From positions 1,056,001 to 1,120,000 of the forward strand of contig OZ241322.1 of the NCBI GenBank assembly GCA_965199715.1: DNA of 64,000 nt, read 5' to 3'. The first letter of the stretch is position 1. Each line of letters begins with the position of its first letter. Under the pieces are notes generated by a model. It made no database searches. It was not told where the DNA came from and saw nothing but the letters and a program-made list of their open reading frames with translations. A program made the position numbers and the translations under genes. Source of the DNA: Vicinamibacteria bacterium. Lineage in GTDB: Bacteria > Acidobacteriota > Vicinamibacteria > Marinacidobacterales > Marinacidobacteraceae. Of this stretch, positions 1 to 64,000 are shown piece by piece.

Positions 1-19
1 CTGGGCGTCGCGGACCGGC

Positions 20-1609
20 TCAGGCGTCACCGAAGGTCACCCGGTCGGCTTCGGCGAGCGTGGTCTCGCCGCGCGCCACCGCCCGCAGCGCGTTCTGGCG
101 CAGCGAGACCATCCCGTCGGCCTCGGCCTTCCGCCGCAGCGCCGCCGGCCCGGCGCGGTCGAGGATCATGCCCCGGATCGCGTCGTCGAGCGGAAGCGCT
201 TCCGCCACGACCGAGCGGCCACGGAAGCCGACTCCGTTGCAGGCGCGGCAGCCGGTCGGACGGGCGACCGACGCCGCCGAGAGTCCGGCCCGCACCAGCG
301 CCGCGCGCTCCCGGGCGTCGGGCGCGGCGGACGCGCGGCACGACCGGCAGAGCAGGCGCAGGAGGCGCTGGGCCACGATGCAGTTGAGCGCCGACACGAA
401 GTTGTGCGGGTCCGCGCCCATGTGGAGGAGGCGGCCGATGACGTCGAAGGCGTGGTTCGCGTGGACCGTGGTGAGCACGAGGTGCCCGGTGAGCGCCGCC
501 TGCACCGCGATGGCCGCCGTCTCCGGATCGCGCACCTCGCCCACCATGATGGCGTCGGGGTCGTGGCGCAGGATGGAGCGCAGGCCGCGGGCGAAGGTGA
601 GGCCCTTCTTCTCGTTGACCGGGACCTGGGTCACGCCGGCGATCTCGTACTCGACCGGATCCTCGATGGTCACGAACTTCTCCTGCGGCGTGACGATCTC
701 GGAGAGCGCCGCGTAGAGGGTCGTGGTCTTGCCGCTCCCGGTGGGGCCGGTGGCGAGGAGCATCCCGAACGGGTACCGGGCGTGTTCGCGCAGCAGGTCC
801 AGCTCGCGGCCGCGGAATCCGAGCGCCTCCAGCGAAAGCGACTCGAAGCGCGACCCGAGGCTGAGCTTGTCCAGCACCCGCACCACGACGTCCTCGCCGT
901 GCGCGCTCGGCAGCACCGAGACGCGGAAGTCCACGGTCCGGCGGCCGCCGTTCTCGGGAACGAACGCCCGGAAGCGCCCGTCCTGCGGCACCCGGCGCTC
1001 GGCCACGTCCAGCTCCGCCATGACCTTCAGCCGGGCCACGACGGTCTGGTGGTGGGCCGCGTCCACCGACTCCATCGCCGGGTAGAGGACGCCGTCCACG
1101 CGGTACTTGAGGACAACCTCGTCGGCCTTGGTCTCGACGTGGACATCGGTGGCGCGGCGCTCGATCGCGTTCACCAGAAGCGAGTCCACGAGCCGGACGA
1201 CGGGGCTGTCGGCGGCGCCCCCGCCGGCGTCGAGGGCGACCGTCGCCGGGCCGCCGGACTCGGATTCGGGGGCGGACTCGCGAAGGTCCGCCGAAGCCCG
1301 GTCGAGCAGGAAGCTGGAGTTCGCGTTCCGCTCGAGGACGGCGTCCAGCGCCTGCGGGTCGGCGACGCTCGCCTCGAGCGGGCGGCCGAGGAGCATCTCG
1401 AGCCGGTCCAGCTCGCGCTCGCGGACCGGAGGAGCCACCGCGATGCGCAGCCGCTCGCCGTCCTCGCCGAGCGGGACGAACCGGAAGCGGCGCACCAGAT
1501 CCATCGGCACGCGGCGCCACGCCGCGTGATCGTCGGGGAGCGACGCGAGATCGATGACCGGATACGCAGGACCGGCGGCCTTCAGGTCCGCCAGCGCCGC
1601 GTCAGTCGC
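20..1609 (-). CDS. GspE/PulE/PilB family secretion or pilus assembly ATPase
   Basis: Walker A GPTGSGKT, TIEDPVE, LRHDPDAIMVGEVRD, TGHLVLTTVH, and CxxC...CxxC. The start is uncertain: the first in-frame ATG is at 1504, but N-domain-like sequence extends to the HU stop overlap at about 1609. Confidence 0.9.
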   Translation of the reverse strand, partial: ATDAALADLKAAGPAYPVIDLASLPDDHAAWRRVPMDLVRRFRFVPLGEDGERLRIAVAPPVRERELDRLEMLLGRPLEASVADPQALDAVLERNANSSFLLDRASADLRESAPESESGGPATVALDAGGGAADSPVVRLVDSLLVNAIERRATDVHVETKADEVVLKYRVDGVLYPAMESVDAAHHQTVVARLKVMAELDVAERRVPQDGRFRAFVPENGGRRTVDFRVSVLPSAHGEDVVVRVLDKLSLGSRFESLSLEALGFRGRELDLLREHARYPFGMLLATGPTGSGKTTTLYAALSEIVTPQEKFVTIEDPVEYEIAGVTQVPVNEKKGLTFARGLRSILRHDPDAIMVGEVRDPETAAIAVQAALTGHLVLTTVHANHAFDVIGRLLHMGADPHNFVSALNCIVAQRLLRLLCRSCRASAAPDARERAALVRAGLSAASVARPTGCRACNGVGFRGRSVVAEALPLDDAIRGMILDRAGPAALRRKAEADGMVSLRQNALRAVARGETTLAEADRVTFGDA

Positions 1610-1880
1610 CGACGACTTCGGTCTGGAACGGCCGGGCGACCTTGGCCCGCACGACCTGGCGCGCCGGAATGGCGATGGCCTCGCCGGTCTGGACGTTCCG
1701 GCCCTGCCGCGCCTTGCGCTCGGCGACCTGGAGCTTGGCGACCCCGGGGATCGTGAACTCGCCGTCGTCCTGGAGCGCCTTCGCGGCGCGGTCCCGAAGG
1801 GCGTCCAGCATGGCGGCGGCCTGGCGGCGGGTGACGCCGGCCTCCGCGGCGAGGTGCTGCACAAGCGCGGCTTTGGTCAT
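1602..1880 (-). CDS. HU family DNA-binding protein
   Basis: 92 aa with MTKAALV start and the RKARQGRNVQTGEAIAIPA HU/IHF arm motif. Confidence 0.93.
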   Translation of the reverse strand: MTKAALVQHLAAEAGVTRRQAAAMLDALRDRAAKALQDDGEFTIPGVAKLQVAERKARQGRNVQTGEAIAIPARQVVRAKVARPFQTEVVGD

Positions 1881-1950
1881 GGGCTGCGTTCCTTTCGGAA
1901 GGGAAAAAAGAATAGGAAATTGTACGAGAAAGTTCCTCGTTTTCGGCCGT

Positions 1951-4947
1951 TCAGAATCCGAGCAGCCGATCGAGCGCGGCGAGCCGGCCGTTCCACATGA
2001 CGGCCCGCACGTCCCGAAGGTTTCGTATGTCCTCGAGCGGGTCGCCGTCGAGGAGCACGAGGTCGGCGAGATACCCGGGGCGGATCGCGCCGAGCTGGTC
2101 CTCGACCCCGAGCGCCTCGGCGGCGAGGATGGTGCTCGCCCGGATCGCCGCCGCGGGCCCCGGGCCGGCCTCGGCGAACTGCTCGATCTCGAGAATCAGG
2201 CCGAGGCCGTAGGGAACAATGGGGGTGTCGGTGCCCATCACGACCCGCGCCCCTTCCCGCCACGCGGCGTGGACCGTCTCCCACATCGGCTCCATGAGCC
2301 GCCGCCGGACTTCGGCGTCCATGGGCTCGGCCCCCGCGATCCCCCGCAGCGCCCACGGCGGGAACGCGTTGAGCCGGCGGTCCGCCTGCAGCATCTCGAG
2401 ATCCCGCGCCAGCGCGAGGTCCCAGCCTCCGTAGATGAGGAGCGTCGGGACCCAGAAGACCCCGGACGCGGCGAGGAGCGACCGCACGTCCTGGTAGGAA
2501 TGGCCGAGGTCGGAGACCTTGGGGGAGAAGCCCCGGCGCGAGGTTCCCTTGATGTGCTCGATCCCGTGGATCCCGCTGCGCACCGCCGGATACAGCTCGT
2601 GCGACGTCACGAAGGCCCCCATCCGGCGGCCCTCCCGGATCGCCATCTCCTGGGTGCGGTCGTCGAGGCGGACGTAGGTCTTGAGCACGTCGAAATCGAG
2701 ATCGCGGGCGAGCTGGAGGATCGAGTCCACCGCCCGCTCGCTGCGGGCGGCGACGGCTCCCGGGTAGTAGATGCGGTCCCCGTCGAGCACCGCGCCGGTG
2801 ACGAACATGCGCGGACCGACCCGGCGCCCGGCGAGCACCGACTCGCGCTCCTCCAGCACCCGGTAGGTCGCCGCCGCCGGCACCCGGACGGTGGTCACCC
2901 CGTACGACAGGTGGACCCGGCCGAAGCGGTTCCCGAACGCCGGCCCCGGCGTGTGGGTATGCATCTCGATGAGGCCGGGGACAAGCGTCCCGCCCTCGCC
3001 GGCGACGACCCGCAGGTCCTCGGGCGGCGCGTTTCCGGTGGGTTCGGTCGAGACGATGCGCCCGGCCTCCACGAGCACGTCCTGGCCGGGCGCGATCTCG
3101 CCGGCTTCCACGTCGAGGACGCCCACGTCCTGGAAGAGGATCGAACCCGAAGGCGACTGGACCGAGTACTCGTGCCGCAGCGGGATCGTCTCGAACCCGC
3201 CGCCGTCGGCCGCGATGCGGACCACGTCGGTCCCCGAGAGCGCGACGAGGCTCCTTCCGTCGGGAGCCCACGACGGGAAGTCCACCGGTCCCTCGAAGAT
3301 CCGGCGCGGCTCGCCGAGCTCCTCGCCGTCGAAGGGAAGGATCGCGAGCCCGCCGTCGAGGGCGAGCGCCAGCGAGCGGCCGTCGGGCGAGAAGACCGGG
3401 CCGTCGGACTCGCGAGTTCCGAAGCTGCCCTCGACGCCCTCGAGAAGCCGGAACTCTCCCGAATCCGCGGCGACCAGCGCGATGCGGTTCCAGCCCTCGC
3501 GGAAGCGGGTGGAGAACGGGCGGAGCGCGCCGACGGCAATCACGGAGCCGTCGCGGCTCCAGCTCGGCATGCCGGTTCCGCGCCGCCCCCGGAAGAGCGG
3601 CTCGTCGCGGATCTCGACGACTCCCTCGGCGTCGCGCGGGCCGACCCGCAGGTTCCCGCCCTCGTCCAGCCACGCGACCTGGCTCCCGTCGGGGCTGAGC
3701 GCCGGACTGACCTCCGCCCCGAGGTCCGACGTGATCTGGACGAGGCCGGCGCCGGGAGCGGAGTCCACGCTCTTCTCCCAGATGTCCATCGTGCCGAGGC
3801 GGTCGCTCGCGAAGACGACGCCGCTGCCGTCCGGCAGCCAGACCGGGTCCGTGTCGAGGAAGGCGTCGCGGGTGAGCGGCAGCGGCGCCTCGGAGCCGTC
3901 CAGCGGAGCGATCCAGAGGTCGCCGAGCGCCGCGTAGAGCAGCAGGGATCCGTCGGGGCTGAGGCTCGGGCGCACGACGCCGCGCACCGGCTGCGGCTCC
4001 TCGGCCTCGGTGCGGATCTTCCCCCGCGGAGTCGGGGGGCGGACCACGGCGAGCGTCGCCTCGAAGGAGACGGTCGCGACCTCGCCCGAAAGCCCGATGC
4101 GGCGGATTTCGCCGTCGCCCGAGTACAGCAGGTTTGCGTCGTCGAGCCAGACCGGACGGAACGGGAAGACGTCGGCCCCCGACCCCTCGAGCGCGCGGGG
4201 GGCGCCCTCGGCGGCGAGCGGGACCACGACCCATTCCGCGGCGACCCCCATGTCGAAGGGGGTTCCCATGAGCTCCAGCGCCTCGCTCCGGAGGCGGCGG
4301 AACGCCACTCGCTCGCCGTCGGGACTCACCGCGGGCGCGGTGACCGTTCCCTCGGTCCCCGGGACCGCGACCGGTTCGCCGCCGCCCGCCGGAAGGTGGA
4401 GGATCTCGGCCTCGCCGCCCTCCGGCTCGGAGACGAAGACGAGCCCGCCGCCCGGGGTCCACGCCGGCCAATACTCGTTGCCGAGCGCGCTCGTCCGCGC
4501 GGTCAGCTCGCCGCTCTCCACCTCCAGCACCCAGACGTCGTAGGTGCCGCCGCGGTCGGAAGCGAAGGCGATCCGGCTCCCGTCCGGCGACCACGCGGGC
4601 TCCCGGTCGTCGAACGGACCGGTCGTCAGCCGCTCGGCCTCGCCGCCGTCCAGCGGCAGCGTCCAGATGTCCCAGGTTCCGGCGCGGAAGGACTGGAAGG
4701 CGAGGCGCGAGCCGTCCGGATGGAGGTGCGGAATCCGGTCGTCGCCGAAGCCGTCGGTGAGGGCCTCCGCCGCTCCGCCGCCGCCCGGAACCCGCCAGAG
4801 CGTCCCCTGCAAGTCGAGGTAGAGCGGGCCGCCCCCGGGCGCCGCGGCCACCGCGAAATTCGTTCCCTCGGTGACGACGACGGGTCGCTCGTCCTGCGCC
4901 GACACGGGCGCCGCCAGCGCAACGGCGAGGGCCGCGCAACGCAACAT
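1951..4947 (-). CDS. Secreted amidohydrolase with N-terminal TolB/PD40 beta-propeller repeats
   Basis: Signal peptide, repeated PAWSPDG motifs, PGLIEMHTH metal motif and GxIxxGxxADLVLLDGDPL C-terminus. Confidence 0.88.
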   Translation of the reverse strand: MLRCAALAVALAAPVSAQDERPVVVTEGTNFAVAAAPGGGPLYLDLQGTLWRVPGGGGAAEALTDGFGDDRIPHLHPDGSRLAFQSFRAGTWDIWTLPLDGGEAERLTTGPFDDREPAWSPDGSRIAFASDRGGTYDVWVLEVESGELTARTSALGNEYWPAWTPGGGLVFVSEPEGGEAEILHLPAGGGEPVAVPGTEGTVTAPAVSPDGERVAFRRLRSEALELMGTPFDMGVAAEWVVVPLAAEGAPRALEGSGADVFPFRPVWLDDANLLYSGDGEIRRIGLSGEVATVSFEATLAVVRPPTPRGKIRTEAEEPQPVRGVVRPSLSPDGSLLLYAALGDLWIAPLDGSEAPLPLTRDAFLDTDPVWLPDGSGVVFASDRLGTMDIWEKSVDSAPGAGLVQITSDLGAEVSPALSPDGSQVAWLDEGGNLRVGPRDAEGVVEIRDEPLFRGRRGTGMPSWSRDGSVIAVGALRPFSTRFREGWNRIALVAADSGEFRLLEGVEGSFGTRESDGPVFSPDGRSLALALDGGLAILPFDGEELGEPRRIFEGPVDFPSWAPDGRSLVALSGTDVVRIAADGGGFETIPLRHEYSVQSPSGSILFQDVGVLDVEAGEIAPGQDVLVEAGRIVSTEPTGNAPPEDLRVVAGEGGTLVPGLIEMHTHTPGPAFGNRFGRVHLSYGVTTVRVPAAATYRVLEERESVLAGRRVGPRMFVTGAVLDGDRIYYPGAVAARSERAVDSILQLARDLDFDVLKTYVRLDDRTQEMAIREGRRMGAFVTSHELYPAVRSGIHGIEHIKGTSRRGFSPKVSDLGHSYQDVRSLLAASGVFWVPTLLIYGGWDLALARDLEMLQADRRLNAFPPWALRGIAGAEPMDAEVRRRLMEPMWETVHAAWREGARVVMGTDTPIVPYGLGLILEIEQFAEAGPGPAAAIRASTILAAEALGVEDQLGAIRPGYLADLVLLDGDPLEDIRNLRDVRAVMWNGRLAALDRLLGF

Positions 4948-4989
4948 GGGGCGGCGATGCTAGCAGCGGAACCGGGTATGGTCAGCCCC

Positions 4990-6126
4990 ATGCGTCCCGT
5001 TTTCGCACTGCTCCTTCTCGTCGGCTGCGTCGCCCCCGCGGAGCCGCCTTCGCTGGAGGCCGTCGCCGAGGCCGCCGCGGGGGAGATCGGGGCCGCGATC
5101 GCCGCCGACGGGCGCGGCGGGGCGGCGCTCGGGCTGTTCGTCGGCGACCGGCTGGAGCTGACACGGGGGTACGGAGTCGCCGATCACGCGACCGGGGCCG
5201 AAGTCACCGTGGACCACGCGTTCCGGATCGGCTCGATCACCAAGCCGGTCACCGCGATGGCGCTGCTGCGGCTCGCGAACCTGGGCGCGGCGGACCTCGG
5301 CGACCCGGTCGCGACGCTCGTGCCGGAGCTCGCGCGGATCGAGAACCCGTTTCCGGGGCCGAGCCTCATCCAACTGGGGACGATGACCTCGGGGCTCGCC
5401 CGCGAACCAGAGAACCTTCCGACCCATCTCGAGGGAGCGCCCGACGACTGGCTGGAGACGGCGTTCCGGGCGCTTGAGGAGACGTCCTTCGAATACCCGC
5501 CGGGCGTGCGCTACCAGTACTCCAACATCGGCTACGCGGTGCTCGGCGCCGCGGTGGAGCGGGCGGCCGGGGAGCCGTTCATGGCGCACGTCCGCGAATC
5601 GCTGCTCGCCCCGCTCGGCATGGACTCGACGTTCTTCTTTCCGGTTCCGGAGATCGAGGGACGGATCGCCGCCGGCTACTCCGTCGCGGACGACGGTTCG
5701 CTCGACGGCGAGCGGGCGGCGCGAGAGCACGCGGGCCGCGGCTACAAGGTGCCGAACGGGGCGCTCTACAGCACCGTCGAAGACCTGCGCGTCTTCTTGC
5801 GGTTCCTCGCCGGCGAGGGGGGCGAGGACGTGATCCCGGCGGAGGTCCGGCGCGAGAACCTCACCCGGGCGTTCGCGGAGGGGGATCTCTCGTCGGGCTA
5901 CGGCTTCGGCTTCCAGGCCCGGCGGCTCGACGACGCGGACGGGGCCGGGTTCACCGCGTGGGGGCACGGCGGCAGCGTCGCCGGCTACCGGGCGGCGGCA
6001 TGGATCGAGCCGGAGACCGGCGCGGTCGCGGTCGTGCTGCGCAACGTGGGCGGCGGGCCGTCTCCGGGCGATCTGGCGTTCCGCGCGCTGCGCCGCATCG
6101 TGGCGGCGGCGCGGGCTCAGCCGTAG
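4990..6126 (+). CDS. Serine hydrolase, beta-lactamase/AmpC-like family lipoprotein
   Basis: FRIGSITK (SxxK), YQYSNIGY (YxN), WGHGG, and an LVGC lipobox. Alternative ATG at 4978. Confidence 0.88.
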   Translation: MRPVFALLLLVGCVAPAEPPSLEAVAEAAAGEIGAAIAADGRGGAALGLFVGDRLELTRGYGVADHATGAEVTVDHAFRIGSITKPVTAMALLRLANLGAADLGDPVATLVPELARIENPFPGPSLIQLGTMTSGLAREPENLPTHLEGAPDDWLETAFRALEETSFEYPPGVRYQYSNIGYAVLGAAVERAAGEPFMAHVRESLLAPLGMDSTFFFPVPEIEGRIAAGYSVADDGSLDGERAAREHAGRGYKVPNGALYSTVEDLRVFLRFLAGEGGEDVIPAEVRRENLTRAFAEGDLSSGYGFGFQARRLDDADGAGFTAWGHGGSVAGYRAAAWIEPETGAVAVVLRNVGGGPSPGDLAFRALRRIVAAARAQP

Positions 6127-6923
6127 GAATCGAGCAGCTTCCGCGCCGCGCGGGCGTGGAGCGCCTCCACGAGCTCGCCGTCCCGTTCGGCGACCGCCTC
6201 GCCCCGAAGGTCGGCGGCCCGCCAGGCGTCGAGCGTCCGGCGGGCGCGTTCCCGTTCCGTGTCCGTCAAGGCGAAGGCCTCGTGGATGACCGGAACCTGC
6301 GCCGGGTGGATCGCCAGCATGCCGTCGAAACCGAGCCCGGCCGCCCGGCGGGCGCTGCGGCGCAGCCCGTCGAGATCGCGGAACGCGAACCACGGCGAGT
6401 CCCAGACGCGGATTCCGGCGGCGCGAGCGGCGAGCAGGAGGCGCTGACGGACGTACGCGAGCGGCTCCTCGCCCGGGTCGCGGACGCCGAGGCCGAGGCG
6501 GTAGTCCGCCGCGCCGAAGGCGATTCCCTCGACGCCCCGCGCGGCGGCGAGCTCGAAGACGCGGGCGGCCCCGAGCGCGGTCTCGATCATCAAGTGGACG
6601 CGGAATCCCTCCGCCTCGACCGATTCCGCCTTGGGGAGCAGCGCCTCCTCGAATCCGGCGGCCCGCGCCGCCTCGAGGTCGGCCCGGCCCTCGGGGCCGG
6701 CGTTCACCCGCACGATGACGCGCGCGTCGCCGAGCAGGGCGCGCGCGTCGCCGAGCCCGGCGCGGGCCTCGGCCTTCCTCGACGGGTGCACGCCGTCCTC
6801 CAGATCGAGCACGAGCGCGTCCGCGCCGCGCCGGGCGGCCTTCCGCACCATCCGGGCGGAGGACGCCGGGACGATGAGCAGCGAGCGAACCTTCGAGGCC
6901 GGGACTTCGTTTTCTTCAGGCAT
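6117..6923 (-). CDS. CoA ester lyase (CitE / HpcH-HpaI aldolase family)
   Basis: RSLLIVP, DLEDGV, LPKAES, MIETALG, and GFDGMLAIHPAQV motifs. Confidence 0.88.
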   Translation of the reverse strand: MPEENEVPASKVRSLLIVPASSARMVRKAARRGADALVLDLEDGVHPSRKAEARAGLGDARALLGDARVIVRVNAGPEGRADLEAARAAGFEEALLPKAESVEAEGFRVHLMIETALGAARVFELAAARGVEGIAFGAADYRLGLGVRDPGEEPLAYVRQRLLLAARAAGIRVWDSPWFAFRDLDGLRRSARRAAGLGFDGMLAIHPAQVPVIHEAFALTDTERERARRTLDAWRAADLRGEAVAERDGELVEALHARAARKLLDSYG

Positions 6924-7464
6924 GCTCCGAATTCTGCGCACTCTCGCCGTCCTGCTGCCGGCCCTCCCGTCGGCGGCGCTCGCCCAGCCCCGGTCGTGGC
7001 TCCACGTGGAAGTGGATCAGCCGGAGGAGGAGCGCAACGTGCGCGTCCGCCTGCCGCTCGGGGTCGTGGAGAGCCTCGCCGATTCGCTCGAGGAGCGGAT
7101 CTTCGACGGGATCTCCGAAGCGCTCGAAAACCGCGACGAAGACGGCGACATGGACCGGTTCCGGACGCTGTGGCGCTCGCTCGGGGCGAATCCCGGCGCC
7201 GTGGTCGAGGTGCGCGAGGGCGACTCCGACGGACTCACCGCCCGCATGGACGGCGGCGAGGTGCGCATCGAGGGCGGCGGCGACGACGGGACGGTGAACG
7301 TCCGCATTCCGGTGGAGGTCGGGGACGCGCTGTTCGCCGCCGACGAACCGGACGCCGAAGCGCTGGCGGACGCGCTGCGGGAGATCGGCGAGAACGACGG
7401 CGAGCTGGCGTCGGTCGAGAGCGACGAGGGCCGCGTGCGCATCTGGATCGGTCCGGCGCAATGA
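6922..7464 (+). CDS. Hypothetical secreted protein
   Basis: Signal peptide (ALA|Q), acidic beta-rich body, GC3-rich codons. ATGA overlap with the next gene. Confidence 0.7.
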   Translation: MLRILRTLAVLLPALPSAALAQPRSWLHVEVDQPEEERNVRVRLPLGVVESLADSLEERIFDGISEALENRDEDGDMDRFRTLWRSLGANPGAVVEVREGDSDGLTARMDGGEVRIEGGGDDGTVNVRIPVEVGDALFAADEPDAEALADALREIGENDGELASVESDEGRVRIWIGPAQ

Positions 7465-7988
7465 CGAGGCTCCCGCTGCTGGGCGGCGCCGTCGCGCTCA
7501 CGGCCTCGCTGGCGATGGCGGCCTGCGTCTCGGCGTTGGGGCTCACGTTCGTCACGGTGGCCACGGCGGTCGCGAACGTCTCGCTTCCGGTCCCGCTGGC
7601 CCTGCCCCGGGCCGCGGTCGCGTTTCTGCCCGACGGGTTGCTGGACGCGGCCGAAGAGCGCGAGCTCGGGGCCGCCCTCGCCGCACTGGGCGCCCTGGCC
7701 GACGCGCTGGAGGACGTTCCGGACGGCTTCGCGCTGGTCGAAGTCGAGGAGCCCGGGACTTCCGTCCGGATCGCGAAGGACGGCGACGCGCTCGCGGTCC
7801 GGGTGGACGATCGCGACCAACGGGTCCGGGTCTCCGCCCCGATCGCCGCGCTCGCCGGCGCCGCTGCGGCGTGCGGCCCCGAGCGATGCGACCTGAAGGC
7901 GCTGGCCCGAGCGGTCCTCGGCGAGGCCCAGGGCCTGCGGGTCGAGGTTCGGGACGGCGAGTACGACGTCCGGATCGGCGGGTTCTAG
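7461..7988 (+). CDS. Hypothetical membrane-anchored protein, loosely similar in style to the upstream protein
   Basis: ATGA overlap with the previous gene, hydrophobic N-terminus, and a VEVR...VRI C-terminus like its neighbour. Confidence 0.65.
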   Translation: MTRLPLLGGAVALTASLAMAACVSALGLTFVTVATAVANVSLPVPLALPRAAVAFLPDGLLDAAEERELGAALAALGALADALEDVPDGFALVEVEEPGTSVRIAKDGDALAVRVDDRDQRVRVSAPIAALAGAAAACGPERCDLKALARAVLGEAQGLRVEVRDGEYDVRIGGF

Positions 7989-10186
7989 AACCGGAAGAGC
8001 CGGGTGAACTTGAGAATGACGCTCTGGTTGTCCTCCGGGTAGCCCGGAAGCAGGGTGTCGCGCACCGAGTTGTACACGAGGAAGAAGTCGCTTCCCGGCT
8101 CGTACTCCCAGCGGAAGCGGACGTTCGCGGAGAGACTGTTCGCCGCGCCGTTGTACTGGAGGAACGCGGCGAGGAAGCTCCTCGGCGACAGCGCGTAGTT
8201 GATCCGGGTCGAGATCAGCCGGGTGTCGTACTCGCCGCCCGGCAGCTCGATCCAGTTGAAGGCGACCGTCGGCTCGAGGGTGAGCCGGGGCCGCGCCTCC
8301 ACCCGGTAGCGGTAGGAAATCTCCCGCCGGCTGCCGTCGAAGAACCCTCCCTGCTGGTAGGCGAAGTTCCCGGAGATGCGCCGTTGCGGGCCGGTCTGGA
8401 GGTTCAGCCTCACGTGGTCGAAGTCGTACGACCCGAACGGCGTGGCGAGGTCGCCGAGCAGGAAGTCCTCCTTGAGCGCCTCGGTGTTGCGCACGAGATG
8501 CACCTGGAGCTGGTCGCCGCTCTCGAACTCCATCTCGTAGCGCCCGTTCAGGATCCGCGTCTCGAGCACGTCTTCGTTGTCGGTCGTGTAGTCGAGGCTC
8601 CCGATCCATCCGACCTTGCGCAGCCATGAGATCGAGCGGGGCCTCGGGCTGAAGCGGGCCTCGGCGTAATTCCGCCGGAACGCCTGCCGGCGCAGGAATC
8701 CCAGGCCGGGATTGAAGTCGTCCCCGACCATGAGCCGCTCCATCCGGAGCCCGTAGCGATCCCCGTTGTAGTCGAGCGAGCCGAGGTAGCTGAAGCCCGG
8801 ATCGTCGTCGAGCTCGTCCCGAGTCCACGCGGCGTACCCCACGACGTCGAGGTTCTCGTACAGGCCGAAGCGGGCGTCGAGCCCCCACGCGGCGTTCCAG
8901 CCGCCGCCGTCGGCGGTGCGCGAGCGCAGGGTTCCCATCGCGCCGACCGTGCTGCGCGACAGGACGTCGCGCTTGATCCGGAACACCGAGAAGTCGGTGA
9001 CCGGCGCGACGCCGGCCTCGTTCTCGCCGGTGCGCATCTGGAGCGCCCCGACGCTGAACCCGCCGATCCGCCCGCTCATCCGGCCCCCGGCGGTGATGGG
9101 CACCTGCTGGCCGCCGGCGAGGCCGATGTTCCGGCTGAAGAAGAGCACCGGAGTGCTGCTCGGCGGCCCGAAGCTGCGCGTCGAGCCGGCCGGCGGGGCG
9201 CGGCCCGCCGGACCGAAGTTGAAGATGCCCCGGCCCTCGAGGAAGAACTCGCGCTTCTCGGGGAAGAACAGGCTGAAGCGGGTCAGGTTGATCTGCTGGG
9301 CGTCGGCCTCGACCTGGGCGAAGTCGGTGTTCCAGGTCAGGTCGGCGGTGAGCCCGCTCGTGAGGCCGATCTTGGCGTCGCCGCCGACGTCGGCGTGGTA
9401 GCCGCGCCCCCGGTCGCCGGCCTCGTCGCGCAGCGCCGCCGTGTCGCCCGTCAGGTACGGCTTGATCTCGAGCCGCCGCGCGCTGGCCGGGGCTTCGAGC
9501 CCGACGAGCGCCCCCGCCGAGCTGATCCTGGTGATCCCGCGGGGGCCGAGCGAGGCCGGAACCCCGTTGAGGTACGAGAACTCGTTCTTCCAGCGCACGA
9601 CCCGCCGGAAGTTGATTCCCCAGACCTGCGGCCCGCTCCTCGGGTAGCGCAGCGTCTTGAACGGGATCCGCATCTCCATCGTCCAGCCGCCTTCGAAGTA
9701 CGCCGAGCGGGAATCCCAGACGCCGGTCCAGTCCCGGTTCACGTCGCGCTCGTCCACGATCTGCCCGTCGAAGAAGCCCCCGATCGGGTTCACGTAGAAG
9801 AAGAACGCGTTCCGCTTGTCGTGGAAGGTGTCGAGGATGACCGCGACGTTCGCGTTGTTGAAGATGCCGAAGTGGTCGCGGCGCATCTCGGTGGCGACGA
9901 TCCGTTCCGGCTGGCTGTCGTGCGCCCGCGCCGCGACGTACACGTTCTCGTCGTCGAAGAAGACCCAGACCTCGGTAGGCTCGGTGGCCGGCTCGCCCTC
10001 GAGCGGGAGCGCCTGGATGAAGCCGCCCGCGCCGGGCACGCGCTCGTACACCGGGTCGTCGAGCCGGCCGTCGAGCTCCAGCGGCTCCTCGATCCGCACG
10101 GCCCGCAGCGTCGCGCCCCCGTCCTCGTCCCGCGTGATCGTCGGCTGCGCCGCGACCGAAAGAGCTAGAGGGAGCGCCGCCAGCAT
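7985..10186 (-). CDS. DUF5916 / carbohydrate-binding family 9-like outer membrane protein
   Basis: LDGRLDD, NTDFAQVEAD...NLTRFSLFFPEKREFFLEG, and a terminal beta-signal (LFRF). Confidence 0.82.
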   Translation of the reverse strand: MLAALPLALSVAAQPTITRDEDGGATLRAVRIEEPLELDGRLDDPVYERVPGAGGFIQALPLEGEPATEPTEVWVFFDDENVYVAARAHDSQPERIVATEMRRDHFGIFNNANVAVILDTFHDKRNAFFFYVNPIGGFFDGQIVDERDVNRDWTGVWDSRSAYFEGGWTMEMRIPFKTLRYPRSGPQVWGINFRRVVRWKNEFSYLNGVPASLGPRGITRISSAGALVGLEAPASARRLEIKPYLTGDTAALRDEAGDRGRGYHADVGGDAKIGLTSGLTADLTWNTDFAQVEADAQQINLTRFSLFFPEKREFFLEGRGIFNFGPAGRAPPAGSTRSFGPPSSTPVLFFSRNIGLAGGQQVPITAGGRMSGRIGGFSVGALQMRTGENEAGVAPVTDFSVFRIKRDVLSRSTVGAMGTLRSRTADGGGWNAAWGLDARFGLYENLDVVGYAAWTRDELDDDPGFSYLGSLDYNGDRYGLRMERLMVGDDFNPGLGFLRRQAFRRNYAEARFSPRPRSISWLRKVGWIGSLDYTTDNEDVLETRILNGRYEMEFESGDQLQVHLVRNTEALKEDFLLGDLATPFGSYDFDHVRLNLQTGPQRRISGNFAYQQGGFFDGSRREISYRYRVEARPRLTLEPTVAFNWIELPGGEYDTRLISTRINYALSPRSFLAAFLQYNGAANSLSANVRFRWEYEPGSDFFLVYNSVRDTLLPGYPEDNQSVILKFTRLFRF

Positions 10187-10220
10187 GTCGCCATGGAACC
10201 GGTGGATGTTAGCCGTGGCG

Positions 10221-10292
10221 TGGGCGGTGCAGGATTCGAACCTGCGACCACCTGCGCGTAAAGCAGGCGCTCTGCCACTGAGCCAACCGCCC
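10221..10292 (-). tRNA. tRNA-Val (TAC)
   Basis: GGGCGGT/ACCGCCC acceptor stem, GCTCAGTGGCAGAGC D arm, CCTGC-TTTACGC-GCAGG anticodon arm and GGTTCGAATCC T arm. CCA is not encoded directly after the discriminator. Confidence 0.95.
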
Positions 10293-10326
10293 CGACCTTA
10301 GGGTACGGTACGCCCCGAACCGGGCG

Positions 10327-11457
10327 ATGCGCGAAGAAGAGTTTCGGGAGGCCCGGAGCCGGACGCTGCGGTTGATCGAGCCGCTGACGCCCGAGGATCT
10401 GACGGCGCGGTCGCTGCCGGACGCGCCTTCGGCGGCGTGGCGGCTCGGACGCACGACGTGGTTCGTCGAGACGTTCGTCCTGCGGCGGCGCTCCGAGCAT
10501 CCGGGGTTCGCGCGCGAGAGCGATTTCTCGCGGCCGGGAATCACCGAGATTCTCGAGTGCCGGAAGCGCGTGGACGACGCGGTTCGGGACTGCGAACGCC
10601 TTGCGGTCGCGACCCGGGTCGAGGAGCTGCACCAGGAGCTCATGCTGGCGGCGATCAAGCATCTCCTCGCCGGGAATCCGGGACAGCCCGCCTACGAGCG
10701 CGCCCCGGAGCCCGCTTCGGGCGAGGCGCCGCCGCTGCGGTTTCTGGACGCACCCGGCGGAACCCTCGGCTTCGGGCGGAATCGGGACGATCGGGCGCTG
10801 GGTTCGGAGACCCCGCGCTGCGAGCGCGTCGTCCGGCCCTTCCAGATCGGCTCCCGCCTCGTCACCAACGGGGAGTTCCTCGAGTTCGTCGAGGACGGCG
10901 GCTACGGGGACGAGCGGCTGTGGCTCTCCAGCGGATGGGAGGCGCGGCGGCGCGGCGGCTGGGAAGCGCCGCTCCACTGGAGGCGGAGCGACGGATTCCG
11001 CGAGGAGTACACGCTCGGCGGCCGGCGGCCGCTGCTGCCGGCCGCGCCGGTCGCGCACCTGAGTTTCTTCGAAGCCGACGCCTTCGCCCGCTGGCGGGAG
11101 CGCCGGCTTCCTACCGAGTTCGAGTGGGAGTCGGTCGCCCGGGACGCGGACCGCCCCGGGGCGAGCGAGGGCCTCGATCCGACGCCGGCGGAGCCCACGC
11201 CTCCGGGCGCGCCGCCCGCCCAACTCTATGGAGACGCATGGGAATGGACATCCAGCTCGTTCGAGCCGTATCCGGGCTACCGGCGGCTGCCGGCGGCCGA
11301 CGCCGCGACCTTCGGGGACTTCTCGCCCGGCCGGATGGTCGGGCGCGGCGGGTCGCGCCTGACCCCCGGAGCCGGTCTCACCGCTGCGACGCGGCGGGCG
11401 ATCCGCCCCGAGACCCGGTGGCAGGTCACCGGGCTCCGGCTGGCGCGGGACGCATGA
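10327..11457 (+). CDS. EgtB/SenA-like (DinB + FGE-sulfatase domain) protein with degenerate iron-binding residues
   Basis: TTWFVETFVL, HQELML...IKH, VTNGEFLEFVEDGGY, RLPTEFEWE, GDAWEWTSS and GLRLARD motifs. Confidence 0.82.
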   Translation: MREEEFREARSRTLRLIEPLTPEDLTARSLPDAPSAAWRLGRTTWFVETFVLRRRSEHPGFARESDFSRPGITEILECRKRVDDAVRDCERLAVATRVEELHQELMLAAIKHLLAGNPGQPAYERAPEPASGEAPPLRFLDAPGGTLGFGRNRDDRALGSETPRCERVVRPFQIGSRLVTNGEFLEFVEDGGYGDERLWLSSGWEARRRGGWEAPLHWRRSDGFREEYTLGGRRPLLPAAPVAHLSFFEADAFARWRERRLPTEFEWESVARDADRPGASEGLDPTPAEPTPPGAPPAQLYGDAWEWTSSSFEPYPGYRRLPAADAATFGDFSPGRMVGRGGSRLTPGAGLTAATRRAIRPETRWQVTGLRLARDA

Positions 11458-13340
11458 GGGCCGTCGTCGCGTTCGCGCTGCTGGCCTCGGGGCCGGCGGC
11501 CGCCCAGGAGTGGCCGTACTGGGGCGCCGACCAGGGATCCACGAAGCACTCGCCGCTCGACCAGGTGAACCGGGAGAACGTGGCCGAGCTGCGGATCGCG
11601 TGGGAGTGGGACACGGGCGAGGGGCCGCTGTCGGGTCCGCGCCTGCCGGTGCCGGACAACCCGGTGCGGCCGGGCAGCTTCGAGAACACCCCCATCGTGC
11701 GCGATGGGGTCATGTACGTGAGCACGTCGTACAACAAGGTCGTCGCGCTCGACCCGGACGCCGGGGAGCCGCTGTGGACCTTCGACCCGCGCATCACCGA
11801 GTGGGGCCAGGTTCCGAACGGCACCGGGTTCGTCCACCGGGGCGTGGGGTTCTGGGAGAGCGGCGACGACCGCCGGGTCTTCATGAACAGCCGGTGGCGG
11901 CTCATCTCGATCGACGCGATCACCGGCGAGCCCGATCCGTCCTTCGGCCAGGGCGGCGAGATCGACCTGACCGCGCAGCTCCTGTGGCCGATCAACCGGC
12001 TTCACTACACCCAGACCTCGCCGCCGGTGGTCTTCGAGGATCTGGTGATCCTCGGCAACGGCGTCTGGGACCGCTTCGTGTACGAGCGCGACCCGCCGGG
12101 CAACGTGCAGGCGTTCCACGCCCGCACCGGCGAGCTCGCGTGGTCGTTCAACCTGATCCCGCAGCCGGGCGAGTTCGGCAACGACACCTGGGAGGACGGG
12201 TCGTGGGACCGGGTGGGGCACACGAACGTCTGGGCGCCGATGTCGCTCGACGCCGAGCGCGGCCTGCTCTACCTGCCGGTGGGCACGCCGAGCAACGACT
12301 ACTACGGCGGTCTCCGGCTCGGAGACAACCTGTTCGCCGAGGCCATCGTGTGCCTCGACGCGCGCACCGGCGAGCGGGTCTGGCACTTCCAGACGGTGCG
12401 GCACGGCCTTTGGGACTACGACCTCCCGGCGGCGCCGACGCTGCTCACGATCCGCGTGGACGGAAGGGAGATCGACGCGGTGGCGGCGCCGGCCAAGACC
12501 GGGTTCGTGTACGTGTTCGACCGGGTCACCGGCGAGCCGGTCTGGCCGATCGAGGATCGGCCGGTTCCCCCGAGCGAGGTGCCCGGCGAGCGCGCCGCGG
12601 CGACCCAGCCGTTCCCGACGCTTCCCGCGCCGTTCGCCCGGCAGGAGTTCACTGAGGACGACGTGATCGCCTTCACCGACGAGATGCGCGAGGAGGCGCT
12701 GGCCATCGTCCGCCAGTACCGCATGGGCGGCCTCTACACGCCGCCGTCGATGGAGGGGACCATCGCGAATCCGGGCATCCTCGGCGGCGCGAACTGGGGC
12801 GGCGCGGCGGCGGATCCCGCGACCGGGTTCCTGTACGTCAAGGCCAACGAGTTCCCGTCGCTGCTCGCGATCACGGAGGCGAACCCGGACCAGATCGAGG
12901 GGCGCTTCTTCCTCGACCGGGATCGGCGCTCGCTGAACCTGCCCAACGGGCTTCCGATCAACCGGCCGCCGTACGGCACGCTCACCGCGATCGACCTGAA
13001 CACCGGGGAGCGCGTCTTTCAGGTTCCGGCGGGCAACAACCCGCTGGTGCGCGACCACGCCGCGCTCGAGGGGATCGATCTCGGAAACGAGCGGCTCGGG
13101 ATCGTGGGCGCGCCGGGGCCGATCGTGACCGGCGGCGGGCTCGTCTTCTTCACCGGCGGCGCGGACCACATCTTCGCGCTGGACAAGGCCACCGGCGAGG
13201 AGCTGTGGGCGCATCCGCTCGGCCGCAGCTCCTACGCGAACCCGATGACCTACCGGGGCCCGTCGGGCCGGCAGTACGTCGTGGTCGCGGTCGGGCGCGG
13301 CGTCGGCAACAAGCTCGTGGCGTTCGCGCTTCCCGAGTAG
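11454..13340 (+). CDS. PQQ-dependent (glucose/quinate-type) dehydrogenase
   Basis: Signal peptide, SPLDQVN, TPIVRDGVMY, WHFQTVRHGLWDYD, GGANWGG and PPYGTLTAIDL motifs. Confidence 0.9.
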   Translation: MRAVVAFALLASGPAAAQEWPYWGADQGSTKHSPLDQVNRENVAELRIAWEWDTGEGPLSGPRLPVPDNPVRPGSFENTPIVRDGVMYVSTSYNKVVALDPDAGEPLWTFDPRITEWGQVPNGTGFVHRGVGFWESGDDRRVFMNSRWRLISIDAITGEPDPSFGQGGEIDLTAQLLWPINRLHYTQTSPPVVFEDLVILGNGVWDRFVYERDPPGNVQAFHARTGELAWSFNLIPQPGEFGNDTWEDGSWDRVGHTNVWAPMSLDAERGLLYLPVGTPSNDYYGGLRLGDNLFAEAIVCLDARTGERVWHFQTVRHGLWDYDLPAAPTLLTIRVDGREIDAVAAPAKTGFVYVFDRVTGEPVWPIEDRPVPPSEVPGERAAATQPFPTLPAPFARQEFTEDDVIAFTDEMREEALAIVRQYRMGGLYTPPSMEGTIANPGILGGANWGGAAADPATGFLYVKANEFPSLLAITEANPDQIEGRFFLDRDRRSLNLPNGLPINRPPYGTLTAIDLNTGERVFQVPAGNNPLVRDHAALEGIDLGNERLGIVGAPGPIVTGGGLVFFTGGADHIFALDKATGEELWAHPLGRSSYANPMTYRGPSGRQYVVVAVGRGVGNKLVAFALPE

Positions 13341-13369
13341 GCTTTCCGGTCCGAAGGAGACCCGCCGAC

Positions 13370-13903
13370 ATGCCCCTGCCCCCGCTCTACGATCCCGAGG
13401 CGGTCCGCCCGATGTGGGAGGAACTCGCCGACTGCAAGGTGACCCCGCTCCATGCCCCCGAGGACGTGGACGCCGGGCTCGACCGGCCCGGAACCGCGCT
13501 GCTGGTCGTGAACTCGGTGTGCGGTTGCGCCGCCGGGTCGGCCCGCCCCGGAGTCACCCAGGCGCTCCAGAACGCCCGGATTCCGGACCAACTGTTCACC
13601 GTCTTCGCCGGGGTGGATCGCGAGGCCACCGAGCGGGCGCGGGCGCGGATGACCGGCGTCCCGCCGTCCTCGCCATGCATCGCGCTGTTCAAGGACGGCG
13701 AGGTGATCCACATCCTCGAGCGGCGCCGCATCGAGCGCATGAGCCCGGACATGGTGGCCGGCGAGCTCACCCGCCTGTTCGACGCCGAGTGCACCGCCGC
13801 GGGGCCGTCGGTGCCCCGCGAGGTCTGGGAGCGCTCCGCGCGGGAGCGGATGTGCGGCTCGTCGGCGCCCCGGTTCGGGGCGCCGGTCATGCCCCGCTTC
13901 TGA
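13370..13903 (+). CDS. BrxA/BrxB family bacilliredoxin (YphP-like)
   Basis: VNSVCGCAAG.ARPG, TVFAGVD.EAT, and PPSSP.IALFKDG motifs. Confidence 0.9.
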   Translation: MPLPPLYDPEAVRPMWEELADCKVTPLHAPEDVDAGLDRPGTALLVVNSVCGCAAGSARPGVTQALQNARIPDQLFTVFAGVDREATERARARMTGVPPSSPCIALFKDGEVIHILERRRIERMSPDMVAGELTRLFDAECTAAGPSVPREVWERSARERMCGSSAPRFGAPVMPRF

Positions 13904-14496
13904 CCGGCCGCTTCCTCACCGTCGAGGGAATTTCCGGGGCGGGCAAGTCCACCCAGGCGCGGCGGCTCGCCCGCTGGTTCGAGGCGCAGGGCCTGGAGGT
14001 GGTCATGACCCGGGATCCGGGCGGCACGCCGGTCGGCGAGGCCATCCGCCGGTTGCTGCTGGAGTCCACCGCGCCGGTCGCGCCCGAGGCGGAAGTCGCG
14101 CTCTTCTTCGCGGACCGCGCCCAGAACCTCGCCGAAGTGATCCGCCCGGCGCTGCGGCGCGGCGCGGTGGTCATCGGCGACCGGTTCACCGACTCCACGA
14201 TCGCGTACCAGGGCTACGGGCGCGGGGTTCCCCTCCCGCGCCTCCTCCGGATCGACGAGGCGGTCACCGGCGGGTTTCGGCCGGACCGGACGGTGCTGCT
14301 GGACCTGCCGGCGGCGACGGGGTGCGCGCGACTCGCCGAGGCCGACCGGATCGAGCGGGAGGCGGTGCGGTTCCACGAACGGGTGCGCGAGGGGTTCCTG
14401 GACCTCGCCCGGGAGGCGCCGGAGCGCATCGTCCGCATCGACGCCACGGGCGAGCCTGGCGCGGTGTGGGAGCGAGTCCGGGGGGCGGTCGCATGA
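13900..14496 (+). CDS. tmk: Thymidylate kinase (dTMP kinase)
   Basis: EGISGAGKST P-loop, TRDPGGT, and DRFTDSTIAYQGYGRG. The likely start is a CTG overlapping the upstream stop. Confidence 0.93.
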   Translation: MTGRFLTVEGISGAGKSTQARRLARWFEAQGLEVVMTRDPGGTPVGEAIRRLLLESTAPVAPEAEVALFFADRAQNLAEVIRPALRRGAVVIGDRFTDSTIAYQGYGRGVPLPRLLRIDEAVTGGFRPDRTVLLDLPAATGCARLAEADRIEREAVRFHERVREGFLDLAREAPERIVRIDATGEPGAVWERVRGAVA

Positions 14497-15509
14497 GCGA
14501 CCGGGGACCCCTTCCGCGGCTCGCCCGGCTGGCCGCCCGGGACGCGCTGCCGCCGAGCCTCATGTTCGTGGGGCCGCCCGGCGCGCCGATGCTGGCGGCC
14601 GCGATCCGGCTGGCGGCGGTCGTCAACTCCGAGGAGCCGGAAGCCGCGCAGACGTTGGAGGAGCGCATCCGGGCGGGGATGGCCCCCCCGACGGAAGGCG
14701 GACCCATGCCCTACCCCGACGTCCGCGTGGTGCGGGCCGACGGAAGGCAGATCCGGGTGGACCAGATCCGCGAGGCGATCGCCGGCGCCCGGATGCGTCC
14801 CTTCGAGGGCCGCCGCCGCTTCCTCATCCTCGCCGGAGCCGACTCGATGCACCCGTCGGCCGCGAACGCGCTTCTGAAGACGCTCGAGGAGCCGAACCCG
14901 TGGCTCGGGCTCATCCTCACCGCCCACCAGCCGGCCGCGCTTCTCCCGACGATCGCTTCCCGGTGCCAGCGCTGGCGCTTCCCGCCGCTGACCGCCGCCG
15001 AGGTCGCGTCGCGGCTGCGCGAGGAGCACGAATTCCCCGAGGATCTGGCGTGGATCGCGACAGCGGCCGCGCGGGCGAATCCGGACGCGGCGCGCGAGCT
15101 GCCGCAGGAGCGGTTGGCGGCGCTCCAGAAGGAGGCGGAAGGACTCGCGAGCGTGGTGGGGAAGGGCGTCCCGCCGGCGAAGCGCGCCGCGCTCACCGAC
15201 CGGTTCGCCAAGCCGTCCGAAGCCGTCGCGCTCGGCCGCGTCCTGACGCTTCTGGGCGCGGTGCTGCGCGACCTCGCGGCGCTCGCTTCGGGCGCTCCGG
15301 CGGAGTCGTTCCCGCGCCGCAAGGAGCTCGTGCCGCTCGCCGCGCTGGCCCCGCCGGGCGCGTGGGCCGAGGCCGCGCTCCACGCCGGCGAGGCGCGGGA
15401 CCGCATCGACCGCTTCAACGGAAACCGCAGGATGCAGCTCGAGCGGCTGCTCCTGCTCTTCAACGACATCGCCCGTCCGCTGGTGATCGCCCGAAGGAGA
15501 AAGTCATGA
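14493..15509 (+). CDS. holB: DNA polymerase III delta' subunit-like protein
   Basis: IRVDQIR, AANALLKTLEEP and LLPTIASRCQ motifs, with the classic tmk-holB synteny. Confidence 0.85.
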   Translation: MSDRGPLPRLARLAARDALPPSLMFVGPPGAPMLAAAIRLAAVVNSEEPEAAQTLEERIRAGMAPPTEGGPMPYPDVRVVRADGRQIRVDQIREAIAGARMRPFEGRRRFLILAGADSMHPSAANALLKTLEEPNPWLGLILTAHQPAALLPTIASRCQRWRFPPLTAAEVASRLREEHEFPEDLAWIATAAARANPDAARELPQERLAALQKEAEGLASVVGKGVPPAKRAALTDRFAKPSEAVALGRVLTLLGAVLRDLAALASGAPAESFPRRKELVPLAALAPPGAWAEAALHAGEARDRIDRFNGNRRMQLERLLLLFNDIARPLVIARRRKS

Positions 15510-16852
15510 GCGTCCTCTTCCTCGCCGCGCTCGGGTTCGCGCAGCCGGCCGTCGAGCCGCCGGCGCGGGACCAGCGCCATTACGACCTGCTGAAGGCGGT
15601 CTCGGCGGATCGCATCGAGAGGGACGTCCAGACGCTCGTCGGCTTCGGCACGAGGCACACGATGTCCGAGACCGAGAGCGAGACGCGCGGGATCGGCGCC
15701 GCGCGACGGTGGATCCACGCCGAGTTCACCCGCATCTCCGAGGCGTGCGGCGGCTGCCTCGAGGCGTCCTTCCAGCGCCATGTCGTCCCCGGGCGAGAAG
15801 GGAGCCGCATCCCGACGGACACCGAAGTGGTGAACGTGCTCGCGACCCTGCGCGGCGCGGGTGATCCCGGCCGCTACGTGATCATGTCGGGGGACATCGA
15901 CTCGCGGGTGAGCGACAACGGGAACTTCACCGACGACTCGCCGGGCGCCAACGACAACGCGAGCGGCATGGCCGGGGCCATCGAGGCGGCGCGGGTGCTG
16001 AGCCGTCACGCCGGCAGCTTCTCGGCCACGATCGTCCTCGCCGGGCTGTCGGGAGAGGAGCAGGGCCTCTACGGCGGGCGCCACATGGCCGCGGTCGCGG
16101 CCGAGGAAGGGTGGAACATCGAGGGCGTCCTGAACAACGACATGATCGGGAACATCGAGGGCGTGGACGGGGTCATCGCCAACAACGTCTTCCGGGTGTT
16201 CTCCGAGCCGACTCCGGTCACCGAGACCGAGGAGGCGCGCCGCGCCCGGAGGACCATGGGCGGCGAAGTGGACGGGGTCTCGCGCCAGTTGGCCCGCTAC
16301 GTGGCGCGGATGACCGACGACTACGTCCCGAACCTCGACGCGCAGCTCATCTACCGCCTCGACCGGTTCGGCCGCGGCGGCCACCACCGGCCCTTCAACG
16401 ACGCCGGCTTCCCCGGAGTCCGGATCATGGAGAGCCACGAGAACTACCGGCGGCAGCACCAGGATCTGCGGGTCGAGGACGGGATCGAGTACGGCGACGT
16501 GATCGAGGGCGTGAACTTCGCCTACGCGGCGAAGCTGACCGGGGTCAACGTGATCTCGCTCGCCGGGCTCGCGTGGGCGCCGGCGCCGCCCCGAAACGTC
16601 TCGATCGGGGGCGCGGTGCGGGCTTCGGCCTCGCTCGCGTGGGATCCGGTCGAGGACGAGAACCTCGCGGGCTACCGGGTGTACTGGCGCGACACGACCG
16701 CGCCGCAGTGGACCCACTCGCGGTTCGTCGGCGACGTGACCGAGTGGACGTTCGAGAACCTCGTGATCGACAACTTCCTGTTCGGAGTCGCCTCGGTCGG
16801 CCAGCGCGGGAACGAGAGCGTCGTCAGCTTCCCGCTGGCGCGCCGCCGCTGA
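15506..16852 (+). CDS. M28 family metallopeptidase with C-terminal Fn3-like domain
   Basis: PGANDNASG, GEEQGLYG, NNDMIGN and GRGGHH.PF motifs. Confidence 0.88.
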   Translation: MSVLFLAALGFAQPAVEPPARDQRHYDLLKAVSADRIERDVQTLVGFGTRHTMSETESETRGIGAARRWIHAEFTRISEACGGCLEASFQRHVVPGREGSRIPTDTEVVNVLATLRGAGDPGRYVIMSGDIDSRVSDNGNFTDDSPGANDNASGMAGAIEAARVLSRHAGSFSATIVLAGLSGEEQGLYGGRHMAAVAAEEGWNIEGVLNNDMIGNIEGVDGVIANNVFRVFSEPTPVTETEEARRARRTMGGEVDGVSRQLARYVARMTDDYVPNLDAQLIYRLDRFGRGGHHRPFNDAGFPGVRIMESHENYRRQHQDLRVEDGIEYGDVIEGVNFAYAAKLTGVNVISLAGLAWAPAPPRNVSIGGAVRASASLAWDPVEDENLAGYRVYWRDTTAPQWTHSRFVGDVTEWTFENLVIDNFLFGVASVGQRGNESVVSFPLARRR

Positions 16853-16858
16853 GGCGGC

Positions 16859-19441
16859 TCACTCCCGACCCATCGCCCGCGCCTCGGCGAGGAACCCCTC
16901 GTAGATGGCGCGGGCCTCGTCGAACTGGGCGTACACGTGCGCCTGCTCGGCCTCGGAGCGCCAGTACTCCCACGCCTCGGCCATCTCGCGCAGCCGGTCG
17001 ATCCAGCGGATCGAGTACTCGGCGGCGGCGGCGCTGCGCACCGGCTGGTCGCCCGCCATGACCCACACCGGGTTCGTGAAGGCCTGCGCGTAGAGGCAGT
17101 CGAGCGGGCGACGCTCCTCGGGCGATCCCTCGGCGCGCAGCAGCAGCCAGCCACTCGCGTCCATCCGGACGGTTCCCGACGCCTGCGCCGAGCGGCGGTC
17201 GGCGCCGAGGGGAACCTCGGCGACCGTCTCGCCGCCCGAAACCACCCACGCCCGCTCGAGCGGGGTCGAGGACCGGATCCACGCGCTCCACTCGACCTCG
17301 CCGCCGGCGTCCGGGAGCCGGATCTCGTCGCCGGGAAGGCGGCCGTCGACGCGGAAGTCGAGCAGCGGCCCGCAGCTCACGACGGCCCGCCCCTCGCGGA
17401 TTCCGGCGAGGAACGCGTCGAGGTCGAGTCCGGCTTCGCCGGTGTGGACGTAGGTGCGGATCGAGCCCACCAGCTTCGAGCGCTGCATGTTGCTGATCGA
17501 GTCCTCGCCGCCGACCGCGGTCACCCGCAGGCCGTTGTTCAGCGTCGCGTACCAGGGGAAGAACCCGGCGCGGGTCGATTGGGACCACTCCACGCCGTGC
17601 GTCGTGCCGAGCGCCGCGTCCACCATGTAGCCCTTCGCGCCCCCGAGCTGCCCGGGTTCGCCGTCGGGGCCGACCAGCGGGTCGTTCTCGCCGGAGAAGG
17701 CGTGGACGTAGGCGACGGTCGCGCCCTGCGCCAGCGCCTTGCGGAACATGTCGGTGTTCGACGGGTAGAGGCTCTCGATCCCGGTGCCCTCGTAGCCGGT
17801 GACGTACGGCGAGATGAGGTGGTCCTCGAGCCCGAAGTAGAAGACGTGGCCGTAGAACGGCGGCCGGTACTCCTGTCCCACGACCAGAAGCCGCTCGTCG
17901 GTCGACAGCGGATGGGCGCCGCCCCCGGGGACGAAGAACTGGTAGTCGAGGATGCGGTTGTCCTTGTTCGCGACCTGCTCCAGCACCACGTCCTGGTCCT
18001 CGGCGTCGGACATGAACATCAGGTTCTCCAGCGTGTTGTGGAGGTTGCCGGCGTAATTCATGTGGACGTGGGTGGAGCCGCTGATCCAGCCCTTCGCCGC
18101 CATGTCGGTGATCCGGGGAAGGCGGATCGTGAGATCGGTCACGTCGTTCTCGGCGATCTCGACCGTCATGCGCACCGGCTCGTACTCGAAGCCGCGCACG
18201 GCCTCGATCTCGAGCCTTCCGACGGGAACCTCCATCCGGAAGCTCCCCGCCTGGTGGAACGAGTGCTCGTTCGCGCCGCCGATCCGGGCGTAGGCGTCCG
18301 GCGGAGCGTAGAAGCGGCCGTCGCCCGCCCGCAGGTGGATGCGGGCCGCCGCCTCGGCGCCGGTCCCGTCATCGACGGTGCGCACCTGGAGCACGCCCAC
18401 CGGGCGGCGCCAGTTGCGGCGGGTGATCTTCACGATCCGGCGCTCGCCCCCGTAGGTCTCGAGCAGCGCGAGCTGCGGCAAGCCGCCGGCGTTGTCGATG
18501 TAGGCGATCCACTCGCCGTCGGGCGACCAGCGGGGATGGAAGGCGTCGTGCTCGAAGAACGTGAGCTTGTATGGCGAGCCGCCGTCGGTGGGCTGCACGT
18601 AGAGGTTCGAGAACTGGTCCGCCGCGCCCCCGGTCGAGGAGTACACGAACCGCTTGCCGTCGATCGAGACGTCGGGACGGGCGCGGTAGAGAGACTGCTC
18701 GTCGAGGACGCTCACGGCCTCGTCGAAGCCGTCCGCCGCGAGCGGAACCCGGACCACGTCGCCGGATCCGAGCGGGACCTCGTGGTTCGAGACCAGGAGC
18801 AGCTCCCGCGAGTCGGGCGTCCAGGCGGGGGTGATGTGCATGTCCCACGGGCCGAAGTAGAGCCGGTCCTTGCCGTAGTTCTCGTCGCGGGTGAGCGCGA
18901 TCTCCTCGTCGCCGAGGGCGCCGTCGCGGAAGTCGCGGACGTAGGCGTTGAAATAGCCCGACGGCTTCGTGGACACGTAGGCGAGCCGGGTCCCGTCCGG
19001 CGAGAGGACCGGGTCGGTGTGGAGGAACTCGTCGTCCAGCAGCGCCCGGCTCTCGCCGGTCTCCAGATCCACGACCGAAATTCCGATGTTCCGCCCGTTG
19101 TCGTCGTCCGTGTACACGACGTAGCGCCCGTCCGGGGACCACGTCGGCAGCGAGTGGTAGCCGGGACCCGAAGTCAGCTCGTCGGCGATCCCGGTGGCGG
19201 GATCGACGCGCCAGATGGAGCCCGACATGGCGACCGCGATGCTCGTTCCGTCCGGCGACCAGGCGGGCGCCCACGGGGTGCTGCTGGGCGCCGGCGGGAA
19301 CAGGTAGTTGTGCATGTAGTTCCCGCCGTGGCGCGCCGCCGGATAGGCGCCGGCGACTCCTTCGGCGATGGACTGGGCCCGGGACGGCGCGGCCGCAAGG
19401 GCGAGAGCGAAGGCGGCGAGGAGGGCGGTTCGGATGCGCAT
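16859..19441 (-). CDS. TolB/PD40-repeat protein with CehA/McbA-like (PHP) metallohydrolase domain
   Basis: Signal peptide, WSPDG repeats, GSTHVH, GQEYRPPFYGH, GGEDS and AFTNPVW motifs. Confidence 0.8.
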   Translation of the reverse strand: MRIRTALLAAFALALAAAPSRAQSIAEGVAGAYPAARHGGNYMHNYLFPPAPSSTPWAPAWSPDGTSIAVAMSGSIWRVDPATGIADELTSGPGYHSLPTWSPDGRYVVYTDDDNGRNIGISVVDLETGESRALLDDEFLHTDPVLSPDGTRLAYVSTKPSGYFNAYVRDFRDGALGDEEIALTRDENYGKDRLYFGPWDMHITPAWTPDSRELLLVSNHEVPLGSGDVVRVPLAADGFDEAVSVLDEQSLYRARPDVSIDGKRFVYSSTGGAADQFSNLYVQPTDGGSPYKLTFFEHDAFHPRWSPDGEWIAYIDNAGGLPQLALLETYGGERRIVKITRRNWRRPVGVLQVRTVDDGTGAEAAARIHLRAGDGRFYAPPDAYARIGGANEHSFHQAGSFRMEVPVGRLEIEAVRGFEYEPVRMTVEIAENDVTDLTIRLPRITDMAAKGWISGSTHVHMNYAGNLHNTLENLMFMSDAEDQDVVLEQVANKDNRILDYQFFVPGGGAHPLSTDERLLVVGQEYRPPFYGHVFYFGLEDHLISPYVTGYEGTGIESLYPSNTDMFRKALAQGATVAYVHAFSGENDPLVGPDGEPGQLGGAKGYMVDAALGTTHGVEWSQSTRAGFFPWYATLNNGLRVTAVGGEDSISNMQRSKLVGSIRTYVHTGEAGLDLDAFLAGIREGRAVVSCGPLLDFRVDGRLPGDEIRLPDAGGEVEWSAWIRSSTPLERAWVVSGGETVAEVPLGADRRSAQASGTVRMDASGWLLLRAEGSPEERRPLDCLYAQAFTNPVWVMAGDQPVRSAAAAEYSIRWIDRLREMAEAWEYWRSEAEQAHVYAQFDEARAIYEGFLAEARAMGRE

Positions 19442-19623
19442 CGGGATCCTCCGGGGGCGGGTGCGGCCCCGTTTCGGAGCATACCCGCAACGAGTTTTCC
19501 CCGATGGGGCGATTTCGCGCACGTTTTTCGCGTTCGTCACGAGCATGCCCGCATGAGCAATTGCGCCCCGACCCGAGACCCGCGCCCGCAAGCCCCGACA
19601 CTCCTCTGGTGGGATGGAGACAG

Positions 19624-20040
19624 GTGAAGCCGCGGGCCCGGCCCGATGCGTGGACCATCGGCATGTTCGCGGCGTTCGTGACGCCGGGTGCGGCGTTCGT
19701 CACGAATTCGGGTTCCGCGAACGCCGCGCTCAACCAGGGCCTGGACGGCATCCGGGCCGAGATGCGCCGTGAACTCGGTCAGCGCTCCGAGCGCGTCCTT
19801 CGACTCGAAAAGCAGGGCCTGGACTTGCTGTTGGGAGCGCTCCGACTCCGGGGCCCGAACGGAGCCGTCGAGGAGGAGGTCGCCGACCCGAGGCGGCGGA
19901 TCGCCGAGTTCGGGGAGCACGTCGCCGACTTCGTCCCGCGGGGGGCCGAAGTCCTGCGGATCGAGAAAGTCAAGGCAAGGATCGTCACTGCGCGCGAGCG
20001 GCTCGCGAAGGCGGAGGAGAGGATCGCCGCCGGGCGCTGA
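19624..20040 (+). CDS. Hypothetical small coiled-coil protein (possibly degenerate)
   Basis: GGAG ribosome-binding site before a GTG, a weakly hydrophobic N-terminus and heptad-like helices. Confidence 0.4.
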   Translation: MKPRARPDAWTIGMFAAFVTPGAAFVTNSGSANAALNQGLDGIRAEMRRELGQRSERVLRLEKQGLDLLLGALRLRGPNGAVEEEVADPRRRIAEFGEHVADFVPRGAEVLRIEKVKARIVTARERLAKAEERIAAGR

Positions 20041-20043
20041 CCC

Positions 20044-21600
20044 TCAAGCCCCGGCGGTCGGCATCGGGCGGTCGCGGTCGTGGTCCACGACGCACAGGAA
20101 CCCGAACGGCGCCCCGCTCTCGTTGCGCAACTGGTGCGACTCCAGCGGGCCGACGCAGGCGACGTCCCACGGGCGCAACGGCAGCCTTCGCTCCCCGAGC
20201 GCCAGCACGCCCTCGCCCCGGGCGCCGATGACGATGTGGGTGTGGACGTGCCGCTCGAGGCTCGTGTGGCCGCCCGGCTCCACCTCGAAGTACCGCAGGT
20301 CGCAGCGGGTGCGCTCGCCGAACTTGCCCACGAGCTCCACCCGCCGCACGCCCCGGAAGGCGAGGTCGGTCGCGTCCTTGTAGGGCGAGGACTGGCGCCC
20401 GGCCCAATTCCAGTCGCCGAACGCGAGCCGGCGCGGGCCGTCGGAGCCGTCGCTGGACGGCCGCTCGGGTGGGATCGCCACCTCGACGAAGGCTTCCCGC
20501 AGCCGGTCCATGGCCATCCGGGTCGCGTCCTCGACGCCCGCCGGATGCGCGAGCAGCGAACCGCCGATCAGCACCGCCGCGTCGGGGCCGTACCGGGCGG
20601 CGACTTCTGCGACGTCGTCCACCGAGATCCCGCCCGCAGGCGCCGGAAACGCCGGCGCCAGGCCGCCGAGCGGCTCCTGGAGCCGCTCGGTGATCGCGCG
20701 GCACGCTTCTTCGGGGTAGCCGAAACGGCCGCCGAGGTCGGGGAAGATCGAGACGTCCGCGCCAGCGAGGCGGAACAGCGTCCCGAGCAGGACGCCCGGG
20801 GCGACGCCCTGCGAGCCGCCGTGGGTGTAGGCGCCGGTGAGCGAGGGGTGCGCCATGAAGATGAGCGGCCAGTTCGCGGACAGCGTCCGCAGCGCGTCGA
20901 GGCCGACGATGAGCGGACAGACGAGCGCCCCCGCGACACCGGCGGCGGCGAGGAACTCGACCCGTCGCTCCAGTTCGTCGGACGGACCGCCGACGTGCGG
21001 CAGGTAGAGGCACTCGCGGCCGGACGCCTGGTTCGCCCGATCCACGGCGGCGGCGCACGCGAGCACCCGCTCCCGGAAGACCTCGAACGAATCGACGAGG
21101 TTCTGGTCGTCCTTGACCAGATCGCCCCCGCCCCGGGCGAAGCTCCCCGCGATCGCCGCCAGATGCTCATGGCTCGATCCACGGGGCTTCAGCGCCGTCG
21201 CGAGCAGCGGCCGCCCGAGGACGCCGCGCCGCCGGCGCACTCCGGCGATCCCGTGCGACGGTCCCGGCAGCGACGCGACGAGCGCCGCCGGCGGGATCAG
21301 ATCCACGAGGCGCACCCCCGGCACCATCGACACGTTCCCGTACGCCACGCTCTGGAGCGCGAACAGGTCCTGCGCCAGCTCCGGCGCGTAGGTCACGGCG
21401 GCGAGACACGCGCCGTCGGCCTTCTCGACCGACTCCACCGCGCCGACGAGCCGCTCCCGGATCGCCGGCCAAATGATCGCCTCGGGAACCTCGACGGTCT
21501 GCTCCACGGCCAGCGCCCGGGCCAGCTCCTCGGCTTCGGCGAGCGGTCGTTCCAACCGATAGACCGCCCGGAGGCGCTCGCCGGGCGCGGGTCTCGTCAT
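20044..21600 (-). CDS. RuBisCO-like protein (form IV, R. rubrum type) fused to a C-terminal cupin (MTXu-5P methylsulfurylase-like)
   Basis: AVEQTVE, ALKP.G, KDDQNL, AHP, FRLAGAD..IFP..GGRFGY, PAGG and LIGG in the RLP domain. LRYFEVEPGGHTSLERH.H.H, HQLRN and FGFLC.V...RDRP in the cupin. Confidence 0.88.
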   Translation of the reverse strand: MTRPAPGERLRAVYRLERPLAEAEELARALAVEQTVEVPEAIIWPAIRERLVGAVESVEKADGACLAAVTYAPELAQDLFALQSVAYGNVSMVPGVRLVDLIPPAALVASLPGPSHGIAGVRRRRGVLGRPLLATALKPRGSSHEHLAAIAGSFARGGGDLVKDDQNLVDSFEVFRERVLACAAAVDRANQASGRECLYLPHVGGPSDELERRVEFLAAAGVAGALVCPLIVGLDALRTLSANWPLIFMAHPSLTGAYTHGGSQGVAPGVLLGTLFRLAGADVSIFPDLGGRFGYPEEACRAITERLQEPLGGLAPAFPAPAGGISVDDVAEVAARYGPDAAVLIGGSLLAHPAGVEDATRMAMDRLREAFVEVAIPPERPSSDGSDGPRRLAFGDWNWAGRQSSPYKDATDLAFRGVRRVELVGKFGERTRCDLRYFEVEPGGHTSLERHVHTHIVIGARGEGVLALGERRLPLRPWDVACVGPLESHQLRNESGAPFGFLCVVDHDRDRPMPTAGA

Positions 21601-23246
21601 GCGCCGGGTTTCTCCCAGAGCACGCGCCCGCCCACGATCGTCATCTCGACCTCCATGTCGAGGAGCGCTTCCGGGGGAACGAGCCGCGGATCCTCAGGAA
21701 GCACCGCGACGTCCGCGAGCATCCCCGGCGCGAGCGTCCCCTTCACGGCTTCCTCCCGGGTGATCCGGGCCCCGTTCGCGGTGTAGGCGACCAGCGCGTC
21801 CTCCACCCCGATGGCCTCGTCCGGACCGTACGCCGCGCCGGACATGCCGCGGCGCGCGGTCGCGGCGTAGAGCCCGACCATCGGGCCGATCGGCAGGATG
21901 TCGCTCGACAGCGCGACGCGGACGCCCCGGTCCGTCAGCGAACGAACCGGGTTGTTCCGTTCGAGGCGGTCGCCGTCGAGGTGTTCGCGGTAGCGGCCCT
22001 CCAACGTGTAGGTGAAGTTGGGCTGCTGGATGACCGCGATCCCGAGCTCCGCCATGAGGTCCATGGTCGCGTCGGACGGGGGCACGGTGAAGTGGTTGAG
22101 CGCGTGCCGATGGTCCTCGCGCGGCGTCTCCCGCAGCGCGTCGGCGAACGCGGAGACGGCGAGCTCGATCGCGGCGTCGCCGATGGCGTGGAAGGCGAAC
22201 TGCCAGCCCATCCGGTGGGCCTCGTCCACGATCGCGCGGAACTCGGCTTCGGGACGCACGAGGCGTCCGCGGTATTCGGCCTCGCCCCGGTAGGGCTCGC
22301 GGGTCCACGCCGCCGGCCCGGTGAAGCCGCCGTCCACGAACGCCTTCAGCGGACCGACCCGGAGCCGATCGTCCCCGTCCCCGCTGAGCCGCCCGAAGGC
22401 GCGCATGGCCTCCGCTCCGGCCCAGCGGATCTGGACGGCGGCGCGCGGCAGCTCCTCGCCGCGCTCGCGATAGACCGACTCCCACTCGGCGAAGCCTTCG
22501 GGGCCGACTCCGGCGTGGACGATGCTCGTGATCCCGAGCGGCAGGAGGTCCCGAAGCGCCTCGACGAAGCTCTCGCGCCGCTCTCCGGGCGTCGGGTCGG
22601 GCACGAGCCGCGAAACGAGGTCCTGGCGCTCGCGGATGATCCCGTTGAGGCGTCCCCCGGCGTCCCGCTCGATGACCCCGCCGTCCGGCTGCGGCGTCGT
22701 CTCGTCCACCCCGGCGAGCGCGAGCGCGAGGCTCGAGGCCACGGCGCTGTGTCCCCCGGCGCGGGTCAGAAGGACCGGATTCTCCGGGGCCGCCGCGTCC
22801 AGATCGGCTCGCAGGGGCCGGCGACGCTCGACGACCTCGTCCTCGGACCACCCGTAGCCGGTGATCCACTCGCCGGGGCCCAGCTCGTCGGCCCTCGCCG
22901 CCACGAGCCGCCGGATCTCCTCGATGGAGGCGACGCCGCCGAGCGGCACGTGCCGGCGGGCGCGCCCCCGGACGTGGATGTGGGCGTCGTTGAAGCCGGG
23001 GATCGCGATCCGCCCGGCCAGATCCACCTCCCGCGCCGCCCGGTACCGGTCCCGCAGCCCCTGGCCGACGGCCAGCACGCGGCCGTCCCGGATCGCGAGG
23101 TCGGTTCCGGTGGAGCGGGCCTCGTCCAGAACGAGAACCGTCCCCGAATGGAGGAGGAGATCCGCGGGCTCCGGGGCGGCGCACTGCGCGCTGAACAGGA
23201 GCGCGAGCGGAAGAACGCGCCGGCGCAGCACAATACCGGCGATCAT
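21597..23246 (-). CDS. Amidohydrolase 3 (YtcJ-like) family protein
   Basis: PGFNDAHIH, HAIGDAA and GTLAPGMLADVAVL motifs. ATGA overlap with the RLP gene. Confidence 0.88.
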   Translation of the reverse strand: MIAGIVLRRRVLPLALLFSAQCAAPEPADLLLHSGTVLVLDEARSTGTDLAIRDGRVLAVGQGLRDRYRAAREVDLAGRIAIPGFNDAHIHVRGRARRHVPLGGVASIEEIRRLVAARADELGPGEWITGYGWSEDEVVERRRPLRADLDAAAPENPVLLTRAGGHSAVASSLALALAGVDETTPQPDGGVIERDAGGRLNGIIRERQDLVSRLVPDPTPGERRESFVEALRDLLPLGITSIVHAGVGPEGFAEWESVYRERGEELPRAAVQIRWAGAEAMRAFGRLSGDGDDRLRVGPLKAFVDGGFTGPAAWTREPYRGEAEYRGRLVRPEAEFRAIVDEAHRMGWQFAFHAIGDAAIELAVSAFADALRETPREDHRHALNHFTVPPSDATMDLMAELGIAVIQQPNFTYTLEGRYREHLDGDRLERNNPVRSLTDRGVRVALSSDILPIGPMVGLYAATARRGMSGAAYGPDEAIGVEDALVAYTANGARITREEAVKGTLAPGMLADVAVLPEDPRLVPPEALLDMEVEMTIVGGRVLWEKPGA

Positions 23247-23278
23247 GCCACGGCCCCGCCGTGGAAGGAGGAACTCAC

Positions 23279-25597
23279 GTGCGCATCGCAGCCAGTCTCC
23301 TGACGCTCGTCGGCCTCGCGCTGCCCGCCTCCGCTTCGGAGGTCGTCGGGGCGATCGAGGCTCCGGACGGGAGCGCGGTGGCCGGCGCGAGCGTTCTGGT
23401 CACGCTCGCGGGCGGCGAAACCCGCGAGACGGTCAGCGACGGCTCCGGGTCCTTCCGGTTCGACTCGCTCCCGGTGGGCGAGCACCGGCTGACGGTGCTC
23501 CGGGAGGGGTTCGGGAGCCGCACCGTGGCGATTCGGGTCGAGGCCGGCGGCCAGGTCCGCATCAGCATCCCGCTCGCGCTCGCGTACTCCGAGACCGTCT
23601 CGGTCACCGGGCAGAACCTCGAGCGCGACCGCTTCGAGGAGGGCGCGAGCGTGGCCGTGGTCGATGGAGCGCGACTCGAGGCCGGCACGGACACCGACCT
23701 CTACGACCTGGTCGCCATGACGCCCAACGTGAACGCGCCGACGGACCGCAGCGGTTTCTCGATCCGGGGGATTCCGCAGGGCGGCTTCGGCGGCGGCAGC
23801 GGCCTCCTGGTGAGCGTCCGGGTGGACGGCGCCCCGGTGGAGGGCTACCAGGCGACGTCCTTCGGCCCGTTCGCCACGTGGGATCTGGACCGGGTCGAGG
23901 TCTTCCGGGGTCCGCAGTCCACCCAGCAGGGCCGCAACTCGCTCGCCGGCGCCATCGTGATGCGCAGCGCGGACCCGACCTTCCGCACCGAGGCGCGGGC
24001 GCGCGTCCGCTACGGCGACGAGACGCAGTTGGCGGCGACCGTGAACGTCCCGTTCGCCGACAAGGCCGCCTTCCGGATCTCCGCCGACGTGCGGCAGTCC
24101 GACGGGTTCGTCCACAACGAGATCATGGACGACGACGCATGGGACTTCCGGGACGCGCGGAACCTGCGGGCCAAGTTCCTCTTCCAGCCCACCGAGCGCT
24201 TCGAGGGGCTGCTCACGCTCGTGAACAACGAGAACAACGCCGGCGGCGGCGGAATCGTGACCGCGCGCTTCCCCGAGGAGCGGGTGAACCTCTCCGACCG
24301 GAAGTCGGAGGAGGGCTCGGAGCACCGGATCGCCACGATGGAGCTCGGCTACGACGGGGGCGCGGTGCGGATCGAGTCCACGACGAGCCTCTACGACCAC
24401 GACTACCACCGGAACGTGGACCTCGACCAGACCCCCGTTCCCGCCGGCGTCATCGACTACGCGACCGACGACCGCTGGTTCAGCCAGGAGGTCCGGGGAC
24501 TGTGGCGCGGGGCGCGCCATCAGGGCGTCGTCGGGCTGTATCTCGCGGATCTCGACGACTCGCTCCGGGCGGACACGAGCGGCCCCGGCGAGCTGGCGGG
24601 GCTGCCTCCCGGGTTCACGCTGACCGCGTGGTTCGAGACCGCCGAGGCGACCCGCAACACCGCGCTGTTCGGCGAGTTCGACCTGAACCTCGCCGCCGAC
24701 TGGACGGTGACGCTCGGCAGCCGCCTCGATCGCGAGTCCCGCGACATCCACAACCAACAAGGACTCACGTCGGAGCCGACGCTCCCGGGGCTTCCGGGCG
24801 CGGACCAGCCGCCGGACGACCTGAACGCCGAATACACGGCCTTCCTGCCGAAGGTCGCGGTCCGGCGCGAATGGACCGACGCGCTCTCGACCTCGGTCTC
24901 GTGGCAGCGCGGGTACCGCGCCGGCGGGCAGTCGATCACGGTCCTGAGCCGTCAGGTCAACAACTTCGACCCCGAGTTCACCGACAACTACGAGTTCTCG
25001 ATCCGGGCGCGCACCGGGGACGGGCGCGGATTCCTGAGCGCCAACGCGTTCTTCACCGACTGGAAGGACCAGCAGGTCCGGGTCCGCACCGAACTCGGGC
25101 TGCCGGTGGACACCCTGATCGTGAACGCGGGCGAGTCCTCGGTGGCCGGCGCCGAACTGGAGGCCTCGTGGTGGACGAACCGCAACCTTCAGTTCTTCGG
25201 CTCGGCCGGCCTGCTGCGCACCCGGTTCGACCAGTTCGTCAGCGGCGACTTCGACTTCTCCGGCAACGAGTTCCCGGGCGCGCCGCGCTGGTCGCTCCTC
25301 GGCGGCGTCGCGTGGCGGCCGACGGAATGGGCGTCGGCCACCGTCGAGGCGAGCTCGCAGGCCGGGACCTTCTCGACCGCGAGGAACGAAGCGGAGTTCG
25401 AGGTGGACGGGCGCACGCTGGTGAACGCCCGGTTCGGGGTCGAGCGCGAGGGCGCCGGAATCTGGCTCTACGGCCGCAACCTGCTGGACGAGGCGTACCT
25501 TCTCAACGTGTTCAGCCTCGACGTCGTGGGAGCGGGCAACCGCGGATACGCCGGGCCGCCCCGGACCGTCGGGGTCGAGCTCAGCTACCGGTACTGA
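23279..25597 (+). CDS. TonB-dependent receptor with N-terminal carboxypeptidase-regulatory-like domain
   Basis: GGAGG ribosome-binding site, signal peptide, DRVEVFRGPQST.QGRN..AG plug motif, and a PRTVGVELSYRY C-terminal beta-signal. Confidence 0.92.
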   Translation: MRIAASLLTLVGLALPASASEVVGAIEAPDGSAVAGASVLVTLAGGETRETVSDGSGSFRFDSLPVGEHRLTVLREGFGSRTVAIRVEAGGQVRISIPLALAYSETVSVTGQNLERDRFEEGASVAVVDGARLEAGTDTDLYDLVAMTPNVNAPTDRSGFSIRGIPQGGFGGGSGLLVSVRVDGAPVEGYQATSFGPFATWDLDRVEVFRGPQSTQQGRNSLAGAIVMRSADPTFRTEARARVRYGDETQLAATVNVPFADKAAFRISADVRQSDGFVHNEIMDDDAWDFRDARNLRAKFLFQPTERFEGLLTLVNNENNAGGGGIVTARFPEERVNLSDRKSEEGSEHRIATMELGYDGGAVRIESTTSLYDHDYHRNVDLDQTPVPAGVIDYATDDRWFSQEVRGLWRGARHQGVVGLYLADLDDSLRADTSGPGELAGLPPGFTLTAWFETAEATRNTALFGEFDLNLAADWTVTLGSRLDRESRDIHNQQGLTSEPTLPGLPGADQPPDDLNAEYTAFLPKVAVRREWTDALSTSVSWQRGYRAGGQSITVLSRQVNNFDPEFTDNYEFSIRARTGDGRGFLSANAFFTDWKDQQVRVRTELGLPVDTLIVNAGESSVAGAELEASWWTNRNLQFFGSAGLLRTRFDQFVSGDFDFSGNEFPGAPRWSLLGGVAWRPTEWASATVEASSQAGTFSTARNEAEFEVDGRTLVNARFGVEREGAGIWLYGRNLLDEAYLLNVFSLDVVGAGNRGYAGPPRTVGVELSYRY

Positions 25598-26646
25598 AGC
25601 GAGCGGCGGGCGCCTTCCTCGCCGAGCCGTAGCTCCACGTCGGCGGTGAGGTCGGGCGCGGCGCGCTCGCCCCGCGCGAGCGCCAGATGTCCGGCGGCCG
25701 CGATCATCGCGGCGTTGTCGGTCGAGAGCGCGACGCTCGGGACGACCACCGGCAGCCCCGCGTCCGCTCCGAGGCGGCGGAACCGCTCGCGAAGCGCCGA
25801 GTTGGCGGCGACCCCGCCGGACAGCAGGACGGCGCGCGCGCCCGAATCGGGAAGCGCCCGCACGACCGACCGGGCGAGCGTCCGCACGACCGCCGACTGG
25901 AAGGACGCGGCGAGGTCCAGCAGGTCCCGGCGGGCGAAGGGATCCCCGCCCGGCGCCAGCGGCTCGATCTCCTGCGCCTCGATGAGCCGCAGCACCTGGG
26001 TCTTGAGGCCGGAGAAGCTGAAGTCGAGCCGGGCCCCGTCCGAGAAGAACGGGAGCGAGAACGCGTGCCGGCCGGGGTCGCCGCGCTGGGCCATCCGGTC
26101 GAGGATCGGCCCGCCGGGGTAGCCGAGGCCGAGCCGCTTCGCGACCTTGTCGTAGGCCTCGCCGGCGGCGTCGTCGCGGGTCTTGCCGAGCAGCGCGTAG
26201 GCGCCCTCGGTCTCGCTCAGGAAGAGGCTCGTGTGCCCGCCGGAGACCACGAGCGCGAGCGCCGGGTGCGGGATCTCCGGTCGTTCGAGGTAGCAGGCGC
26301 GGATATGCCCTTCGATGTGATCCACCCCGACGAGCGGGACGCCGCGGGCGAAGGCGAACGCCTTGGCGAAGGAGACCCCGGTCAGGAGCGCCCCCATGAG
26401 CCCCGGCCCCCGGGTCACCGCGACCGCGTCGAGGTCGTCCGCCCCGATTCCCGCGGCCTCGAGCGCGCCGCGGACGACCGGGGTCAGGTGGAGCAGGTGC
26501 TGGCGGGAGGCGATCTCGGGCACCACGCCGCCGAAGGGAGCGTGCTCGCTCTGCGACGAGACCACGTTCGAGAGGATCCGGCGGCCGTCCTCGACCACCG
26601 CGGCCGAGGTCTCGTCGCAGGAGGTCTCGATTCCGAGGATCAGCAC
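25585..26646 (-). CDS. tsaD: tRNA N6-adenosine threonylcarbamoyltransferase
   Basis: ILGIETSCDETSAAV, HIEGH, VSGGHT, DDAAGEAYDKVAK and TDNAAMIA motifs. Confidence 0.97.
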   Translation of the reverse strand: MLILGIETSCDETSAAVVEDGRRILSNVVSSQSEHAPFGGVVPEIASRQHLLHLTPVVRGALEAAGIGADDLDAVAVTRGPGLMGALLTGVSFAKAFAFARGVPLVGVDHIEGHIRACYLERPEIPHPALALVVSGGHTSLFLSETEGAYALLGKTRDDAAGEAYDKVAKRLGLGYPGGPILDRMAQRGDPGRHAFSLPFFSDGARLDFSFSGLKTQVLRLIEAQEIEPLAPGGDPFARRDLLDLAASFQSAVVRTLARSVVRALPDSGARAVLLSGGVAANSALRERFRRLGADAGLPVVVPSVALSTDNAAMIAAAGHLALARGERAAPDLTADVELRLGEEGARRSLQYR

Positions 26647-26693
26647 GGTCGGGCCGCAGCATAGTCCGGCGGGCTGCTACGGTTTCGCCCGCG

Positions 26694-27755
26694 GTGGTGA
26701 CCCCGATGCGTTGGGACGGCGGGGAGCGGGCGCTCCATCTGCTCGACCAGCGACGCCTCCCCGCCGAGGAGACCTGGCTCGTCTGCCGGACCCCGTCCGA
26801 AGTGGCGGACGCCATCCGGAGCATGGTCGTGCGCGGGGCGCCCGCGATCGGGATCGCGGCGGCGTGGGGCGTCGCGCTCGGGTTCCGCGCCGGCGAGAAG
26901 GCCTCCCCGGAGCGGTTCGAGGCGATCGCCCGGGAGCTGTTCGCGACAAGGCCGACCGCCTACAACCTCCAGTCCGCTCTCGATCGGATGCGCGGCGCGG
27001 CGGACGTCGCCGAACTGGAGGCCCGGGCGGCGGCCATCCAGCGGGAGGATCTCGAAGCGAACCGGCGGATGGGACGGCTCGGCGCGACGCTGCTGCCGGA
27101 GCGGGCGGAGCCAGTGCGCGTCCTCACCCACTGCAACGCCGGGGCGCTCGCGACTTCGGGCTACGGCACCGCGCTCGGCGTCGTGAGGGCGCTCGCGGAC
27201 GCCGGGCGGCCGGTGGAGGTGTTCGCCCCCGAGACCCGTCCGTTCCTCCAGGGGGCGCGGTTGACCGCGTGGGAGCTTCGGCGGGACCGCATCCCGGTGA
27301 CGCTCATCACCGACGGGATGGTGGGGGCGCTGCTCCAGAGCGGCCGGGTGGACGCGGTGGTCGTCGGCGCCGACCGCATCGCGGGCAACGGCGACGCCGC
27401 GAACAAGATCGGCACCTACCAGGCGGCCGTTCTCGCAAGGGAGCACGGCGTCCCGTTCCACGTGGTCGCCCCGCGCTCGACGCTGGACCGGAGCGCGCCG
27501 GACGGCGCGTCCATCCCGATCGAGCAGCGCGAACCGACGGAGGTGACCGGGTTCGGCGGCGCCGAAGTCGCGCCGCCGGGAGTTCCGGTCTGGAATCCCG
27601 CGTTCGACGTGACTCCGGCGCGGCTGATCACCGCGATCGTCACCGAGGCCGGCGTGGCGCGGCCTCCCTTCCGGGAGTCGCTCGCCGGCCTCGGGACCGG
27701 CGCTCAGCCGTTCCAGCGAACGAAGAAGATGATGAGCGACGTGACGAAGGCGTAG
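26694..27755 (+). CDS. mtnA: S-methyl-5-thioribose-1-phosphate isomerase
   Basis: LDQRRLP, MVVRGAPAIG, THCNAGALAT, ETRPFLQGARLT.WEL and NPAFDVTP motifs. Confidence 0.95.
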   Translation: MVTPMRWDGGERALHLLDQRRLPAEETWLVCRTPSEVADAIRSMVVRGAPAIGIAAAWGVALGFRAGEKASPERFEAIARELFATRPTAYNLQSALDRMRGAADVAELEARAAAIQREDLEANRRMGRLGATLLPERAEPVRVLTHCNAGALATSGYGTALGVVRALADAGRPVEVFAPETRPFLQGARLTAWELRRDRIPVTLITDGMVGALLQSGRVDAVVVGADRIAGNGDAANKIGTYQAAVLAREHGVPFHVVAPRSTLDRSAPDGASIPIEQREPTEVTGFGGAEVAPPGVPVWNPAFDVTPARLITAIVTEAGVARPPFRESLAGLGTGAQPFQRTKKMMSDVTKA

Positions 27756-28021
27756 ATGACCAGGGACTCGATCAGCACGAGGCCGAGCAGCAGCGAGAAC
27801 CGGATCTGGGGCGCGGCGCCTGGGTTGCGAGCGAGGCTCTCGCAGGCGCCGACGACGGCGCGGCCCTGGGCGAAGGCGCCCATCGAGCCGGTGATGGCGA
27901 TCGCGCTCGCGCCGGCGATGAGGGCCCACTTGGTGACCATCGGATCCCAGGAACCCTGAGCGAACGCCGGGGAGGCGAAGACGACTCCGGCGGCGAGAAG
28001 GACGGCGGTCCGCAGCTTCAT
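27704..28021 (-). CDS. atpE: F0F1 ATP synthase subunit c
   Basis: AQG...ARNP...IESLVIY hairpin with a signal-like N-terminal extension. Confidence 0.93.
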   Translation of the reverse strand: MKLRTAVLLAAGVVFASPAFAQGSWDPMVTKWALIAGASAIAITGSMGAFAQGRAVVGACESLARNPGAAPQIRFSLLLGLVLIESLVIYAFVTSLIIFFVRWNG

Positions 28022-28074
28022 GGACACGTTGGATGTTCTCCTTGATGGACAGGTGGCGGCCGCGACGGGGCCGA

Positions 28075-28764
28075 TCAGTGCTCTTCCGCGACGACCGCGC
28101 CGCCCAGATAGATGACGGTGAGCATGGTGAAGACGAAGGCCTGGAGGAAGCTCCCGAAGACCCCGAACAGCATCATCGGGACCGGAACCACGAAGGGGGC
28201 GATCAGCATCAGCACGATCACCACGAGCTCCTCCCCGAAGATGTTGCCGAACAGCCGCACCGAGAGCGACAGCATCCGGCTCAGGTGGCTGATGATCTCG
28301 ATGGGGAGCATGATCACCGCCAGCGCGAGGCTCGGCCCGAGGAAGTGGGCGAAGTACTTGCCCGCGCCCTGCGCCCGGATCCCCTGGTAGTTGTAGTAGA
28401 GGAAGGCCACGATCGCGCAGCCGACGGGCATGTTGATGTTCACCGTCGGCGACGAGAGGAACGGCACCAGCCCGGCGAGGTTGCTGACGAGGATGAACAG
28501 GCCGATGGTTCCCACGAGCCCGAGGAACGGGCGGCCCTTCTCTCCGACGTTCTCCCTCAGGAGCGCGAGCAGCCCGCCCACCAGCAGCTCGACCACGAGC
28601 TGCAGCTTGCCCGGCTCGCGCACCGAGAGCCGCCGGCGGAACCAGAGCGAGAACCCGACCAGGCCGAGCGCGCCGACCACCGCCATCACGACGTGGTCCG
28701 GCGGATGCACGTGCGCCCACAGCTCGATGAGCTGGGAGAAGAGCGAAGGATGATGGAGTTCCAC
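28075..28764 (-). CDS. atpB: F0F1 ATP synthase subunit a
   Basis: SLSVRLFGNI with the essential Arg, and LQAFVF..L...Y. Confidence 0.95.
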   Translation of the reverse strand: MELHHPSLFSQLIELWAHVHPPDHVVMAVVGALGLVGFSLWFRRRLSVREPGKLQLVVELLVGGLLALLRENVGEKGRPFLGLVGTIGLFILVSNLAGLVPFLSSPTVNINMPVGCAIVAFLYYNYQGIRAQGAGKYFAHFLGPSLALAVIMLPIEIISHLSRMLSLSVRLFGNIFGEELVVIVLMLIAPFVVPVPMMLFGVFGSFLQAFVFTMLTVIYLGGAVVAEEH

Positions 28765-28800
28765 GGCGGAAGGGGTGAGCGGGAGGGGAACCGGACGCGG

Positions 28801-29226
28801 TCAGGCGCGGTCGGCTTCGGACTCCGGTTTCGCGGCGGTCTCGCGTTCCTGGCCGGAACCCCGGGAGAGGTTGCGGCCCTCGCCGAACAGCTCCAGAACC
28901 ACGGCGCCGAGCGGCGCCCCCAAGCCGGCGATCACGCCGAGAACGCTCGCCTCCCAGACCGCAATTATTACGAACAGCAGCGCCCCTAGCAAGGCGTAGC
29001 GAAGCCCGGTGAGCGCCGCGGCGATCAGCGCCGCCCGGCCTCCGGCGAGACCCGCGGCGCCCTCGGCGATGGTCTTCAGGACGCGCAGGTTCGCGACCGA
29101 GATCATCGCGCCGGCGAACGCCGACAGCGCCTCCCGGGGGCCGAACAGGAGCGCGAGGAACGAGGCGGCGAGGCCGATCAGGAGGCCGCGCCGGACGAGG
29201 CGCGACTCGCGGACCCCGGAGCTCAT
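28801..29226 (-). CDS. atpI: ATP synthase subunit I-like membrane protein
   Basis: About four TM helices with N and RY motifs, directly upstream of atpB. Confidence 0.75.
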   Translation of the reverse strand: MSSGVRESRLVRRGLLIGLAASFLALLFGPREALSAFAGAMISVANLRVLKTIAEGAAGLAGGRAALIAAALTGLRYALLGALLFVIIAVWEASVLGVIAGLGAPLGAVVLELFGEGRNLSRGSGQERETAAKPESEADRA

Positions 29227-29444
29227 TCGTCCTCAGTCGCGGCGGCGACGGCGCGGAACAGGTTCCGGAAGCCCGCGGCGATCCCGGCGATCAGGCCGAG
29301 CGCCGCGAGCCACGGCGCCGTGCCCAGCCAGCGGTCGAGAAGCCAGCCGCCGCCGGCCCCGAGCGCGATCGCGATGGGAAGGCCGAACCCGAGGGCGAGC
29401 AGGTTCAGCAGGCGGGCGTTCGGCGGAGCCGTGGAGTCAGTCGT
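29223..29444 (-). CDS. AtpZ/AtpI family small membrane protein (not in the ORF track; no ATG/GTG/TTG start)
   Basis: Translates as ...RLLNLLALGFGLPIAIALGAGGGWLLDRWLGTAPWLAALGLIAGIAAGFRNLFRAVAAATEDE*, with the G..LD..LGT.PW...G...G...F motif. Its stop overlaps the atpI ATG. Confidence 0.8.
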   Translation of the reverse strand, partial: TTDSTAPPNARLLNLLALGFGLPIAIALGAGGGWLLDRWLGTAPWLAALGLIAGIAAGFRNLFRAVAAATEDE

Positions 29445-31005
29445 CGCTCAGGGACTCCGGCTCGGTTTCGACCGGCGCCGGCGGGGCCTCGGCGGTCGCC
29501 GACTCGGGCGAGAGACGCTCGACGATGGCCGCCACCGGAACCTCCAGCTTGTCGAGGAACGGCTTCGGGTACACGCCGATGAAGACGCACAGGACGACGA
29601 TCGGGATGAGGGTCGCGCTCTCGCGGGGCGTGACGTCGAGGAGCTTCTTGTTCTCCTCCTTGTCCAGCTTGCCGAACATGAGCCGCTGGTACAGCCACAG
29701 CAGGTAGGCGGCGCCGAGCACGATGCCGGAGACCGCGAACGCCGCGTACACCCAGTTGACCTGGAAGACGCCCTGCAGAATCAGGAACTCGCCGATGAAC
29801 CCGTTCAGCATCGGCAGGCCCATCGAGGCGAGCGCGATGATGAGGAACATCGCCGCATAGACCGGCACGACCTTCGCGATCCCGCCGTAGGCGGCGATCT
29901 CGCGGGTGCGCCGCTGCTCGTACATGATGCCGACAAGCAGGAAGAGTCCCCCGGTCGAGAGACCGTGGTTGATCATCTGGAGGATGCCGCCCTCCAGGCC
30001 GAGCGTGTTCAGGGCGAAGATTCCGAGCATCACGAAGCCGAGGTGGCTGACGGAGCTGTAGGCGACGAGGCTCTTCCAGTCCTTCTGGACGAGCGCGACC
30101 AGCGCCCCGTAGATGATCCCGATGATGGCGAGCGTGGCGACCCACCACACCGCCTCGCGGCTCGCGTCGGGGAGCAGCGGGATCGAGAACCGCACGAACC
30201 CGTACGTGCCCATCTTCAGGAGCACGCCCGCCAGGATGACCGATCCGGCGGTCGGGGCCTGGACGTGCGCGTCGGGCAGCCAGGTGTGGAACGGGAACAT
30301 CGGCACCTTGATCGCGAAGCCGATGAAGAACGCGAGGAAGACCCAGAACTGGAGCCCGGCGGCGTAGTCGGTGCCGAGCAGCCGCAGCAGGTCGAAGGTG
30401 TGCTCGCCGGTCGCGGCGTGGTGCGCGAAGTAGAGCGCGAGGATGCCGAGCAGCATCAGCACGCTGCCGACCAGCGTGTAGAGGAAGAACTTGATCGCCG
30501 CGTAGAGCTTGCGGGCGCCGCCCCAGACGCCGATGAGGAAGTACATCGGCACCAGCATCACTTCCCAGAACACGTAGAACAGGAAGAAGTCGAGGGCGAC
30601 GAACACCCCGAGCATGCCGGTCTGGAGGAACAGCAGGAAGACGTAGTACTGCTTGACCCGCTCGGTGACGGCGGTCCACGAGGAGAGGATCGCGATGAAC
30701 CCGAGCAGCGTGGTCATCAGGATCAGCAGCAGGCTGATCCCGTCCATGGCGATGTTGTATTCGACCCCGATGCTCGGGATCCACTCGTAGCGCTCGCTGA
30801 ACTGGAACTGCGGGCCGGAGGCGTCGAAGGCGAACCACAGCGGCAGCGAGATCAGGAACCCGACGAACGCCGCGATGTTGGCCATCCAGCGAATCCCGTT
30901 CTCGTTCTTCTTGTCCATGAGGAACAGGATGAGAAGCGCCGCGATCGCCGGAAAGAACACGACCAGCGAGAGGATCGGGAAGTTGAAGGGGTTGTTCTCA
31001 AACAT
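29437..31005 (-). CDS. nuoM: NADH-quinone oxidoreductase subunit M
   Basis: FYVFWEVML.PMY, KVPMFPFHTWLPDAHVQAPT, LLKMG.YG, and AYSSVSHLGFV motifs. Confidence 0.95.
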   Translation of the reverse strand: MFENNPFNFPILSLVVFFPAIAALLILFLMDKKNENGIRWMANIAAFVGFLISLPLWFAFDASGPQFQFSERYEWIPSIGVEYNIAMDGISLLLILMTTLLGFIAILSSWTAVTERVKQYYVFLLFLQTGMLGVFVALDFFLFYVFWEVMLVPMYFLIGVWGGARKLYAAIKFFLYTLVGSVLMLLGILALYFAHHAATGEHTFDLLRLLGTDYAAGLQFWVFLAFFIGFAIKVPMFPFHTWLPDAHVQAPTAGSVILAGVLLKMGTYGFVRFSIPLLPDASREAVWWVATLAIIGIIYGALVALVQKDWKSLVAYSSVSHLGFVMLGIFALNTLGLEGGILQMINHGLSTGGLFLLVGIMYEQRRTREIAAYGGIAKVVPVYAAMFLIIALASMGLPMLNGFIGEFLILQGVFQVNWVYAAFAVSGIVLGAAYLLWLYQRLMFGKLDKEENKKLLDVTPRESATLIPIVVLCVFIGVYPKPFLDKLEVPVAAIVERLSPESATAEAPPAPVETEPESLSDD

Positions 31006-31017
31006 TGCGAACGAGCT

Positions 31018-33042
31018 CTATCCCCAGAGGAAGAAGAACGCGGAGAGCGCCACGAGGGCCAGCAGCATGAGCAGGGCGTAGTTCTGGAACAGGCCGGTCT
31101 GGACGGCGCGGGCGCGCCCCGAGAGGCCGTCGAGGATCTCGGCCACGAGGTTCACCGCCCGGTCCACGAGGTGCTGGTCGGAAAGGTCGGAGAGATCGCC
31201 GCCGAGGCGGGTGACGGACGCGGCGCCGTTGACCGCGCCGTCCACCACCTTGCCGTCGAAGCGGCTGAGCCCCTCGGCGCCCCGGAGCGTGCCGGAGACC
31301 GCGGTGGCGTCGTAGATCTCGTCCACGTAGTACTTGTTGGAGAGCAGCCGGAAGGCGCCGCCGCCGGCGAGCGCCGCGTCCCGGGCCGGATCGGTCCAGT
31401 ACCGCTTGCGGGCGTACCAGATTCCGGCGAGCGCGAGCCCCACCGACAGGCCCATGAGCAGGTACTCGACGGTGTAGGAGGCGTGGTGCGGCGCCGGGGG
31501 CGCGTGCCCGCCGGCCCAGATGGCGGGCTCGAGGAAGTGCTCGATCCGGTTCGACCCGCCGAGCGCGGCGGGAACGCCGACGAAGCCGGCGACCACCGAC
31601 CCGGCGGCCAGGACCACGAGCGGGATCGTCATCGAGGACGACGACTCGCGGAGGTGCTTCTCCATCGAGGCGCCGCCCCGGAAGTCGCCCCAGAAGGTCA
31701 TGATGACCTGCCGGCTCATGTAGAAGGCGGTCATGGCCGCGGCCGCCGCGGCGAGGCCCCACAGCGCGAGGTGGCCGCCCTCGAAGGTCTTCCAGAGGAT
31801 TTCGTCCTTGCTGAAGAAGCCGGCGAGCGGCGGGATTCCGGCGATCGCCACCGTGGCGATCATGAACGTCCACGCGGTGCGCGGCATGTGCCGGACGAGG
31901 CCGCCCATGTTCCGCATGTCCTGCATGGCGGCGTAGTGGCGACGCCCGCCCGAGGCGTGCTCGGCGCGCTCCATCGCATGGATCACGCTGCCCGAGCCGA
32001 GGAAGAGGCACGCCTTGAAGAAGGCGTGGGTCATCAGGTGGAAGACCGCCGCGCCGAAGGCCCCGACCCCGGCCCCGAGGAACATGTAGCCGAGCTGCGA
32101 GACCGTGGAGTAGGCGAGAACCTTCTTGATGTCGTTCTGGAAGAGCGCGATCGAGGCGGCGAAGATCGCGGTGACCGCGCCCACCGTCGCGACGAGCCCG
32201 AGCGCCGCCGGGGCGTGGGCGAACAGCACGCCGGTGCGGGCGACCATGTACACACCCGCAGTCACCATCGTCGCGGCGTGGATGAGCGCCGAGACCGGGG
32301 TCGGCCCCTCCATCGCGTCGGGGAGCCAGACGTACAGCGGGATCTGCGCCGACTTGCCCGCCGCGCCCACGAAGAGCAGCACGCCGATCGCGGTGAGGAC
32401 GCCGCCCGTGGCTCCGGCCTCGCCGATCCGGCCCATGACCTCGTAGAAGTCGAGGGTTCCGAAGGTGACGAACGTGAGCATCACCGCGAGGATGAAGCCG
32501 GCGTCGCCGATCCGGTTGACCACGAAGGCCTTCTTGCCCGCCTTCGCCGCCGCGTCCCGATCGAACCAGAACCCGATGAGCAGGTACGAGCACAGGCCCA
32601 CGCCCTCCCAGCCGACGAACATCAGCAGGAAGTTCGCGCCGAGAACCAGGTTCAGCATGAAGAACGTGAACAGGTTCAGGTAGGCGAAGAAGCGGGCGAA
32701 GCCGGCGTCGTGGCTCATGTACCCGATCGAGTACACGTGGATCAGGAACCCGATCCCGGTGACGACGAGCGTCATCACCATCGACAGCGAGTCCAGCCGG
32801 TAGGCCCAGTCCACCCCCATGCTCGAGATCCACGGGAAGAGCGACTGCTCGATCCGCGCCGACGCGCCGCCCTCGGCGAGGAACGTGGTGAAGAAGATCC
32901 CGAGCGCCAGCAGGAACGAGGCGCCGACCGTCGCGCACGCGAGGTATCCGGCGAGCGGCTTCCCGAGCCGCTTTCCGAAGAGGCCGTTAACCAGCGCACC
33001 GATTCCGGGAAGAACCGGAAGGAGCCAGACGAGCGAGGTCAA
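31018..33042 (-). CDS. nuoL: NADH-quinone oxidoreductase subunit L
   Basis: GWEGVGLCSYLLIGFW, GKSAQIPL..WLPDAMEGPTPVSALIHAATMV, and THAFFKA motifs. Confidence 0.95.
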   Translation of the reverse strand: MTSLVWLLPVLPGIGALVNGLFGKRLGKPLAGYLACATVGASFLLALGIFFTTFLAEGGASARIEQSLFPWISSMGVDWAYRLDSLSMVMTLVVTGIGFLIHVYSIGYMSHDAGFARFFAYLNLFTFFMLNLVLGANFLLMFVGWEGVGLCSYLLIGFWFDRDAAAKAGKKAFVVNRIGDAGFILAVMLTFVTFGTLDFYEVMGRIGEAGATGGVLTAIGVLLFVGAAGKSAQIPLYVWLPDAMEGPTPVSALIHAATMVTAGVYMVARTGVLFAHAPAALGLVATVGAVTAIFAASIALFQNDIKKVLAYSTVSQLGYMFLGAGVGAFGAAVFHLMTHAFFKACLFLGSGSVIHAMERAEHASGGRRHYAAMQDMRNMGGLVRHMPRTAWTFMIATVAIAGIPPLAGFFSKDEILWKTFEGGHLALWGLAAAAAAMTAFYMSRQVIMTFWGDFRGGASMEKHLRESSSSMTIPLVVLAAGSVVAGFVGVPAALGGSNRIEHFLEPAIWAGGHAPPAPHHASYTVEYLLMGLSVGLALAGIWYARKRYWTDPARDAALAGGGAFRLLSNKYYVDEIYDATAVSGTLRGAEGLSRFDGKVVDGAVNGAASVTRLGGDLSDLSDQHLVDRAVNLVAEILDGLSGRARAVQTGLFQNYALLMLLALVALSAFFFLWG

Positions 33043-33133
33043 TCCAAGGAGTTGGTGCGGGTTACGGGCGCCGGAGGATTCCGTTGAAGGATCGCTCGGC
33101 GGAGACGCGCGAAACGCCCCGCGGGGAGCGTGG

Positions 33134-33163
33134 AAGGTAACGGATCGGGGCCCTCCAAGTCAA
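33134..33163 (-). promoter_or_regulatory. Putative sigma70 promoter of the nuoL-nuoM-atp operon
   Basis: TTGACT-N18-TACCTT on the minus strand in the intergenic gap upstream of nuoL. Confidence 0.5.
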
Positions 33164-33190
33164 CGAACGCAGGGCCTCGGGGAGCGCCGG

Positions 33191-33982
33191 TCAGGTCACG
33201 CTGCGGACGTGGCCGCCGTCCACCTGGAGCACCGTCCCGGTGACGTAGCTGGCGCGTTCGGAGGCCAGAAACGCGGCCACCGCGCCGAATTCCTCGGGCT
33301 CGCCGACGCGCCCGAGCGGGATGTCCCGCGCCCACTCCCCATAGACGTCGGCTTCGGGGATTCCGCGCCGCGCCGCGATGTGAGACGCGATCTCGACGAG
33401 CCGGTCGGTGCGGGTGTACCCCGGGCAGAGCACGTTGGCGAGCACCCCGTCGGGGGCCGCCTCGTCCGCCACCGACTTGATGAACCCGGCGACGCCCGAG
33501 CGGGCGGTGTTCGAGAGGATGATGTCGGGGACCGGCTGCTTCACCGAAACCGACGCGATCGCGACGATCCGCCCCCACCCGCGCTCGCGCATGCCGGGCA
33601 CGGCGGCGCGCACGAGGTGCACCGTCGAGAGCAGGATCTGCTCGAGCGCGTCCTTCCAGATCGCGGCGGTGGTCGCCGGCAGGCGCATCGGGGGCGGCCC
33701 GCCGGTGTTCGTGACCAGGATGTCCACCTTGCCGAAGCGCGCCTCGGCGGCGCGGACGAACCCCTCGGCGGCGGCCGGATCGCCGACGTCCACCGGCCAG
33801 GCGAGCGTCTCCACCCCGAACTCGTCCCGGATCGCCTGCGCCGTCTCCTCGAGCGGCCCCCGGGTCCGCGCCCCGAGCGCCAGATGGACCCCCTCGGCCG
33901 CGAGCGCCCGGGCGACCGCGCGGCCGAGCCCCCGGCTCGCGGCCGCCACCACGGCGACCCGGCCGGTCAGACCGAGATCCAA
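33191..33982 (-). CDS. SDR family oxidoreductase
   Basis: AASRGLG, DILVTNTGGP, N.LCPG and ASYVTG..L.VDGG motifs. Confidence 0.9.
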   Translation of the reverse strand: MDLGLTGRVAVVAAASRGLGRAVARALAAEGVHLALGARTRGPLEETAQAIRDEFGVETLAWPVDVGDPAAAEGFVRAAEARFGKVDILVTNTGGPPPMRLPATTAAIWKDALEQILLSTVHLVRAAVPGMRERGWGRIVAIASVSVKQPVPDIILSNTARSGVAGFIKSVADEAAPDGVLANVLCPGYTRTDRLVEIASHIAARRGIPEADVYGEWARDIPLGRVGEPEEFGAVAAFLASERASYVTGTVLQVDGGHVRSVT

Positions 33983-33989
33983 GGACCGG

Positions 33990-34322
33990 TCAGTTGTACT
34001 GGCGTTCCTTGCATGGAACGCAGACGCGGGTCCACGGAACCGCCGCCAGCCGCAGCCGCGGGATCTCCTCGTCGCACTCGGAGCAGATCCCGTATTCGCC
34101 GTTCTTGATGCGGCCGAGCGCCTTCTCGATGGCGCGCAGCAGCTTGGCGTCGTTCTGCTGGAGCTGGATCGCGATCTCGTCGTCGGTCGCGACCAGCGAG
34201 CGGTCGCCGTCGTCGCCGTGGCTGGGCGATCCGGAGAAGGCGCGGGTCGGAACCTGGCTCTCGATCTCGGCCTTCTTGGCGAGGAGGCGCGCCTCGTGCT
34301 GCTGCAGATCCTCGGGGGTCAT
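33990..34322 (-). CDS. TraR/DksA C4-type zinc finger protein
   Basis: GEYGICSECDEEI...RL.AVPW...CVPCK. Confidence 0.9.
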   Translation of the reverse strand: MTPEDLQQHEARLLAKKAEIESQVPTRAFSGSPSHGDDGDRSLVATDDEIAIQLQQNDAKLLRAIEKALGRIKNGEYGICSECDEEIPRLRLAAVPWTRVCVPCKERQYN

Positions 34323-34346
34323 GGTGCGGAAAGGAGGGCGATTTTA

Positions 34347-34847
34347 TCAGCTTCCCTTCGCGTGACGGGTCTTGCCGGCGAGAAGGTCGAGCGCGTGCGG
34401 GAGCGTCGGGGCGAGCGTCCTGAGGCCGGTCGCCACCGCCCTCGGGCTGCCCGGAAGCGCCACGACGAGCGTCGCGCCGATCGCGCCCGCGAAGCTGCGG
34501 GAGAGCACCGCCATGGGAGTCTCGGAGAGCCCGTCGCTGCGCAGGAGCTCGCCGTAGCCGGGGAGCTCCCGGTCGAGCAGCGGCCGGACCGCTTCCGGGG
34601 TCCGGTCGCGGGGGCCGAGCCCGGTCCCGCCGGACGAGACCACGAGCCGGATCCCGGCGGCCGTCCACTCCCGGACCCGCTCGCGCACCGCCTCGATCTC
34701 GTCGGGGACGATCGCCTGCTCGCGGACCTCGAAGCCGAAGTCGGAGAGCGCGTCCCGGGCGACCGCGCCGGACCGGTCCTCGACGACGCCGGCCGCGCAG
34801 CCGTCGCTCACGGTCAGGACGGCGGCGGAATTGCGAGGGGCGGTCAC
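34347..34847 (-). CDS. MogA/MoaB molybdenum cofactor biosynthesis protein
   Basis: LTVSD...DRSG, GGTG.GPRD.TPEA and LPGSP motifs. Confidence 0.9.
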   Translation of the reverse strand: MTAPRNSAAVLTVSDGCAAGVVEDRSGAVARDALSDFGFEVREQAIVPDEIEAVRERVREWTAAGIRLVVSSGGTGLGPRDRTPEAVRPLLDRELPGYGELLRSDGLSETPMAVLSRSFAGAIGATLVVALPGSPRAVATGLRTLAPTLPHALDLLAGKTRHAKGS

Positions 34848-34878
34848 TGGAAAGCCGTTGGGGCAGAATAGACGAACG

Positions 34879-35793
34879 ATGCCGCTTCCCTCGGTCCGCT
34901 GGCGGACGCCGGCGGTCGTGATCGCGCTGATCGTCTCCGGCGGGATCACCGCGCTGGCGCAGACCTACCAGTTCCGGGTCACCGTCGATCTGATCTCGCT
35001 GAACGTGACGGTCACCGACACCCGCGACCGCTTCGTGACCGAGCTGATCCGCGAGGACTTCTCGGTGTACGAGGACGGCGTCTTGCAGGAGGTCGAGGCG
35101 TTCTCCCGGGAGGACCTGCCGATCCGGATGGTGCTGCTGCTCGACACCTCGGCCAGCATGCAGGACAAGATGCAGTTCGCGCAGGAGGCGGCGGTGCGGT
35201 TCACCCGCACGCTGCGGGTCGAGGACCTCGCGCAAGTGATCGAGTTCGGAAGCCACGCGAACATCCTCCAGACGTTCACGAGCGACCGGACCAAGCTGGA
35301 GCGGGCGATCCGGATGACTCAGCCGGGGGGGACCACGAAGCTCCACAACGCGATCTACATCTCGCTCCACGCGCTCGCCCGCCGGCGGACCGAGCCCCGG
35401 CGGCAGGCGATCATCCTGCTTTCCGACGGGCACGACACGAGCTCGCTCGTAACCTTCGAGCAGGTCCTCGACCTGACCAAGGACACCGACGTGGTGATCT
35501 ACACGATCTCGCTCCAGAACACGAGCCGGCGGCGCGGCCGGCGCTTTTCGGAGGCGGAGCACGTCCTCAAGAACCTCGCCGAGGAGACCGGCGGACAGTG
35601 GTTCTTCCCGACCGCGATCCAGGAGCTGGAGTCGGTGTACGACCGGATCGCCGAGGAGCTCAAGAGCCAGTACAACCTTGGGTACATCTCGAACAACCCC
35701 CGCCGCGACGGGGCGTGGCGCCGGATCGTGGTTCAGACCTCGTATCCCGACGCCCGAGTGCGCACGAAGCTCGGTTACTACGCTCCGGGCTAG
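34879..35793 (+). CDS. VWA domain protein (Acidobacterial VWFA type)
   Basis: DTSASM MIDAS, LSDG.DTSS, LA.ETGG, and QY.LGY.S.N...DG.WRRI motifs. Confidence 0.9.
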   Translation: MPLPSVRWRTPAVVIALIVSGGITALAQTYQFRVTVDLISLNVTVTDTRDRFVTELIREDFSVYEDGVLQEVEAFSREDLPIRMVLLLDTSASMQDKMQFAQEAAVRFTRTLRVEDLAQVIEFGSHANILQTFTSDRTKLERAIRMTQPGGTTKLHNAIYISLHALARRRTEPRRQAIILLSDGHDTSSLVTFEQVLDLTKDTDVVIYTISLQNTSRRRGRRFSEAEHVLKNLAEETGGQWFFPTAIQELESVYDRIAEELKSQYNLGYISNNPRRDGAWRRIVVQTSYPDARVRTKLGYYAPG

Positions 35794-35801
35794 CCCGCCC
35801 G

Positions 35802-36932
35802 ATGCAGCATCCGCTGGCCCGGAGCGATCGCGCCTCGGGCGGGCGCCGCCACCCGGAAACGCCGCACGCGTTCCGCACCGAGTACCAGCGCGACCGCGAC
35901 CGCGTCATCCACTCGAGCGCGTTCCGCCGGCTGCAGGGCAAGACCCAAGTCTTCGTCACCGACTACGCCGACCACCCGAGGACCCGGCTCACCCACACGC
36001 TCGAAGTCGCGCAGATCGCCCGGACGCTGGCGCGGGCGCTCGGCTTCAACGAGGACCTGACCGAGGCGACCGCGCTCGCCCACGATCTGGGCCATCCCCC
36101 GTTCGGGCACGCCGGCGAGGAGGAGCTGGACCGGCTCATGCGCGGCCATGGCGGGTTCGAGCACAACATCCAGTCCTTCCGCATCGTGGAGAAGCTGGAG
36201 CGGGCCTATCCCGGTTTCGCCGGCCTCAACCTGACCCGGGAGACCCGGTTGGGCGTGTTCGCGCACTCGCCCCGCACCGGTTGGCGGCCCTCCGACTTCG
36301 AGGGCCTGACGCAGCCGCCGCTGGAGGGCCAGCTCGCCGACATGGCAGACGAAATCGCGTACACGGCGCACGACATGGAGGACGGCTTCGCCTCGGGGCT
36401 GCTCCGGCCGGAGGCGCTCGCTCCCTCGGCGCTCTTCGCCCGCAACTGGGATCCCGGCCAGGCGGTGCGGGACGGCTCGCGGCGGGTCGGGGTCCGCAAT
36501 CTGGTGCGGGGCGTGATCGGGACGCTCGGGGACGCAGTGATCCGGGAGACGCGCGCGCGCGCCGCCGCGTCCGGGCTGCGGGAGCCGGACGAGGTTCTTC
36601 GGCACGACCGCCCGCTGGTCGGGCTGGACGCGGACGCCGCCGCCGAGCTCGCCGCGCTGAAGGGCCTTCTCGCCGACGGGCTCTACCGGCATCCCGACGT
36701 GGTCCGCGCGACGCGCCGGCGGACGCGGGCGCTGCCGACGCTATTCCACCACTATCTCGATCATCCCGAAGGGCTTCCGCCGCACGTGGGGCGACGCATG
36801 GAGCGGACGAAGCCCCAGCGCGTGGTCTGCGACTACCTCGCCGGGATGACCGACCGCTTCACGATGCGCTGCCACCGGGCCCTGAAGGCCGGGCGGCCGC
36901 CGCCGACCCGGGGCTTTCCGGGACGGCTCTAG
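35802..36932 (+). CDS. dgt: Deoxyguanosinetriphosphate triphosphohydrolase (HD family)
   Basis: RDRDRVIHS.AFRRLQGKTQVF, RLTHTLEV, AHDLGHPPFGHAGE and DYLAGMTD motifs. Confidence 0.93.
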   Translation: MQHPLARSDRASGGRRHPETPHAFRTEYQRDRDRVIHSSAFRRLQGKTQVFVTDYADHPRTRLTHTLEVAQIARTLARALGFNEDLTEATALAHDLGHPPFGHAGEEELDRLMRGHGGFEHNIQSFRIVEKLERAYPGFAGLNLTRETRLGVFAHSPRTGWRPSDFEGLTQPPLEGQLADMADEIAYTAHDMEDGFASGLLRPEALAPSALFARNWDPGQAVRDGSRRVGVRNLVRGVIGTLGDAVIRETRARAAASGLREPDEVLRHDRPLVGLDADAAAELAALKGLLADGLYRHPDVVRATRRRTRALPTLFHHYLDHPEGLPPHVGRRMERTKPQRVVCDYLAGMTDRFTMRCHRALKAGRPPPTRGFPGRL

Positions 36933-36935
36933 GAG

Positions 36936-37502
36936 CTATGGCTCCGGCTCGCTCTCGCCGCGGGGCCGAACCTCGTAGATCGGCTCCTCCTCGTCCGGCT
37001 CGAGGAACCTCTCGACTCCGGGAGGGCCGAGCCTTCGGTCGGCGACGATGCGGCCCCGGGACGTGTATGCCGAGGAGCCGACCCGCAAGAACACCTCCGC
37101 CTCCACGTCCTCCCACAACGGGTTGTCGAACATCCGCTCGGGAGCGTCCTTCGAGAGGTAGTTCGAGTCCGAGTACAGCGTGACGTCCGCCGTCGAAGCG
37201 CCCGGATCGAGCGGGGCCTCGGAAACCGAATGCAGGTACCCGGTGCCCCACGCCTCGTCCGGAGCCGACAGCCGCCGGAAGGTCACGTGCGACTGGATGT
37301 AGCTGACGGGGTCGGGGCCGTCGTTGCGGATCGTGAAACGCACCGCGGGGCGGATGTAGCTGTAGCCCTCGGGATCGACGCCGAGCACGCCCCAGTAGGA
37401 GACGAGCCCCTCGACCTGGAGCGCCGCTACGGCCTCGGTGGAGGCCTGTCCGACGCATCCCCCGGCCGCCAGCAGGGCGAGGGGAAGGACGATGGAGCGC
37501 AT
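36936..37502 (-). CDS. Hypothetical lipoprotein
   Basis: MRSIVLPLALLAAGGC lipobox and coding-like composition. Confidence 0.65.
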   Translation of the reverse strand: MRSIVLPLALLAAGGCVGQASTEAVAALQVEGLVSYWGVLGVDPEGYSYIRPAVRFTIRNDGPDPVSYIQSHVTFRRLSAPDEAWGTGYLHSVSEAPLDPGASTADVTLYSDSNYLSKDAPERMFDNPLWEDVEAEVFLRVGSSAYTSRGRIVADRRLGPPGVERFLEPDEEEPIYEVRPRGESEPEP

Positions 37503-37550
37503 CGGAAGCGCCAGTATACTGACGGGTTGGCCCGTCCGGCCTGATCGCAA

Positions 37551-38480
37551 ATGCCCCCGGTAGTCCAGGTGGACCGCGTGTCCAAGCGGTACGGAACCAC
37601 GCTCGCGGTCGATGAGCTCAGCTTCTCGATCGAGTCGGGCGAGGTGCTCGGGTTCCTCGGCCCGAACGGCGCCGGGAAGACGACGACGATGCGGCTCGTC
37701 ACCGGCTTCATGCCGCCGACCGAGGGGCGGGTGCTGATCGGCGGCCAGGACGTCGCCGAGGCGCCGGCGGAGGCCAAGCGGGACGTCGGGTACCTGCCCG
37801 AGCAGCCGCCGCTCTACCCCGAGATGGAGGTGCGCGCCTTCCTCGAGTTCGCCGCCCGCCTCCGTCGGGTCCCGCGGTCCCGGATCACCGGGGCGGTCGA
37901 TCAAGCGATGGAGCGGACCGCGCTCGGCGACGTCCGGGACCGCCCGCTCGGGGCGCTCAGCAAGGGGTTCCGCCAGCGCGTCGGCCTCGCCCAGGCGCTT
38001 GTCCACGACCCGGGCCTGCTCGTGCTGGACGAGCCCACGGCCGGGCTGGATCCGAGGCAGATCCACGAGACCCGCGAGCTCATCCGCGGCCTCGCCGGCG
38101 AGCGGACCGTGATCCTCTCGACGCACATCCTGCCGGAAGTGGCGGCGACCTGCGACCGGGTGGTCATCATCCACCAGGGCCGATTGCTGGCGGAGGACAC
38201 TCCCGAGCGGCTCGGCGCCGGGATCGCCGGCGGCTTCGTCGAGATCGAGACCCAGGGCGATCCCGAGCGGATCGAGGCGACTCTCGCCGCCGTCCCGGGC
38301 GTGCGGCGGGTCGGGGTCGAGTCGGACGGGCGGTATCGCGTCGAGAGCGAGGCCGACGTGCGCAGCGAGGCGGCGCGGGCGCTCCTCGACGCCGGGTTCC
38401 CGCTGCTCGGGCTGCGGCGCGCCGGAGCCACGCTGGAGGAAGCGTTCTTGCACCTCACCACCAGCGAGGCGGAGGAATGA
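37551..38480 (+). CDS. ABC transporter ATP-binding protein (GldA-like)
   Basis: GPNGAGKTT, LSKGFRQRVGLA and LDEPT motifs. Confidence 0.95.
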   Translation: MPPVVQVDRVSKRYGTTLAVDELSFSIESGEVLGFLGPNGAGKTTTMRLVTGFMPPTEGRVLIGGQDVAEAPAEAKRDVGYLPEQPPLYPEMEVRAFLEFAARLRRVPRSRITGAVDQAMERTALGDVRDRPLGALSKGFRQRVGLAQALVHDPGLLVLDEPTAGLDPRQIHETRELIRGLAGERTVILSTHILPEVAATCDRVVIIHQGRLLAEDTPERLGAGIAGGFVEIETQGDPERIEATLAAVPGVRRVGVESDGRYRVESEADVRSEAARALLDAGFPLLGLRRAGATLEEAFLHLTTSEAEE

Positions 38481-39247
38481 GGATCGCGCTGGCCATCGCC
38501 CGCCGGGACCTCGGCGGGTGGTTCGCCTCGCCGATCGCGTTCGCGCTGCTCGGGGCGTTCGCGTTCCTCTACGGCTACTTCTTCACCGACTACCTGCGCG
38601 GGTTCGTCGAGGCCGGCATGCGGATGAGCCAGCTCGGCGGCTTCTCCGGCGGGACGCTGAACGTGAACAGCGACCTGATCCGCTGGCTCATGGCGAGCGC
38701 CGCCGTGCTCCTGGTCTTCCTGACGCCCCTCGTGACGATGCGCGGCGTGGCTTCGGAACTGCGCTCGGGAACCGTGGAGCTGCTGCTGACCGCGCCGGTG
38801 ACCGACGGGCAGATCGTGCTGGGGAAGTTCCTCGCGTCGTTCGCGCTCTTCGCGGCGATGATCGGTACCACCGGCTTCCACACGGCGATCCTGTTCTGGC
38901 ACTCGACGCCGGACGTCGCGCCGGTGCTGAGCGCCTATCTCGGCCTGCTGCTGCTCGGGGCCGCGTTCTGCTCGATCGGGCTCTTCTTCTCGACCCTCAC
39001 GAAGAGCCAGATCGTCGCCGGGATCCTCACGCTGCTCGCGCTGCTCGTGCTCTGGCTGCTGGAGTTCACCGGTCCCGAATCCGGCGGGTCCACGCCGCTG
39101 CTCGCGTACCTGTCCGCGACCGGGCACGTGGCCGACTTCACCCGGGGCGTGATCCCGACCCGCAGCGTCATCTTCTACCTGTCGTTCACGGCGTTCTGGC
39201 TGTTTCTCGCCCGCGAGTCGGTGCGCTCCCGGCGGTGGCGCGGATGA
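38477..39247 (+). CDS. ABC-2 permease (GldF-like)
   Basis: About six TM helices, SGTVELLLTAPV...IVLGKF. Confidence 0.9.
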   Translation: MRIALAIARRDLGGWFASPIAFALLGAFAFLYGYFFTDYLRGFVEAGMRMSQLGGFSGGTLNVNSDLIRWLMASAAVLLVFLTPLVTMRGVASELRSGTVELLLTAPVTDGQIVLGKFLASFALFAAMIGTTGFHTAILFWHSTPDVAPVLSAYLGLLLLGAAFCSIGLFFSTLTKSQIVAGILTLLALLVLWLLEFTGPESGGSTPLLAYLSATGHVADFTRGVIPTRSVIFYLSFTAFWLFLARESVRSRRWRG

Positions 39248-40665
39248 GCCCCCTGCTCGGCCGGCGCAGCGCCCGCGAGGGCGCGAACCTGACGCTGACC
39301 GCCGTGCTGCTGCTCGTCGCCGCGGTCGGCCTCAACGTCGTGGCCGACCGGCGGAACGTCTCGTGGGACGTGACCTCCACCGGGCAGTTCAGCCTCGCCC
39401 CGCAGTCGATCCGGATCGTGGAGGGGCTCGACCGCGAGGCGCTCCTCGTCGTGCTGGACGAGCCGCGGGCGGCCGGGCCCACCATCGAGCTCTTCGAGCG
39501 CTACGCCGACGCGAGCCCCATGGTCGCTTGGGAGCTGATCGACCAGGAGGCCCAGCCGGCGCGGGCGCGGGAGTTTCTCGCCGGCGCCGAGGAGAGCATC
39601 CCGTTCGGGACCGTGGTGGTCACGGTAGGCGATCGGACCGAGCGCGTTTCGGGCGCGAGCGAGTCGGAGATCACGAACGCGATCGCGCGTCTCGTGGCCG
39701 GGAGGGAGCGGCGGCTGCGCTTCCTGACCGGCCACGGCGAGCTCGCGCTCGACGAGATGGGCGGCGGCGGGTTGTCGGCGATCCGGGACCGGCTCCGCGA
39801 GGCCAACTACGACGCGGCCGAAGTCCCGCTTCTGGAGCAGGTGGACGACGGCGAAGTCGTCCTCCCGGACGACGTGGACGCGCTGGTTCTGGCCGGGCCG
39901 GCGCGGGACCTCCTCGCCGCCGAGACCGAGGCGCTCGCCGAGTACGTGCGGGGCGGCGGGAAGCTGCTGGTGATGATCGACCCGCCCGAGCTCGGCGAGG
40001 CGGACGGGCTGGACCCGAGGGAGAACCTGACGAGCCTGCTGGAGGACTTCGGGATCTCGCCCGGCGGCGACGTGGTGCTCGACGGGAGCGGGGTCGGGCA
40101 GCTCTTCGGGTTCGGGATCGAGGTTCCGCTGGCGGCCGCCTACGGCTTCCACCCGATCACCCGCGGATTCGAGACGCAGGCGACCGTGTTTCCGCTGGCG
40201 GAGAGCCTGATCGGCGCGGAGCCCGCGGACGCGCCGGCCGGCGTGACGCTCACGGAGCTCGTCCTCACCTCCGACGTGAGTTGGGGCGAACGCGACGCCG
40301 ACGAGCTGCTCAGCGGCGAGGTGATTCCCGACGAGGACGAGCGCGCCGGGCCGCTCGCGCTCGCGTGGGCGGCCAGCGTCAGCGGCGGCGAGGACGCCGA
40401 GGGGCGCCTCGTCGTGGTCGGGGACTCGGACTTCATCGGCAACAACCTCGTGCTCGCGCCGCTCGGGAACGCGGACCTCTTCCTGAACATGGTCGCGTGG
40501 CTCGCCGAGGACGAGGACCGCATCGCGATCCGGCCGCGCGATCCCGAGGACCGCCGCATCCTCATGACCGCCGCGAGGATGCGGACGGTGATCCTGCTCA
40601 GTCTCGTGTTCCTGCCGGGGTTCTTCGTGATCTGGGGCGTGGCCTCGTGGTGGCGGCGGCGCTGA
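39244..40665 (+). CDS. GldG-like ABC auxiliary protein
   Basis: FLTGHGE, GRLVVVGDSDF and N..LFLN.V.WL motifs with N- and C-terminal TMs. Confidence 0.88.
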   Translation: MSPLLGRRSAREGANLTLTAVLLLVAAVGLNVVADRRNVSWDVTSTGQFSLAPQSIRIVEGLDREALLVVLDEPRAAGPTIELFERYADASPMVAWELIDQEAQPARAREFLAGAEESIPFGTVVVTVGDRTERVSGASESEITNAIARLVAGRERRLRFLTGHGELALDEMGGGGLSAIRDRLREANYDAAEVPLLEQVDDGEVVLPDDVDALVLAGPARDLLAAETEALAEYVRGGGKLLVMIDPPELGEADGLDPRENLTSLLEDFGISPGGDVVLDGSGVGQLFGFGIEVPLAAAYGFHPITRGFETQATVFPLAESLIGAEPADAPAGVTLTELVLTSDVSWGERDADELLSGEVIPDEDERAGPLALAWAASVSGGEDAEGRLVVVGDSDFIGNNLVLAPLGNADLFLNMVAWLAEDEDRIAIRPRDPEDRRILMTAARMRTVILLSLVFLPGFFVIWGVASWWRRR

Positions 40666-40666
40666 G

Positions 40667-41938
40667 GTGAAGCGCGGCACGCTGCTGGCGCTCGGCCTCG
40701 CGGCCGCGGTCGGGGGCTGGATCGCGCTGTTCGAGCGCGGCGAGCCCGACGCCGGGAACGACGACGCCGTCTTCGGGGTCGAGGTCGCGGACGTGGATGC
40801 GGTGCTGCTGGTTCGGCCCGGGGAGGCGGACGTCCGGCTGACCCGGGGCGGCGACGGGTTCACGGTCCGCGAGGGCGACGGTGAGCCGGCGCCGGCGGAT
40901 CCGGCGGAGGCGGACGAGCTCCTCCAGAACGTGGCGTCGCTGGCGTCCGGCCGCACGCTCGCCGGCGACGCGGCCGAGTTCGGGCTGGATCCGCCGGCGC
41001 TGTCGATCGCGGTCGTCGTCGGGGACGAGACCCTGACGGCCGCCCTCGGCGACGAGACGCTGACCGGCGGCAACCGCTACCTGCGCTTCGGGGACGCGCT
41101 CATGGTCACGCCCGAACGGGCGTTTCGGAACTTCGACCGGAGCGCGTGGGATCTGCGCGACCGCCGGGTGTTCCGGGGCGACCCGTCGGCGCGGGGGCTG
41201 CGGGTCGAGGCGGACGGCGCGCGAGCGGCGATGACCCGGGACGGCGGCGACTGGACCGTCACCGAGCCGTTCCGGCTGCGCGCCGATCCGTTCTCGGCGG
41301 CGCAACTCGCCGCGAACCTCCTCGACCTGCGGATGACCGCGCTCGCCCAAGGGGACGGCGACTTCGGATTCGCGACGCCCCGGCTCGCCGCGGAGATCAC
41401 GCTGGCCCGGGGCGAGGAGGTCGAGGCCCGGACCGTGGTCTTCGGCGCGGACCGGCCGCCAGGGGTGTTCGCGAGGGTGGAGGGCGATCCGCTCGTGTTC
41501 GTCGTGGCCGAAGAACCGGTGGAAGCGCTCGAGGAGGCGGCGCGCGACGGCCTCGAGTCGGTCCGCTCGCTGCGGCTCTTCGGGTTTTCGGTGTGGGACG
41601 TGGACGAGGCCCGCTTCGGCGAGACCGAGTTCGCGCGCAGCGAGACCGCCGAGGGAACCGAGTGGACGCTGGGCGGCGAGCCGGTGGACGCGAGCGCGGT
41701 GGAGGATCTGCTCTACCGGCTCAACTCGACCGACGCCGACGCGGTCGGCGACGAACCCGGCGACAGCGAGCCCGACTGGGTGCTGCGCGTCGGCGACGAG
41801 GAGGTGACGGTGCGCGTGGGCGAGGACGAGGTCCTGGCGCACCGGGCGGGCGACGAGCGGACGCTCGCGCTGTCGCGGGCGACGTGGGACGGAATCGTGG
41901 GGTTGCTGGAGGCCGCGTCCCGCCCGGCGGAGGAGTAG
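40667..41938 (+). CDS. DUF4340 domain-containing protein
   Basis: N-terminal TM, FGLDPP and LRDR repeated modules. This is the typical fourth gene of the operon. Confidence 0.78.
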   Translation: MKRGTLLALGLAAAVGGWIALFERGEPDAGNDDAVFGVEVADVDAVLLVRPGEADVRLTRGGDGFTVREGDGEPAPADPAEADELLQNVASLASGRTLAGDAAEFGLDPPALSIAVVVGDETLTAALGDETLTGGNRYLRFGDALMVTPERAFRNFDRSAWDLRDRRVFRGDPSARGLRVEADGARAAMTRDGGDWTVTEPFRLRADPFSAAQLAANLLDLRMTALAQGDGDFGFATPRLAAEITLARGEEVEARTVVFGADRPPGVFARVEGDPLVFVVAEEPVEALEEAARDGLESVRSLRLFGFSVWDVDEARFGETEFARSETAEGTEWTLGGEPVDASAVEDLLYRLNSTDADAVGDEPGDSEPDWVLRVGDEEVTVRVGEDEVLAHRAGDERTLALSRATWDGIVGLLEAASRPAEE

Positions 41939-41945
41939 GCGGGGG

Positions 41946-42338
41946 TCAGACCGGCGGGAAGAGGATCCGGCGAAATGTCGCGGTCGCGTAGCGGGTCGCC
42001 TCGTAGCGCTGGATCTGCTGCTGCGCGAGATCGAGACGGTCAGCGAGGTCTTTCCGGCTCAGGCCGGCGGCGATCCGCGCCTTGTCGAGGGCGTCCCCGA
42101 ATTCCGCGAGCGAGCTCGTCGGAATCCGCCCGAGGTTGGCGGAGCCGAGGCCCTCGTGCTCGCCCAGCTCCCTTCGAAGGTCGGCCGGAACGCTCTCCAT
42201 TCCCTCGCCTTCGGCTCGCAGCCACCGCGGATGGACGTCGGCGCGCTCGGGGGCGAAGGCGTGGAACTCCCGGATCGCCCGCTCGATCCGCCGCGCTTGG
42301 GTCCGGGTGATCCAGTACTGGCGCTGGTTCGCGATCAC
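41946..42338 (-). CDS. XRE-family HTH regulator/antitoxin, probably C-terminally truncated
   Basis: MIANQRQY.IT start and ARIAAGLSRKDLADRL....QQIQRYEA HTH. Confidence 0.75.
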   Translation of the reverse strand: MIANQRQYWITRTQARRIERAIREFHAFAPERADVHPRWLRAEGEGMESVPADLRRELGEHEGLGSANLGRIPTSSLAEFGDALDKARIAAGLSRKDLADRLDLAQQQIQRYEATRYATATFRRILFPPV

Positions 42339-42688
42339 GAGACGCCCTCCAGTCGGACGCGCACGACGCCCGACGAATGCAGGTGCGCCGACGACGGCGA
42401 GCGCAGTTTGCTGGCCGGTCAGGCTCGCCCGCAGGTCGTCGGCGCCGATGCGCGGGCGCCCGGGGCGTTCGGCCGGTCGAATCTGGCTCTCGTAATGGGC
42501 GGCCTCGCGACCGCCTTCGAATACCCGGTAGCGAACCTCCGCGTCACCGGTCGCGACGGCGATGATCGCGACGACGACTTCGGGCCTGGCGCGGAGCGTC
42601 GGGCATGGGAATCCGCGGGAGGTTATCCGAGAGATCGGACATTTTCCGTCACGCTTTCCAAGAAACGGCTGGTAACCTCGCGCCCCGC

Positions 42689-45673
42689 ATGGACAGTCCG
42701 GTCAAGGAGCACCACGAGCTACAGCCGATCCTCCACTCCCCCTACGACGAGCCCGACCGGCACTGGAAGCTGGTCGATCACCAGACGACCGGGGACATCG
42801 TCGATCGCCGCCGGCCCGCCGAGGAGCGCGCCCCGACCCGGCGGCGCCGGCAGAAGGCGCTGCTCGGGGACGACCAGGTGGGCGAGACCGGAACGACGCC
42901 CAGCCCCATCGACAACTTGCGCGCGGAGGTTCGAGAGTGGCGCCGCGCGCAGTGGCCGGGGGTCACCGGAAACACCCGCCGGCTGCTCGAGTACTGGGCG
43001 CGTCCGCCGGGCGAAGGGGCGTACCACAGCCCCTTCTTCGCCCAGCGCGAGGCCGTCGAGACGGTCGTGTACCTCACCGAGGCAGCCGACTCGAACCATG
43101 AGTGCGTGCGGCGCCTGAAGAAGCTCGGCGACGACTGGAGCGGGGGCCTCACCCGGCTCGCGATCCGCATGGCCACCGGCACCGGCAAGACCACGGTCAT
43201 GGCGATGCTGATCGCCTGGTACGCGGTCAACCGCCGCGCGGAGCACCGGGCGGGACGCGGACTCGCGCGCAACGTCGGCATCCTCGTCGTCATCGCCCCC
43301 GGCCGGACGATCTCGGGCCAACTTCGCCGCCGGCTCGACCCGCGCCGCGGCGACAGCCTGTACGACTCGGGCCGCCTGCTGCCGCGGGATCTGCGGCCCC
43401 GGCTCAACAACCTCCGGGTGACCGTCCTGAACTTCGAGAAGCTCCGGCCCCGCCCGGCCGTGGGACTGCGCTCCATCGAGATCGAGGGCAAGGAGGCCAT
43501 CGGCTGGGCGCGGGCCGAGGAGACGGCCGAAGTCCCCGAGACCTACGACCAGCTCTGGGACCGGCTGCTCGGCCGCGTGGACCCGCGGCACGGCGACCGG
43601 GTCGTGGTCCTGAACGACGAGGCCCACCACTGCTGGGAGCGCAAGGCGGGCGCGAAGAAGCGGCGCGACGGCAGCGACCAGGGGGTCTGGATGGAGGCCA
43701 TCCACGCGCTGGACGACCACCCGCGGTTCCGCGTCGCGCAGGCCATCGACCTGAGCGCCACGCCGTTCTTCATCGACCCGGCCAACACCCACGTTCCCCC
43801 GGACACGAGGATCCCGCGGCGGGATCCGCTGGTTCCGTGGATCGTGAGCGAGTTCGCGCTCACCGAGTCCATGGAGGCCGGCCTCGTCACGATCCCCACC
43901 CCGCCGCGGAAGACCGACGCCGCGGAGCCGGACGCGCTCCAGAACCTGTACGAGGACAACGGCGGCCGCAGCCTCGACTCCGCCGCGAACCGGAAGAAGG
44001 TGCTGAACGCGGCGCGCCTGCTCTACTCCGACTACGAGGCCACTTTCAGGGCGTGGAAGGAGCAGGGCGACCCCTCGATCGGGCGTCCGGTGCTCATCGT
44101 CATCGTGAACTCGAAGAAGAACGCGCGGGCGATGCTCGACATGCTGGGCGGCGCCCGCCGGGGGACCGAGGACGCCTGGGACATGCCGTCGGGGTTCGAT
44201 CTGCTCTCCAACGTGCCCCACAACGGCGCGACCGAGCAGGAGTGCCTCGCGCGGCCCGCCCGGACCATCCTCGTGTACAGCAAGGGCCAGGGCGCGGTCG
44301 AGAAGAGCGCCGACAGCCGCTTCGACCAGGGCGCGATCGGCGTCGAGGAGGTCAAGGACAGTCGCAAGCTGGAGGAGATCCTGCAGACGGTCGCCGAGCC
44401 GGGCCGCCCCGGCCAGCACGTGCGCTGCGTCGTGAGCATCGGCATGCTGACGGAGGGCTGGGACTGCCAGCGGGTCACCCACATCCTCGGCTACCGCAAG
44501 TTCGGCAGCCAGTTGCTGTGCGAGCAGACCACCGGGCGGGCGCTGCGGCGCCACGACTACGAGAACCGGATCGAGGTTCGCCGAAGCGACGACGGGAACG
44601 TGACCGAGCGGTTCGAGGCGACGTACGCGACGGTGCTGGGCGTGCCGTTCAAGAACTTCGGCCCGCCGCCGGGGCCGACCCCCGGAGTCGTCAAGCCGCG
44701 CCGCACGGTCCGCGCGGTCGAGGAGCGCCGGATCAGCCATCGCATCCGGGTTCCCGACCTGTGCGACTACAAGCTCGTCCACGACACGCCGACGATCAAG
44801 CTGGATCCCGACCGGGTGGGCGCGGCCAAGCTGGCCTCGAGCGGCGACCGGATCGAGATCACCTGGGCGAAGTGCCGCGGGCCGTTCGGCAAGGAGCGCG
44901 TGCTCAAGGCGGCTCCCGCCGGACGGCCGGACGCGGGGGCGTGGAAGCTGGCCGCCGATCTCGCGACCTGGCTCACGAGGCGTCGGAGCGACGACCTGCG
45001 CAGCGGCCGCCTCTTCGCGTCCTGCCTCGTCGCCGTGAGGGCGTGGCTCGCCCACGGGAAGGTCGAATGCGAGCGGCCCGAGGCGCTTCTCCACGACGAC
45101 GTCCGGCAGGAGGCGCTCCACCAGATCCTGCACGCGGTCGTGGACGACCGCGACGCGCCGATCCAGAAGGTCGGAATCGCGACCGACCCCAAGGCGCTGC
45201 GCCGCTCGGCGGGCGACTGGGGGCCGTTCCAGACCACGCTGACCAACGTCGCGGAGGTCGGCAACTCGGAACTCGACCTCGCCGCCTGCCACAACCATTT
45301 CGAGACCAGGATCGTGCGAGCGCTCGACAAGCACCCCAGGGTCGCCGCGGTCGTGCGCAACCACGGCCCCGAGCGGTTCGAGATCCCATACCGCAGCGGC
45401 GGACGGTGGGCGCGGTACGTCCCTGACTTCATCGTCCGCGCCGAGCCGATCGACGGGGTCACGCCGCACCTGATCGTCGAGGGCAAGGGGCCGCGGGACG
45501 GAAAGGCGGCGGACAAGGCGGCGTGGACGAGGGAGTGGTGGGTTCCCGCCGCGAATCACGCCGCCCGCGACGAGGGCGAGCCGGAGGCCCGATGGGGCTA
45601 TCTCGAGATCCGATCGCTCGAACGTCTCGACCAGCAGATCGAGGCGGGCGTCCGGAGGACCGCAGCGTCATGA
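42689..45673 (+). CDS. Type III restriction enzyme Res subunit (SF2 helicase plus PD-(D/E)xK nuclease)
   Basis: FFAQREAVET, MATGTGKT, NDEAHH, MLTEGWD and YVPDFIV...IVEGKG motifs. Confidence 0.9.
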   Translation: MDSPVKEHHELQPILHSPYDEPDRHWKLVDHQTTGDIVDRRRPAEERAPTRRRRQKALLGDDQVGETGTTPSPIDNLRAEVREWRRAQWPGVTGNTRRLLEYWARPPGEGAYHSPFFAQREAVETVVYLTEAADSNHECVRRLKKLGDDWSGGLTRLAIRMATGTGKTTVMAMLIAWYAVNRRAEHRAGRGLARNVGILVVIAPGRTISGQLRRRLDPRRGDSLYDSGRLLPRDLRPRLNNLRVTVLNFEKLRPRPAVGLRSIEIEGKEAIGWARAEETAEVPETYDQLWDRLLGRVDPRHGDRVVVLNDEAHHCWERKAGAKKRRDGSDQGVWMEAIHALDDHPRFRVAQAIDLSATPFFIDPANTHVPPDTRIPRRDPLVPWIVSEFALTESMEAGLVTIPTPPRKTDAAEPDALQNLYEDNGGRSLDSAANRKKVLNAARLLYSDYEATFRAWKEQGDPSIGRPVLIVIVNSKKNARAMLDMLGGARRGTEDAWDMPSGFDLLSNVPHNGATEQECLARPARTILVYSKGQGAVEKSADSRFDQGAIGVEEVKDSRKLEEILQTVAEPGRPGQHVRCVVSIGMLTEGWDCQRVTHILGYRKFGSQLLCEQTTGRALRRHDYENRIEVRRSDDGNVTERFEATYATVLGVPFKNFGPPPGPTPGVVKPRRTVRAVEERRISHRIRVPDLCDYKLVHDTPTIKLDPDRVGAAKLASSGDRIEITWAKCRGPFGKERVLKAAPAGRPDAGAWKLAADLATWLTRRRSDDLRSGRLFASCLVAVRAWLAHGKVECERPEALLHDDVRQEALHQILHAVVDDRDAPIQKVGIATDPKALRRSAGDWGPFQTTLTNVAEVGNSELDLAACHNHFETRIVRALDKHPRVAAVVRNHGPERFEIPYRSGGRWARYVPDFIVRAEPIDGVTPHLIVEGKGPRDGKAADKAAWTREWWVPAANHAARDEGEPEARWGYLEIRSLERLDQQIEAGVRRTAAS

Positions 45674-48247
45674 GCAAGACCCCGGACGCCTGGGAGCACG
45701 GCGGCAAGCGCCCGAACAACCCCACCCAGGAAATCGTGGAGACCGCGAAGCCGCGGCGGAGCCGCCAGCACGCGAAGGACGTCCGGGCGCGCAGCGACGC
45801 CGAGCCCACGCTGCGCTGGAAGCGCTCCCGCGAGACGAAGACCGCGGCCGCGCCGATGCTCATGCGGGCCGAGCAGATCGACCCCGAGGCGTGGGTCACG
45901 ACCCTGAAGCGGGTGCGCGAGCAGGGCGACCTGTTCGCCCCGTTCAACGCCTTCCGGGAGCCCGGATCGGCGACGCTCGACTGGTACCAGCACGCCGGCA
46001 ACTGGTCGAACCGGCTCATCCACGCCGACGCCCGGCGGGCGATGGCGTCGCTGCTGGAGCACGAGCACGCCGCCGGCTCGGTGCAGATGTGCTTCTTCGA
46101 TCCGCCCTACGGCATGGACTTCGACGCAAGGTTCGGCAACGACACGATCCAGCGGCGGGCGTTCGTGGACACCTACGAGAAGGGCGTCCACTCGTATCTC
46201 GACGGAATCCGCGAGACCGCGATCCTCGCCCGGGAGCTGCTGACCGAATCGGGCAGCCTGTTCATGCAGATCGGCGACGTGAACGTCCACCGCTGCGCGA
46301 TGGTGCTGGACGAGGTGTTCGGGCCGGAGAACCGGGTGACGACGATCACGATGGCGACGACCGGCGGCGGCAGCAGCACCAAGTCGATCGCGAAGGCGGG
46401 CGACTACCTCCTCTGGTACGCGAAGGACCGCGAGGAAATGGCCTTCCAGGCGCTCTACGAGGAGCAGGACGTCGAGGCGTGGTGCGATGGCCAGACTTTT
46501 GCGGGGGGGGGGGGATTTCCCTGATGGAACGCGTCGAGCGCTGAGGCCCGAGGAGCGGCGAGACCCAAAGCGGAATCTCCCGGAAGGCACTGTCCTTTGG
46601 GCGATGCGAACGTTGTTGTCGCAGGGGCCTTCCAGCGGCGAACAGGGCCAACCGTTCACGTGGAACGGAATTCAGTTCGGCCCGCGAGGACTCGAAAAGG
46701 ACCAGTGGCGTGTGGATCGCGCCGGCCTCGAGGCCCTCGCCACTGCAGATCGCTTCTGGACAGCGGTGAAGCCAGGGACCCAGACGGCGCGAGCCGCTCA
46801 ACTCCAGCTACGGATTCTTAGGTCGGAAATGGCGGGCCGACGCCTCAACAACGTCTGGGCCCGGCAGATCGCCGCGACCGACAAGCGTTATCCCGTCCAG
46901 ACGGGGGATCTCGCCATCCAGCGCTGCATGCTGATGACGACCAAGCCGGGCGACCTCGTGCTCGATCCGACCGGTGGCAGCGGCACGACGGCGGTGGTCG
47001 CCGAGGAGTGGGGCCGGCGCTGGATCGCGATCGACAGTTCCCGGGAGAGCCTCGCCGTCGCCCGGGAGCGCGTGCTCGTGCGCGAGTACCCGGCGCATCT
47101 CCTGATCGGAAGCGCCGCCGGGTTCGCCCGGGAGAACGCGCTGCGCCACGCCGCGGGTCAGGAGCCGCTCGCCGGGCGGCCCCACGGCTCCCGCGATCCC
47201 GCCACCGGGATCGTCGTGGGCCGGACGCCCTACGTGAGCGCCGCCACGCTCGCCTACCGGGACCGGCCCGACAAGGCCCGAACGCGCGACGTCACGTGGT
47301 TCGCGGACCGTCCCGACGGCGGCAAGAAGGGCGGCCGGATCGCGAGCCGGTTCACCGTCGAGACCGAGCACCTCGAGCAATACCGCAGCCCCGAGGAGCT
47401 TCTCAGCCCCCGCGAGCGGCGTCGGCAGGCGGACTGGAACGAGCGCGTCCTGCGCATGCTCGGCGACAAGGGCGTCGGCTCGAACGAGGGAACCCGCTGG
47501 ACGCTCGAGGACATCGAGAACGTCGCCGACCGGCAACCCGAGAGCCGCCCCGGCGCGATCAGCCACCGCTGCCGTCTGATCGACCACGCCACCGGCGCGG
47601 CGAAGGACTGCGTCATCGCCATCTGGCCGCAGGACGCCAAGGTCGGCGTGGGCAACATCCAGCGCAACGTCCGCGAGGCGATCAGCCAGCACGTCGGCGG
47701 CGACGACCTCGCGCTGATCGTCGTGGGCGCGGAGATCGACGGCGGCTCGCACCAGTCGCTCGACGGCGGCCGGTGGCAAATCCCCGTCGCCCGCATCGAG
47801 GCGGGGGCCGAGCTGCATCTGAAGGAGACCCGGCGCAAGGCCGGCGACTCCGAGTCGGCGCTGCTTCTGGTCGCGGAGCCGGACGTGGAGGTCGAGGACG
47901 CCGGCGACGGGAAGCGCCGGGTCGCCGTCAAGGGCTGGCACCAGTTCAACCCGGTGACCGGCGAGTCGGACTTCTACGCCGCCGACCACATCCGCATGTG
48001 GCTGCTGGACACCGACTACAACGGGACCGAATTCTGCGCCCGCCGCATCCACCTAAGCGCGAAGCTGCGCGCGAAGGAGAACCGGAAGGTGCTCCAGAGG
48101 GTCCTCGGGCGCAAGGGCGACCCGGACGCGATCCGCGCGGTGTTCGGCTCCCGCAGCGAACCGTTCCCCGCGCCCGAGCAGGGCGAGATCGCCGTGCGCC
48201 TGATCGTCGGGAACGGGAGCGTCCTGAGCTGGCACGGCCCGGCTTAG
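45670..48247 (+). CDS. Type III Mod-like N6-adenine DNA methyltransferase, frameshifted at a poly-G tract (two ORFs: 45670-46524 and 46487-48247)
   Basis: DPPY motif IV in part 1 and DLVLDPTGGSGTT motif I in part 2. ATGA overlap with res. Removing one G joins the frames. Confidence 0.88.
46503..46514 (+). repeat. G12 homopolymer inside mod (candidate phase-variation switch)
   Basis: GC-G12-ATTTCCCTGA. It is the longest homopolymer I noticed in the window. Confidence 0.85.
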
Positions 48248-48309
48248 GGCCGGGAGCCTCGCCGCCCTTCTTCACGCCTACAGTTTGACAATCCGGGTAA
48301 CCTTCCGGT

Positions 48310-49056
48310 GTGGCTGCGACGACGCGAAGCTTCCAAGGCGGCGCAGTGACGGACCCGGCCCGCCCCGTCGACGACAGCGGCTCTGGATTCGAACTCATTG
48401 AGCTGTCAGTGGTTTTCGCAACCACGTCGAACAACCCGTCAATCATCAATCCGGATTTTCTCGCTCGCGCCGGAATCGTGGGCGAGGACTCGCCACTTAG
48501 CGGTGACCCCATCACTACTCCGGTGTTCTCACTGGTGAAGTACCAAACAGGCCTCGCCGTGCAAGCCGATCCTGAACGGGTCGTGTTGACGGAATCCCCG
48601 AATACTGGGAACCGGGTTGGCGCCCGGTGCGCACGGATGGCGTCGACATACGCGCAGGCGGTCCCGCACGTGGCGTACCGAGGAATCGGCGTCAATCCGA
48701 AGTTCTTTTTCCACCTCGTCCCGACAGTTCAGGCGGAGATGGCCCGACTGCTGCATGAGCGCGGCGGTTGGCTGGAGTTCAAGGATTGCGAACCCACGGT
48801 GCAGCTCAAGGCGGTTTACGCACTCGACGCTCGCCAGATCACTGTCGATGCGAGCGCCGCCACAAGACGCTTGGGGCAAGGGGCCGAGCAGCGCGGTTTG
48901 CTAGTCCAGTGCAACGTGCACCGGGAGCTCACCGGTGACGCCGAGGAGCGGGCAGACGCCATGGCAACGATTCTTGAGCGGTGGGAGCGCGACATGAAGG
49001 ACTGCCGAGAAGTGGCGCGGCGCTTCGCCGGTCGCCTTCAGCAGGAGGCCCAGTGA
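48310..49056 (+). CDS. Hypothetical protein, TIGR04255-like; gene 1 of the lower-GC operon
   Basis: SVV....NNPSIINPDFL...GIV, Y.GIGVN and N.HR.L motifs. Alternative GTG at 48346. Confidence 0.6.
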   Translation: MAATTRSFQGGAVTDPARPVDDSGSGFELIELSVVFATTSNNPSIINPDFLARAGIVGEDSPLSGDPITTPVFSLVKYQTGLAVQADPERVVLTESPNTGNRVGARCARMASTYAQAVPHVAYRGIGVNPKFFFHLVPTVQAEMARLLHERGGWLEFKDCEPTVQLKAVYALDARQITVDASAATRRLGQGAEQRGLLVQCNVHRELTGDAEERADAMATILERWERDMKDCREVARRFAGRLQQEAQ

Positions 49057-49826
49057 ACGAGACGCCGCTCCAGTCGCCAACGAAACGCCGACTGGTCGCA
49101 ACCACGGCTCTCCTGACGGGAGATTTCGGCGAACGCGCTGACGCGACCAGGCCGCCAAGCTTCCCTGAGGAGGCCTTCTTGGCGGCGGAGGTGCGTGTCC
49201 CCTACGTCGTGCGTGCCGACCGAGTCCTGGTGCGGCGGGGTGGGCAGAATGCGACTTCGAGTATGCATGAGAATTTTTGGGCGGGGCTCGTTTCGTCCGG
49301 CAGTGCCGTCGGCGAGTTCGATAGCCCACTGCGCGAGTTCCACACCAACACCCTGAAGCCGGCGTTGAACGTTCTCACGCTTCTGGCACTCGTCAAGGCA
49401 ACCCAAGCCGAGCACACCCGCGGCATGGCCGGAATGCCGGACGCCACCGCCGCTCCGGACGCGAACGCGGACCTGCGAGCCGCCCTGATCGACCTTGATG
49501 AAGCGTCGGACGAGGCGCGAGAGGAAGGGTTCCCAGCGCTTTCCGAGAGGGCTCTAGGCGACGCCAGACGCCTGCTGAAGGACCTCTACCGTATGCACCC
49601 TTGCCGACTTGAGGTCTATCCGACGCCCGATGCCGAGATCGCTCTCGTGGCGCCCGGCGGGGACGATAGATCCGTGATGGTGTTGTGCGCTTCGGATGGC
49701 GGCGCTCTATGCACAGTCAACATTGACGGGAGACTCCGATACGCACGGTACCCAAGCGCCGCCAGGCTCCCGGACGGCTTTGTCCGTGAAGGCATGCGGG
49801 ACTTGGTCCGAGCGAGATCGCATTGA
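49053..49826 (+). CDS. Hypothetical protein; gene 2 of the lower-GC operon
   Basis: GTGA overlap with gene 1, a disordered-looking N half and a compact alpha/beta C-terminal domain (A..LL......EVYPTPD.EI.L). Confidence 0.6.
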   Translation: MNETPLQSPTKRRLVATTALLTGDFGERADATRPPSFPEEAFLAAEVRVPYVVRADRVLVRRGGQNATSSMHENFWAGLVSSGSAVGEFDSPLREFHTNTLKPALNVLTLLALVKATQAEHTRGMAGMPDATAAPDANADLRAALIDLDEASDEAREEGFPALSERALGDARRLLKDLYRMHPCRLEVYPTPDAEIALVAPGGDDRSVMVLCASDGGALCTVNIDGRLRYARYPSAARLPDGFVREGMRDLVRARSH

Positions 49827-50254
49827 CGCAGGCGCCGACGGCGATCCATGCCGCTGAGCAGCTTGGACGCGGGGTTTTCTCCGCCAAGGACGCGAAGCGG
49901 GCTGCCCGTTCCAAGATTCCACATCGGGTGTTCCTTACGAAGCCCGGGGTTGTACGCATTTCAGTAGACAGGCTGAATTTGGCTTCCGCGTCGGAAATCG
50001 TCACACTGGCCATCGACCGGGCCGAGAATCGACCGGGACGATTCCATGGCTGGGCCGTCTTGAGCGTGGACAAGGCGATCCGCAAGGGGCGACGCGTCGA
50101 GTCCACACCGGCAGAGGGAAATCCGCATCACGCCGACATCGTGCTTCCCGATCCCGCACGCGAGGATCGGGACGCTCAGATCGCACACGCGAGGGATATG
50201 GCTGACGCATCGAATTGGAAGCCGCGACCTGAAGCGACTTCAAGAGACTCGTGA
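49823..50254 (+). CDS. Hypothetical protein, possible ADP-ribosyltransferase-like fold; gene 3 of the operon
   Basis: TTGA overlap with gene 2. LGR...ISVDR...NPHHADI pattern. Confidence 0.6.
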   Translation: MTQAPTAIHAAEQLGRGVFSAKDAKRAARSKIPHRVFLTKPGVVRISVDRLNLASASEIVTLAIDRAENRPGRFHGWAVLSVDKAIRKGRRVESTPAEGNPHHADIVLPDPAREDRDAQIAHARDMADASNWKPRPEATSRDS

Positions 50255-50355
50255 TTCACGCTCGCGAGTGATAGCGGCCACGGCTGTCCTCAAGCGGGCA
50301 CCGGAAAAGCAGGACCGGGTTCTGCGCCCGTCGCAAGCGACGACCGACCACGGCG

Positions 50356-50595
50356 TCACGGCCCCTCGTCGCGCTTCTCTCGAAAGAACTCCCCGGCGGG
50401 CTGTCCGAGCGAGGGCATCGTGGCCCGGAAGCGCGCCAGATCTTCAACCGCCACGGGTTTCTTGGGGCGAGCTACGGCGGTGAGTCTCGCCACAGTCTTG
50501 CCCCGCCGCGTGATCAGAATGTCCTCACCGGCCTCAACGCGGTTCACGATCTCGCTGAGACGAGCCCTCGCGGCGGAAACGCTGATGGTCGTCAC
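50356..50595 (-). CDS. Phd/YefM family antitoxin
   Basis: ISVSAARARLSEIV.RVEAGE.ILITRRGK.VARL. Confidence 0.88.
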   Translation of the reverse strand: MTTISVSAARARLSEIVNRVEAGEDILITRRGKTVARLTAVARPKKPVAVEDLARFRATMPSLGQPAGEFFREKRDEGP

Positions 50596-51051
50596 GAGAA
50601 TGCGTGGCCCTGCCAGCTCATGGCGATCGGGCCCGCCGTCGTCGGGAGTTCGAGCATTTCGCCGGCGATGAGCATCCCCTTGTCCAAGGTGTAGATGGCG
50701 GCGGCATCGTGATTTCGGGCGATCGCAAGGTGAAGCGCGTCACCCGCTCGCAGCCCGGTCTCGAAGTACCCGAGCCAACTCGCTGCTAACCGGAAATCGT
50801 CCTCCGTCGGGGTCAGTCGAACGAAGGAGTCCCGAACCATGCCTCGTAGCGGGCGCTTACGGCATGGGCCGCCGGGCCGTCAAGCTGGCCCATGCAACCT
50901 CGCGCGCAAACGTAGAGGCAACTTCAACCCCGGTCCAGTCGCTGACCGCAAGTCCCCCCACGCACGGAGCCGCGAAGAACTCAGCTATCGCGAAGCTGTG
51001 GGCTTCGTCCAAGAACAGCGGAACCAGGAAACTCGTGTCGAAGTAGCGCAT
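50592..51051 (-). pseudogene. vapC: VapC/PIN toxin, frameshifted
   Basis: MRYFDTSFLV N-terminus and LRAGDALHLAIA...TLDK C-terminus lie in different frames. Two single-base losses near 50895 and 50843 restore a continuous PIN protein. Confidence 0.82.
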
Positions 51052-51069
51052 TCGACAGCCCGCGGGACC

Positions 51070-51309
51070 TCACCTTCCCTCGTCGCGCATCTCGCGGATG
51101 AGCTCCGCCGACGGTCGGCGCAGGCGTGGCATCGAAGTCCGAAAGCGCTCCAGTTCCTTGAGCGGCAGCGGTTTCTTGGGACGGAGCACGGCGGTGAGCC
51201 GGATTGGCTGCTTGCCCCGGCGAGTGATGACGACATCCTGCGCGTCCGCAAGCTTGTCCAAGACTTCGTCGAGGCGCACCTTCGCCCGATTGAGACTGAT
51301 CGTGAACAT
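51070..51309 (-). CDS. Phd/YefM family antitoxin (cognate position for vapC)
   Basis: AKVRLDEVLDKL...DVVITRRGK...SAELIREMRDE. Confidence 0.85.
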   Translation of the reverse strand: MFTISLNRAKVRLDEVLDKLADAQDVVITRRGKQPIRLTAVLRPKKPLPLKELERFRTSMPRLRRPSAELIREMRDEGR

Positions 51310-51355
51310 CGGAACCTACCCCCAAGGGCGAGGAGTCTAGCGAGGACGGGGGCGC

Positions 51356-51589
51356 TCAGCTCTCCTCGTCGGACACTTCCGGCTCGCGCTCCCCCGACGG
51401 CCGGCGTCGCATCGAGGCCCGGAGCTTGGCCAGTTCCTCGAGCGGCGGCGGCTCCTTGGGACCGAGCACCGCCTTCACGTGCACGGACTCCTTGCCGCGG
51501 CGGGTGATGACCACGTCCTCCCCCTCGGCGAGCTTGTCGAGAATCTCCTCAGGGCGCGACTTCGCCTTCGTGTACGTGATCGTGAACAT
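51356..51589 (-). CDS. Phd/YefM family antitoxin, tandem paralog
   Basis: MFTI...ILDKLAEGEDVVITRRGK, nearly colinear with the 51070-51309 gene at a 280-bp offset. Confidence 0.75.
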   Translation of the reverse strand: MFTITYTKAKSRPEEILDKLAEGEDVVITRRGKESVHVKAVLGPKEPPPLEELAKLRASMRRRPSGEREPEVSDEES

Positions 51590-51796
51590 CGAGAACCTCC
51601 CTACCGCAGAAGGATGCTAGCGAGGGCCGAATGCGCCGGTTCACCGCCCCTCGCCCCGGATCTCCCGAAAGAACTCCCCGGCCGACTGCCGGGGTGAGGG
51701 CGCTCCGGGTAGTTCCCGAGTTGACATTTTTCAGGGGGGATTTCGGAGCAAGGCAGGGGCGAACCACGACGCCGCCCGGCCGACAGGGAGGCCCCG

Positions 51797-52293
51797 ATGC
51801 GAAATCTGGTGATTGCGGTGGCCGGCGTGGTCGCGGTGGGCGCGCTGGCGCTCGGGCTGGCCCGTTGCGACGCTGGCCCCGCCAACCGGCAGGCGGGTGC
51901 GGCGGGCGGCGCCGGCGCGGCCCCTTCCCGGCCTCCCATCCGTGCGGTGACCCCGGAAGACTTCACCATGGAACGCGTGTCGGAGTGGCTGGCCCGGCTC
52001 CATGACGCGGGCATCATTTCGGCTGAATGCTTGCCGCGTTTCACGCGAATCACGCCGGTGTGCGCGACAACGGGCCGAGGCGGACGATTGGAACGGCGAT
52101 GTGGTGGCTCGGCGTGGTTGGGTACTCCGTCCTCTCCGGACTGCTCGGCATGGACGGCGTGCTCCCCTATGGGCTCGCCTTGACGATCGTGGGAATCCTC
52201 GTCGTCATCGACTGGGGCGATCTGATCCGAAACGTGCGGCGTCGGATTTCTCCGCAGACCGAGTTTCCTGCGGTATGGCGGCGCTCGGGGTGA
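51797..52293 (+). other. Possibly fragmented hypothetical membrane protein(s) (overlapping ORFs 51797-52183 and 52027-52293)
   Basis: GGGAGG ribosome-binding site with a TM N-terminus. A second overlapping ORF has two TM segments. Confidence 0.3.
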
Positions 52294-52333
52294 CTCTCGT
52301 GGGCGTGCGGCGACCCGAACGCCGCCCGGGGCA

Positions 52334-53071
52334 CTACGGCGTGACCGTCAGCTCCACGATCCGGTCCTCCCCGAGGAAGCTGTCGTCGTTGTGGAAGTAC
52401 CAGCGCCGGTTCGCCGGGAGGCGCAGGCCACCGTCCTCGGCCTCCTCGCTCAGGTGGATGTACTCGCCGTCGTTCGCCGCCTCGTCGTGGTAGAAGCGGT
52501 AGCCGATCATCCGGGCGGTCTCGGGGTGGAAGTAGAAGTACCAGATGTCCCCGCCCTCGTAGTGGACCCGGACCTTCTGCGCGTCCTGCCCGTCGTAGGC
52601 CTCCGCGACCGGAGCGTCCGCGATGATGGCCCCGGGATCGCGCAGCTTCATGGGAAGCCCGTACAGGTACAGGTAGTAGTTCCGAAGTCGCATCACGGTC
52701 GCCTCGTCGATCCCGGCCTCCGCGAACGCTTCCTCGGTGAGATCGGCGTTCCCATCGACCGAGCGGGCGACCACCTGCTCGCCCTCGACCTCGATGCGGA
52801 CGGTTCCGTTCTCGGTCTCGCGGCTGGCCTCCATGGTCCGCCCGCCGCGCCCGAACCTGAGCGTCGTCACCCGGTCGGTTCCGCCGGGCCGCGACTCCTC
52901 AAGGCGGAGCGTGATCTCGGCGCTCCCCCAGACCCCCTCGGGATCGTGGTGCGCAATCGAACGCTCGATCAGGGCTTCCGCATCCGACATCGCCGGCGGG
53001 GGCGGCGCGGCCGGCTCCTCCGGCGGCGGGGCGCCGCAGGCGAGCGCGGCGAGCAGTGGCAAATAACGCAT
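52334..53071 (-). CDS. DUF6503-like lipoprotein
   Basis: LAALAC lipobox, IERSIAHHDP.G.W, and RNYYLYLYGLPMKL.D.G motifs. Confidence 0.75.
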   Translation of the reverse strand: MRYLPLLAALACGAPPPEEPAAPPPPAMSDAEALIERSIAHHDPEGVWGSAEITLRLEESRPGGTDRVTTLRFGRGGRTMEASRETENGTVRIEVEGEQVVARSVDGNADLTEEAFAEAGIDEATVMRLRNYYLYLYGLPMKLRDPGAIIADAPVAEAYDGQDAQKVRVHYEGGDIWYFYFHPETARMIGYRFYHDEAANDGEYIHLSEEAEDGGLRLPANRRWYFHNDDSFLGEDRIVELTVTP

Positions 53072-53082
53072 GGTGGGCCTCC

Positions 53083-54600
53083 TCAGCCGAACTCGATTCC
53101 CTGCGCCAGCGGCAGGTCCTTCGACCAGTTGACGGTGTTGGTCTGGCGGCGCATGTACGCCTTCCAGGCGTCGGAGCCGGACTCGCGGCCGCCGCCGGTG
53201 TCCTTCTCGCCCCCGAACGCGCCGCCGATCTCGGCTCCCGACGTGCCGATGTTCACGTTCGCGATGCCGCAGTCGGAGCCCCGGGCCGAAAGGAAGGTCT
53301 CGGCCTCGCGCAGGCTGTCGGTGAAGATCGCCGACGAAAGGCCCTGCGGCACGTCGTTGTGGAGCCGGATCGCGTCTTCCAGCGAGTCGGTCTCCAGCAC
53401 GTAGAGGATCGGGGCGAAGGTCTCCTCGCGGACGAGATCGGTCTGCGCCGCCATCCGGACGATCGTCGGCTCCACGTGGTGCGGCCCGACGTCGGGACGC
53501 CGCTTCCCGCCGCACACGACGGTTCCGCCGGACGCCACCGCCCGCTCCACCGCCGCTTCCATGCTCCGCACCGCTTCCTCGGAGACGAGCGGCCCCATGA
53601 GCGTGCCCTCCTCAAGCGGATCGCCGAGCGGCACCTGCGCGTAGGCGTCCTGGAGCCGCTCCACCAGCGGGTCCGCGATCCCGCGCTCGGCGAGGATGCG
53701 GCGGGTGGTCGTGCATCGCTGGCCCGTCGTTCCCACCGAGCCGAAGACGATCGCCCGCACGGCGAGGTCCAGATCGGCGTTCTTGCTGACCACGATCGCG
53801 TTGTTGCCGCCGAGCTCGAGCAGGCAGCGCCCGAGCCGCCCGGCGACCTCGGCGGCGACCTTGCGCCCCACCCGGGTGGACCCGGTGAACGAGATCAGCG
53901 GCAGCCGCCGGTCGGAAGCCAGCCGGGCTCCCAGATCGCCGCCGCCGACGGCGAGGTTGAACACGCCGCTGACCCCGTGGTCGGCCATGACCCGGTTCGC
54001 GATCCGCTGGACCGCGACCGAGACCAACGGCGTCAGCTCGGAAGGTTTCCAGATGACCGGATCCCCGCAGACCGCCGCGATCGCCGCGTTCCACGACCAG
54101 ACCGCGGTCGGGAAGTTGAACGCGGTGATGACCCCGATCGGCCCGAGCGGGTGCCACTGCTCGAACATCCGGTGGCCCGGGCGCTCGGAGGCCATCGTGA
54201 GCCCGTACAACTGGCGGGAGAGTCCGACCGCGAAGTCGCAGACGTCGATCATCTCCTGGACCTCGCCGTGGCCCTCGGCGCGGATCTTCCCCATCTCCAG
54301 CGAGATCAGGTCGCCGAGCGGCTCCTTGTCCTCGCGCAGCGCCTCGCCCAGGTCGCGGACCATCTCGCCGCGGCGCGGCGCCGGGATCTCGCGGAAGCTG
54401 ACGAACGCCTCCCGCGCCGCCTCGACGACCGTCTCGAGCGCGGCCGCGTTCGCCGGCTCGACGCTCGCGATGGGCTCGCCGGTGGTCGGATTGCGCGAAA
54501 CGAGCGGCTCCTCGCCGCTCGGGATCCAGGATTCGGGACCATGGCAGGCGCCGGGGACGCCGTCCCCGAGACCGAGCCGATCCATGAGGGCGTCGGACAT
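53083..54600 (-). CDS. Aldehyde dehydrogenase family 7 (piperideine-6-carboxylate / aminoadipate semialdehyde dehydrogenase-like)
   Basis: GEVQEMIDVCDFAVGLSRQL, LELGGNNA, GQRCTT and GGGRESGSDAWKAYMRR motifs. Confidence 0.93.
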   Translation of the reverse strand: MSDALMDRLGLGDGVPGACHGPESWIPSGEEPLVSRNPTTGEPIASVEPANAAALETVVEAAREAFVSFREIPAPRRGEMVRDLGEALREDKEPLGDLISLEMGKIRAEGHGEVQEMIDVCDFAVGLSRQLYGLTMASERPGHRMFEQWHPLGPIGVITAFNFPTAVWSWNAAIAAVCGDPVIWKPSELTPLVSVAVQRIANRVMADHGVSGVFNLAVGGGDLGARLASDRRLPLISFTGSTRVGRKVAAEVAGRLGRCLLELGGNNAIVVSKNADLDLAVRAIVFGSVGTTGQRCTTTRRILAERGIADPLVERLQDAYAQVPLGDPLEEGTLMGPLVSEEAVRSMEAAVERAVASGGTVVCGGKRRPDVGPHHVEPTIVRMAAQTDLVREETFAPILYVLETDSLEDAIRLHNDVPQGLSSAIFTDSLREAETFLSARGSDCGIANVNIGTSGAEIGGAFGGEKDTGGGRESGSDAWKAYMRRQTNTVNWSKDLPLAQGIEFG

Positions 54601-54638
54601 GGCCGCGAATGTTAGGGGGGCGCGATAATCCCGGTCCC

Positions 54639-56903
54639 ATGTCCGGGCGCCTCGGCCTCGTCGCCCTCCTCGCCGCCGTCGGATGCGGCGGGGGGAGCGA
54701 CCCCATCCGGCCGCTGAACGTGGTCGTGGTCACGCTGGACACGCTGTCGGCCCGGCACCTGAGTCCCTACGGCGCCGAGCGGATCCGCACGCCGGCGTTC
54801 GAGCGGGTCGCCGCCGAGGGCGCGCTGTTCGAGCAGGCCACCGCGAGCGTGCCGCTCACCCTGCCGTCGCACACCACGATGTTCACCGGCACGCACCCGA
54901 TGTTCCACGGGGTTCGCGACAACGGCGGCTACTCGGTTCCCGACTCCGCCGAGACCCTCGCCGAGACGCTCCGGGACGCCGGCTGGCGCACCGGCGGGTT
55001 CGTGGGCGCCTTCGTCGTGGACTCGCGCTGGGGGCTCGACCAGGGGTTCGAGCGCTACTTCGACGACTTCGACTTCGGCGAGTTCGACTCGATCAGCCTC
55101 GACGCGGTCCAGCGGCCCGGGGACGAGGTGCTGGACGCCGCGGTCGAGTGGATGGAGGGCGCGCGCGACCAGCGGTTCTTCGCCTGGATCCACCTCTACG
55201 ACCCGCACTGGCCCTACGAGCCGCCCGATCCGTGGCCGTCCCGGGTCGGCGACTACCGGGAGGCGCTGTACGACAGCGAGGTGCTGTTCACCGACTCGCT
55301 GGTAGGGCGGGTCCTCGACTGGCTGGACGAACGCTCGCTCGCCGACGACACGCTCGTCGTGCTCATCGCCGACCACGGCGAGAGCCTCGGGCGCCACCGC
55401 GAGACCGGCCACGGGTTCTTCATCTACGACGCGGCGATGCAGGTCCCCTTCCTCGTCCGCGCCCCGTACCGGCAGATCGAGGGCGGGCGGCGGATCGGCG
55501 CGCAGGTGCGCGGGGTCGATCTCATGCCCACGGTGCTCGAACTCGTGGGCGTTCCGGTTCCGGACGCGGTCCAGGGCGAGAGCCTCGTCCCGCTGCTCGA
55601 CGGATCGGCGGACGACCTCGGCCTGTGGGCCTACAGCGAGAGCCTCTATCCGCGCAACCACTACGGCTGGGCGCCGCTCCACGGCCTGCGCGACGGCCTG
55701 CTGCACTTCATCGCGGCCCCGCGCCCCGAACTCTACGAGGTCGGGACGGACCCGGAGCAGCAGCGGAACCTCGCCGGCGAGCGTCCCGGGCAGGTGGAGC
55801 AGCTCCGGCGGCGGCTCGACGGGATGATGGCGGAGTTCTCGACCGGCGCCGCGCCCGAGGCCCGGACCGTCGACGAGGACACGCGCGCCCGGCTCGCCGC
55901 GCTCGGCTACCTCGGCGGGACGGCTCCGGTTCCCGTCCGCGACGAGTCGGACCTCGCCGACCCGAAGGACAAGATCCACCTCTACAACCTGCTCAAGCTC
56001 GCCGGAACCGACTCGACCGAGGGGCGGACCGACCTCGCGATGGAGTCGGTGGAGCGGGTCCTCGCCGAGGATCCGGGGATCCTCGAGGCCCACCTGATCC
56101 GGGGGAACCTCCACCGGAAGGCCGGAGCGTGGGACGCCGCCATCGCGGCGTACCGGGACGCGCTGGCGCTCGACGAGAACTACCGCTCGGCGGTGCTCGG
56201 GCTCGCCGACGCCTACCGCCTCGCCGGCCGTCCGCGCGACGCCGAGGCCGGGTACCGCCGCCTCCTCGAACTGGACCCGAGCGACAACGTCGGCTCGTTC
56301 CACCTCGCCGGCGTCCTCGCCGAGCGCGGCGCCTTCGAGGACGCGCTGGAGGTGCTCGAGGGGCTCGAGGAGCGCGGCGACATCCGGGCGCCGGCCCGCA
56401 ACCTCAAGGGCGAGTGCCTGCTCAGCCTCGGCCGGCTCGAAGCGGCCGAGGCCGAGTTCCGGCTCGCGCTGGAGATGGACGAGGATCTCTCGGAGGCCTG
56501 GTACAACCTCGCGCTGCTCCACGAGGAGCGGGGCGAGGGCGACCGGGCGATCCGCGCCTACGAGGCCCGGCTCGCGCTCGCGCCCGGCGACTTCCGCTCG
56601 CGCTTCAACCTCGCCCGGCTCCACGGCGCGATGGGCGACCAGGCCCTCATGGAAGCCGGGTTCCGCGAGGCGATCGCGAGCAACCCGGAATTCGCGGTCG
56701 GCCACCTCTATCTCGCGAAGGCGCTCCTCGACCGGGGCGAGCTCCAGGAAGCCGAGTCCCTCGCGCGGCGCGGCCTCGCGCTCGGGCCGGAGCCGGACAT
56801 GGCTCCCTTCGGCCACTTCGTCCTCGCCGACGTCTACAACCGCCTCGGCCGGCCCGCCGACGCCCAGCGGGAACTGCGGCGGGGGCAGGCCCTTCGCCGC
56901 TGA
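54639..56903 (+). CDS. Sulfatase-like hydrolase with C-terminal TPR repeats (lipoprotein)
   Basis: TLDT, PLTLPSH..MFTG, HLYDPH and ADHGE motifs, RL.ALGY, then multiple TPRs. Confidence 0.9.
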   Translation: MSGRLGLVALLAAVGCGGGSDPIRPLNVVVVTLDTLSARHLSPYGAERIRTPAFERVAAEGALFEQATASVPLTLPSHTTMFTGTHPMFHGVRDNGGYSVPDSAETLAETLRDAGWRTGGFVGAFVVDSRWGLDQGFERYFDDFDFGEFDSISLDAVQRPGDEVLDAAVEWMEGARDQRFFAWIHLYDPHWPYEPPDPWPSRVGDYREALYDSEVLFTDSLVGRVLDWLDERSLADDTLVVLIADHGESLGRHRETGHGFFIYDAAMQVPFLVRAPYRQIEGGRRIGAQVRGVDLMPTVLELVGVPVPDAVQGESLVPLLDGSADDLGLWAYSESLYPRNHYGWAPLHGLRDGLLHFIAAPRPELYEVGTDPEQQRNLAGERPGQVEQLRRRLDGMMAEFSTGAAPEARTVDEDTRARLAALGYLGGTAPVPVRDESDLADPKDKIHLYNLLKLAGTDSTEGRTDLAMESVERVLAEDPGILEAHLIRGNLHRKAGAWDAAIAAYRDALALDENYRSAVLGLADAYRLAGRPRDAEAGYRRLLELDPSDNVGSFHLAGVLAERGAFEDALEVLEGLEERGDIRAPARNLKGECLLSLGRLEAAEAEFRLALEMDEDLSEAWYNLALLHEERGEGDRAIRAYEARLALAPGDFRSRFNLARLHGAMGDQALMEAGFREAIASNPEFAVGHLYLAKALLDRGELQEAESLARRGLALGPEPDMAPFGHFVLADVYNRLGRPADAQRELRRGQALRR

Positions 56904-56916
56904 CCGGAGACACCCC

Positions 56917-59022
56917 ATGAAGACCCCGCTTCTCGCCCTTCTCCTCGCCGCCGGGTGCGGCGCCGCCCCCGAACCCATGCCGGAAAACCCCCTTCTCGCC
57001 GAGAGCGCCCTGCCCTATCGGCTCCCCCCCTTCGACCTCATCACGGACGACCACTACCTGCCGGCGTTCGAGGAGGGGATGGCCGAGGAGATCGCGCTCA
57101 TGGAGCGGATCGCGGCCTCGTCCGACGATCCGACGTTCGAGAACACGATCGTCCCGATGGAGACCGGCTCGCCGCTGCTGGCGCGGGTCTCGCGGGTGTT
57201 CTTCGGGCTTTCCGGAGCGCACACCAACGACGCGATGAACGCAATCCGCGAGGAGATCTCGCCGAAGCTGGCCGCCCACGCCGACCGCATCCTCCTGAAC
57301 CCGGATCTCTTCGCGCGGGTCGAGGCGATCCACGCGGCGCGGGAGTCCAGCGGGCTCGACGCGGAGCAGATCCGGCTGGTGGAGCGGTACCGCCGCAACT
57401 TCATCCGCGCCGGCGCGACGCTGTCCGAGGAGCAGAAGGAGCGGATGCGCGAGATCAACGCCCGGCTCGCGTCGCTCGGGTCCACGTTCACGCGCAACGT
57501 GCTGGACGAGGTGAACGCCGCGGCGGTCGTGGTCGAGGACGAGTCCGAGCTCGCCGGGCTGGACGAGGGAGCGGTGGCGGCCGCGCGGGAGGCGGCGGCC
57601 GCCCGCGGCCTCGACGGCCAATTCGTGATCCCGCTGCTGAACACGAGCGGCCAGCCGGCGCTCGCGAGCCTGACCGACCGGGCGCTGCGCGAGCGCATCA
57701 TGCGGGCCTCGCTCGGGCGCGGCGGCAGCGGCGGCGAACACGACAACACCGAGGTCATCACCGAGATCGCCCGGCTGCGGGCCGAGCGCGCCGCGATGCT
57801 CGGCTATCCGCACCATGCGGCGTTCGTGCTCGAGGAGCAGACCGCGGGCGCGGTGGAGGCGGTGCACGAGCGCCTCTCCGCGCTCACCCCGGTGGCGGTC
57901 GAGAACGCCCGGCGCGAGGCCGCCGAACTGGAGCGCGTGGCCCGGGACGGCGGCGAGGACATCCGGGTCGCCGCGTGGGACTGGCAGATCTACACCGAGA
58001 AGCTGCGGGCCGAACTCTTCGACTTCGACGCCTCGGCGCTGCGCCCGTACTTCGAGCTGAACGGCGTGCTGGAGAAGGGAGTCTTCTTCGCCGCGAACCG
58101 GCTCTACGGGATGACGTTCGAGGAGCGCCCCGAACTTCCGGTCTATCAGGAGGACGTGCGCATCTGGGAGGTCTTCGACCACGACGGCTCGGCGCTCGGG
58201 CTGTTCATCGGCGACTTCTACGCCCGCCCGTCGAAGCGCGGCGGCGCGTGGATGAACGCCTACGTGCCGCAGTCGGGCCTGCTCGGGACGAAACCGGTGG
58301 TCGGGAACCACCTGAACGTCCCCGAGCCGCCCGAGGGCGAGCCGACGCTGCTCACGTTCGACGAGGTCATCACCCTGTTCCACGAGTTCGGGCACGCGAT
58401 CCACGGGCTGTTCTCGGACGTGCGCTACCCGACGTTCGCCGGAACTTCGGTCCCCAGGGACTTCGTGGAGTTCCCCTCGCAGGTGAACGAGATGTGGGCG
58501 ACCTGGCCCGAGGTGCTCCAGAACTACGCGGTCCACCACGAGACCGGCGAGCCCATCCCCGCCGACCTGCTGGAGCGGGTGCTGTCCAGCCAGACGTTCA
58601 ACCAGGGGTTCGCGACGACCGAGTATCTGGCGGCGACGCTGCTGGACCTCGCGTGGCACGAACTCCAAGCCGACGAGGTTCCCGAGGCCGGGCGGGCGAT
58701 CGCCTTCGAGGAGGCCGCGCTCGAATCGGCGGGGGTCGCGTTCGCCCCGGTTCCGCCCCGCTACCGGAGCACGTACTTCTCCCACATCTGGGGGAGCGGC
58801 TACTCGGCGGGCTACTACTCGTACATCTGGAGCGAAGTGCTCGACGCCGACACGGTGGAGTGGTTCCGCGAGAACGGCGGCCTGCTGCGCGAGAACGGCG
58901 ACCACTTCCGGGCGACGCTGCTGTCGCGCGGCGGCTCGGTCGAGGCGATGCGGCTCTTCCGCGACTTCCGGGGCCGGGACGCCGAGATCGGCCCGCTGCT
59001 GAAGCGCCGCGGGCTGGACTGA
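56917..59022 (+). CDS. dcp: M3 family metallopeptidase (peptidyl-dipeptidase Dcp-like)
   Basis: KRGGAWM, FHEFGH, DFVEFPSQ and YSAGYYSYIWSEVLDAD motifs. Confidence 0.92.
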   Translation: MKTPLLALLLAAGCGAAPEPMPENPLLAESALPYRLPPFDLITDDHYLPAFEEGMAEEIALMERIAASSDDPTFENTIVPMETGSPLLARVSRVFFGLSGAHTNDAMNAIREEISPKLAAHADRILLNPDLFARVEAIHAARESSGLDAEQIRLVERYRRNFIRAGATLSEEQKERMREINARLASLGSTFTRNVLDEVNAAAVVVEDESELAGLDEGAVAAAREAAAARGLDGQFVIPLLNTSGQPALASLTDRALRERIMRASLGRGGSGGEHDNTEVITEIARLRAERAAMLGYPHHAAFVLEEQTAGAVEAVHERLSALTPVAVENARREAAELERVARDGGEDIRVAAWDWQIYTEKLRAELFDFDASALRPYFELNGVLEKGVFFAANRLYGMTFEERPELPVYQEDVRIWEVFDHDGSALGLFIGDFYARPSKRGGAWMNAYVPQSGLLGTKPVVGNHLNVPEPPEGEPTLLTFDEVITLFHEFGHAIHGLFSDVRYPTFAGTSVPRDFVEFPSQVNEMWATWPEVLQNYAVHHETGEPIPADLLERVLSSQTFNQGFATTEYLAATLLDLAWHELQADEVPEAGRAIAFEEAALESAGVAFAPVPPRYRSTYFSHIWGSGYSAGYYSYIWSEVLDADTVEWFRENGGLLRENGDHFRATLLSRGGSVEAMRLFRDFRGRDAEIGPLLKRRGLD

Positions 59023-59033
59023 GGGTTCGGGCC

Positions 59034-60083
59034 ATGGATCGCGCCCATGCGGACCGCATCGGCGCCCTCATGGCCCGTCTTCCCTTCGACCTCGATCCGG
59101 ACATGGAAGCGACCGGCCGTCCGCCGACGATGGCCGGGTCGCAGTTCCTGACGAATCGAGAACAGGGCGACTGGGCGGAGGAGATCCTCCACGACGCGAC
59201 CAACGGCCATTCGCCGGACTACGCGGCGGTCCGGTATGGGCGGGCGGAGTCGCTTCCGGCCGACGATCCCGGTTTCCCCAAGCACTTCGCGGACTACGTC
59301 GCCGAACTGAACGCCGTCGGCAAGAAACCCGACCTGCTCGTCGTTTCCCGGCGAGCCGGCGGCGCGACCGAACCCGCGGAGCGCGCGGTCGCCGGACTCG
59401 AAGTCCGCTCCAGCAGCTTTCTCGCGGACAAGTACGCCCGCTTCATGCGCAGCCGCAACACGGCCGCCGAAGCCGAGTGCCTTCGCCTTCAAGCCATCGT
59501 GCTCGGCGATCCCTACGGACCGCTTCTCCGCGAGAAAGCGCCGGAGACCCACGACCTGCTCTCGCGCGCCACGCGAGGGACGTTTCGGGAGATCACCTTC
59601 CGCGCCCGCAACCGGTCCTCGTCGGCGGCCCTGCGCGAGCTCAGCGAGCACCTCCGGGCGCTGCGGACCGAGATCCGGACCCTACACAAGCGGGACTACC
59701 TGAGCATCACGCCGAAGCTGGAGGATCTCGTCCTGGTGAACCGTTGGATCCAGCGGTTCGGCGTGCCGCACTACTACGTGCAAGCGTTCTTCGACAGGGC
59801 GTTCGTGATCTCGTTCGAAAGCATCCTGCGCATCGTCGCCCGCCCTGAATGGGAGGGCGAGAAGTTCTCCGTCGAGCGCGACGTCAAGAACCAGCAGAAG
59901 ACGACGCTCAAGATCGACGTCGGCGTCGGGCGGGAACTCGTGGGACGCATCGACTTCCCGAGTCACGAGTCGGCGTTGAGAGAGCTCGAGCGCGGACGGC
60001 TCCTCTTCTACGTCAGATTCCGCGGCGGGAGGGGCTATCTCGACGCGGACGCCTTCGAGCAGGAGATCGTCGGTGGGCGTTGA
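59034..60083 (+). CDS. AccI-family type II restriction endonuclease
   Basis: FLTNREQGDWAE, GKKPDLL, EVRSS.F, LSITPK.ED and YYVQAFFD motifs. It overlaps a DNA methyltransferase gene. Confidence 0.8.
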   Translation: MDRAHADRIGALMARLPFDLDPDMEATGRPPTMAGSQFLTNREQGDWAEEILHDATNGHSPDYAAVRYGRAESLPADDPGFPKHFADYVAELNAVGKKPDLLVVSRRAGGATEPAERAVAGLEVRSSSFLADKYARFMRSRNTAAEAECLRLQAIVLGDPYGPLLREKAPETHDLLSRATRGTFREITFRARNRSSSAALRELSEHLRALRTEIRTLHKRDYLSITPKLEDLVLVNRWIQRFGVPHYYVQAFFDRAFVISFESILRIVARPEWEGEKFSVERDVKNQQKTTLKIDVGVGRELVGRIDFPSHESALRELERGRLLFYVRFRGGRGYLDADAFEQEIVGGR

Positions 60084-61590
60084 CGCCTCCCGCTACGCGG
60101 CGATCGTCGGGGAGGAGCACCGGCGCAGGTTCGGCCAGTACTTCACTCCGCCCGCCGTCGCCCGGTTCATGGTGGACTGGGCGCTCGGCGGCGGGGCGAA
60201 GTCGATCCACGATCCGGGCTTCGGCCTCGGCGCGTTCCTCGACGCGGCGGACGGGCGGGGGGCGCGCTTTTCGGCGAGCGAGGTGGATCGGCGGGCCGTG
60301 CGCTTCTTCCAGGAGTCCTCGCACCGATGGAACGGCGAGCTTCGGGAGGAGGACTACCTGCTCGTCTGGGGCCGCCGATTCGACGCGATCGTCTGCAATC
60401 CGCCGTACCTGCGATTCCAGCGCTTTCGCGACCGGCACGCCATCCTGGCCGGCTTCCGCAAGAATCTGGGGTTTCGGCTATCCGGATACACGAACTCGGC
60501 CTCGGCGTTCCTCGTCAAGTCGCTGTCGGAACTGACCCCGGGAGGCAGGCTCGCCTACGTGACGCCGCTGGAGTTCCTGAACACCGGCTACGGGATGGGG
60601 GTCAAGGAACGGCTCCTCGCGAGCGGCGCTTCCCTGAGCCTGATCCAGCTCGACTGCGAGAAGGACGTGTTCCCGGACGTCATCACGTCCGTCGGGATCG
60701 TGCTGCTGGACACGGGCGCCGCGGCCGACGCGGTGCGGTTCCATTCGGTGCGATCGCTCGAGGAGCTCGAGGAAACGCTCGGCGGGCCGCCCATCGCTTC
60801 CGTCCCGACCGCTGATCTCCGCCCGGAAGAGCGGTGGATTCCTCACTTCACGGCGCGGTCGATTCGGCCGGACCGCACTCGCGTGGGGTCCATCCTCCAA
60901 TACGGCCGTTTCACCCGAGGCATCGCGACCGGCGCCAACGACTTCTTCGTCATGCGACCTTCCCGCGCCCGCGCGCTGTCGCTCGAAGCGGAGGAGACCG
61001 CCCGGTGCATCACCAAGAGTCGGCAAGTCCGCAGCGCGGTCTTCACGAAGCGCGATCTCGCCGCGCTCGCCGACAAGGACGATCCGGTCCTCTTCTTCCG
61101 GGCGGGGCCGCGCCCGAGTCCGCCGGCGGCGACCTACATCGCCCACGGAGAGGAGCGGGGCCTGCATCGCCGCTACCTCCTGCGGCAGCGCCGTCCGTGG
61201 TTCAAGAGCGAGACCCGGAATCCGGCGCCGCTGCTGCTCGGCGTCTTCTCGCGGGGCGACTACAAGGTGGTTCTCAACCGGAGCGGGGCGCTCAACCTGA
61301 CGTGCTTCCACGGCTTCGTCCCGCGGCTGCTCGGGCGGAACTACGTGGATCGGTTGTTCCTGTACCTCATCTCCGAGACCGGGCGCGACCTCATGGCCGA
61401 CCTCGCCCGGCGTTACGGCGATTCGCTCGTCAAGTACGAGCCGCACGACCTGAACGACGCGCCCGTTCCCGTGCCGGAGGTGCTCGACCAGCTCGGTGCG
61501 GACGAAGTGGCCGACGCCGTGGTGCGCGTCCGCGCCGGAGCGGGCCTGCCCTCGGCCGTCGAGAACCGCTTCCGGGCGCTCGTGGCCTGA
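60073..61590 (+). CDS. Gamma-class N6-adenine DNA methyltransferase (M.AccI/TaqI-like)
   Basis: FGQYFTP, DPGFGLG motif I, NPPY motif IV and RGIATGAN.FF. Confidence 0.9.
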   Translation: MGVDASRYAAIVGEEHRRRFGQYFTPPAVARFMVDWALGGGAKSIHDPGFGLGAFLDAADGRGARFSASEVDRRAVRFFQESSHRWNGELREEDYLLVWGRRFDAIVCNPPYLRFQRFRDRHAILAGFRKNLGFRLSGYTNSASAFLVKSLSELTPGGRLAYVTPLEFLNTGYGMGVKERLLASGASLSLIQLDCEKDVFPDVITSVGIVLLDTGAAADAVRFHSVRSLEELEETLGGPPIASVPTADLRPEERWIPHFTARSIRPDRTRVGSILQYGRFTRGIATGANDFFVMRPSRARALSLEAEETARCITKSRQVRSAVFTKRDLAALADKDDPVLFFRAGPRPSPPAATYIAHGEERGLHRRYLLRQRRPWFKSETRNPAPLLLGVFSRGDYKVVLNRSGALNLTCFHGFVPRLLGRNYVDRLFLYLISETGRDLMADLARRYGDSLVKYEPHDLNDAPVPVPEVLDQLGADEVADAVVRVRAGAGLPSAVENRFRALVA

Positions 61591-61600
61591 GGCCCGCCCG

Positions 61601-62662
61601 TCAGAGGGTCAGCGCGTCGGCCGACGGAGGCCCCACGAGGCGGGCGAGGGCCGCGTTGAACGGCCCGGCCTCGAGGAAGTAGTTGGGGTACGCCTCCCGC
61701 AGGTCGTTCGCGGACGTCGTCGAGACGAGGCAGACCTGAAAGCCGGCGCGGCCCTCGTGCTCCGCTTCCAGCTCGAGGTACCGGGCCTGCGCCTCCTCCA
61801 ACTGGTGGTTGTGCCATGGGGTCACGTCGATCTTCCGGGCGCCCGCGTCGAGCATCATGAGGTACCAGTCGGCGTCCGTCTCGAAGGCGGCGTGGTGGAG
61901 CCTTCCCCCCAGCCCGATCAGGATGTCCCAGACGTTGAGCCGGCGCACCAGGTCCTGAACCTCCTCCCGCAACTCCGGCAGCGCGGCCGGGGTCATGGGC
62001 ACTGGCGGACGTTCCTCCTCGAGCGCGAGCACGCTGCCCATGAGGCTGAAGAAGCGGTCCCAGTCCCCGTTGGCGAGCCCGCTGGTCTTGATCGACGTGC
62101 CGGCGAGGGCGTCCACCGTCTCGACCGCCGTGGCCCATGAATGCTGGTGCTTCGAGCGCGCCTGAATCTCGACGCGCAGGCCGTTCCAGTCCACGTCGTC
62201 GGGGTCGGCGTTCCGGTAGCGGAACACGAGATGGACGCTGCGGTATCCAGTGGGCTTGGGTTCGGCGATGTAGTCGTACACGCGGGCCAGGCCGTGCCGG
62301 TCCCCGACCTCGCGCAACCGGGCGACGAGGCTCTCGGCGGCGGCGGACGAACCGAGGATCGCGCGGCAGCCGCCGAGGTCGTGCATGCGCGACAACTTCA
62401 TCCGCGGGAACCGCCGCAGCTTCGACTCGACGGAAGCGATGCGCTTGAGCCGCTCGGCGATCAGGACTTCCGGGTCGGTATCCCGCGCGCAGTCCTCGAG
62501 AAGCCCGCGGATCACGCGGAGCGGATGCCCGTGCACGCCCCGCCACTCCTCCACGACCTGCCGCGCCCGCTCCCGATCCGCGTCGCCGGGCGCGGTGACC
62601 GCCAGAAGGCGTCCGGCCGCGTCCACTTCGCGGCGGCTTCGCGTCGGGCGGCGGTACTCCAT
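61601..62662 (-). CDS. Fused CapRel-like toxSAS (RelA/SpoT synthetase plus C-terminal antitoxin domain)
   Basis: RLKR..S...KL, DLGGCRAI, DYI..PK..GYRSVH, EIQ.R...QHSWATAVE and a C-terminal AYPNYF (YxxY). Confidence 0.85.
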   Translation of the reverse strand: MEYRRPTRSRREVDAAGRLLAVTAPGDADRERARQVVEEWRGVHGHPLRVIRGLLEDCARDTDPEVLIAERLKRIASVESKLRRFPRMKLSRMHDLGGCRAILGSSAAAESLVARLREVGDRHGLARVYDYIAEPKPTGYRSVHLVFRYRNADPDDVDWNGLRVEIQARSKHQHSWATAVETVDALAGTSIKTSGLANGDWDRFFSLMGSVLALEEERPPVPMTPAALPELREEVQDLVRRLNVWDILIGLGGRLHHAAFETDADWYLMMLDAGARKIDVTPWHNHQLEEAQARYLELEAEHEGRAGFQVCLVSTTSANDLREAYPNYFLEAGPFNAALARLVGPPSADALTL

Positions 62663-62673
62663 GACGACTGCGA

Positions 62674-64000
62674 TTATCGCCGCTGCAGCTCCCGGCGCAG
62701 TTCCACGCACAGCCCGAACCCGATGACCGCTGATCCGACGGCGATCGGCAGGCCGGTCGTCACCGCCGCCGCCTGAAGCGATTCGAGGCTGCCGCCGAGC
62801 AGCAGGACGACCGCGATCGCCCCTTCCGTCAGGCACCAGAAGACGCGCTGCGCGGTCGGGGCGTCCAGCTTGCCGCCGGCGGTGATCGAGTCGATCACGA
62901 GCGAACCCGAGTCGGACGAGGTCACGAAGAAGATGACCGTCAACAGGATCGCGACGATCGACAGCGCCACCGAGAACGGCAGCGCCTCGAAGAGCCGGAA
63001 GAGCGCGAGCTCGGGCCGGGCCTCCCGCACCGCGTCCGCCGCGCCCGCGTATCCCCCGTCCACGTACTGGTGGAGCGCCGCGCCGCCGAAGACGCTCATC
63101 CAGACCACGGCCAGCAACGTCGGCGCGGCGAGCAGGAACGCGAGCATCTCCCGAACGGTGCGTCCCCGTGAGATGCGGGCGATGAAGATCGCGACCACCG
63201 GCGTCCACGCGAACCACCAGGCGAAATAGAAGGCGCTCCACTCCTGCAAGAAGGCCGTGTCCGAGCGCCCGACCCAGTTGCTCAGCGGAACCAGGTACGC
63301 GGCGTAGGCGACGAGGCTGCGGACGAACGCGCCGGCGATCGCGGCGGCCGGGCCGAGCGCGACGACGAGAAGCATCAGCCCGACCGCGAGCGTGATGTTC
63401 CACTCGCTCAGGCGGCGGACGCCCGCGTCGAGGCCCGAGAGGACCGAGACGAGCGCGATGAGAGTGACGACCGAGACGATGGCCACGCCGACGACGTCCG
63501 TGGCCGGGACTCCGAAGAGGTACTCGAGCCCGCCCGAGATCTGCCGCGCGCCCAGCCCGAGCGAGGTCGCCAGACCGAAGATCGTCGCGAAGACGGTCAC
63601 GAAGTCGACGCAGTGGCCCCAAAAGCCCCAGACCGCGTCGCCCAGCACCGGATGGAACGCGGACCGCAGCGCCAGCGGATACCCACGGTTCCACGCGAAG
63701 TACGCGAGGGCGAGCGCCGAAATCCCGTAGATCGCCCAGCCGTGAACGCCCCAGTGGAAGAGGGTGGCGGCGATCGCGAGTCCCTCCTCGGGCGGGGCGC
63801 CGAGCGGCGGGAACAGGAAGTGCTGCATCGGCTCGGCCACGCCGAAGAACATGAGTCCGATGCCGATGCCGGCGGCGAAGAGCATCGCGCCCCACGTCAG
63901 CCGCGAGTACTTCGGTCGTGCGTCCGGCCCGCCGATCCGGATCCGCCCGAGCGGCGCGACGATCAGGAACAAACAGAACAGCAGCGCGAGGTTGGCGCTG
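62674..64000 (-). CDS. BCCT family (betaine/carnitine/choline) transporter, 5'-truncated by the window edge
   Basis: W.AMLFAAGIGIGLMFFGVAEP, FHWG.H.WAIY, ARISRGRTVRE and FFVTSSDS motifs. Confidence 0.93.
   Translation of the reverse strand, partial: SANLALLFCLFLIVAPLGRIRIGGPDARPKYSRLTWGAMLFAAGIGIGLMFFGVAEPMQHFLFPPLGAPPEEGLAIAATLFHWGVHGWAIYGISALALAYFAWNRGYPLALRSAFHPVLGDAVWGFWGHCVDFVTVFATIFGLATSLGLGARQISGGLEYLFGVPATDVVGVAIVSVVTLIALVSVLSGLDAGVRRLSEWNITLAVGLMLLVVALGPAAAIAGAFVRSLVAYAAYLVPLSNWVGRSDTAFLQEWSAFYFAWWFAWTPVVAIFIARISRGRTVREMLAFLLAAPTLLAVVWMSVFGGAALHQYVDGGYAGAADAVREARPELALFRLFEALPFSVALSIVAILLTVIFFVTSSDSGSLVIDSITAGGKLDAPTAQRVFWCLTEGAIAVVLLLGGSLESLQAAAVTTGLPIAVGSAVIGFGLCVELRRELQRR

Follow-up and report, generated by a model that had tools for sequence, protein, structure and literature searches.

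The locus at positions 48310 to 50254 of the window (the whole 64,000-nucleotide stretch of Vicinamibacteria DNA analysed here) is probably a horizontally acquired, three-gene toxin-antitoxin (TA) module, seated in a small restriction/TA island and encoding a putative toxin. The proposed toxin, gene 3, is modelled with an ADP-ribosyltransferase (ART)-like fold, the proposed antitoxin is the C-terminal domain of gene 2, and gene 1 would be an accessory component. The features of the locus are as follows.

48310..49056, + strand: gene 1, 248 aa counted from its first GTG (open reading frame list)
49043..49048, + strand: Shine-Dalgarno-like hexamer AGGAGG within the end of gene 1, read from the sequence
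49053..49463, + strand: N-terminal extension of gene 2, about 137 aa, unalignable among homologues
49464..49826, + strand: conserved C-terminal domain of gene 2 with the stop codon, about 115 aa, pI 5.2; proposed toxin-binding antitoxin domain
49823..50254, + strand: gene 3, 143 aa, TTG start, pI 10.3; ART-like fold (model), proposed toxin

Organisation, composition and distribution of the locus

The open reading frames and the sequence bear out the three genes (248, 257 and 143 aa) given in the preliminary description, chained by GTGA and TTGA. The overlaps are of 4 bp, the GTG of gene 2 at 49053 overlapping the stop codon of gene 1 and the TTG of gene 3 that of gene 2. Gene 1 has an alternative, in-frame GTG start at 48346. 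The longest open reading frame of gene 2 runs from 48981 (281 aa), and the GTG at 49053, spaced 4 nt from the AGGAGG hexamer, gives the 257 aa form. No promoter-like site was found in a scan of 48100–50500, and terminator-like sites in the same interval were at chance level. Contigs from two metatranscriptome libraries, both from a single study, cover the locus at a depth of 4–8, and one RNA-library contig extends over 47885–49994; in both cases DNA carry-over is possible.

The trio is compositionally foreign to its host. Windowed GC is 0.63–0.66 over 48000–51000 versus 0.70–0.75 outside, and the lower GC first ascribed to the three genes is seen in their GC3 values of 0.735, 0.733 and 0.667 (genes 1, 2 and 3; range 0.67–0.74), compared with 0.935 for res, 0.89 for mod and 0.946 and 0.941 for the flanking housekeeping genes (range 0.89–0.95). 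A ResIII helicase and an N6_N4 methylase (Pfam) lie upstream, and three Phd/YefM genes with a split PIN gene (Pfam) downstream, in agreement with the initial placement of the trio between a type III RM system and a VapBC/Phd cluster; the window's own trio adjoins the RM system and is not nested inside it. Genes 1–3 matched no Pfam or NCBIfam family. Against PADLOC-DB v2.0.0, even at E ≤ 1, the sole match was to SngB (E 0.044), consistent with the earlier remark that no named system was recognised, and a search of the open-access literature found no description of these families.

Occurrence of the module is patchy (11 of 61 related genomes); one of three congeners has a copy, which contains an internal stop, and four genomes carry 2–3 copies. 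From composition and patchiness alone, we read the locus as mobile and horizontally acquired. Relatives of the module do sit in defence islands, a check proposed at the outset: when, on each flank, the two closest ORFs of 150 aa or more were compared with PADLOC models at E ≤ 1e-8, matches were present near the module in 17 of the 28 loci tested. Fourteen of these were strong and specific, to HmaA/B/C, type I/IIG RM, Dsr1, HEC-05, HEC-03B, PbeC, PDC-S01 and PDC-S31. In five loci (L002, L006, L010, L020 and L075, the last by BLAST clustering only) an HmaA-type helicase lies on one side of the module and an HmaB-type methylase on the other, so that embedding in a multi-gene defence system is seen in relatives and not in the window's copy. 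The family seems to be found mainly in uncultured marine and sponge-associated lineages, which present defence catalogues under-sample.

Genes 2 and 3 as a putative antitoxin-toxin pair

In 77 of 80 genome loci gene 3 has the C-terminal domain of gene 2 as its neighbour; this and the other co-occurrence counts treat loci as independent and ignore kinship. The domain stands directly upstream of gene 3, often with a 4-bp overlap, and downstream in one locus (L003). Conservation is confined to the C-terminal 113 positions of gene 2, the N half being unalignable among homologues from gene-1-bearing loci; searches with the C-terminal domain returned 1430 cluster representatives at E ≤ 1e-3. The preliminary description had asked whether the trio is conserved in homologue neighbourhoods. 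It does recur, gene 1 being present in 35 of the 80 loci and absent from 45, but is not universal, and the conserved unit is the two-gene core of gene 2 C-domain and gene 3. Because 45 of the loci are without gene 1, the proposed toxin-antitoxin pair would work without it.

Structure prediction of the gene 2–gene 3 complex, run with alignments made by the authors, gave an ipSAE of 0.92 in three runs versus 0.44 for the best control, with a partner pLDDT of 93 and a contact agreement of at least 93%; of 80 solved complexes, 58 attained the ipSAE mark in calibration, as did 2 of 110 mismatched pairs. The two partners carry opposite charge (pI 10.3 for gene 3 and 5.2 for the gene 2 C-domain). Two features of type II TA systems, adjacent small genes and direct antitoxin-toxin binding, are found here, the binding being predicted and not measured. 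Domains known from antitoxins also occur at the N-terminus of rare gene 2 relatives: RelB in P0193 (E 3.3e-14; 1 of 24 proteins scanned) and Phd/YefM in P0326 (E 1.6e-8; 1 of 150 scanned). In another relative, L079, the N-terminus is formed by a Macro domain (E 3.1e-25; 1 of 24 scanned), an ADP-ribose-binding or -removing module. No Pfam domain was detected in 147 of 150 gene 2 homologues or in any of 13 longer proteins with the gene 2 C-domain. A Gibbs search for a shared motif in the N-extensions reached an information content of 13.8, against 12.0–12.8 in shuffled sequences, a signal that came largely from related sequences. From the adjacency, the antitoxin-domain fusions and the predicted binding we read genes 2 and 3 as a putative antitoxin-toxin pair, as had been suggested at the outset.

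Gene 3 appears, from its sequence relatives, to found an uncurated family of its own. A Pfam domain is present in none of its 73 homologues, its loci in genomes number about 150, and no match to the ART families of Pfam was found. The motifs remarked on earlier in genes 1 and 3 turned out to be the conserved cores of real families (108 and 32 sequences). In gene 3, R16, S47, V48, D49, R50 and N100 are invariant across the 32 sequences (alignment A1), H103, A104 and D105 are nearly so, and the conserved residues also include E12 and S20. Searches of limited sensitivity did not find gene 3 in IMG/VR (pattern scan), PLSDB or a phage collection, or the gene 2 C-domain in phages.

The ART-like fold anticipated for gene 3 was recovered in its structure model (pLDDT 92.2). 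Among the 50 best rows of a comparison with 48,161 PDB representatives, about 40 were ART-fold proteins. The best match is KptA/Tpt1 (Z 6.8, rmsd 3.4, 94 aligned; Foldseek probability 0.80–0.87), followed by Tse2 (Z 6.7, 107 aligned, 16% identity), which gives the longest alignment and the highest identity among the top rows. Tne2 (Z 5.6), TreX (5.2), DarT (4.7) and TreTu (4.7) come lower, and Scabin, ParT, MbcT and Xre-RES are also among the matches. The scores are modest, with no PDB chain at Z 8 and no Foldseek match in the PDB at E ≤ 0.001, and with this fold-search tool best Z values of 7–8 are common for models that have no clear relatives. Profile searches of PDB sequences with gene 1, the gene 2 C-domain, gene 3 and TIGR04255 returned nothing usable.

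In R-S-E ARTs, an Arg and a Ser on the first two strands contact NAD+. In the gene 3 model the conserved polar residues lie on the strands that carry the NAD+-binding residues of ARTs: R16 is in strand 1, S47 in strand 2 and H103/D105 in a late strand; by alignment and model, R16 and S47 fit the first two triad positions, with D105, H103 and N100 as candidates for the third. Neither a canonical R-S-E nor an H-Y-E triad is present, and gene 3 has no obvious equivalent of the catalytic Glu.

Gene 1, its predicted fold and its partners

Gene 1 is acidic (pI 5.7), as is its family, with a median pI of 5.5 and values above 8 in 5.6% of 108 homologues. Within these homologues, which show 24–48% identity, the loop N-P-x-I-[IL]-N-P-D-F-L is almost invariant: N47, P48, D49, F50 and L51 are 98–100% conserved. 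N202 and H204 follow at 96% and 89%, and the polar/aromatic set N47, D49, Y123, N129, Y170, N202, H204 and D228 is 88–99% conserved. The model of gene 1 (pLDDT 84.7) suggests a two-lobed alpha/beta saddle, similar to those of TBP (Z 8.1 and 8.0; Foldseek E 3e-4), the McsB protein-arginine kinase domain (Z 8.0, 171 aligned), arginine/taurocyamine kinases (Z 7.0–7.7, 177–182 aligned) and AdoMetDC (Z 7.4). Gene 1 was searched for HTH and RHH domains, for sequence similarity to kinase and decarboxylase families, and for a nucleotide-binding motif, and none was found.

Two assignments suggested for gene 1 in the preliminary description did not survive. The NCBIfam model of TIGR04255 (30-bit cut-off) matched neither gene 1 (0/1) nor any of its homologues (0/29 and 0/45), a genome-wide search with that model missed the gene 1 locus, and profile-profile comparison (hhalign) gave a probability of 0.09%. 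The likeness extends to a length of about 250 aa and a sporadic occurrence (in the phylum, 26 of 301 genomes exceed the cut-off for TIGR04255), while the conserved motifs differ. The nearest ESM Atlas cluster to gene 1 is auto-named TIGR04255 (score 0.96), a pointer that does not amount to a test, and no paper on TIGR04255 was found in the open-access literature. A SecB-like fold is likewise contradicted by the model, whose fold matches are TBP, McsB and AdoMetDC saddles, since a two-lobed saddle is incompatible with the SecB fold. Pfam and NCBIfam gave no SecB family either, and the absence of SecB from the fold list is by itself not decisive.

The presence of the gene 2 N-extension tracks that of gene 1. 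An extension of at least 60 aa occurs in 33 of the 34 loci that have a gene 1 homologue and in which gene 2 could be measured, compared with 10 of 33 loci lacking an upstream partner gene, the latter count being an upper bound taken from the longest ORF (kinship ignored in both). Other upstream gene groups of 217–246 aa, A5 (4 loci) and A6 (5 loci), and a singleton (L039) also precede long forms of gene 2. In hhalign there was no sign that A5 and A6 are related to gene 1 (probabilities under 0.3%); against TIGR04255, A6 reached 17% over 152 columns and A5 0.3%.

In metagenomes, 48 gene 1 loci with at least 1300 nt of downstream sequence were counted, and only 5 of these have the gene 2 C-domain and gene 3 behind the gene 1 homologue. 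Two tightly chained genes follow in 35 of the remaining 43; such pairs encode proteins with medians of 212 and 146 aa and have median gaps of -1 and +1 nt. Several can be identified. At L122 a gene 1 homologue heads a RES gene, whose preceding protein has a C-terminal Xre/MbcA/ParS toxin-binding motif, and other homologues head PemK/MazF operons (L150, L158 and L160), a PIN operon (L185) and an HNH operon (L169). PADLOC models matched none of 23 gene 1 homologues. The gene 1 family, previously undescribed, thus appears by sequence to accompany many unrelated toxin-antitoxin pairs. Because its metagenome relatives stand first in similarly arranged operons that encode other toxins, gene 1 appears to be a modular third component, with a role analogous to that of the TAC chaperone; the preliminary description had not noted this modularity.

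Relation to known systems and proposed mechanism

In the toxin-antitoxin-chaperone (TAC) systems the antitoxin combines a small toxin-binding part with a long unstructured extension, and a third protein accompanies many toxin families; the toxin of CmdTAC is an ADP-ribosyltransferase (PMC11618068; 10.1101/2024.02.24.581848). The present locus shares with them three co-directional, coupled genes, a putative ART-type toxin (for gene 3, an ART-like fold only), a proposed antitoxin with a long extension and a third protein, here gene 1, combined with many toxin families. It differs in that the modelled gene 1 is saddle-like and not SecB-like, in that the gene 2 extension is N-terminal and its toxin-binding domain C-terminal, whereas the TAC extension is a C-terminal ChAD, and in gene order, which here is accessory-antitoxin-toxin. 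Furthermore, no PADLOC model, that of CmdT included, matches gene 3.

DarTG, too, consists of an ART-fold toxin and its cognate antitoxin; the fold matches of gene 3 include DarT structures (Z 4.2–4.7), and the relative L079 carries its Macro domain N-terminally, as in DarG. However, genes 2 and 3 have no Pfam match to DUF4433/DarT or Macro, and the matched DarT chains are longer than gene 3 by about 70 aa. Because the window's gene 2 has no Macro domain, neutralisation would be by binding and not by reversal of a modification. Direct binding of a small ART-fold toxin by an upstream antitoxin, here predicted, is found in Xre-RES, ParST and MbcTA. ParT, MbcT and RES match the gene 3 model at Z 3.0–3.2, and the L122 operon joins a gene 1 homologue to a toxin and antitoxin of this type, but gene 3 has no match to PF08808 (RES), gene 2 lacks the Xre/MbcA/ParS C-terminal domain and the conserved motifs differ.

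A more distant likeness is to PDC-M32, PDCs being 'guilt-by-embedding' candidates as defined in 10.1101/2024.01.29.577857. The toxin-position genes of one group of gene-1-headed operons (A7) show a weak match to PDC-M32B (4.6e-6), and PDC-M32A is matched by their partners (5e-7). In hhalign comparisons, A7 aligns with the gene 3 family over 83 columns across the ISV and NP-x-H-A motifs (probability 64%, E 6.6e-5), while A8 gave 0.5% against gene 3 and 85% against A7. The A9 partner proteins of A7/A8 operons align with the gene 2 C-domain over 79 collinear columns (probability 20%, E 1.1e-3), which is suggestive only of a relationship. PDC-M32 is modelled with two genes and no gene 1, and the window's genes 1–3 have no PDC-M32 match; any relationship of gene 3 to PDC-M32 would be at superfamily level at best.

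For the toxicity, NAD+ chemistry, target, gene 1–extension binding, trigger and anti-phage role of the module, we infer the following scheme. Gene 3, small, basic and with a predicted ART fold, would be the toxin, most likely using NAD+ to modify a macromolecule or destroying NAD+. The acidic C-domain of gene 2 would bind and neutralise it, leaving the long, non-conserved and presumably disordered N-extension for gene 1 to act on by stabilising it, masking it or sensing through it. The trio would in this way operate like TAC, though gene 1 has no relationship to SecB and the extension lies at the N-terminus, not the C-terminus. Were gene 1 lost or displaced, for example by a phage protein, gene 2 would be exposed to proteolysis and the toxin freed, leading to a growth stop or an aborted infection.

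The NAD+ step of this scheme can be questioned, since to our knowledge Tse2, the second-best match of gene 3, is an ART-fold toxin without established ART activity. A gene 3 toxin that likewise uses an ART-like scaffold without NAD+ chemistry, acting by binding or by another activity such as that of a nuclease, would fit the lack of a canonical triad and of any match to an ART family of Pfam. We consider this rather unlikely, given the invariant R16 and S47 on the first two strands, the one gene 2 relative fused to a Macro domain and the RES toxin, an NAD+-consuming ART-fold protein, in another gene-1-headed operon. The role of gene 1 may also be read differently, as that of a dedicated transcriptional regulator of an otherwise ordinary TA pair. 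Omega in omega-epsilon-zeta and PaaR in paaR-paaA-parE are regulators encoded first, with an antitoxin that has no DNA-binding domain. Gene 1 similarly heads its operon, the TBP saddle, which binds DNA, is among its best fold matches, most gene 2 homologues have no recognisable DNA-binding domain, and RelB or Phd stands at the place of the extension in rare gene 2 variants. The acidic character of the family, unlike TBP-type DNA binders, makes such a regulator improbable, as does the absence of HTH and RHH domains from gene 1; saddles that do not bind DNA match equally well (McsB, AdoMetDC), and regulation would leave unexplained why gene 1 tracks an antitoxin extension of about 100 aa.

The near-full-length matches of gene 1 to the McsB kinase domain and to arginine/taurocyamine kinases, together with conserved polar/aromatic residues resembling an active or ligand site, could point instead to an enzyme, on a guanidino-kinase/glutamine-synthetase-like or AdoMetDC-like scaffold, that is no passive chaperone but a covalent modifier, whether of the antitoxin extension, of the toxin or of a small molecule. 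We regard this as a little less probable still than a regulator: sequence similarity to kinases or decarboxylases and an identifiable nucleotide-binding motif are lacking, and all the Z values of gene 1 fall in the range called common for unrelated arrangements.

On the preferred reading, that of a three-gene toxin-antitoxin module, a broader proposal can be put forward tentatively, and we would not give it even odds. Gene 1 might represent an unrecognised, widespread class of three-component TA/defence systems, in which an acidic, non-SecB, TBP/AdoMetDC-like protein with the invariant NPxI[IL]NPDFL loop controls antitoxins of many unrelated families (those of ART-like gene 3, RES, MazF, PIN, HNH and other toxins) through a disordered N-extension serving as an infection sensor, and gene 3 a new family of small ART toxins modifying nucleic acid. 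With gene 3 and its partner the ART-fold toxins gain an uncurated pair of families, and models of all three genes could enter PADLOC or DefenseFinder. The lesson of TAC is that a chaperone added to a toxin-antitoxin pair can serve as a phage sensor. If this were also true of gene 1, nature would have solved that problem a second time with a structurally unrelated protein, one already combined with at least six toxin types, and the logic of an antitoxin extension plus guardian protein would become testable across families.

Organisation of the trio and its neighbours

Pfam confirmed that the trio lies between a type III restriction-modification (RM) system and a Phd/PIN cluster, as given in the preliminary description. 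The features are:

41946-42338, minus strand: HTH gene (Pfam)
42605-45673: ResIII, the res gene (Pfam)
45523-48247: N6_N4 methylase, the type III mod gene (Pfam)
48310-49056, plus strand: gene 1, ORF of 248 aa, GTG start
From GTG at 49053 (longest ORF from 48981), plus strand: gene 2, ORF of 257 aa
49823-50254, plus strand: gene 3, ORF of 143 aa, TTG start
50356-51589, minus strand: three Phd/YefM genes and a split PIN gene (Pfam)

The positions first reported for genes 1 and 3 were reproduced, and gene 2 has its 257 aa when started at GTG 49053. In the sequence this codon shares GTGA with the stop of gene 1 and is preceded by AGGAGG 4 nt on its 5' side, while the start of gene 3 shares TTGA with the stop of gene 2. 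The lower GC ascribed to the trio is evident from GC3 values of 0.735, 0.733 and 0.667 for genes 1, 2 and 3, whereas res has 0.935, mod about 0.89 and the flanking housekeeping genes 0.94-0.95; windowed GC falls to 0.63-0.66 at the trio. Genes 1-3 gave no Pfam, NCBIfam or PADLOC family (sole match SngB, gene 1, E 0.044), in agreement with the proposal of an uncatalogued system.

The mod methylase is divided between ORFs 45523-46524 and 46487-48247, which overlap and between them encode both the N and the C part of a single N6_N4_Mtase domain (Pfam). The break falls on a run of 12 G (46503-46514), and either phase variation of mod or a sequencing error in the homopolymer could account for it. 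Downstream, the three Phd/YefM antitoxin genes (minus strand, 50356-50595, 51070-51309 and 51356-51589) accompany just one PIN toxin gene, apparently broken, with its C-part in ORF 50592-50840 and no Pfam match in ORF 50857-51051. A contig of a DNA run carries a rearranged or duplicated version of 50356-50800.

Genes 2 and 3 as a probable antitoxin-toxin pair

Scanned by pattern, the genomes of 185,579 species yielded 152 relatives of gene 3; the best 80 of these, from many phyla, formed the locus set. Using the window's proteins in tblastn, gene 3 was found in 80/80 loci and the C-terminal half of gene 2 (residues about 138-253, hereafter gene 2C) in 77/80. ORF mapping placed gene 2C directly upstream of gene 3, frequently overlapping it, except in L003, where it is downstream. 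The gene 2C profile (A4) matched 1430 cluster representatives among 1.84 billion (E<=1e-3), nearly always as the C-terminal part of a protein with a preceding portion of about 10-260 aa. Gene 3 was present in 11 of 61 related genomes (9/27 in the same family, 1/3 congeners), four of the 61 having 2-3 matches; the congener's copy has an internal TAA stop. Searches of viral contig, plasmid and phage collections found no relatives.

Several loci depart from this arrangement. Three of the 80 (L034, L065, L074) have a gene 3 homologue without detectable gene 2C; in L065 gene 3 is separated from a gene 1 homologue by a 214-aa ORF of unassigned family, and L034 has a 126-aa ORF overlapping the end of gene 3. 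Tandem double gene 2C occurs in some proteins among representatives P0200-P0204 and P0333. In representative P0217, gene 2C seems to be joined to the last third of a gene 3 homologue, which may reflect a deletion or an assembly artefact.

Gene 3 homologues (n=73, 127-163 aa) contain no Pfam domain (0/73), and the fold was examined on an AlphaFold2 model (pLDDT 92.2, pTM 0.84). No PDB entry reached E<=0.001 in Foldseek, with KptA/Tpt1 as the best plausible rows (probability 0.80-0.87, TM 0.39-0.46). An exhaustive VIA search returned seven chains with Z>=5 and none with Z>=8: among them KptA (Z 6.8, rmsd 3.4, 94 aligned), Tse2 (Z 6.7, 107 aligned, 16% identity), AvrPphF ORF2 (Z 5.8), mouse Tpt1 (Z 5.6), Tne2 (Z 5.6) and TreX (Z 5.2). 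Lower-ranked matches comprised DarT, TreTu, Scabin, CopC, pertussis-like, cholera-like and diphtheria-like toxins, SidE, Arr, NarE, Xre-RES, ParT, MbcT and HopU1. Judged by titles, about 40 of the best 50 rows are ADP-ribosyltransferase (ART) fold proteins; Tse2, AvrPphF ORF2, Tne2 and protein 6b we take to be of this fold. These Z scores are modest, values of 7-8 being common by the tool's own warning, but since the match list is so one-sided the ART-like fold anticipated for gene 3 is upheld. Alignment and model place invariant R16 on strand 1, S47/D49/R50 on strand 2 and N100/H103/D105 near a late strand. Use of NAD+ by gene 3, a putative activity, is slightly favoured.

The predicted complex of gene 3 with gene 2C gave an ipSAE of 0.92 in 3/3 runs against 0.44 for the best control (author-supplied alignments; the calibrated mark is reached by 58/80 solved complexes and 2/110 mismatched pairs), with a partner pLDDT of 93 and contact agreement of >=93%. 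The predicted interface on gene 3 involves residues 20-40, 87-88 and the C-terminal helix 116-129; gene 3 is strongly basic (pI 10.3) and gene 2C acidic (pI 5.2). The prediction supports binding of gene 3 by gene 2C.

RelB and Phd are domains with which antitoxins classically bind DNA, and Macro is an ADP-ribose eraser, used by DarG. Among 24 long forms of gene 2 screened with Pfam, Macro occupies the N-terminus of one relative (L079, E 3.1e-25), RelB is present in another (P0193, E 3.3e-14) and TPR repeats in a third (L044), the other 21 giving no match. Of the 150 best gene 2C representatives, 147 have no Pfam domain; the other three are one each with Phd/YefM (1.6e-8), a fragment of a type I S subunit and a sub-threshold match. 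Taken with adjacency and coupling and with the predicted complex, these fusions make it likely that genes 2 and 3 encode a toxin and an antitoxin that bind each other. The L079 protein (L079:4546-5997, 483 aa) has Macro at residues 18-129, a middle of ~200 aa without Pfam match and then gene 2C; the gene 3 homologue that comes after it is intact.

Gene 1 and its exchangeable partners

Gene 1 had been likened to TIGR04255 and to SecB, and neither likeness survived. The NCBIfam TIGR04255 model misses gene 1 and its homologues (0/29 and 0/45); genome-wide it matched 26/301 genomes of the phylum, with no match at the gene 1 locus, and profile-profile comparison with 19 true members gave a probability of 0.09%. 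The ESM Atlas cluster closest to gene 1 bears 'putative TIGR04255 family protein' as an automatic name (score 0.96), which is a label only. Outside the window but in this genome, a sub-threshold match of 49 residues to the TIGR04255 N-terminus (22.8 bits, G000:C1:1779807-1779950) falls in an open frame of 73 aa.

The gene 1 model (pLDDT 84.7, residues 1-23 unstructured) is a two-lobed saddle of sheet plus helix, matching TBP (Z 8.1 and 8.0, about 160 aligned; Foldseek E 3e-4), the McsB kinase domain (Z 8.0, 171 aligned), taurocyamine/arginine kinase (Z 7.7/7.0) and AdoMetDC (Z 7.4-6.8); SecB was absent from the structural matches. The family is acidic (median pI 5.5, 108 homologues), which argues against TBP-like DNA binding. 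In these homologues N42-L51 (NPxI[IL]NPDFL) is kept at 88-100%, and Y123, G127, N129, W154, Y170, N202, H204 and D228 at 88-98%. Homologues gave no family in Pfam (0/51, two sub-threshold chance matches) or PADLOC (0/23). The only close structural relative in the libraries searched is an unnamed 202-aa viral protein (BFVD A0A515MGR4), matched nearly full length by Foldseek (E 7.7e-10, TM 0.61/0.73, 17% identity).

The gene 1 family occurs in 35/80 gene 3 loci: tblastn found 33, a profile adds L062, L065 and L050, and L054 (59-residue match, E 8e-4) is discounted. Beside gene 1, gene 2 always has an N-terminal extension, unalignable between loci and without a robust shared motif in a motif search, of >=60 aa in 33/34 gene 1-bearing loci with a measurable gene 2. 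Ten more long-gene 2 loci have a different 217-246-aa gene in the first slot, without Pfam or PADLOC family; they lend no independent support, because they were spotted through their long gene 2. With them included, the extension is >=60 aa in 43/44 partner-bearing loci (median 105) and in 10/33 partner-less loci (median 23; lengths are those of the longest ORF, which makes these figures upper bounds), a Fisher p of 7.5e-11 uncorrected for relatedness of loci. The odds appear even that gene 1 acts via the gene 2 extension, its putative route. The alternative first genes form groups A5 (L038, L046, L070, L073) and A6 (L052, L058, L076, L077, L078), with L039 alone; A6 shows a weak, collinear resemblance to TIGR04255 (hhalign 17%, 152 columns).

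A metagenome scan gave 190 gene 1 relatives, of which 80 loci (24-48% identity) were kept, 48 with >=1300 nt downstream. The trio recurs among the gene 3 loci; in these metagenome loci, gene 2C and gene 3 follow gene 1 homologues in just 5/48. The other 43 have two tightly chained downstream genes in 35 cases, one in 5 and none in 3 (medians 212 and 146 aa; median gaps -1 and +1 nt). Pfam on 92 downstream proteins identified last genes encoding RES (L122, E 9e-15), PemK/MazF (L150, L158, L160, E about 1e-12), PIN (L185, E 4e-7), HNH (L169, E 1.4e-4) and, weakly, HEPN (L163, E 0.007), and no family in the rest. The protein encoded ahead of RES has 296 aa and, at its C-terminus, an Xre/MbcA/ParS toxin-binding motif that scores 21 bits, under the cut-off of 24.5. 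Last-gene groups A7 and A8 carry ISV and NP-x-H-A motifs as gene 3 does (hhalign probability 64%, E 6.6e-5 for gene 3 vs A7; 85% for A7 vs A8; 0.5% for gene 3 vs A8), and A7 members and partners weakly match PDC-M32B/A, a PADLOC candidate itself untried. The trio is one of the many arrangements in which the gene 1 family takes part.

Five loci (L117, L127, L135, L140, L148) share a conserved last-gene family of 179-264 aa that neither Pfam nor PADLOC recognises. The largest group of last genes (n=11, including L124 and L163) has weak matches to HEPN (0.007) and PDC-M05B (7.5e-5).

Defence setting and proposed TAC-like logic

The eight public runs (three studies) containing this stretch include two labelled sponge metagenome and two metatranscriptome libraries. 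A single 2110-nt contig of one RNA library covers 47885-49994, taking in the end of mod, genes 1 and 2 and the start of gene 3, and may be DNA carry-over.

The expectation that relatives lie near defence genes was supported when 103 flanking ORFs of 28 loci (L002-L029) were compared with PADLOC: by raw count 17/28 loci had a match at E<=1e-8, strong and specific in 14 (HmaA/HmaB/HmaC, type I S, type IIG RM, DrmMI-like, HEC-05, HEC-03B, PD-T4-4, PbeC, PDC-S01, PDC-S31, Dsr1), the remaining three being one generic UvrD/GajB-like and two weak TIR matches. In five loci (L002, L006, L010, L020, L075) the module has an HmaA-type helicase on one side and an HmaB-type methylase on the other, the 'embedded' position by which Payne et al. 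nominate defence genes; the HEC-01 to HEC-09 list there includes no ART (10.1101/2024.01.29.577857).

In toxin-antitoxin-chaperone (TAC) systems, SecB accompanies exchangeable antitoxin-toxin pairs (PMC11618068); gene 1 homologues likewise form a constant first gene before a varying pair. The suggestion of a tripartite TAC-like module stands for the three-gene organisation, the putative toxin of ART-like fold and the TAC-like logic, but not for the third protein, which is neither TIGR04255- nor SecB-like. The locus is an uncatalogued three-gene toxin-antitoxin-type module, and a candidate for anti-phage defence, a role that we advance tentatively.
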